Shown here one piece after another: positions 1-24,000 of a DNA stretch of 24,000 nt; position 1 is the stretch's first letter; every line of letters starts with the position of its first letter. The position numbers and the translations under genes were made by a program. Location: contig JBEKTU010000018.1 of assembly GCA_049515735.1 (NCBI GenBank), forward strand, positions 1 through 24,000. Direction: 5' to 3'. A model generated the notes under the pieces. It did not search any database and was not told where the DNA came from. It worked only from the letters and a program-made list of their open reading frames with translations. Source of the DNA: Bryobacteraceae bacterium. GTDB taxonomy: Bacteria; Acidobacteriota; Terriglobia; Bryobacterales; Bryobacteraceae.

Positions 1-68
1 GGATTGGCTACACTGTGTCATAGCAAAGGCCGTCTTTTTTTGGCGTTAACTGCTGTGTGGAAACTCAG

Positions 69-494
69 TTATGCCATGAAAGGCGGCTTTTTGCCAGTGC
101 CCCTGTGAGAAATGGCGGCTAAGTCGCACGTGTCGGTAGAAGCAACCGTCGGCAATTGTTCGTGCGCGAAGGGGAACGCCCACGTCAATTGCAGCGGGGC
201 TACGAGCGATTCCGGGAAAAAGCTACCGTCGGGCCCGCGCTTGGCCAAACCCACTATTTGCAACCGAACATCTTTGGCCGGGCTCCAGCTTCGCCGGTTT
301 CTGACGACGATATGATGATAAAGTGCCTTCTTGCCGTCGGCCCGGAAATTCAAGTCGCCTCGGCCGGCGCGAAGAGAGAGTTCGATCTGTGGGCCTGCGA
401 ACCAGGTTCTGACTTTATCGCCCCAGACGGCTAGTATGGCGACGGCAGCGCTCATCGCCGCTGATGCCCACTGGGCAAGATTTCCCACTTCCAT
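69..494 (-). CDS. hypothetical small membrane-anchored protein (one N-terminal TM helix, polar/beta-looking remainder)
   Basis: ORF track 69..500 starts at TTG. An in-frame ATG at 494 gives MEVGNLAQWASAAMSAAVAILAVWG..., one hydrophobic helix. No family recognised. A spot GC count of line 241-300 gives 33/60, lower than neighbouring genes. Confidence 0.45.
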   Translation of the reverse strand: MEVGNLAQWASAAMSAAVAILAVWGDKVRTWFAGPQIELSLRAGRGDLNFRADGKKALYHHIVVRNRRSWSPAKDVRLQIVGLAKRGPDGSFFPESLVAPLQLTWAFPFAHEQLPTVASTDTCDLAAISHRGTGKKPPFMA

Positions 495-501
495 AGTCAA
501 C

Positions 502-542
502 GAACCACTTTAGCATTCACGCCACGCGCTCACCAGTGGTTC
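502..542. promoter_or_regulatory. 8-bp inverted repeat (gaaccact N25 agtggttc) just upstream of the 69..494 gene
   Basis: gaaccact at 502-509 and agtggttc at 535-542 are exact reverse complements. They lie within 50 nt of the start codon on the minus strand. Function unknown. Confidence 0.2.
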
Positions 543-762
543 ACATTATTGCTGCAAGAGGCCGCGAGGTTCGAGTTGCGTGGTACGTCACGACCGCCGC
601 GGACCTTATCAGAGCGGTTCTTCTCATTCCCCCGTTCCGAGCGACTCGATCATCGTCGCGGCTGAGATAGCGTTATCGCATCACTCCCGCGATGTCCCCC
701 GTCATGTCAGTTTGACCCAACACGCCCGGCCGTCGAAGCGGAGCCAACGGGAGCGCCAAGTC

Positions 763-790
763 CCGATCTGAGAGATTATGCTCAGATCGG
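763..790 (-). terminator. candidate hairpin terminator downstream of the beta-propeller/phosphoesterase gene
   Basis: Perfect 10-bp inverted repeat ccgatctgag / ctcagatcgg with an 8-nt loop, about 60 nt past the stop at 852. No U-tract follows, so this is only a candidate. Confidence 0.3.
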
Positions 791-851
791 AGTTCCTGCG
801 AAAATGCTTGTCGGGAGGGCTGTCTTAACGCCCATGGCCCCTCCACCCCCT

Positions 852-3521
852 TCATTTCCGTGCCTCTGCTGGGTCGTCCATGCGCGGAGACGGCGCGCCG
901 CTGCGCGATTCGTGGGCGGTGGCGGGGTCGAAAATGCGCTTGTCTTCGGGGAGAGCCTGGTAGCGGGCCGGGTCCGGGCGGGAAGCGAAACAGTCGCTCA
1001 GGTCGGATGCGGTTTGATCGAAGAGATTTAACGGCGGCACATGCAACAGCCGGAAGATGGTCTTGAGCAGGCCGGGGAAGCTGGTGTTGGTGTGTGAGAC
1101 GTAGTTCTTTTTGAACCACGGACCGGCGCAGAGCAGGACCGTGCGGTGCGCGTCGATGTGATCGACGCCGCCTTGCGCATTGTCTTCGGTGACGAACACC
1201 GCCATCTCCTTCCACCATTTCGTGCCCGAGAGGTATTCCAGAATGCGGCCCAGGGCCAGATCGTTGTCCACAACGAAGGATTCCCGGTAGGGATAACCGT
1301 CCTCGGGACGCGCATCGGCCATGTGGTCGTTGGGCAGATGAATGAACAGGAATTGCGGCAGGTCCGAGCCTGTGCCGACGTACTTTTCGGCGATCTCATG
1401 AATGAACTGCGAGGCGCGGTATTGGTCCGGGATGTTCATGTCGAAACCCGGATACTGGCGCGAGGTGTTGCGGTAGAGGGGCTCCGGCATGGGCACATTG
1501 GTGAGAAAGCGGGCGCCGGTGGGTTCGAGATCGCCGCTCTCGTCGACTCCCGCCAGCTCGAATCCTTCGCCGAAGTTGTAAAAAAATATGCCGTACCGCG
1601 CAAAATGGTGCCAGATGGTGCCGGCCTCGAGTTGTTCCTCGGGATGCACGGAAGAAGCCGATCCGGCGAACAGCAGCCGGCCGGGTGCGGCGCCCAGCCG
1701 AAAATCCTTCTTCTCGCTGTAGGCCGCCAGCAGCGAGCTTTCCGTCCACGCGTTAGGATACGACCCAACCAGCCAATGGTGCCCGCCGGCGCTCACGTCC
1801 GAATCGGCGTAGAAGTTGTCGCTGAAAGTCCACTGCCGCGCAATCGCGTGGTGATTAGGAGTCACCTCGAGGTCCCTGATGCTGAGGCGCTTCCCGTGAC
1901 CGTCGAGATAACCGCGGCTGCCGAACCGCGCCATTTGGGGCGAACCCACGGCCCGCCCGTTGGATGCCTCGCGGATGTCTCCGAAGACTTCGTCGTAAGT
2001 GCGGTTCTCCTTCACAATGAGGACGACGTGGCGGATGCCATCGGGTAACGCCCGTGGCGCGTCGGGACGAGGCGCGAATCCGTCGGCTTGCATGACGAAC
2101 GCCGTGTGCGCCGCCAGCTCCTCTGCGCGCGGGAGCGGAAAAACAGAAACCGAGCCTTGGCGCAATTCGCTGGGAAGAATTCCGTTGAACGCCGCCCACA
2201 AGGAGACACTCGGCCCAACACCATTACCTTTGGCGTTGGTCACGAAGGCGTTCTCGCGATCGAGGGCCACGCGCGTGGGAAACCAGCCCACGGGAAGGTG
2301 CCCGACAACCCGCCGCTGGCGCGTATCGACGACGCCGACAGCGTTGATTCCCGCCTCGGCCACCAGCAGCCAGCCGGATTTTTCATGGTATGCCATCCCG
2401 ATGGGCAGCACGCCGCGCAGGGTTTCCAGGCCTGGAATGCGAATGGGAATCTCGGCTTCCACACGGTTGGCGGCGGCATCGATCACGGTGATGGAATCGT
2501 CGTTGGCATTGGAGACGAACACCTTCCCGGCGGCGGCCACGATGCCCGACGGGCTGCTTCCGCCGTAGCTTTGTTCGCCGAAGGGAATTCCCGTGCGAAT
2601 GAAGGTCTCCACCTTGGGAGCGGCGGGGCTGGAAACGTCCACCACGCAAACCGAATTGGACTCGAGCACATTCGGATCGCCCAAGCCGGGAACCATGACC
2701 GGGCCGCGCTCGGTCTGGCGCTCGACACCCGCGGCAGCCTCGGCGCTGGGAAATCCGAAAGCCGGGAACGGCAGGCCGGTAGCCCGCGCCTGTTGCGGAT
2801 CCGCTCCGGGGATGGCGCGGTATTCGAACATGCCGAGGTTGGTGACGTAGAGCTTGCGCCGGTCGGGCGAAAGCGCCAGCGCAAAGGGCAGCCGGCCAAC
2901 CCGCACCGATGCCAGCACCTGGCGCGAGCGCGTGTCAATCACCGCCACGCGAAAATTCGCCTGGTCCACCGCATAGAGAATGTTGCGCTCGGCGTCGAAC
3001 GCCAAATCACCTGTGAAGCTGTCGCCAAAGCCGCCCTGGTTGAGGTCGATCACGCGGCGCCGCTGGCTGGACCAGTCGAACAAGCTGATGCGTCCGGAAT
3101 TGCCTTCCGAGGCAAAGACGGCGTGCTCGCTGGAGAGCGCCAGCCCCATGAACACGCTGCGCCAGTCGCGGGCGTCAAACTCGTCCAGCATATCGATGGA
3201 GCGGGCTACCAGTTGGCGCACTTCCCAGCCGCCCCCCTTACCGCGCTCCATGACCGTCAGGGAATTCCTACCCGGCCCTCCGTTGGAGGTGACCACGGTC
3301 CTACCCGAGGCGCTTACTACTAGCCCGAAAGGACCAGAACCGGTGGGTTGCTGCTCTCCCAGCGGCGTGATGATGCGGCCGCCGGGCAGGATCGACGAGG
3401 CGGGGGTGCCCACTGGGCCCCGGAGGGCGGGGCGTATGCCGGCCGGCGCGGAGTAGGTCTGTGCGACGAGGGGGAGGCTGAACGTCAGAAGCGCCGACGA
3501 GAAGCGCCATGCGGCGGGCAC
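852..3521 (-). CDS. secreted bifunctional YncE-like beta-propeller / phosphoesterase (PlcC/AcpA-type) family protein
   Basis: ORF 852..3596. The N-terminal two thirds carry repeated propeller-type strands: LYAVDQANFRVAVID, LYVTNLG, VFVSNANDDSITVID, LLVAEAGINAVGVVD, AFVTNAKGNG. The C-terminal third carries phosphoesterase-family signatures: HVVLIVKENRTYDEVFGD, TPNHHAIARQWTFSDNFYADSDVSAGGHHW, FIHLPNDH, VTEDNAQGGVDHIDAHRTV. GTG at 3521 is preceded by GGAG and yields a signal peptide, MPAAWRFSSALLTFSLPLVAQ-T. The longest ORF (GTG 3596) adds 25 acidic residues ahead of it, so I prefer 3521. Confidence 0.85.
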   Translation of the reverse strand: MPAAWRFSSALLTFSLPLVAQTYSAPAGIRPALRGPVGTPASSILPGGRIITPLGEQQPTGSGPFGLVVSASGRTVVTSNGGPGRNSLTVMERGKGGGWEVRQLVARSIDMLDEFDARDWRSVFMGLALSSEHAVFASEGNSGRISLFDWSSQRRRVIDLNQGGFGDSFTGDLAFDAERNILYAVDQANFRVAVIDTRSRQVLASVRVGRLPFALALSPDRRKLYVTNLGMFEYRAIPGADPQQARATGLPFPAFGFPSAEAAAGVERQTERGPVMVPGLGDPNVLESNSVCVVDVSSPAAPKVETFIRTGIPFGEQSYGGSSPSGIVAAAGKVFVSNANDDSITVIDAAANRVEAEIPIRIPGLETLRGVLPIGMAYHEKSGWLLVAEAGINAVGVVDTRQRRVVGHLPVGWFPTRVALDRENAFVTNAKGNGVGPSVSLWAAFNGILPSELRQGSVSVFPLPRAEELAAHTAFVMQADGFAPRPDAPRALPDGIRHVVLIVKENRTYDEVFGDIREASNGRAVGSPQMARFGSRGYLDGHGKRLSIRDLEVTPNHHAIARQWTFSDNFYADSDVSAGGHHWLVGSYPNAWTESSLLAAYSEKKDFRLGAAPGRLLFAGSASSVHPEEQLEAGTIWHHFARYGIFFYNFGEGFELAGVDESGDLEPTGARFLTNVPMPEPLYRNTSRQYPGFDMNIPDQYRASQFIHEIAEKYVGTGSDLPQFLFIHLPNDHMADARPEDGYPYRESFVVDNDLALGRILEYLSGTKWWKEMAVFVTEDNAQGGVDHIDAHRTVLLCAGPWFKKNYVSHTNTSFPGLLKTIFRLLHVPPLNLFDQTASDLSDCFASRPDPARYQALPEDKRIFDPATAHESRSGAPSPRMDDPAEARK

Positions 3522-3821
3522 TTCTCCATCATAATCGGCGGAAACCGGAAGTGCGTCATCTGGAATCCAACATGGCGAAGAATGCCACAGTGCCACCCTA
3601 TATCAAAACCACTCGAAGATACCCCTTATCTTTAGTGACACCCGCCACTTGTGGAACCGCTCGAAGGGGTCGCGAAAGGGGGCTGCGATTTGGCACGCCA
3701 AATGCTTTTTGGTTATCCTGAGTTTAAGGTTCGTGGCATCGAGGGCGTCATTATCGAAGATGCACGCGCGCCTCAGCCATTGGACAAGAGGGTAGAGGGA
3801 AACCGTCTAAGGAGGAGACTA

Positions 3822-4496
3822 ATGGCATCCAGCATTGCAAGGGCGGCACCTCAGAATGCATTGGAAGACCCACTTGCGTTTCTGCCGTGCTCGAGGATCG
3901 CGGAGTTCAGGAAGGGTCAGCTAATCTACAGCCAGGACCAGCCTTCCACCAGCATCTATCTCGTGATCGAGGGCAAAGTGAAGGTTTCGCGGACGGGGAA
4001 TGACGGCCGCCAGGTAGTAGTGGACATCTATCAGCCCGACGAGTTCTTCGGTGAATCGGCCCTCCTGAATCTTCCACACCGGTGCGAACAGGCCGCTGCT
4101 CTCGACAACACCAGGCTGATGGCGTGGTCGACCGCGGAAATCGAGGACATGGTCGCCAAACGGCCGCGGCTGGCGGTGGCGCTGCTGCAAATCCTGGCCA
4201 AGCGCTCGATCGATTTCACGGAGCGGATCGAGAGCTTGTCGGTGGACAATATCGCGCGGCGCCTGGCTCGCTCGCTCATCCGTTTCGCCGACCGTGAGGG
4301 GACGCGCGGAGACAACGGATCGGCCCGCATGGCGCCGCTCACGCACGAGCTGCTGGCGCAGTACGTCGGCACCTCGCGCGAGATCGTGACGCATTACATG
4401 AACCAGTTCCGGAAAGACGGTCACCTGGAGTACTCGCGGAGAGGCATCGTCCTCGACCGCAATGCTCTCGGCGAGTGGCTGCGGCAGGGCGCGTAG
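3822..4496 (+). CDS. Crp/Fnr family transcriptional regulator
   Basis: cNMP-binding-type region (IYLVIEGKVKVSR...VVDIYQPDEFFGESALL) and C-terminal HTH (THELLAQYVGTSREIVTHYMNQFRKDGHLEY). ATG 3822 lies 6 nt after GGAGG (3811-3815). The upstream 57 codons of ORF 3651.. look non-coding. Confidence 0.85.
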   Translation: MASSIARAAPQNALEDPLAFLPCSRIAEFRKGQLIYSQDQPSTSIYLVIEGKVKVSRTGNDGRQVVVDIYQPDEFFGESALLNLPHRCEQAAALDNTRLMAWSTAEIEDMVAKRPRLAVALLQILAKRSIDFTERIESLSVDNIARRLARSLIRFADREGTRGDNGSARMAPLTHELLAQYVGTSREIVTHYMNQFRKDGHLEYSRRGIVLDRNALGEWLRQGA

Positions 4497-4505
4497 GCGG
4501 CTGGG

Positions 4506-6215
4506 TCAAAATGTGGTCCGGGCCGTTTGCGCGGTCCCTGCGGAATCGGCGATCTGGGCTTGGAAGGCACTGACCTGCGAAGGGTCTCCCGTCACGGGGA
4601 AGACGGCCGTCAGCAGAAAGACGCCGCCCAGACCCGAACTCTGAAAATAACTTGTGAAACTGGCCGTGGCGTCGGCGGTAATCGCCCCCGGCGCAACGGT
4701 GTTGCCGGCGGCGTCGAAGAACGTGAAGGTGAGCAGGCCGGCCGTGCGGGTGTTGTCGAAGCCCGTCACCTGCACTTCGACGCCGGTCGCGGACCGCACG
4801 CCCTGGACCGAAGTGATTCCCACGGTAGCGGGCAGGATGGTGATATCTTGCTGGGCCGTCACCCCGCCTAATGTCGCGGTGAAGGTGAGTGCGCCCGCCG
4901 TGGTGCCGGTCTGAAAAAGCGCCGTGAGTTGATCGCCGAAGTGTCCCTGGGTATCGCCGGGCGAGACGTTGAAGGTGGCCGTTCGCAATCCCGAGGCGAA
5001 CACGATGGCGGCATCGTCCGGGAGCCCTGAGGCAGGCTGAAAGTCGAGCGTCAGCGTTCCGTTCCCGCTGGTCTTGGATGTTGCGTCGAGCGTGACGGTG
5101 ACCGCTCCCTGCTGGTCGCTCAGGATCTGCGGAAGACTGATCGAGAGGCCCGGGGTGGGCAGGGACGGCGGCGGTGGAGGAGGAGGCGCGACGCCCGTCC
5201 CGGTGAGCGTGCAGGTGCTGCCGCCAACGACCAGCGAGCCGGTGCGGACGCCCGTGGCGGTGGGAGTGAACTGCACATAAAAGTCGGCGCTCTGGCCTGG
5301 CTGGACCGCCTGACCGCTGGGCACAGCACCGCTCATCAAAGCGAAGTCGCCGGCCGAAACCGCGATCGCCGGCGCCGTCAGGACCACGGTTGTCTGGTTC
5401 ACAACGGCGAAATGGCGCGCGATGCTGGAACCGAGCTCGACCGAGCCGAAATCCACCGGGCCCGCGCCGAGCGGCTGGAGACCCGCACCCGAGTCTGCTT
5501 CGTAGGTCAACTGCACGCCCGTCCCAACCAGCGCGTAGGTTTGGCTGCCAATCACCAGCGAGCCGCTCCGCGAGCCCGCGGCCGTGGGACCGAAACGCAC
5601 ATCGAAAGCGGCGCTTTGGTTGGGCTGGAGCAGCATACCGCTGGGCGCGACGCCGCTCAAAGCGAAATCGCTCGCCGCAACCGAGATGGCCGGCACCGTC
5701 AGGACTACCGCCATCTGGTTCACGGCCACGAAGTGGAGCACCGCACTGGAACCGAGCTGGACCGAACCGAAATCCACCGGCGCCGTGCCTAGCGGCTGAA
5801 GACCCGCTCCCGTATTCACCCCGTAGGTCAGCGCCGGCAGCACAGTGGCGAGCAGCAGAAGCGAAACTCCTCCCGACTGCAACGACGCGCTGTAGGAGCC
5901 GGCGCCCGGGGCGAGAAAAGTCACGGTGAAATCCACCGTCGCTTGCGGACCGAGCGCAAACGGAGGCGCCGGCCCATTCAGCGTAAACCCGACGCCGGCC
6001 ACCGACAGCACGGTCACCGTAGCCGCGGCGCTGGACGTGTTTTGCAAACGAAACCGGGCGGCGGCTGCCTGATTCGGGTAAACCGAGCCTAGATTGTAGA
6101 CGGCCGGCGCGGCCACCTCCGCGATGCCGTTCACCACGAAGAGGCTGAACTGCCCATAAACCGCGGGCGCGAGTGAAGCCGCAAGCAGCAGCACGCGAAG
6201 TAATCGTGCGCTCAT
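4506..6215 (-). CDS. secreted repeat protein: signal peptide, three tandem ~107-aa choice-of-anchor-D/ASH-like Ig modules, poly-Pro linker, two further beta-sandwich-like regions
   Basis: Signal peptide MSARLLRVLLLAASLAPAVYG-Q. Repeated module pattern: VDFGSV.LGSS....F.VVNQ..VVLT.PAI.V...DFAL......LQP.QSA.F.V.F.PTA.G.R.GSLV. P7 run at aa 344-350. The start ATG overlaps the upstream gene's stop (ATGA at 6212-6215). Confidence 0.8.
   Translation of the reverse strand: MSARLLRVLLLAASLAPAVYGQFSLFVVNGIAEVAAPAVYNLGSVYPNQAAAARFRLQNTSSAAATVTVLSVAGVGFTLNGPAPPFALGPQATVDFTVTFLAPGAGSYSASLQSGGVSLLLLATVLPALTYGVNTGAGLQPLGTAPVDFGSVQLGSSAVLHFVAVNQMAVVLTVPAISVAASDFALSGVAPSGMLLQPNQSAAFDVRFGPTAAGSRSGSLVIGSQTYALVGTGVQLTYEADSGAGLQPLGAGPVDFGSVELGSSIARHFAVVNQTTVVLTAPAIAVSAGDFALMSGAVPSGQAVQPGQSADFYVQFTPTATGVRTGSLVVGGSTCTLTGTGVAPPPPPPPSLPTPGLSISLPQILSDQQGAVTVTLDATSKTSGNGTLTLDFQPASGLPDDAAIVFASGLRTATFNVSPGDTQGHFGDQLTALFQTGTTAGALTFTATLGGVTAQQDITILPATVGITSVQGVRSATGVEVQVTGFDNTRTAGLLTFTFFDAAGNTVAPGAITADATASFTSYFQSSGLGGVFLLTAVFPVTGDPSQVSAFQAQIADSAGTAQTARTTF
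5190..6152 (-). repeat. three tandem ~321-nt intragenic coding repeats
   Basis: Copy 2 (5514-5831, aa 129-234) and copy 3 (5190-5510, aa 236-342) are recognisably similar at DNA level, for example ccgagctggaccgaaccgaaatccaccgg versus ccgagctcgaccgagccgaaatccaccgg. Copy 1 (5832-6152) is more diverged. Confidence 0.7.
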
Positions 6216-6703
6216 GGCTTCCCCACCGTGATGGTCGGCGCCCCGATGGTCAAGCTAACCGTCGGAACGGGTGCGGGAGGAGCTGACAGAGCTGCTGGAG
6301 CCGCCGGCGCAGGGGCGCTCCCGGACTTTCCCGCGACCAGGATTCCCGCCGCCGCGCCGCCGGCCGCCAGCACCGCCACCACGATCCACTTTCGATATCC
6401 GTGGGAATTGCCGGCAGTGGCGGGGTGCCCTCCGGCCGCGGCCCCGCTTCCCGGCTCGGCAATGTACTGGGAGGACACCATGCCGGCGCGCGCCTGCTCT
6501 TTGGACGCCACGATGCGAATCTGGAAAGGTCCGGGAGCGCGGTTCAACTGCAAGCCATGCACGCTGGCATGTCCATGGCTGTCGGTGACCGCCACTTCCG
6601 TCCGCATGCCGTTGGCGAAAACGCCGCCCGGGCCCTCCTCGGGAAGGTGAAAACTGACGGCCGCGCCTTCCACGGGCTTCCCGGTTTCGTCGGTGACTTC
6701 CAC
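6212..6703 (-). CDS. Ig-like/carboxypeptidase-regulatory-like domain protein with a TM helix and Ala/Pro-rich tail; the true N-terminus probably lies upstream (see finding)
   Basis: ORF from GTG 6703. Beta-sandwich-type motif TVEVTDETGKPVEGAAVSFHLPEEGPGGVF...AVTDSHGHASV...GPFQIRIVA. TM segment WIVVAVLAAGGAAAGILVAG. The frame stays open to 6883 and encodes a signal peptide there. Confidence 0.7.
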   Translation of the reverse strand: MEVTDETGKPVEGAAVSFHLPEEGPGGVFANGMRTEVAVTDSHGHASVHGLQLNRAPGPFQIRIVASKEQARAGMVSSQYIAEPGSGAAAGGHPATAGNSHGYRKWIVVAVLAAGGAAAGILVAGKSGSAPAPAAPAALSAPPAPVPTVSLTIGAPTITVGKP

Positions 6704-6869
6704 GGTCAGCGGGCGCGTGCTGCGCGACCCGGGAGCGTGTACCGCCCCGTCGCCCTCGATGACGCGGATCTGAAGAATGGCGACTTGAGCCGTCGCCGTG
6801 CAACTAAGCGCTAGGACAAACGCCGCTGCCAGACAAACTCTAGGGATGTGTACTGGAGTAGTGACGCGG

Positions 6870-7592
6870 TCAACCGGACTTTCTCACTAATATTACGGTG
6901 ATATTGTCCGGGCCCCCGGCTTCTTTGGCCGCCTCAATCAAGCGGTGGCAGCTATCTTCCAGAGTCCAGGCGTTCGCTCCGCCGCGCAGGATCTGCTCGA
7001 TTCGATCCGCATCCAGAACGCCGTGCAGCCCGTCGCTCGAAATCAGCACCAGCGCGCCCACCTTCAAGGGCACGCAATAGTAGTTCACGGTGAGCGGCGC
7101 GCTGGCCCCAATGGCCATGGTCAGCACGTGCCGCATGGGATGATTGCGGAGGCTCTCCTCGTCCAGCCCGAGCGGCCGGCCGACTTCGTTGACCCAGGTC
7201 TGGTCGTGGGTGATGGCGCGGAAGCCGCCGTCATCCAAGAGATAAGCGCGGCTGTCTCCTACGCTGGCGATGAAGAGGCCTTCCTCGGTTTCGAGCGCCA
7301 CCACCAGGGTGGTGCCCATGCCTTCCAGGTTGGGGTCGTGCTGCGCCGCTTCGAACACGCGGCGGTTGGCTTCCTCGACAGCTTTCCGCAGCACCTGGGA
7401 ATCGCGGTGCTGGGCCTGGAGCACCATTTCCGCCACGGTATCCACGGCCAATTGCGATGCCCGCTCGCCGGCTTGGGCGCCGCCCATCCCGTCCGCCAGC
7501 ACGTACAGTCCCAGCTCCGGTTTGATCAGGCAGTAGTCTTCATTATTCGCTCTTACGCAGCCTTGGTCCGACAACGCGAAGGCTTCCAACAT
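6870..7592 (-). CDS. PP2C-family Ser/Thr protein phosphatase
   Basis: MLEAFALSDQGCVRANNEDY..., LADGMGGAQAGE, SSDGLHGVL and GGPDNITVILV are PP2C/Stp-type metal-binding motifs. ATG 7592 is preceded by GGGAG. The longer ORF to 8090 overlaps the opposite-strand prenyltransferase gene and looks spurious. Confidence 0.85.
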   Translation of the reverse strand: MLEAFALSDQGCVRANNEDYCLIKPELGLYVLADGMGGAQAGERASQLAVDTVAEMVLQAQHRDSQVLRKAVEEANRRVFEAAQHDPNLEGMGTTLVVALETEEGLFIASVGDSRAYLLDDGGFRAITHDQTWVNEVGRPLGLDEESLRNHPMRHVLTMAIGASAPLTVNYYCVPLKVGALVLISSDGLHGVLDADRIEQILRGGANAWTLEDSCHRLIEAAKEAGGPDNITVILVRKSG

Positions 7593-7713
7593 TCCCACTA
7601 CTCCCTTCAGGCATACCGCTACACGCTCAAACTGTAACACGGGGTTAGCCGTGCCTGGAACCGCAACCGCAATTCTAGCCGATGGCAAGCGGTAAAATGG
7701 TGCTACTCTCCCC

Positions 7714-8598
<885 letters not shown>

Positions 8599-8601
8599 AG
8601 T

Positions 8602-9720
8602 ATGCAAGTGGTAATCGACGATTGTCGTCTTGTCCCTATCCGCGGTAAGGTCGAGGCGGGCGAGCGGCTCTCTTTCGACGACGGCGTGGCGCTCTATCGC
8701 ACCTCGGACATCCTGGCGCTGGGCTACCTGGCCAACCTGGTGCGCGAGCGGCTCCACGGCAACGTCGCCTTTTTCAACGTGAACCGCCACATCAACCCCA
8801 CCGACGTCTGCGTTGCCAGTTGCCGCCTGTGCGCCTTCGGCAAGCGCGTGCGCGATCCCAAGGCCTACACCATGTCGCTCGAAGAGGTGTGGCAACGCGC
8901 CGGCGAGGGCTGGAGCGAGGCGGTCACCGAGTTCCACATCGTGGGCGGCCTGCATCCCGAGCTTACGCTGGACTGGTACTGCGAGATGCTGCGCGGCCTG
9001 AAGCAGCGTTTCCCGAGGGTCCACCTGAAGGCCCTGACCATGGTGGAGATTGCCTACCTGGCGCGGCGCACTAAGATCCCGGTGCGCGAGACGCTGGAGC
9101 GCCTGCGTGACGCGGGCATGGATTCGCTGCCCGGCGGCGGCGCCGAGATCTTCAACGAGCGCGTCCGGCGCATCATCTGCGATCATAAAATCGACGGCCG
9201 GGAGTGGCTGGAAGCTGCCCGCGCCGCGCACCAGTTGGGTCTCCCCTCGAACTGCACCATGCTTTACGGCCACATCGAAAACGAGGAGGACCGCGTGGAC
9301 CACCTGATCCGCCTGCGAGAGCTGCAGGACGAAACCCACGGTTTCGTGACCTTCATCCCGCTGGCCTTCCATCCCGACAACACGGCGCTCCAACACATCC
9401 CTAAAACCACGGGTTTCGCCGACATCAAGAACATCGCGGTAGCGCGCCTGATGCTGGACAACATCCCGCACATCAAAGCATACTGGGTGATGATGACGCC
9501 GCGGATCGCGCAGATCGCACTGCGCTTCGGCGCCGACGATATCGACGGCACCATCGTGGAGGAACGGATTTACCACGACGCCGGAGCTACCACTACGCAG
9601 GGTCTGCGGCGCGCGGAGTTACTGCAACTGATCCGCAAGGCGGGCCGCGAGCCGGTGGAGCGGGATACTCTGTACCGGCCGGTCGAGCGGACGGAAGCCA
9701 CGTTCACGGTGCTGGTGTAG
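8602..9720 (+). CDS. mqnE: radical SAM enzyme of the futalosine pathway, most like aminofutalosine synthase MqnE (MqnC not excluded)
   Basis: CxxxCxxC cluster in NVNRHINPTDVCVASCRLCAF. N-terminal GERLSFDDGVALYRTSDILALGYLAN. TIM-barrel-type remainder (HIVGGLHPE..., LPGGGAEIF). The NPT (not NYT) form before the cluster and the adjacency to a UbiA-like gene favour MqnE, from memory of the families. Confidence 0.65.
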   Translation: MQVVIDDCRLVPIRGKVEAGERLSFDDGVALYRTSDILALGYLANLVRERLHGNVAFFNVNRHINPTDVCVASCRLCAFGKRVRDPKAYTMSLEEVWQRAGEGWSEAVTEFHIVGGLHPELTLDWYCEMLRGLKQRFPRVHLKALTMVEIAYLARRTKIPVRETLERLRDAGMDSLPGGGAEIFNERVRRIICDHKIDGREWLEAARAAHQLGLPSNCTMLYGHIENEEDRVDHLIRLRELQDETHGFVTFIPLAFHPDNTALQHIPKTTGFADIKNIAVARLMLDNIPHIKAYWVMMTPRIAQIALRFGADDIDGTIVEERIYHDAGATTTQGLRRAELLQLIRKAGREPVERDTLYRPVERTEATFTVLV

Positions 9721-9741
9721 CGTGGCGCCGGAAGGTGCGCG

Positions 9742-11868
9742 ATGAGACTGGACGATCTAAACCGCCGCGATTTCCTGGCGACGGGAACGGGCCTGTTCGT
9801 GTTTTCCCATGCCGGACCGTTGGACGCCCAGCAGCCCGCGACCAGCGCCGGGCGGAGGTCGTACCCCACGGATTTCAACGCCTACCTGCGCATCGGCGCA
9901 GACGGCCGGGTAACCTGTCTCGTCGGGAAGGTCGAGATGGGGCAAGGCGAGATGACCGCGCTGGCGCAATGCCTTGCCGACGAACTCGACGTGGCATACG
10001 ATTCGGTGGACATGTTGATGGGCGACACCGAGCTTTGCCCGTGGGACTCGGGGACAGGCGGATCGACGTGCATACAGATGTTCAGTTTCGTACTCCGGCG
10101 GGCGGCGGCTGAGGCGAGGGCGGTCTTGCTCCAAATGGCGGCCGAGCAACTCCAGGCGCCGGTGGAGCGCCTCAAGGTCGACGCTGGGGTGGTCACCGAC
10201 CCGGCTGAGGGCAAGCGGATCGCCTACGCACAGATCGTCCGAGGAAAGCGCATCGAGCGCCACTTGGGAAATGCACCGTTGAAATCCCCGGCGGAATTCC
10301 GCCTGATTGGCCGGGCACAACCGTGGAAGAGCGCGGCGGACATGGTCACCGGCAAGACAAAATACGCGGGCGACATCTCCGTTCCAGGAATGCTCTGCGC
10401 GCGGATTCTGAGGCCGCCGGCGCATGGCGCGACTCTGAAGAACGTGGATACAAGCGCCGCGGAGAAGGCGGGCGCCCGCGTGGTGCGGGCCGGCGATCTG
10501 ATCGCCGTTCTCGATGAGCGGCGCGACGTGGCGGACGCCGCGCTCCGGCTCGTCAAGGCGCAGTTCGACCAACCCCCGGCGGGCCCGGACGATCGAACGA
10601 TATTCGACCATCTCATCAAGACCGCGCCGCCGGCCACACTGGTGGGGGAGAGCGGCGACCCGGCGGAAGGCGAGAAACTGGCCGCCCACATAGTCGAGGA
10701 GACTTATCTCAACAGCTACGTGGCGCACGCGCCCATCGAAACGCATTCCGCGGTGGCCGCCTTCGAAGATGGCAAATTCACCATATGGGCGAGCACGCAG
10801 TGGCCGTTCCAGGTGAAGCAACAGGTCGCGGAAGCGCTGGGTGTTTCGCCGGAAAGCGTGCGCGTCATTGCGCCGGTGGTGGGGGGTGGATTCGGCGGGA
10901 AGAGCGCCACAACCCCCACGGGCGCGCGGCAGGTGCATGAAGCCGCGCGATTGGCAAGGGCCGCGGGCAAGCCGGTACAGGTGGTGTGGGACCGTGCGGA
11001 GGAGTTCTTTTACACCAACTTCCGGCCGGCTGCCGTGGTGAAGATCCGCGCGGGTCTCAGCGGCGCGGGCAAGATCGTCTCCTGGGTGTATGAGGTTTTG
11101 GGCGCCGGCAACCGCGATTCCATCTCGGTTTACGACATTCCCAATCAGCGCACCACCTCAGCCGGCGGTTGGCAGGACACAGCGAATCCTCCCGGCATGC
11201 ACCCGTTTGGTGTCGGGCCTTGGCGAGGACCGTCGGCCAACACGAATACGTTCGCACGCGAATCGCACCTGGATGTGCTGGCGGCCAAGGCGGGTGTAGA
11301 CCCGGTGCAGTTCCGGCTGAACCACCTGACCGACGCGCGCTTGCGGCGCGCACTGGAAACCGCGGTCGAGCAGTTCGGCTGGAAACCGGCCAGGGCGCCG
11401 AGCGGGCGCGGCGTAGGCATGGCCTGTGGAACCTACAAGAACGACAGCCGCACGGTTACCATGGCCGAGGTGGCCGTGGATAAGCGGACGGGGCACGTGC
11501 AGGTGAAGCGTGTGGTCTGCGTGATGGACCAGGGCCTCGTGGTCAATCCGGAAGGCTCCCGGCTTCAACTGGAAGGCGGGATCATCATGGGGTTGGGGTA
11601 CACGTTGACGGAGGAGATTCACTTCAAGGGCGGCGAGATTCTGGAGCGCGACTTCGACACCTACCACATTCCGCGCTTCTCGTGGGCGCCTAAGATCGAG
11701 ACGTTCCTGATCGACAATCCTTCAATGCCGCCGGTGGGATGCGGCGAACCGCCGGCCATCACTGTGGGCGCGCTGATCGCCAACGCGATCTTCGATGCTG
11801 TAGGCGTCAGGCTGCTCCATCTGCCGATGACGCCCGAGCGGGTGCGAGCGGCGATTCAACGGGCATAA
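9742..11868 (+). CDS. Tat-exported xanthine dehydrogenase/aldehyde oxidase family molybdopterin-binding subunit (IorB-like)
   Basis: Twin-arginine motif NRRDFLATG. GKVEMGQGEMTALAQCLADELDV, GGGFGGK and the C-terminal GCGEPPAITVGALIANAI are typical of Mo-hydroxylase large subunits. Confidence 0.8.
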   Translation: MRLDDLNRRDFLATGTGLFVFSHAGPLDAQQPATSAGRRSYPTDFNAYLRIGADGRVTCLVGKVEMGQGEMTALAQCLADELDVAYDSVDMLMGDTELCPWDSGTGGSTCIQMFSFVLRRAAAEARAVLLQMAAEQLQAPVERLKVDAGVVTDPAEGKRIAYAQIVRGKRIERHLGNAPLKSPAEFRLIGRAQPWKSAADMVTGKTKYAGDISVPGMLCARILRPPAHGATLKNVDTSAAEKAGARVVRAGDLIAVLDERRDVADAALRLVKAQFDQPPAGPDDRTIFDHLIKTAPPATLVGESGDPAEGEKLAAHIVEETYLNSYVAHAPIETHSAVAAFEDGKFTIWASTQWPFQVKQQVAEALGVSPESVRVIAPVVGGGFGGKSATTPTGARQVHEAARLARAAGKPVQVVWDRAEEFFYTNFRPAAVVKIRAGLSGAGKIVSWVYEVLGAGNRDSISVYDIPNQRTTSAGGWQDTANPPGMHPFGVGPWRGPSANTNTFARESHLDVLAAKAGVDPVQFRLNHLTDARLRRALETAVEQFGWKPARAPSGRGVGMACGTYKNDSRTVTMAEVAVDKRTGHVQVKRVVCVMDQGLVVNPEGSRLQLEGGIIMGLGYTLTEEIHFKGGEILERDFDTYHIPRFSWAPKIETFLIDNPSMPPVGCGEPPAITVGALIANAIFDAVGVRLLHLPMTPERVRAAIQRA

Positions 11869-11961
11869 GCGGAGGCCTTCAAATTGAGATCGAAAGGTGA
11901 TACTATCCTGTTCTAATCCAGGTGAAGACGAGGGCCTGGATTGACCGCTAGGAGAGATCGT

Positions 11962-13143
11962 ATGACAAAAGGGTTACCGCGCAGGAGTCTATTCCAACTG
12001 GCCGGCGCCGCGGCGTTGCTGCGGAGCCGCATCGCTCTGGCTCAACAAGCACCGCCTCCAGGTGGAGCGCCCGTCCCCGGCCGCTCGGGGGCTGGGCGGG
12101 GCAGGGGGATGGGGATGAATAACGGCGCGAATCCCGAACCGTTTCCCGAGCTGGAGCGGCGCGCCACCGTGGCGCTGACCCAAGGCGAAGACCGGCGCAA
12201 GAACGTGTACAACGCCTTGATGGCCGTCGACAAGGACCTCCAGCCGAAGTTGAGGACCAGGAAATATGTGGTCATCAAGCCGAACTTCGTCAACACCGTG
12301 AACCAACTGGCCGGGAGCCATGTCGATGCCGCGCGCGGCATTCTGGATTACCTCGCGGAGCGCTTCAAGGGGCCAGTGGTAATCGCCGAATCGTCGGCGG
12401 GCAACACCCAGCAAGGGTTTGACAACTTCAAGTTCACCGCCTTGCCCGCGGAATACAAGAGCCAGAAAGTGCAGCTTATCGACCTGAACGCGGAGGCTAA
12501 GTTCGAACGGATTACGGTGCTGGACAAGGACCTGCATATCGTTCCGATGCGGCTGGCGGCGCGGCTTCTGGATCCGGACGCTTTCGTCATCTCCTCCGCC
12601 ATGCTGAAAACGCACAACACCGCTATTGCGTCTCTGTCGATCAAGAACATGGTGCTGGGAGCGCCTCTGCACGAGGCGCCGGGCGAGATGCCGCGGTGGA
12701 ACGAGAAGCGCAAGTTCCATGTGGGCCTCCGCATGACCCACTACAACATGCTTCTGACCGCCCAGCGGCTGGCGCCCAGTTGGGGCGCTTCAGTGATCGA
12801 TGGTTATGAGGGGATGGAAGGAAACGGCCCCAGTTCAGGGACGCCGGTGGCCTCCCGGCTGGCTTTGGCGTCGGCGGATTTCGTGGCCACGGACCGCGTG
12901 GCCGCGGAGTGCATGGGAATAGATCCGGAGTGGATGGGCTATGTGAAGTACTGCGGGAATCTCCACCTGGGCCAGTTCGATCCGGCCAAGATCGACGTGA
13001 TCGGCGCGAAGGTGGCGGACGTCAAGAAAACGTACCGCATGCACGCAGATATTGAGCAAGAGTTAGACTGGCGAGGCCCCATGACGGAGCTACCCTTCAA
13101 CCTCGGGTGGGTGACGCCGGTCGGCGACGAGCGCCTGGCATAG
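11962..13143 (+). CDS. Tat-signal DUF362 domain protein
   Basis: ATG 11962 lies 5 nt after AGGAGAG and gives MTKGLPRRSLFQLAGAAALL (twin-arginine-like). This is followed by a Gly/Pro/Arg low-complexity stretch, then DUF362-type motifs: YVVIKPNFVN, ISSAMLKTHNTAIASLSIKNMV, VATDRVAAECMGIDP. Only 2 Cys, so no obvious Fe-S site. Confidence 0.7.
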   Translation: MTKGLPRRSLFQLAGAAALLRSRIALAQQAPPPGGAPVPGRSGAGRGRGMGMNNGANPEPFPELERRATVALTQGEDRRKNVYNALMAVDKDLQPKLRTRKYVVIKPNFVNTVNQLAGSHVDAARGILDYLAERFKGPVVIAESSAGNTQQGFDNFKFTALPAEYKSQKVQLIDLNAEAKFERITVLDKDLHIVPMRLAARLLDPDAFVISSAMLKTHNTAIASLSIKNMVLGAPLHEAPGEMPRWNEKRKFHVGLRMTHYNMLLTAQRLAPSWGASVIDGYEGMEGNGPSSGTPVASRLALASADFVATDRVAAECMGIDPEWMGYVKYCGNLHLGQFDPAKIDVIGAKVADVKKTYRMHADIEQELDWRGPMTELPFNLGWVTPVGDERLA

Positions 13144-13151
13144 CTGGTAGT

Positions 13152-13535
13152 TTACGGCAGCGGCTTTTCCCGTTGCAGCAGGTGCAGGATATTGCCGTCG
13201 CAGTCGGTGAAGAACACCAGCGCGTTTCCGCCCTTCTTCTCCGGCTCGGTCAGGAATGAAACGCTCTTGCCTTTCAACCGCTCGTAAACCGCGTCAAAAT
13301 CCGTCACCGCGATCGCCAGGTGCCGCAGCCCGGCGGCCTTCATGTCCGGCGCAGCCGGCGGTGCGCCGTAGGCCTCGATGATCTCAATCATCGACCCGTC
13401 CGAGGCCTTCAGAAACGTCGTCTTGCTGCTCGCCGACTGGTAGTTGATGACAAAGTCGAGGTGTTCCACGTACCAGCGAGCCAGCTTGTGCGGATCGGGC
13501 GACGCGATGGCGGTATGTTCAATGCCTTTGACCAT
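13152..13535 (-). CDS. VOC family protein (glyoxalase/bleomycin-resistance/dioxygenase fold)
   Basis: 127 aa with paired beta-alpha-beta-beta-beta modules: IEHTAIASPD..., LRHLAIAVTDFDAVYERLK, FFTDCDGNILHLL. Confidence 0.8.
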   Translation of the reverse strand: MVKGIEHTAIASPDPHKLARWYVEHLDFVINYQSASSKTTFLKASDGSMIEIIEAYGAPPAAPDMKAAGLRHLAIAVTDFDAVYERLKGKSVSFLTEPEKKGGNALVFFTDCDGNILHLLQREKPLP

Positions 13536-13676
13536 ACCCGGATTGTAGCAGTGCAGCCTGCGGGCTGCCGCCGCGGCGGGCCCTCATCCTCACGTGCAGC
13601 CACCCGGCCCACAGCGCCCGCGCCCTACCCGCTGAGGATCCGAGCGCCGAAGCCCGAACTCTTCGCGGTTCCGTTG

Positions 13677-15014
13677 TCACTCAAACTGTACGACAGTACT
13701 ATCGTAAAGTCTCCCGTCGGTGGACCAAAGGCTGACCGTGCACTGTTTGAGGCTGGTGAACGGCGAGCTGGAATACAGCACAAAATTCAACGTCGCGTTC
13801 TGGCCGGCATTGAGCGTCTGCGATTGCGCCGCCACGGGGATGATTCCGGTGGTGCACTGGGAGACGGAGGCAATAAAATCTGCCTTGTAATCACCGGCGT
13901 TCCAGATCACCACCGTCATGTTGTTCGTGTGTGCGACCGTCGGTTGCGCTTGGGCGGATTTGATCGCTCCAATGGAATCCGTTATATCTTCATTGAGCGC
14001 CACGGGAAAAGCTGCCGAATTGGTCTGCAATGTGAGCAAGGAGTCGGACATCAGCTTTATTATCACGGCATTGACTGGGCAGGAAGCAGGATTGGCCTGG
14101 CAGGTAGGATCCGACCACGTGCTATACAGCGGTACGCTGGGCGAGACCGTAACCTGGTACGGAGTTCCTGTCCCCTGGGCCAGGTTCACAATCACGCTGT
14201 AGTCGCTGGCGGTTCCGGAAGGCCCGGGCTGCTTCGATATCTGTGCGTGATAGACAGACCCCGGCCCGGACGTCGAAGTGTAAAAATCCAATGTCACAGT
14301 CTGTCCCGCGGTCAGATTGACCATGAAAAGCGTTTGCTCCTGGCAAGTCGGCACCACCGGGTTGCACCCTTGATATGAGGGGATCCAGCCCACCAGCCCG
14401 CTCATATAGCTCGTTGTTACCAGGGTAATATCCAGCCTTGCTGGTTGGCTGGTGGTGGTGCTCTCCTTGCTGTCCAGCGCCACCGAGGTGGTTGGGGCCG
14501 CCGCAGCCGCCGTCACCTGTATCCCGTAGTTTATCCCGCCGTTGGACCTTGCTCCCGAGACCCAGTTCTGCACCACGCTGGTGACATCCACCGTCACATA
14601 CATGCCGGAAGCGGCCACCGGCACGTTGGTCGCAAAGGCTGCAAACGCGGCCGGCTTGGTGTTGTAGGTGACCGTGCTTTCCGTCCACGGCGACTCGATT
14701 TGCGCGAAGTCCAGGCCGCCGGCCACCAGCGCTTTGTCGACGTACACCGTCAGCGTGGCCTTCCCGATGTTCGCCTGCGCGGCGCCCGCCAGGCAGGTCA
14801 AATCGAACTGGATGAGGCCCGCGTTGGCGGACGTCGCTCCCGGGCCCACCGAGATGGTGCCCAGGTTTCCGAAATTCAGCGCCGGGTTGGCCGGGCTGAC
14901 ATAGGTATCCGCCGCCACCGGGCATGTTACCGCCCAAGCGGCTGGCGCCAGCAACAAGGAAGCCGCCCATGCTACCAGGTGAAGCTTCCTCCACCGCTTC
15001 CGTATCGTGAACAT
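13677..15014 (-). CDS. secreted DNRLRE-domain protein with an unrecognised Cys-paired C-terminal region
   Basis: Signal peptide ...LLLAPAAWA-V. DNRLRE-type N-terminal domain: DTYVSPANPALNFGNLGTISVG, TLTVYV, ESPWTESTVTYNTKP, VDVTSVVQNWVSG...NYGIQV, LDSKES...PARLDITL. GGAGG lies 5 nt before the ATG. Confidence 0.75.
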   Translation of the reverse strand: MFTIRKRWRKLHLVAWAASLLLAPAAWAVTCPVAADTYVSPANPALNFGNLGTISVGPGATSANAGLIQFDLTCLAGAAQANIGKATLTVYVDKALVAGGLDFAQIESPWTESTVTYNTKPAAFAAFATNVPVAASGMYVTVDVTSVVQNWVSGARSNGGINYGIQVTAAAAAPTTSVALDSKESTTTSQPARLDITLVTTSYMSGLVGWIPSYQGCNPVVPTCQEQTLFMVNLTAGQTVTLDFYTSTSGPGSVYHAQISKQPGPSGTASDYSVIVNLAQGTGTPYQVTVSPSVPLYSTWSDPTCQANPASCPVNAVIIKLMSDSLLTLQTNSAAFPVALNEDITDSIGAIKSAQAQPTVAHTNNMTVVIWNAGDYKADFIASVSQCTTGIIPVAAQSQTLNAGQNATLNFVLYSSSPFTSLKQCTVSLWSTDGRLYDSTVVQFE

Positions 15015-15062
15015 ATAGACCTCCAGCTATTGCAATGACAATGTCAGTTAGGAAATCCGTGC

Positions 15063-15737
15063 TTATCGGCGCACTACCGGGCTCACCCCGGCATGCTTCC
15101 GGCGCGCTAACAGCGCGACGAGTCCGAGCAACGCCGCCAGCAAGAGCCCCGAGGCAGGTTCCGGAACGGGCGCGGGCGCCGCCGCATCGACTGGCCCGAT
15201 GGTGAAATCGAAATATGACGACCGTGGGTACCCCCCTGGATCGATAAAGGGACCTCCGGTGAAGTTCCCGGTTCCGTCCAGCGCGAAGCCGTCGGCCAAA
15301 GTGGGGCCATTGGGAGTGTTCTCCTGCTCCGTGACCACCACGAAGTAATTGCCCGCCGAGCCCAATGCCGCCTGTACATAAGCGTCCAGGCACAGGCCGC
15401 TCACGGGATCCAGCGCCCGTCCGCCGGTAGCGCAATTGTAGGGAGGGACGCCGCCTACGACGCCGCCGGCGTCGTAGGCCAGCAGGTCGCCGGCGCTATC
15501 GAACAGCGACAACACCGGGGCGAAGCCGCCGCCGGGCACGGTATTGCCCAGCGGGTCGACGCCTCCCGCGTAGGACCACGATTCCAAGTTCACCGTGGCG
15601 GGCGACGCGATGGTGAAGACGAAGTCGGCCTGGTTGTCATCCTGTATGAAATTGCCGGAGAAGCTGAAATACATGGGATCTGCCGGCGCCTGAGCGGCCG
15701 CAGCCAGAATCAGAGCGAGGATTCCAAACGATCGCAT
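15063..15737 (-). CDS. DVUA0089-family PEP-CTERM sorting-domain protein
   Basis: Start at ATG 15737 (MRSFGILALILAAAAQA signal). FSFSGNFIQDDNQADFVFTIASPATVNLESWSYAGG...GGGFAPVLSLFDSAG is the DVUA0089-type pattern. The C-terminus PVPEPASGLLLAALLGLVALLARRK is PEP-CTERM. The 25 codons upstream in the ORF track lack signal-peptide character. Confidence 0.8.
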   Translation of the reverse strand: MRSFGILALILAAAAQAPADPMYFSFSGNFIQDDNQADFVFTIASPATVNLESWSYAGGVDPLGNTVPGGGFAPVLSLFDSAGDLLAYDAGGVVGGVPPYNCATGGRALDPVSGLCLDAYVQAALGSAGNYFVVVTEQENTPNGPTLADGFALDGTGNFTGGPFIDPGGYPRSSYFDFTIGPVDAAAPAPVPEPASGLLLAALLGLVALLARRKHAGVSPVVRR

Positions 15738-15819
15738 AGGGTTGCCGTTTTCGAAATCGGAATCATTGTAGAAGATTGGAAATCCTCTGTCAATGCAAAT
15801 ATCGAACAACAAGACCTGA

Positions 15820-15859
15820 AAGTACTACGTTTTCAAGTACTACGCGTTCAAGTACTTTT
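15820..15859. promoter_or_regulatory. three AGTACT-centred direct repeats at exact 15-bp pitch, upstream of the MerR-type gene
   Basis: AAGTACTACG at 15820-15829 and 15835-15844, and AAGTACTTTT at 15850-15859. Copies 2 and 3 share TTCAAGTACT. The palindromic cores start at 15821, 15836 and 15851. The region is the divergent intergenic spacer between 15737(-) and 15878(+). Confidence 0.5.
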
Positions 15860-15877
15860 CGCTGCTAAAATGTTCGC

Positions 15878-16762
15878 GTGGCTCCAAAGGAGGAGTACTC
15901 GCGGGCGGACGTGCGCCGCCAGTTCGGGATCTCCGCGCGCCAGCTTCGAAGCTGGGAGCGCCGGGGATTGATCGCCGCCGCCAAGTCCTACTCCTTCTCC
16001 GACCTCATTGCTCTCCAGACCCTCATCAAGCTGAGCGAGAAGCACATCCGGCCGCGCCAGATCGGCCGCGCGCTGGAGTCGCTGCGCGAAAAACTCGACT
16101 GGGTCAAGCAGCCGCTGTCGGAGCTTCGCATCGTCTCCGACGGGAAAAAGATCGCGGTCCACCTCGCGGGCCAGAAAATGGAGGCCATCAGCGGGCAGAT
16201 CCTTTTCGATTTCGACGCCGCCGTGCTGGGCGGGGTCAAGAGCTTTCCTGACCGCAAGCGCGCGGTCGATCGGACACGCGAGGCGGAATCCTGGTTCCAG
16301 AAGGGACTCGATCTCGAAGAGACCGGCGCTCCCATCGAACAGGCCATCGAAGCCTACCAGAAGGTGCTCGAATTGAACCCTGGCGCCGCCGGCGCGCTGG
16401 TCAATCTAGGCACCATCCATTACCGCCAGCGCCAGTTCGCCCAGGCCGAAACGTATTACAGGGAAGCCATTGACGCCGACCCCGGCTACCCTCTGGCCCA
16501 ATTCAACCTCGGTAACCTCTACGACGAGCAGGGCCGCGTCGAAGAAGCCTTTGAACACTACCGCCGGACCCTGGAGATCAACCCCAACTACGCCGACGCC
16601 CACTTTAACCTGGCGCTGCTGTGCGAGCGCACCGGCGACCCGCTGAAGGCCGTGCACCACTGGAAGGCGTATCTGAAACTGGACCATTCGGGGCAGTGGG
16701 CCGAGATTGCGCGGCGGCAGTTGGAACGGCTGCGGCAGGCGACCGTGGTTCACTCCCGGTAA
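15878..16762 (+). CDS. MerR-type HTH regulator fused to TPR repeats
   Basis: N-terminus YSRADVRRQFGISARQLRSWERRGLIAAAKSYSFSDLIALQTLIKL is a MerR-family HTH. C-terminal TPR units: AIEAYQKVLELNPGAAGALVNLGTIHY, AETYYREAIDADPGYPLAQFNLGNLY, AFEHYRRTLEINPNYADAHFNLALL. GTG start with no clear SD. Confidence 0.75.
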   Translation: MAPKEEYSRADVRRQFGISARQLRSWERRGLIAAAKSYSFSDLIALQTLIKLSEKHIRPRQIGRALESLREKLDWVKQPLSELRIVSDGKKIAVHLAGQKMEAISGQILFDFDAAVLGGVKSFPDRKRAVDRTREAESWFQKGLDLEETGAPIEQAIEAYQKVLELNPGAAGALVNLGTIHYRQRQFAQAETYYREAIDADPGYPLAQFNLGNLYDEQGRVEEAFEHYRRTLEINPNYADAHFNLALLCERTGDPLKAVHHWKAYLKLDHSGQWAEIARRQLERLRQATVVHSR

Positions 16763-16803
16763 GCGCGCGGTTTCCGCTATCCTGAGATTCTGGAGCCACC
16801 AAT

Positions 16804-17346
16804 TTGAATCGCATTCTTCTGGCGTTTCGCTGCTTTTTCAACATCCTCTTTCACGGTGCGCTTTCCGCGGACGCGCTCGGCGCGCTGAAACTGGTGCGCC
16901 GCGAGCAGGCAGCACCGGGCGGGGTGCCCTCTGGGCCCGGCACCGCGCCGGGCGTCCCGTCGAGGACGCCGGCCGACGGCGCGCTGCAGATTTTGACCAT
17001 CCTCCAGCGGGATTCCCGCTTGGTGGATTTCCTGATGGAGGATATCGCCGCGTACTCCGACGACCAGGTGGGCGCGGCGGTTCGCGAGCTTCACGATCAA
17101 TGCCGCGACTCCCTGACGCGCTATGTCTCATTCCAGCCGGTGATCGACGGCGTCGAAGGCACGCCTGCCAAGGCGCCCTCGGGCGACCCGAAGGCGGTCA
17201 GGTTCGTCGGCAACGTTCCAGCCACGCCACCCTCCGGCGGCACCTTGCGCCACAAAGGATGGCGCGCGGCGAAGGTGGATCTTCCGGACCTGGCGGCCAA
17301 AGAGGATACCAGCATCATCGCGCCCGCGGAAATCGAGATCGAGTAG
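16804..17346 (+). CDS. DUF2760 domain protein
   Basis: TTG start 8 nt after GGAG. Hydrophobic N-terminus (NRILLAFRCFFNILFHGAL), Pro/Gly-rich linker, then ALQILTILQRDSRLVDFLMEDIAAYSDDQVGAAVRELHDQCRDSL, which matches my recollection of the DUF2760 core. The stop is 8 nt before the Hsp70-like start. Confidence 0.65.
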   Translation: MNRILLAFRCFFNILFHGALSADALGALKLVRREQAAPGGVPSGPGTAPGVPSRTPADGALQILTILQRDSRLVDFLMEDIAAYSDDQVGAAVRELHDQCRDSLTRYVSFQPVIDGVEGTPAKAPSGDPKAVRFVGNVPATPPSGGTLRHKGWRAAKVDLPDLAAKEDTSIIAPAEIEIE

Positions 17347-17354
17347 AGCGCCGC

Positions 17355-20009
17355 ATGAAGATCGGCATCGACTTGGGCACCACCAACTCCGCTTTTGCCT
17401 ATATCGACGAAGGCGAGGCGGGGGACCGTGACTTTCCGCCGGTGCGCATCTTCGAGACGCCGCAACTGGTGGCCGCAGGGCGCATTGAGCCGCGCCGTAC
17501 GCTGCCTTCGTTCCTGTTCCTGGAAGACGGACAGCCAGTCGGTGCGTACGCGCGCGACCAGGGCGCGCTCATTCCCACGCGCCTGGTGCACTCGGCGAAA
17601 TCCTGGCTCTCCAACCCAGATGTGGATCGAACCGCCAAAATCCTCCCGTGGGATTCGCAGGAGACGGGACGCGTGCTCTCGCCGGTGGAGGTTTCGGCGC
17701 GCTTCATCGGCAAATTCCGGGAGGAGTGGGACCGCGCGAAAGGCGCGCCGCTGGCCGGGCAGGACATAGTACTCACCGTCCCCGCATCCTTCGACGAAGA
17801 GGCGCGCGAACTCACGGTGATGGCCGCGCGCGAGGCGGGTCTCGAGCGCCTCACGCTGCTCGAAGAGCCGGCCGCGGCGTTCTATTCCTGGATCGCCAAC
17901 AACCTGGCGCAGTCGCGCAAGAAGCTCTTCGACGGACAGACGGTGCTGGTGTGCGACGTGGGCGGAGGCACCAGCGATTTCAGCCTCATACGCGTGGCGC
18001 GCGATGGCGATCTGGTCAACTTCACGCGCACGGCGGTGGGCAAGCACCTGCTGCTGGGCGGCGACAATCTGGACCTGACGCTGGCCTGGCTGGTGGAGAC
18101 CAAACTGGGCGTGCCGCTCTCCATTCGCCAGCGCAGCGGGCTGCGCCGCCAGTGCACCGCCGCTAAAGAAAAGCTGCTCGGCGACGCCAGCCTGAAGGGC
18201 GTAGAAATCACGGTGCTCGGCTCCGGCTCGGCGCTGATCGGCAAATCGCTCAAAACCGAAATCCTGCGCGAGGAAGCACTGGAACTGGCGCTCGAAGGCT
18301 TCCTTCCCTTCACCCAGCGGGGCGAGGCGCCCAAGGAGGAAAAGCGCAGCCTGTTCCGCGAACTCGGCCTGCCGTACGTCTCCGACCCGGCCATCACGCG
18401 CCACTTGAACGCCTTCCTGGAGCCCACCGGCCAGGTTCCCGACGCCATTCTCTTCAACGGCGGTTTCTTCATTCCGGAGATTCTGCAAGCGCGCGCCGCC
18501 GATGTAGTGGGCCAATGGTACGGGCGCCGGCCCGAGATTCTGGAGAACAGCGAGCTCGATCTGGCCGTGGCGCGCGGCGCGGCCTACTACTCTTACGTGC
18601 GCTCGACGGGCAGCGGCGTGCTGGTGCGCGGCGGCTTGCCGCGCACCTACTATATCGCTCTGGGCGAGCCTCGGGAGGGCAAGTTTCCGGCCGTGTGCCT
18701 GGTGCCGCGCGGGGCCGAGGAAGGGGAATCCATCGAGATTGACAACCAGGCGCTGCAGCTTGTCGCCAACCGCCCGGTCTCGTTTCGGCTCTACAGTTCT
18801 CTCACGCGGGCGGACGACAAGCTGGGCGACGTGCTCGAATTCCACACCGGCGATCCGGACTTGCACAGGCACGCCCCGCTCAATGCCGTGATCCGCTTCG
18901 GCAAGCGGGCCGAGGAGCGGCTGATTCCAGTGAAGCTGGGCGCGAGATTGACGGAAATCGGCACGCTCGAAACCTGGTGCGAATCGAAGATCGGCGACAA
19001 CCGCTGGCGGCTCCAGTTCGAGCTGCGCAAACCAGCGGCGGTCGAGCCCGCCGAACGGAAAGCCGCGGCGGTGGTCGGCGAGCAGGCTCTGAAATCGTCG
19101 CTGGAGCTGATCGCGGCGGTATTCTCGGCCACCGCGAAATCGCCCATCGCACCGGAGGAAGTCCCAGCCAGGCTCGAGCAGAGCATGGGGCTGGGCAAGA
19201 ACAGTTGGCCGCTCTCCGCCATCCGCCAACTGGCGGACGCATTTCTGGCGGCAGCCGGTGGCCGCAAGAAAAGTCCGGCTTACGAGATTCGCTGGCTCAA
19301 CCTGTGCGGCTTCTGCCTGCGCCCCGGCTTTGGCTATCCCGGCGACGATTTCCGCCTGGAGCAGGCGCGCCGCATCTACGCCGCCGGCCTCACCCATGGC
19401 AACCAGGTGCAATGCGAAGTGGAGTGGTGGATCTTCTGGGGACGCCTGGCCGGCGGCCTCAACCGCAACCAGCAGACCGATGTCTACCAGCGCCTCTCCG
19501 GCTTTCTGCTGCCCCGCGGCGCCAAGAAGCCGCCGCGCATCAACGCGGCGCTGCTGCGCGAAATGTGGCGCACCGCCTCCAGCCTGGAACTGTTGCCCGT
19601 GGGCGCCAAAACCGAGCTGGGCGAGACGCTCCTCAAGCGCGTCAAAGCCGGCGATTTCAAGGAAAGTGAGCTGTGGTGCCTCTCCCGCCTGGGCGCCCGC
19701 AAGCTTTTCTATGGCCCGAGCAACCTGGTGATCCCGCCCGCCGCAGTGACGCGTTGGGTGGAAGCGCTGCTAAACATCCCCACCGCCGGCGACGCCCTGG
19801 CCGCCATGGCCCGCCGCACCGACGATCCCATGCGCGATCTGCCCATAGCCACGCGCGAGGGAGTCAAACGGAAGCTACAGACCTTGCCCCACGCCGCCCG
19901 CCTGGCCGCGGTTCTGGAAGGTGAAGAAGACGACAGCGCGCTGGGGCGGATCTTCGGAGAGGAACTGCCTTCGGGGCTGGTGCTGGAGAGGCCGGGGGCG
20001 GCTGGCTGA
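17355..20009 (+). CDS. atypical long Hsp70-family ATPase (884 aa): actin-fold NBD plus a non-DnaK-like C-terminal ~460 aa
   Basis: MKIGIDLGTTNSAFAY (phosphate-1), VLVCDVGGGTSDFSLI (phosphate-2), LLGGDNLD, ILFNGGFFIPEI, AVARGAAYY. Downstream comes a beta-rich stretch, then a Trp/Cys-rich helical region (EIRWLNLCGFCLRPGFGYPGDD, EVEWWIFWGRLAGG, ELWCLSRLGARKLFYGP). The 216 codons upstream in ORF 16707.. overlap the DUF2760 gene in another frame and are rejected. Confidence 0.8.
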   Translation: MKIGIDLGTTNSAFAYIDEGEAGDRDFPPVRIFETPQLVAAGRIEPRRTLPSFLFLEDGQPVGAYARDQGALIPTRLVHSAKSWLSNPDVDRTAKILPWDSQETGRVLSPVEVSARFIGKFREEWDRAKGAPLAGQDIVLTVPASFDEEARELTVMAAREAGLERLTLLEEPAAAFYSWIANNLAQSRKKLFDGQTVLVCDVGGGTSDFSLIRVARDGDLVNFTRTAVGKHLLLGGDNLDLTLAWLVETKLGVPLSIRQRSGLRRQCTAAKEKLLGDASLKGVEITVLGSGSALIGKSLKTEILREEALELALEGFLPFTQRGEAPKEEKRSLFRELGLPYVSDPAITRHLNAFLEPTGQVPDAILFNGGFFIPEILQARAADVVGQWYGRRPEILENSELDLAVARGAAYYSYVRSTGSGVLVRGGLPRTYYIALGEPREGKFPAVCLVPRGAEEGESIEIDNQALQLVANRPVSFRLYSSLTRADDKLGDVLEFHTGDPDLHRHAPLNAVIRFGKRAEERLIPVKLGARLTEIGTLETWCESKIGDNRWRLQFELRKPAAVEPAERKAAAVVGEQALKSSLELIAAVFSATAKSPIAPEEVPARLEQSMGLGKNSWPLSAIRQLADAFLAAAGGRKKSPAYEIRWLNLCGFCLRPGFGYPGDDFRLEQARRIYAAGLTHGNQVQCEVEWWIFWGRLAGGLNRNQQTDVYQRLSGFLLPRGAKKPPRINAALLREMWRTASSLELLPVGAKTELGETLLKRVKAGDFKESELWCLSRLGARKLFYGPSNLVIPPAAVTRWVEALLNIPTAGDALAAMARRTDDPMRDLPIATREGVKRKLQTLPHAARLAAVLEGEEDDSALGRIFGEELPSGLVLERPGAAG

Positions 20010-20012
20010 CGC

Positions 20013-20034
20013 GCTGGTGCGGGGCCGCGCCAGC
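20013..20034. terminator. candidate bidirectional hairpin between convergent genes
   Basis: gctggtgc(gg) / (cc)gcgccagc form an 8-10 bp GC-rich stem with one G-U position, lying in the 58-nt gap between stops at 20009(+) and 20068(-). No U-tract on either strand. Confidence 0.3.
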
Positions 20035-20067
20035 TATGCGAACAGCGCTAGGTTCCGGCGACCGCTG

Positions 20068-20928
20068 TCAGGCCTGTTCGTCGAGTTGTTTAAGGGATTC
20101 TCCATCCTTAGTCTTCCACACGATAAGTCCGTTTGCGCTCCCGCCGTGTACAACGACCGCAGCCGCAGATGGGCTAGAAAACTCGGCATCCTTGGTGAAG
20201 ACCAAGAACCCACCTTTCTCAATGAGCGTGCCGTCGGCTATGAGCTGTTTGCGCTGGGCTACCACGTAAGGATAGTTTTCGGCGGATGGGCGCTGCTCCA
20301 AGACCGCGGTGGAACCGTGGAACACGACGAAGCCGTTCGCGGTGCGCTGGCCTCGCGCTTCAGCTCCCTTGACGCGGCAGAAGAGCACTCCGCCTGGCTG
20401 AGCTGTCGCGGCGGGTTGAGCGATCGGCGTGAGGATGTCGGAGCCCAGGACGGGAAGGAGCTGCCGAATGCGGGCCAAAAACACCTCCATGTCCTCCCGG
20501 TCCGATTCGGGAAGCTTCGAGCCGCCAGCCTGATTCTGTTCGAGCGCGAATCTGTTGATCTGAGCTGCTTCGGCGAGGAGGCGGCTTTCGAGATACCTCA
20601 CATGAGCCTTAGTCAGGTTCTCGTCCTTGCTGACAAAGACGATGGCCGAAACCCAAAACTCCTTCGTCTTGTGCTGCTTCAGCCGCTCGCGAATGATTTC
20701 CGCTTCGCCGATGTAGGCGCGGGGTGCGTTGGTAACTGGGTCGCTGCCAATAATGAGGATATAGACTCCGGCCTTCTCGAGTTCCTCGCGAGCTAGCAGT
20801 TCCTCTAGTTCGGTGCGGGGTGCGGCAACGGCCTTGCCGGTCCAGTTAGAGATCTCGGCAGTGCGTAGACTCTTCGCGTCTCCGCGTGGAAGGAAGAGTT
20901 TGATAGTCGCCGACGTCATGTGCTCCAT
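20068..20928 (-). CDS. GIY-YIG nuclease-like protein with C-terminal DUF4357-type domain
   Basis: N-terminus IKLFLPRGDAKSLRTAEISNWTGKAVAAPRTEL. GIY-YIG-like core GVYILIIG...RAYIGEAEIIRERLKQH...HVRYLESRL. C-terminus FCRVKGAEARGQRTANGFVVFHGS...FTKDAEFSSPSAAAVVVHGGSANGLIVWK is the DUF4357 pattern as I recall it. Candidate starts are GTG 20931, ATG 20928 and ATG 20919. Spot GC counts of 34/60 and 31/60 are below the neighbours. Confidence 0.75.
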   Translation of the reverse strand: MEHMTSATIKLFLPRGDAKSLRTAEISNWTGKAVAAPRTELEELLAREELEKAGVYILIIGSDPVTNAPRAYIGEAEIIRERLKQHKTKEFWVSAIVFVSKDENLTKAHVRYLESRLLAEAAQINRFALEQNQAGGSKLPESDREDMEVFLARIRQLLPVLGSDILTPIAQPAATAQPGGVLFCRVKGAEARGQRTANGFVVFHGSTAVLEQRPSAENYPYVVAQRKQLIADGTLIEKGGFLVFTKDAEFSSPSAAAVVVHGGSANGLIVWKTKDGESLKQLDEQA

Positions 20929-20933
20929 CACGT

Positions 20934-20972
20934 CTGGACCTTGCGTACCCCGAGGGTGCCTACGCGGTCCAG
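20934..20972 (-). promoter_or_regulatory. composite inverted repeat in the 5' leader/promoter of the GIY-YIG gene
   Basis: ctggacc-tt-gcgta (20934-20947) pairs with tacgc-ggtccag (20961-20972), 7+5 bp with a 2-nt bulge and a 13-nt loop. On the mRNA strand the only SD-like element (AAGG) sits inside one arm. Confidence 0.35.
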
Positions 20973-21190
20973 TGTCCTCGATTAGACCTCAGTTCCACAC
21001 GCCAGTCAAGCGGCTTGAGGGGGGCTAGGGAGGCCATCACGGGCGGGAGGCGCTCGCGAAGTGCGAAGCCGCGAGACCGCGAACCCGCGCGGGTCACAGA
21101 GGACGACCGTCCAGGGCGACATCGACTAGGGACGAGACGGCGCCATGGAATTGTGCCGGCGTCTTTGCCAAGATCGATACGCGCCCGCGC

Positions 21191-21219
21191 TGGACGCTGA
21201 ATCCCCGGCCTGATAGAAT
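21191..21219 (+). promoter_or_regulatory. sigma70-type promoter for bfr (TGGACG N17 TAGAAT with extended TG), implying a leaderless or near-leaderless mRNA
   Basis: -35 tggacg at 21191-21196, a 17-nt spacer, TG at 21211-21212 and -10 tagaat at 21214-21219. The ATG at 21228 is only 8 nt after the -10 element, and no SD is present. Confidence 0.45.
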
Positions 21220-21227
21220 CCTTTTGT

Positions 21228-21704
21228 ATGCAAGGCAACCCAAAAGTCATCGCATTATTGAATGAGGCGCTCAAAGAAGAGCTGACCGCCATTAACCAGT
21301 ACTTTCTCCATTCCGAGATGTGCGAGAACTGGCACTATGACCGGCTGGGCGAACATATCAAGAAGCAGTCCATCGATGAAATGAAGCACGCCGAGGCGTT
21401 GATCGAGCGTGTTCTCTTCCTGGACGCCACCCCCAGCATGACGGAACCGATGCAGCTTACCGTGGGACAGAACGTGCAGGCCCAGATTGAGAGCGATCTG
21501 AAGCTGGAGATCGGCGCGGTGGCCATGTACAATCGCGCCATCCGGGTGTGCACGGAAGAAGGCGACAACGCTTCCCGCGAGTTGTTCGTGCGCCTCCTGA
21601 AGGACGAGGAGGAACATGTGGATTGGCTGGAAGCGCAGCTCCATCAGATCCAAGAGATCGGGTACGAGCGATTCCTCAGCCAGCAAGTCAGGGACGGCAA
21701 GTAA
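21228..21704 (+). CDS. bfr: bacterioferritin
   Basis: 158 aa, MQGNPKVIALLNEALKEELTAINQYFLH.... Ferroxidase ligands are at the canonical positions E18, E51, H54, E94, E127 and H130, and the heme ligand is M52 (counted in the translation). Confidence 0.95.
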   Translation: MQGNPKVIALLNEALKEELTAINQYFLHSEMCENWHYDRLGEHIKKQSIDEMKHAEALIERVLFLDATPSMTEPMQLTVGQNVQAQIESDLKLEIGAVAMYNRAIRVCTEEGDNASRELFVRLLKDEEEHVDWLEAQLHQIQEIGYERFLSQQVRDGK

Positions 21705-21716
21705 CCGGTTCCCCCG

Positions 21717-22511
21717 GTGCCCGAGCTTCCCGAAGTCGAGACCGTGGTGCGCTCCATGGCGCCGCTGGTGGGGCGCCGTATCGTCTCCGCCGAATTCCGC
21801 TGCCGGAGAGTGTTGCGCGGCGGCGATCCGAGGGCCATGGCGGCGCGCATACAGGGCCGCGGAGTGGCGGGCGTCCGGCGCTATGGAAAGTTCATCCTGG
21901 TGTCTCTTGAAGGCGGCGGATACCTGGTCATTCATCTGGGCATGACCGGCCGCCTCCTGCTCGGCGGCCCGGCGGGCAAGCACACGCATGCCGTCCTGAC
22001 GCTCGACCGCGGCGTCCTGCTGTATGATGACAGCCGGCAGTTCGGCTGCATCCAATTCAGCGAGGAATTTCCCGAGAGGGTTGCGAAGCTCGGACCCGAG
22101 CCGCTGGAAGTTCCGTTCGAGGATTTTGCCGCCGCGCTCAAGCGCCGCAAGACGCGCATCAAGGCGCTGCTGTTGAACCAGAGCTTCCTCCGCGGATTGG
22201 GCAACATCTACGCGGACGAAGCCCTTTTCCGCGCCGGAATTCATCCGCTGGTGGTGGCTGCGCGCCTGCGTAGAGACCGGGCGCGGCGGCTCTATGAAGC
22301 TATTATCGCGGTGCTGACGGAGGCCATAGCCGCTGGCGGCTCTTCGATTTCCGATTACGTGGATGCCCAGGGCCGCAGAGGCTTTTTCCAGTTCAGCCAC
22401 CGCGTTTACCAGCGCACCGGAGAGCCGTGCCTGGTCTGCGGGACATCGATCCGCCGGGTGCTGGTGGCGCAAAGATCATCGCATTTCTGCCCCCAATGCC
22501 AGAAACGTTGA
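21717..22511 (+). CDS. mutM: formamidopyrimidine-DNA glycosylase (Fpg/MutM)
   Basis: GTG start giving (M)PELPEVETV with catalytic Pro2/Glu3. H2TH region NQSFLRGLGNIYADEALFRAGIHP. C-terminal zinc finger CLVCGTSI...CPQC. Confidence 0.93.
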   Translation: MPELPEVETVVRSMAPLVGRRIVSAEFRCRRVLRGGDPRAMAARIQGRGVAGVRRYGKFILVSLEGGGYLVIHLGMTGRLLLGGPAGKHTHAVLTLDRGVLLYDDSRQFGCIQFSEEFPERVAKLGPEPLEVPFEDFAAALKRRKTRIKALLLNQSFLRGLGNIYADEALFRAGIHPLVVAARLRRDRARRLYEAIIAVLTEAIAAGGSSISDYVDAQGRRGFFQFSHRVYQRTGEPCLVCGTSIRRVLVAQRSSHFCPQCQKR

Positions 22512-22604
22512 GTGAAATGCTTCTGAAACTTGGCGTGCGCCCGCCGCGTCGTATGTGTTGAAATAGGAGTGACCGCATTCCGCAAAATAGAGGAGATTTC
22601 TGAC

Positions 22605-23306
22605 GTGAGACGCATTTCCCGCTACCTTCCCCTGCTGTTCGTGCTGTTCTGTGGCATTCAGTTTGCCAGCGCCCAGAGCGCCTTCGACTTGAACTTGGGA
22701 TTCGGCGCTATCCAGGATAAAGCCAGCTCCACCCAGGTCGATCAAGAGTTGAATACTTGCACGACAGGCGATCTTTATCCGCCTTGCGTGTCGACCCCCG
22801 CGCTCAGCGGGTTCATGATGGGCTTTGGCGGCGACCTGATGCTGTGGAAGAAACTCGGTGGCCAGTTGGGTGTTGGCGCCGAGGTGGGTTTCCAGCCCGC
22901 CAAAGAGAATTACATAAACCTGAACGCGTCGGCTGCGGCAAGCGGGCTGAGCAGCGAAAGCATACAGTCCCGCATGACGCTATTCGATTTCAATGGGATT
23001 TACGAGCCGGTCAACAACAAGAAGGTCACCCTCAAGCTGGAGGGCGGCATCGGCGTCGCGAATCTCAAGTTCTATGAGAGCGGCTCCTCCAGTTCCGTGC
23101 TGGGCAGCCAGAGCCAATCGGAGTATTTCGGAAGTGCCAACCACTTTCAGGTGCACGGCGGCGTGGGCGTGCAGATCTATGTCAGCGGCAACTTCTTCAT
23201 TCGCCCGGAGTTCGATGTCCACTACGTTCGCAACCTGACGCAGTTTGGAAGCAACATAGTGACGGCCGAGATGGTGTGGGTGGGATATAGCTGGGGCGAT
23301 CGCTAG
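22605..23306 (+). CDS. small outer-membrane beta-barrel protein
   Basis: GTG 22605 lies 8 nt after AGGAGA and gives the signal peptide RRISRYLPLLFVLFCGIQFASA-Q. Alternating amphipathic beta-strands: GVGAEVGFQP, LKLEGGIGVANLKFY, QVHGGVGVQIYV, FIRPEFDVHYV, EMVWVGYSW. Confidence 0.7.
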   Translation: MRRISRYLPLLFVLFCGIQFASAQSAFDLNLGFGAIQDKASSTQVDQELNTCTTGDLYPPCVSTPALSGFMMGFGGDLMLWKKLGGQLGVGAEVGFQPAKENYINLNASAAASGLSSESIQSRMTLFDFNGIYEPVNNKKVTLKLEGGIGVANLKFYESGSSSSVLGSQSQSEYFGSANHFQVHGGVGVQIYVSGNFFIRPEFDVHYVRNLTQFGSNIVTAEMVWVGYSWGDR

Positions 23307-23881
23307 AGCGCTGGCTGTGCGAGTTTCGGAACGGACTCAAACAGGCGCCGGCAATGCCTTGACGCCTGTCTGACCCGCGCCGGACTGATCAGTTTGAGCA
23401 GGGAAGGCGCGTGTTTTGTCTTGTGGTACCGGCCTTTGCTCGTGTCCTTCGTCGCGGTCTTCAGAGCTTCGAAAACATCCTCCTTGAGGATCTCTTCAAC
23501 GTTCGGATTCCCCCGGACAACATCCTCGCGAAACTCATTGCGGTAATATTTCTTCAGTGCTTCGGCATCGGCCAGAAACCAGGCCTCCATGCACTGTACC
23601 ATCCAGAAGACCGTGTCTTCCGACCGAACGTCAATTCCCCGTGGCTGGCAGATGGTCTCAAACAGCTTGCCGTCATCGGGCCCCTCGCTGTCGATCAGCA
23701 GAATGTTGAGCGAATCGGGGTGGGTGTCGAGCGCCAACCGAAAAACTCCGCACGGGTCCGCCTTGCCCGCTATGAGCTTCGGCGCCCGCCCGAGTGTTGA
23801 GGTGAGTTCCTTGAGGAACTCCGAGAACCCCTCTCGCAAGGCTGGATCTCCTTCGAAATGAATCCTGACTTCGCTCACCAT
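23303..23881 (-). CDS. DUF4276-family protein (possible TOPRIM-like fold)
   Basis: 192 aa with VRIHFEGD near the N-terminus, NILLIDSEGPDD, and MVQCMEAWFLADAEAL (E-x-W-(F/L)-L-AD motif as I recall for DUF4276). The ATG overlaps the upstream gene's stop. A spot GC count of line 23461-23520 gives 30/60. Confidence 0.65.
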   Translation of the reverse strand: MVSEVRIHFEGDPALREGFSEFLKELTSTLGRAPKLIAGKADPCGVFRLALDTHPDSLNILLIDSEGPDDGKLFETICQPRGIDVRSEDTVFWMVQCMEAWFLADAEALKKYYRNEFREDVVRGNPNVEEILKEDVFEALKTATKDTSKGRYHKTKHAPSLLKLISPARVRQASRHCRRLFESVPKLAQPAL

Positions 23882-24000
23882 CGATTCCCGCCGATTTCAC
23901 CCATCCGCCACAGTTCGCCGAGACGATAGCGATCAAGCCACTTTTCCAGTTCACTGGATTGCAGGCGGTTGAACTGGGTACCTCCATCCGGCCCGCGCTC
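23875..24000 (-). CDS. 3' end of a gene running off the window; the tail resembles the C-terminus of ABC/AAA-type ATPases that pair with DUF4276
   Basis: My translation of the minus strand from 24000 gives ERGPDGGTQFNRLQSSELEKWLDRYRLGELWRMGEIGGNRW, then TGA at 23877-23875. The frame is open to the window edge. The stop overlaps the DUF4276 start (ATGGTGA). The ORF track does not list it because its start lies outside the window. Confidence 0.45.
   Translation of the reverse strand, partial: ERGPDGGTQFNRLQSSELEKWLDRYRLGELWRMGEIGGNRW

Follow-up and report, generated by a model that had tools for sequence, protein, structure and literature searches.

Gene-order comparison places a DUF2760-Hsp70 gene pair of a soil acidobacterium as a reduced form of a widespread operon

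Introduction

The 925-aa Hsp70 MXAN_5323 of M. xanthus has mild sporulation and oxidative-stress phenotypes and does not complement E. coli dnaK (PMC8265645). CnuD proteins, which occur in CoCoNuT restriction systems, combine Hsp70-like NBD and SBD regions with HEAT-like repeats (PMC11090510). Two MerR-like proteins act around chaperones: HspR, whose gene belongs to dnaK operons, is a repressor that uses DnaK as corepressor, and CbpM has a MerR-like fold but regulates a co-chaperone, not DNA (PMC4063869). We found no mention of DUF2760 or DUF3731 in the searchable papers. Here we describe a widespread, never-studied chaperone-like gene set containing both domains. The window, a 24,000-nucleotide stretch of DNA from a soil acidobacterium (a Bryobacteraceae bacterium), carries a stripped-down copy of it.

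Results

Three co-directional genes on the + strand of the window encode a 294-aa MerR-type HTH/TPR protein (MerR-TPR; 15878..16762, GTG start), a 180-aa DUF2760 protein (16804..17346, TTG start) and an 884-aa Hsp70-family protein, here Hsp70L (17355..20009, ATG start). The ORF coordinates bear out the gaps of 41 and 8 nt given in the first-pass annotation. DUF2760 and Hsp70L are probably co-transcribed and, across the 8-nt gap, probably translationally coupled.

We analyzed the gene neighbourhoods of related loci and found that an Hsp70 paralogue directly follows DUF2760 in all 71 classifiable acidobacterial and all 37 classifiable metagenomic loci. The recurrent association stated in the first-pass annotation was thus conserved in every classifiable locus of the census, and the conserved pairing with the long Hsp70 bears out the idea of a dedicated Hsp70-family module. 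The canonical operon order was found to be DUF2760, a lidless Hsp70 of ~600 aa (Hsp70S) that ends exactly after its SBD-beta-like domain, and Hsp70L. The acidobacterial loci comprised 50 three-gene loci, 19 two-gene loci and 2 with DUF2760 and Hsp70S, and the metagenomic loci, obtained from a betaproteobacterial DUF2760 seed, were three-gene throughout (37/37). Gene order was identical in annotated alpha- and betaproteobacterial replicons, and in a Comamonadaceae locus the stop and start codons overlap. No other neighbour recurred across lineages in the neighbourhoods of the related loci. The second Hsp70 paralogue for which a check had been proposed is Hsp70S, present in most loci and gone from the window locus. 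The two-gene form was spread over at least six clades of the Hsp70L tree. On sequence comparison, Hsp70S has been lost repeatedly in Bryobacterales, the window locus included, leaving the module as a reduced version of the widespread DUF2760-Hsp70S-Hsp70L operon.

The module had been described as self-contained and co-chaperone-less. This holds in that no DnaJ or GrpE family member was detected among the scanned window ORFs or, on the parent contigs, among called genes up to 10 kb away, but not in that the second lidless Hsp70 of the canonical operon has been lost here and DUF2760 is itself an obvious candidate for a cofactor. Housekeeping DnaJ and GrpE, encoded elsewhere in the genome, are possible cofactors of Hsp70L.

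Since the canonical operon has three genes, and the closest relatives of the window locus (L001, L002 and L004, NBD identity 88-92%) still retain Hsp70S, the two remaining genes could be non-functional passengers left after its loss. However, both ORFs are intact and keep all invariant residues, and records of the identical 884-aa protein come from 23 or more contigs of different samples. The two-gene form persists in at least six separate clades and shows no relaxation of DUF2760: the DUF2760 core evolved no faster in two-gene loci (distance ratio 1.20 vs 1.13; entropy 0.94 vs 0.96 +/- 0.025). The spacers contained no Hsp70S remnants. Decay is an extremely unlikely explanation of the reduced operon.

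To characterize Hsp70L, we analyzed its motifs, domains and predicted structure. Every ATP-binding motif of the actin-fold NBD named in the first-pass annotation (DLGTTNS, DVGGGTSD, GGDNLD, NGG), as well as AVARGAAYY, was present in the translation. The Pfam HSP70 model matched residues 3-276 only (E 4e-22); HSP70 and DnaK NBD matches together with the structural model place the NBD at residues 1-418 (17355..18608, + strand). Hsp70L keeps the equivalents of DnaK D8, K70, P143, R151, E171, D194, T199 and D201, and with catalytic and allosteric residues kept in both paralogues its ATPase looks active. At the equivalent of R167, a J-contact residue, the acidobacterial proteins have Thr and the proteobacterial long paralogues Arg. 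This suggests J-protein independence, although the change is not universal.

The NBD is followed by a domain of 11 strands in the AlphaFold model (residues 425-555; 18627..19019, + strand), predicted to be an SBD-beta-like sandwich that packs against the NBD in the arrangement of ATP-state DnaK and BiP. The top 50 Foldseek matches of the Hsp70L model were all multi-domain Hsp70-family chains with SBD-beta, and lid-less or lid-disordered ATP-state or AMPylated DnaK and BiP superposed over ~590 columns at 6-7 A. Lid-less ATP-state DnaK (7krv_A) gave a TM(target) of 0.65, which could in principle derive mostly from the NBD, with an rmsd of 6.8 A over 591 columns, and BiP (6zmd_A) gave 0.67 and 6.0 A; these are Foldseek summary numbers for one AF2 model with a mean pLDDT of 77 (beta domain mostly 60-83). 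For the beta domain, no signal came from hhalign with the SBD of E. coli DnaK or from a PDB profile search.

The C-terminal domain (residues 576-866; 19080..19952, + strand) is all-helical in the model, with 15 helices at pLDDT mostly 85-93, and a structure search found no solved relative. It corresponds to the roughly 300-aa helical region noted earlier, and the proposed HMM check identified DUF3731 in it (PF12531, 'DNA-K related protein'; residues 640-877, E 6e-70). An RWLN..LRPG.G...D..R block is invariant, and FGE.LP..L lies near the C-terminus. In the model the domain occupies the place of the Hsp70 lid, so that the lid alone would be replaced. The earlier statement that no DnaK SBD and lid follow AVARGAAYY therefore stands at the level of sequence and for the lid, which is DUF3731, but not for the beta segment, which is SBD-beta-like by predicted fold.

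Hsp70L could also be an ordinary specialised proteostasis paralogue, HscA- or HscC-like, served by housekeeping J-proteins and GrpE, with DUF2760 as a client or unrelated neighbour. The NBD is clearly Hsp70-type with intact catalytic and allosteric residues, and HscA and DnaK are the best NCBIfam matches, but the equivalog cut-offs are far away (89 vs 709 bits and 80 vs 823 bits, respectively). MXAN_5323, a putative homologue with mild phenotypes only, would fit a proteostasis role. The replacement of the lid by DUF3731 and the Thr at the J-contact position argue against this explanation. So does the adjacency of DUF2760, which holds without exception across phyla, frequently with frames that overlap or nearly do, and would not be expected of an unrelated neighbour. 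We consider an ordinary proteostasis role unlikely.

The 180-aa protein matched DUF2760 (Pfam PF10816) at 139.6 bits (cut-off 25; E 6.2e-41), as the first-pass annotation had anticipated. Q68, R72, D75, F76, G90, G146, H150, G152 and E176 are invariant. In the AF2 model (pLDDT 90.5), which matched no PDB fold, residues 2-17 form an N-terminal helix and residues 28-55 a Pro/Gly linker of low confidence, while the core is modelled with confidence. The helix and linker agree with the earlier description, whereas the core, described as acidic and helical, was modelled as alpha/beta. Membrane tethering through DUF2760, also suggested earlier, is plausible from hydropathy: among 150 family representatives, a 19-residue Kyte-Doolittle window reached >=1.6 in 82 and was strongly hydrophobic (>=2.0) in 60. 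The N-terminal helix of the window protein is borderline and amphipathic (hydropathy 1.63, hydrophobic moment 0.47), so membrane association of this particular protein is uncertain.

MerR-TPR matched MerR_1 (Pfam) over residues 7-68 (26.8 to about 28 bits, cut-off 21.6) and has about four near-consensus TPRs at residues 134-270 (TPR_1 E 1.8e-29), a region similar to consensus TPR proteins. Read by eye, the region after the HTH is not obviously a classical MerR coiled coil. In 30 of 80 loci a full-length orthologue precedes DUF2760, with identity down to 46%. In the loci compared these orthologues are confined to Bryobacterales, so the link to the operon could be inherited synteny. The divergent intergenic region upstream contains three direct copies of AAGTACT with 15-nt spacing (15820..15856, + strand), a candidate operator. 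The repeat family has six matches in the window (0.34 expected), four of them in this region. In L002 and L004 the orthologous gene is preceded by one TTCAAGTACTTTTC copy. An extended -10 promoter element, TGCTAAAAT (15863..15871, + strand), ends 7 nt before the GTG start, which implies a leaderless transcript. Most MerR-TPR loci inspected have a TGnTAnAAT-like element similarly spaced from the start codon, and the mRNA looks leaderless. Of the MerR-type sensor proposed earlier, the MerR_1 match and the synteny stand, and MerR-TPR is the probable operon regulator.

Binding to the acidic C-termini of Hsp70 and Hsp90 is a classical function of TPR domains. MerR-TPR could accordingly be a CbpM-like or Hop-like modulator instead of a transcription factor, its TPRs binding Hsp70 or the ...EIEIE tail of DUF2760, and CbpM is a precedent for a MerR-like fold acting on a co-chaperone. 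The complete Bryobacterales-type DUF2760 tails that were read all end in ...E[IV]E-COOH except L017 (...EVA); those of other acidobacterial lineages have ...EVE[VLI] plus a non-acidic final residue. However, the window tail (...APAEIEIE) was modelled as ordered (pLDDT 90-96) and not as a free peptide, the PAEVE motif is also kept in lineages without MerR-TPR, and the correlation between tail and MerR-TPR amounts to one event at clade level. The HTH scores above the MerR_1 cut-off, and the gene is immediately preceded by the candidate operator and promoter. A modulator role is quite unlikely in our estimation.

The first-pass annotation had suggested a defence or conflict role from a lower-GC nuclease gene tail-to-tail with the module. 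The convergent neighbour is indeed lower in GC (0.60 vs 0.66-0.68), but its nuclease assignment is weakly supported (GIY-YIG E 0.07, below cut-off); its solid matches are DUF4357 and PADLOC PDC-S14 (E 4e-103). An anti-phage or conflict system, with an Hsp70-like ATPase and DUF2760 as membrane effector, would be consistent with this neighbour and with a HEC-01B/DUF4276 gene 3.3 kb away. A DUF2760-Hsp70S pair on Thiodictyon pTs485 has genes annotated as anti-phage, VapC and a TIR protein around it, a conjugative Bradyrhizobium plasmid carries one copy, and CoCoNuT systems include the Hsp70-like CnuD. However, the PDC-S14 neighbour was found in 0 of 80 related loci and no defence gene recurs beside the module, so the suggestion came down to one adjacency. 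No DUF2760 was detected in 50,697 phage records or 2.9 million viral contigs; among 72,556 plasmid records it occurred in 11, most of them megaplasmids or chromids. PADLOC gave no convincing match for the three proteins; weak partial matches, none better than E 2.4e-6, were to generic TPR, HTH and ATPase models (TPR/HTH for MerR-TPR; E 5e-5 for the best, partial match of Hsp70L). No McrBC-type partner was present among the scanned ORFs or called genes. The Hsp70L tree separates a Bryobacterales-type group from other acidobacterial lineages (labels from record titles), and a housekeeping thiL-like gene lies directly downstream in 18 loci, indicating vertical inheritance. A defence function is very unlikely.

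Discussion

We propose that DUF2760 and Hsp70L form a dedicated, non-canonical two-component Hsp70 machine, and give this proposal, with its mechanism, regulator and stress- or envelope-linked role, about an even chance. DUF2760 is probably an obligate, membrane-proximal Hsp70 partner. It would lie at or near the inner membrane face, here through its amphipathic N-terminal helix and in many relatives through transmembrane-like segments, and its flexible Pro/Gly linker would present the conserved globular domain, which would bind and control the Hsp70. DUF2760 would thereby take the role that a J-protein or exchange factor has for DnaK. Hsp70L would hydrolyse ATP in its intact NBD and signal through the P143/R151/E171 switch to the SBD-beta-like clamp, while the DUF3731 domain in place of the lid may offer a platform to which partners or clients bind specifically. 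Physiologically, stress- or envelope-linked remodelling is the most likely role, rather than bulk folding or phage defence.

Where both paralogues are present, Hsp70S and Hsp70L may act as a pair, like Hsp70 with Hsp110; in the window Hsp70L would act alone. MerR-TPR may act on the operon as an autoregulatory transcription factor similar to HspR, which it resembles as a putative regulator beside an Hsp70 gene. The ATPase motifs of Hsp70L are intact, whereas those of CnuD are degenerate according to the CoCoNuT paper (PMC11090510). The likeness to StkA drawn in the first-pass annotation does not amount to homology. StkA, a DnaK homologue of 540 aa, has an SCP2-like protein as its neighbour.

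Gene content of the module and the DUF2760 protein

The module comprises three co-directional genes on the forward strand. The first (merR-TPR, 15878-16762) starts with GTG and encodes a 294-aa protein with a MerR_1 winged HTH at residues 7-68 (Pfam, 26.8-27.8 bits against a cut-off of 21.6) and about four near-consensus TPRs. It is followed by a DUF2760 gene (16804-17346, 180 aa) and by a gene encoding a long Hsp70 of 884 aa (17355-20009), denoted Hsp70L, in which Pfam recognizes an HSP70 nucleotide-binding domain (NBD) and DUF3731. The ORF coordinates bear out the same-strand arrangement described in the first-pass annotation, with gaps of 41 nt (merR-TPR/DUF2760) and 8 nt (DUF2760/Hsp70L), and no convincing terminator was found between any of the three genes. 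Neither Rfam nor tRNA scans detected an RNA feature in the window. Identical and near-identical proteins carry source names that place the DNA in Bryobacteraceae (Acidobacteriota). Our confidence in this genomic and structural description of the module is high.

The proposed identity of the 180-aa protein was confirmed by a match to PF10816 (139.6 bits, cut-off 25, E 6.2e-41, profile positions 3-124 of 124). The DUF2760 family is large, with 1,864 clusters at 50% identity having E 1e-3 or better. AlphaFold, run on 70 diverse sequences, gave a confident model (pLDDT 90.5) that consists of an N-terminal helix (residues 2-17), a Pro/Gly linker (28-55) modelled at low confidence, a compact core of three helices and four short strands, and an ordered C-terminal tail. 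The helix and linker described from the sequence are thus present in the model. The hydrophobicity attributed to the helix is borderline in the window protein, where the N-terminal segment is amphipathic (Kyte-Doolittle 1.63 over 19 residues, hydrophobic moment 0.47). Across the family, a strongly hydrophobic, transmembrane-like segment precedes the linker in 60 of 150 representatives. Residues Q68, R72, D75, F76, G90, G146, H150, G152, and E176 are invariant, and a PAE.E motif is near-invariant at the terminus. No solved structure resembling the predicted fold was found with Foldseek (best E 0.6), and a sequence search of solved structures was also negative.

Domain anatomy of the long Hsp70

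Hsp70L matches Pfam HSP70 (PF00012) only over residues 3-276, corresponding to profile positions 2-269 of 599 (78.6 bits, cut-off 20.6). The closest solved relatives of its NBD are DnaK NBDs, and the NBD motifs quoted in the first-pass annotation are all present. Hsp70L falls far below the NCBIfam equivalog cut-offs for DnaK (TIGR02350, 79.6 vs 822.55 bits) and HscA (TIGR01991, 88.9 vs 708.55 bits). The equivalents of DnaK D8, K70, P143, R151, E171, D194, T199, and D201 are kept both in Hsp70L and in its short paralogue, Hsp70S. The equivalent of DnaK R167 is Thr in the acidobacterial proteins and Arg in the two proteobacterial long paralogues. We take these DnaK residues to have catalytic and allosteric roles and, for R167, a role in J-domain contact.

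An AlphaFold model of Hsp70L, built with 80 database sequences (pLDDT 77), contains the NBD (1-418), an 11-strand beta domain (425-555), a disordered segment (557-575), and a 15-helix domain (576-866) that contains DUF3731. The top 50 Foldseek matches are all multi-domain Hsp70-family chains that include SBD-beta, the beta part of the substrate-binding domain. The model superposes on lid-less or lid-disordered ATP-state or AMPylated DnaK/BiP structures over ~590 columns at 6-7 A, with a TM score by target of 0.65-0.67 that the NBD could dominate, and on structures with an undocked SBD at about 20 A. A sequence comparison of the beta domain with the E. coli DnaK SBD gave an hhalign probability of 0.1. 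When the beta and helical domains were run as profiles against PDB sequences, no useful match emerged, the top one being a PRONE domain (E 0.43). The beta domain may be SBD-beta-like, as it takes the ATP-state position in the model, with sequence profiles silent.

After residue 575, there is neither a Pfam HSP70 match nor a lid (SBD-alpha). DUF3731 (PF12531, 'DNA-K related protein') is found instead, matching residues 640-877 over profile positions 1-248 of 248 (236.4 bits, cut-off 25, E 6e-70). DUF3731 thus replaces the Hsp70 lid in Hsp70L. Of the initial claim that the NBD is not followed by a DnaK SBD and lid, the part concerning the lid holds, while the beta segment may be SBD-beta-like, judged by the model. 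In the helical domain, the block RWLN..LRPG.G...D..R is invariant and an FGE.LP.GL motif close to the C-terminus is conserved, and no solved relative of this domain was found. The protein ends in ...FGEELPSGLVLERPGAAG and, as noted at first pass, has no EEVD-type tail.

Conservation of the operon and loss of the short paralogue

A genome scan with the DUF2760 alignment as query, covering one genome per GTDB species, yielded at least 597 confirmed loci, corresponding to as many species-level genomes that matched one DUF2760 peptide pattern. We classified the best 80 of these loci, nearly all labelled Acidobacteriota, by tblastn. In 50 of the 80, DUF2760 is followed by Hsp70S (~570-615 aa) and then by Hsp70L with DUF3731. 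In another 19, it is followed directly by Hsp70L, as in the window. Two loci had DUF2760 and Hsp70S only, and nine were too short for classification. The same three-gene form was found in 37/37 metagenome loci with enough flank, collected with a betaproteobacterial DUF2760 as seed, and the same order is present in annotated replicons of Comamonadaceae and Bradyrhizobium. In every classifiable locus (71 + 37), the gene directly after DUF2760 on its strand encodes an Hsp70 paralogue. The recurrent adjacency of DUF2760 and long Hsp70 genes, which the first-pass annotation had given as background, therefore stands, with 50 three-gene and 19 two-gene loci among the 71 classifiable ones and all 37 metagenomic loci.

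A second Hsp70 paralogue, which had been suggested as something to look for, was found as Hsp70S in the canonical operon. The end of Hsp70S coincides with the end of the Hsp70L beta domain, at about residue 563, so that Hsp70S is a lidless Hsp70. Such a lidless Hsp70 of ~570-625 aa is missing between DUF2760 and Hsp70L in the window and likewise in 19/71 acidobacterial loci. A neighbour-joining tree of Hsp70L placed loci of the two-gene form in at least six scattered clades inside a Bryobacterales-type group and none outside it (taxonomy as labelled), and the closest relatives of the window (L001, L002, and L004 of the scanned loci) retain Hsp70S. We found no remnants of Hsp70S in the DUF2760-Hsp70L spacers examined in two-gene loci, including the 8-nt gap of the window. 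There was also no sign of relaxed selection on DUF2760 in two-gene loci, where its core evolves at the same relative rate as in three-gene loci. Hsp70S has thus been lost repeatedly, while DUF2760 and Hsp70L remain constrained. In two of the two-gene loci, the spacers in place of Hsp70S (L003 10541-10697 and L006 10544-10694) contain GC-rich inverted repeats and repeated TTGGCA-type motifs, possibly repeat elements that remained where the gene was deleted.

We clustered all genes around the acidobacterial loci and found only two recurrent neighbours besides the operon, namely merR-TPR and a thiL-like AIRS gene. The latter is located directly downstream of Hsp70L in 18 loci (L010, L011, L020, L029, L031, L033, L043, and L044 among them), where it overlaps or abuts the Hsp70L stop codon. 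In the metagenome set, the only recurrent neighbour was a lineage-specific small ORF. On the parent contig of the window (L084), an AIRS-domain gene is present on the opposite strand at 19427-20365 (-), about 7 kb from the module, and is possibly the counterpart of the thiL-like gene. Between it and the module are the PDC-S14, bfr, fpg, OMP, and HEC-01 genes, which suggested rearrangement and insertion at this spot. Elsewhere in the window, a gene at 13677-15014 (-) encodes an apparently secreted 445-aa protein with an N-terminal CBM96. Its last ~100 residues match HAP2-GCS1, a eukaryotic gamete-fusogen family (Pfam, 41 bits vs a cut-off of 27.4, profile positions 365-466), and also match the C-terminal part of the solved HAP2 structure 6dbs_A (chain residues 462-552, E 3.5e-4). 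Such a HAP2-like domain is unexpected in an acidobacterium.

Possible regulation by MerR-TPR

MerR-TPR was observed upstream of DUF2760 in 30 loci (46-78% identity), all of which carry a Bryobacterales-type Hsp70L. In the window, an extended -10 element, TGCTAAAAT (15863-15871, +), lies 5' of the GTG at 15878, and a TGnTAnAAT-like extended -10 is located 6-7 nt 5' of the start codon in most of the merR-TPR loci examined (L001-L079). From its sequence context, this placement supports the 294-aa start and would imply a conserved leaderless mRNA. No -35 element or promoter spacer could be defined upstream of merR-TPR.

Between merR-TPR and a divergent gene, three copies of AAGTACT at 15820, 15835, and 15850 (15820-15856) have an exact 15-nt spacing and form a candidate operator that could serve either gene, with the third copy just upstream of the extended -10. 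The motif is ~18-fold over-represented in the window (6 observed vs 0.34 expected), and 4 of the 6 copies are in this region. A palindrome, GAGTACTC (15893-15900), lies within the first codons of merR-TPR. Two of the closest relatives (L002 and L004) have a single TTCAAGTACTTTTC copy upstream of the merR-TPR orthologue, and more distant loci have other repeats. The divergent gene (15063-15812, -) encodes a PEP-CTERM-anchored protein, a putative exosortase substrate, and has a near-consensus sigma-70-like promoter (TTGACA-17-TACAAT) at 15793-15765.

HspR, whose gene lies in dnaK operons, is a MerR-like repressor with DnaK as its corepressor (PMC4063869). By analogy with HspR, we infer that MerR-TPR may autoregulate the operon. 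We also considered that its TPR domain might bind the acidic tail of DUF2760. This is improbable, since the model shows an ordered tail and the tail is also conserved in the absence of MerR-TPR.

Genomic context and a possible defence role

The module is convergent with a gene of lower GC (0.60) at 20068-20931 (-), as the first-pass annotation described. The encoded 287-aa protein matches PADLOC PDC-S14 over its full length (E 4e-103) and has a Pfam DUF4357 match and a weak RAMA match. Its description as a nuclease is weakly supported, with GIY-YIG below threshold (E 0.07). Further along the window lies a DUF4276 gene (23303-23881, -; PADLOC HEC-01B, E 3e-45). This HEC-01B/DUF4276 gene and the AAA_21/AAA_15 ATPase gene that follows it on the parent contig make a candidate two-gene defence pair, judged from sequence, which is cut by the window edge and continues beyond it (L084 16521-17669).

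A role of the module itself in defence or conflict, which had been suggested from the PDC-S14 neighbour, was not supported and is in our estimate very improbable. PDC-S14 adjoins none of the 80 related loci and so looks like a lineage-specific insertion. Neither 50,697 phage records nor 2.9 million viral contigs contained DUF2760, and it turned up in only 11/72,556 plasmid records. In PADLOC-DB 2.0, DUF2760 had no match, Hsp70L had only a partial match to PDC-M61B (E 5e-5), and MerR-TPR matched generic TPR, mad1, and PrimPol models only weakly (E 2.4e-6 to 6e-3). Two observations point the other way. A copy on the Thiodictyon plasmid pTs485 lies in a defence island, and the CoCoNuT protein CnuD has the same gross architecture as Hsp70L, with an NBD/SBD and helical repeats (PMC11090510). 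Defence was therefore kept as a low-probability alternative to a chaperone-type machine. The plasmid copy (L081, Candidatus Thiodictyon syntrophicum pTs485, NZ_CP020372.1 339309-357689) consists of a DUF2760 and Hsp70S pair that lacks the long paralogue. Its neighbours are annotated anti-phage DUF1156, DUF3780, and PLD genes, VapC, Uma2, and a TIR-domain gene, and it is the only defence-island context seen.

Proposed mechanism and significance

The pairing of DUF2760 with an Hsp70 is conserved and tightly spaced, the short paralogue is dispensable, and the ATPase and allosteric residues are intact. In the mechanism that we propose, DUF2760 would be an obligate, membrane-proximal partner or cofactor in which a flexible linker joins an anchor to a conserved interaction domain. 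Hsp70L would act as an ATP-driven clamp whose target specificity comes from the DUF3731 domain. Hsp70S, where present, would pair with Hsp70L, and MerR-TPR would feed back on the operon. We give this mechanism as a whole at best an even chance, and probably somewhat less. It is possible, but on balance doubtful, that DUF2760-Hsp70S-Hsp70L is an undescribed, widespread Hsp70 machine working without J-proteins or GrpE, in which DUF2760 serves as a membrane-tethered cofactor, DUF3731 stands in for the lid, and Hsp70L may act on Hsp70S as Hsp110 does on Hsp70, with an HspR-like MerR-TPR feedback and the ability to run on Hsp70L alone in Bryobacterales.

DUF2760 and DUF3731 are existing Pfam entries, and public records call the proteins 'Hsp70 family protein', so family membership is not new. 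A literature search for DUF2760, DUF3731, PF10816, and PF12531 found no paper mentioning them within the searchable library, so that any biochemistry, however basic, would be new. Hsp70s are generally regarded as dependent on J-proteins and exchange factors. An operon that is widespread and joins a unique small partner to divergent Hsp70s with intact catalytic residues would offer a natural test of how far this rule reaches in bacteria. The two-gene form in Bryobacterales shows which components are dispensable and provides a minimal system for reconstitution. If the module is a minor stress chaperone, the value would lie mainly in annotation.

Comparison with known systems

The module resembles DnaK-DnaJ-GrpE in its intact actin-fold NBD residues and in an operon with a small partner gene, and perhaps also in a beta domain that the model docks in the manner of the SBD-beta of ATP-state DnaK. 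It differs in that the identity in structural alignments is about 18-21% and the score of Hsp70L is far under the DnaK equivalog cut-off, and in having DUF3731 for the lid, DUF2760 for the partner, and Thr at the R167 equivalent. No DnaJ or GrpE family was found by Pfam among the scanned window ORFs or the genes within 10 kb on the parent contigs, in agreement with the first reading.

Like Hsp70-Hsp110 (Ssa/Sse1), the canonical operon pairs a shorter with a much longer Hsp70 paralogue, and it is known for a long paralogue to act on a short one. Sse1 chains are among the Foldseek matches of Hsp70L and give the longest alignments (811-817 columns). Unlike in that system, Hsp70S lacks any lid and the window has no short partner altogether. 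HscC of E. coli is a divergent, non-heat-shock Hsp70 encoded beside the dedicated membrane-anchored J-proteins DjlB/DjlC. The overall logic of a tethered, dedicated cofactor would match, by analogy, the role proposed for DUF2760. However, DUF2760 has neither a J-domain nor an HPD motif, its predicted anchor is N-terminal, and its fold is unlike any solved structure found.

As with HspR, the operon that encodes an Hsp70 here also carries a gene for a MerR-type HTH protein (PMC4063869). MerR-TPR differs in being the first gene, in having a TPR domain, in appearing leaderless, and in having AAGTACT repeats upstream instead of a known HAIR element. CnuD, compared on architecture only, likewise has an NBD, an SBD, and then a helical-repeat domain, which is HEAT-like in CnuD (PMC11090510). 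The ATPase motifs of CnuD are described as degenerate and its partners as McrBC-type proteins (PMC11090510), whereas the ATPase residues of Hsp70L are intact and its partner is DUF2760. No Pfam family of McrB-like GTPases or McrC-like proteins was found among the scanned window ORFs or the called genes on the parent contigs.

StkA of Myxococcus, the example offered at first pass, was rejected as a relative: it is a DnaK homologue of 540 aa whose neighbours are SCP2-like and PhaE-like, and it does not belong to this family. Another M. xanthus protein, MXAN_5323, is a 925-aa Hsp70 whose deletion lowered sporulation and H2O2 survival (PMC8265645). Its length fits and it is annotated as NBD-only (cd10170), which makes it a candidate relative by length and annotation alone and a possible experimental foothold for the family.
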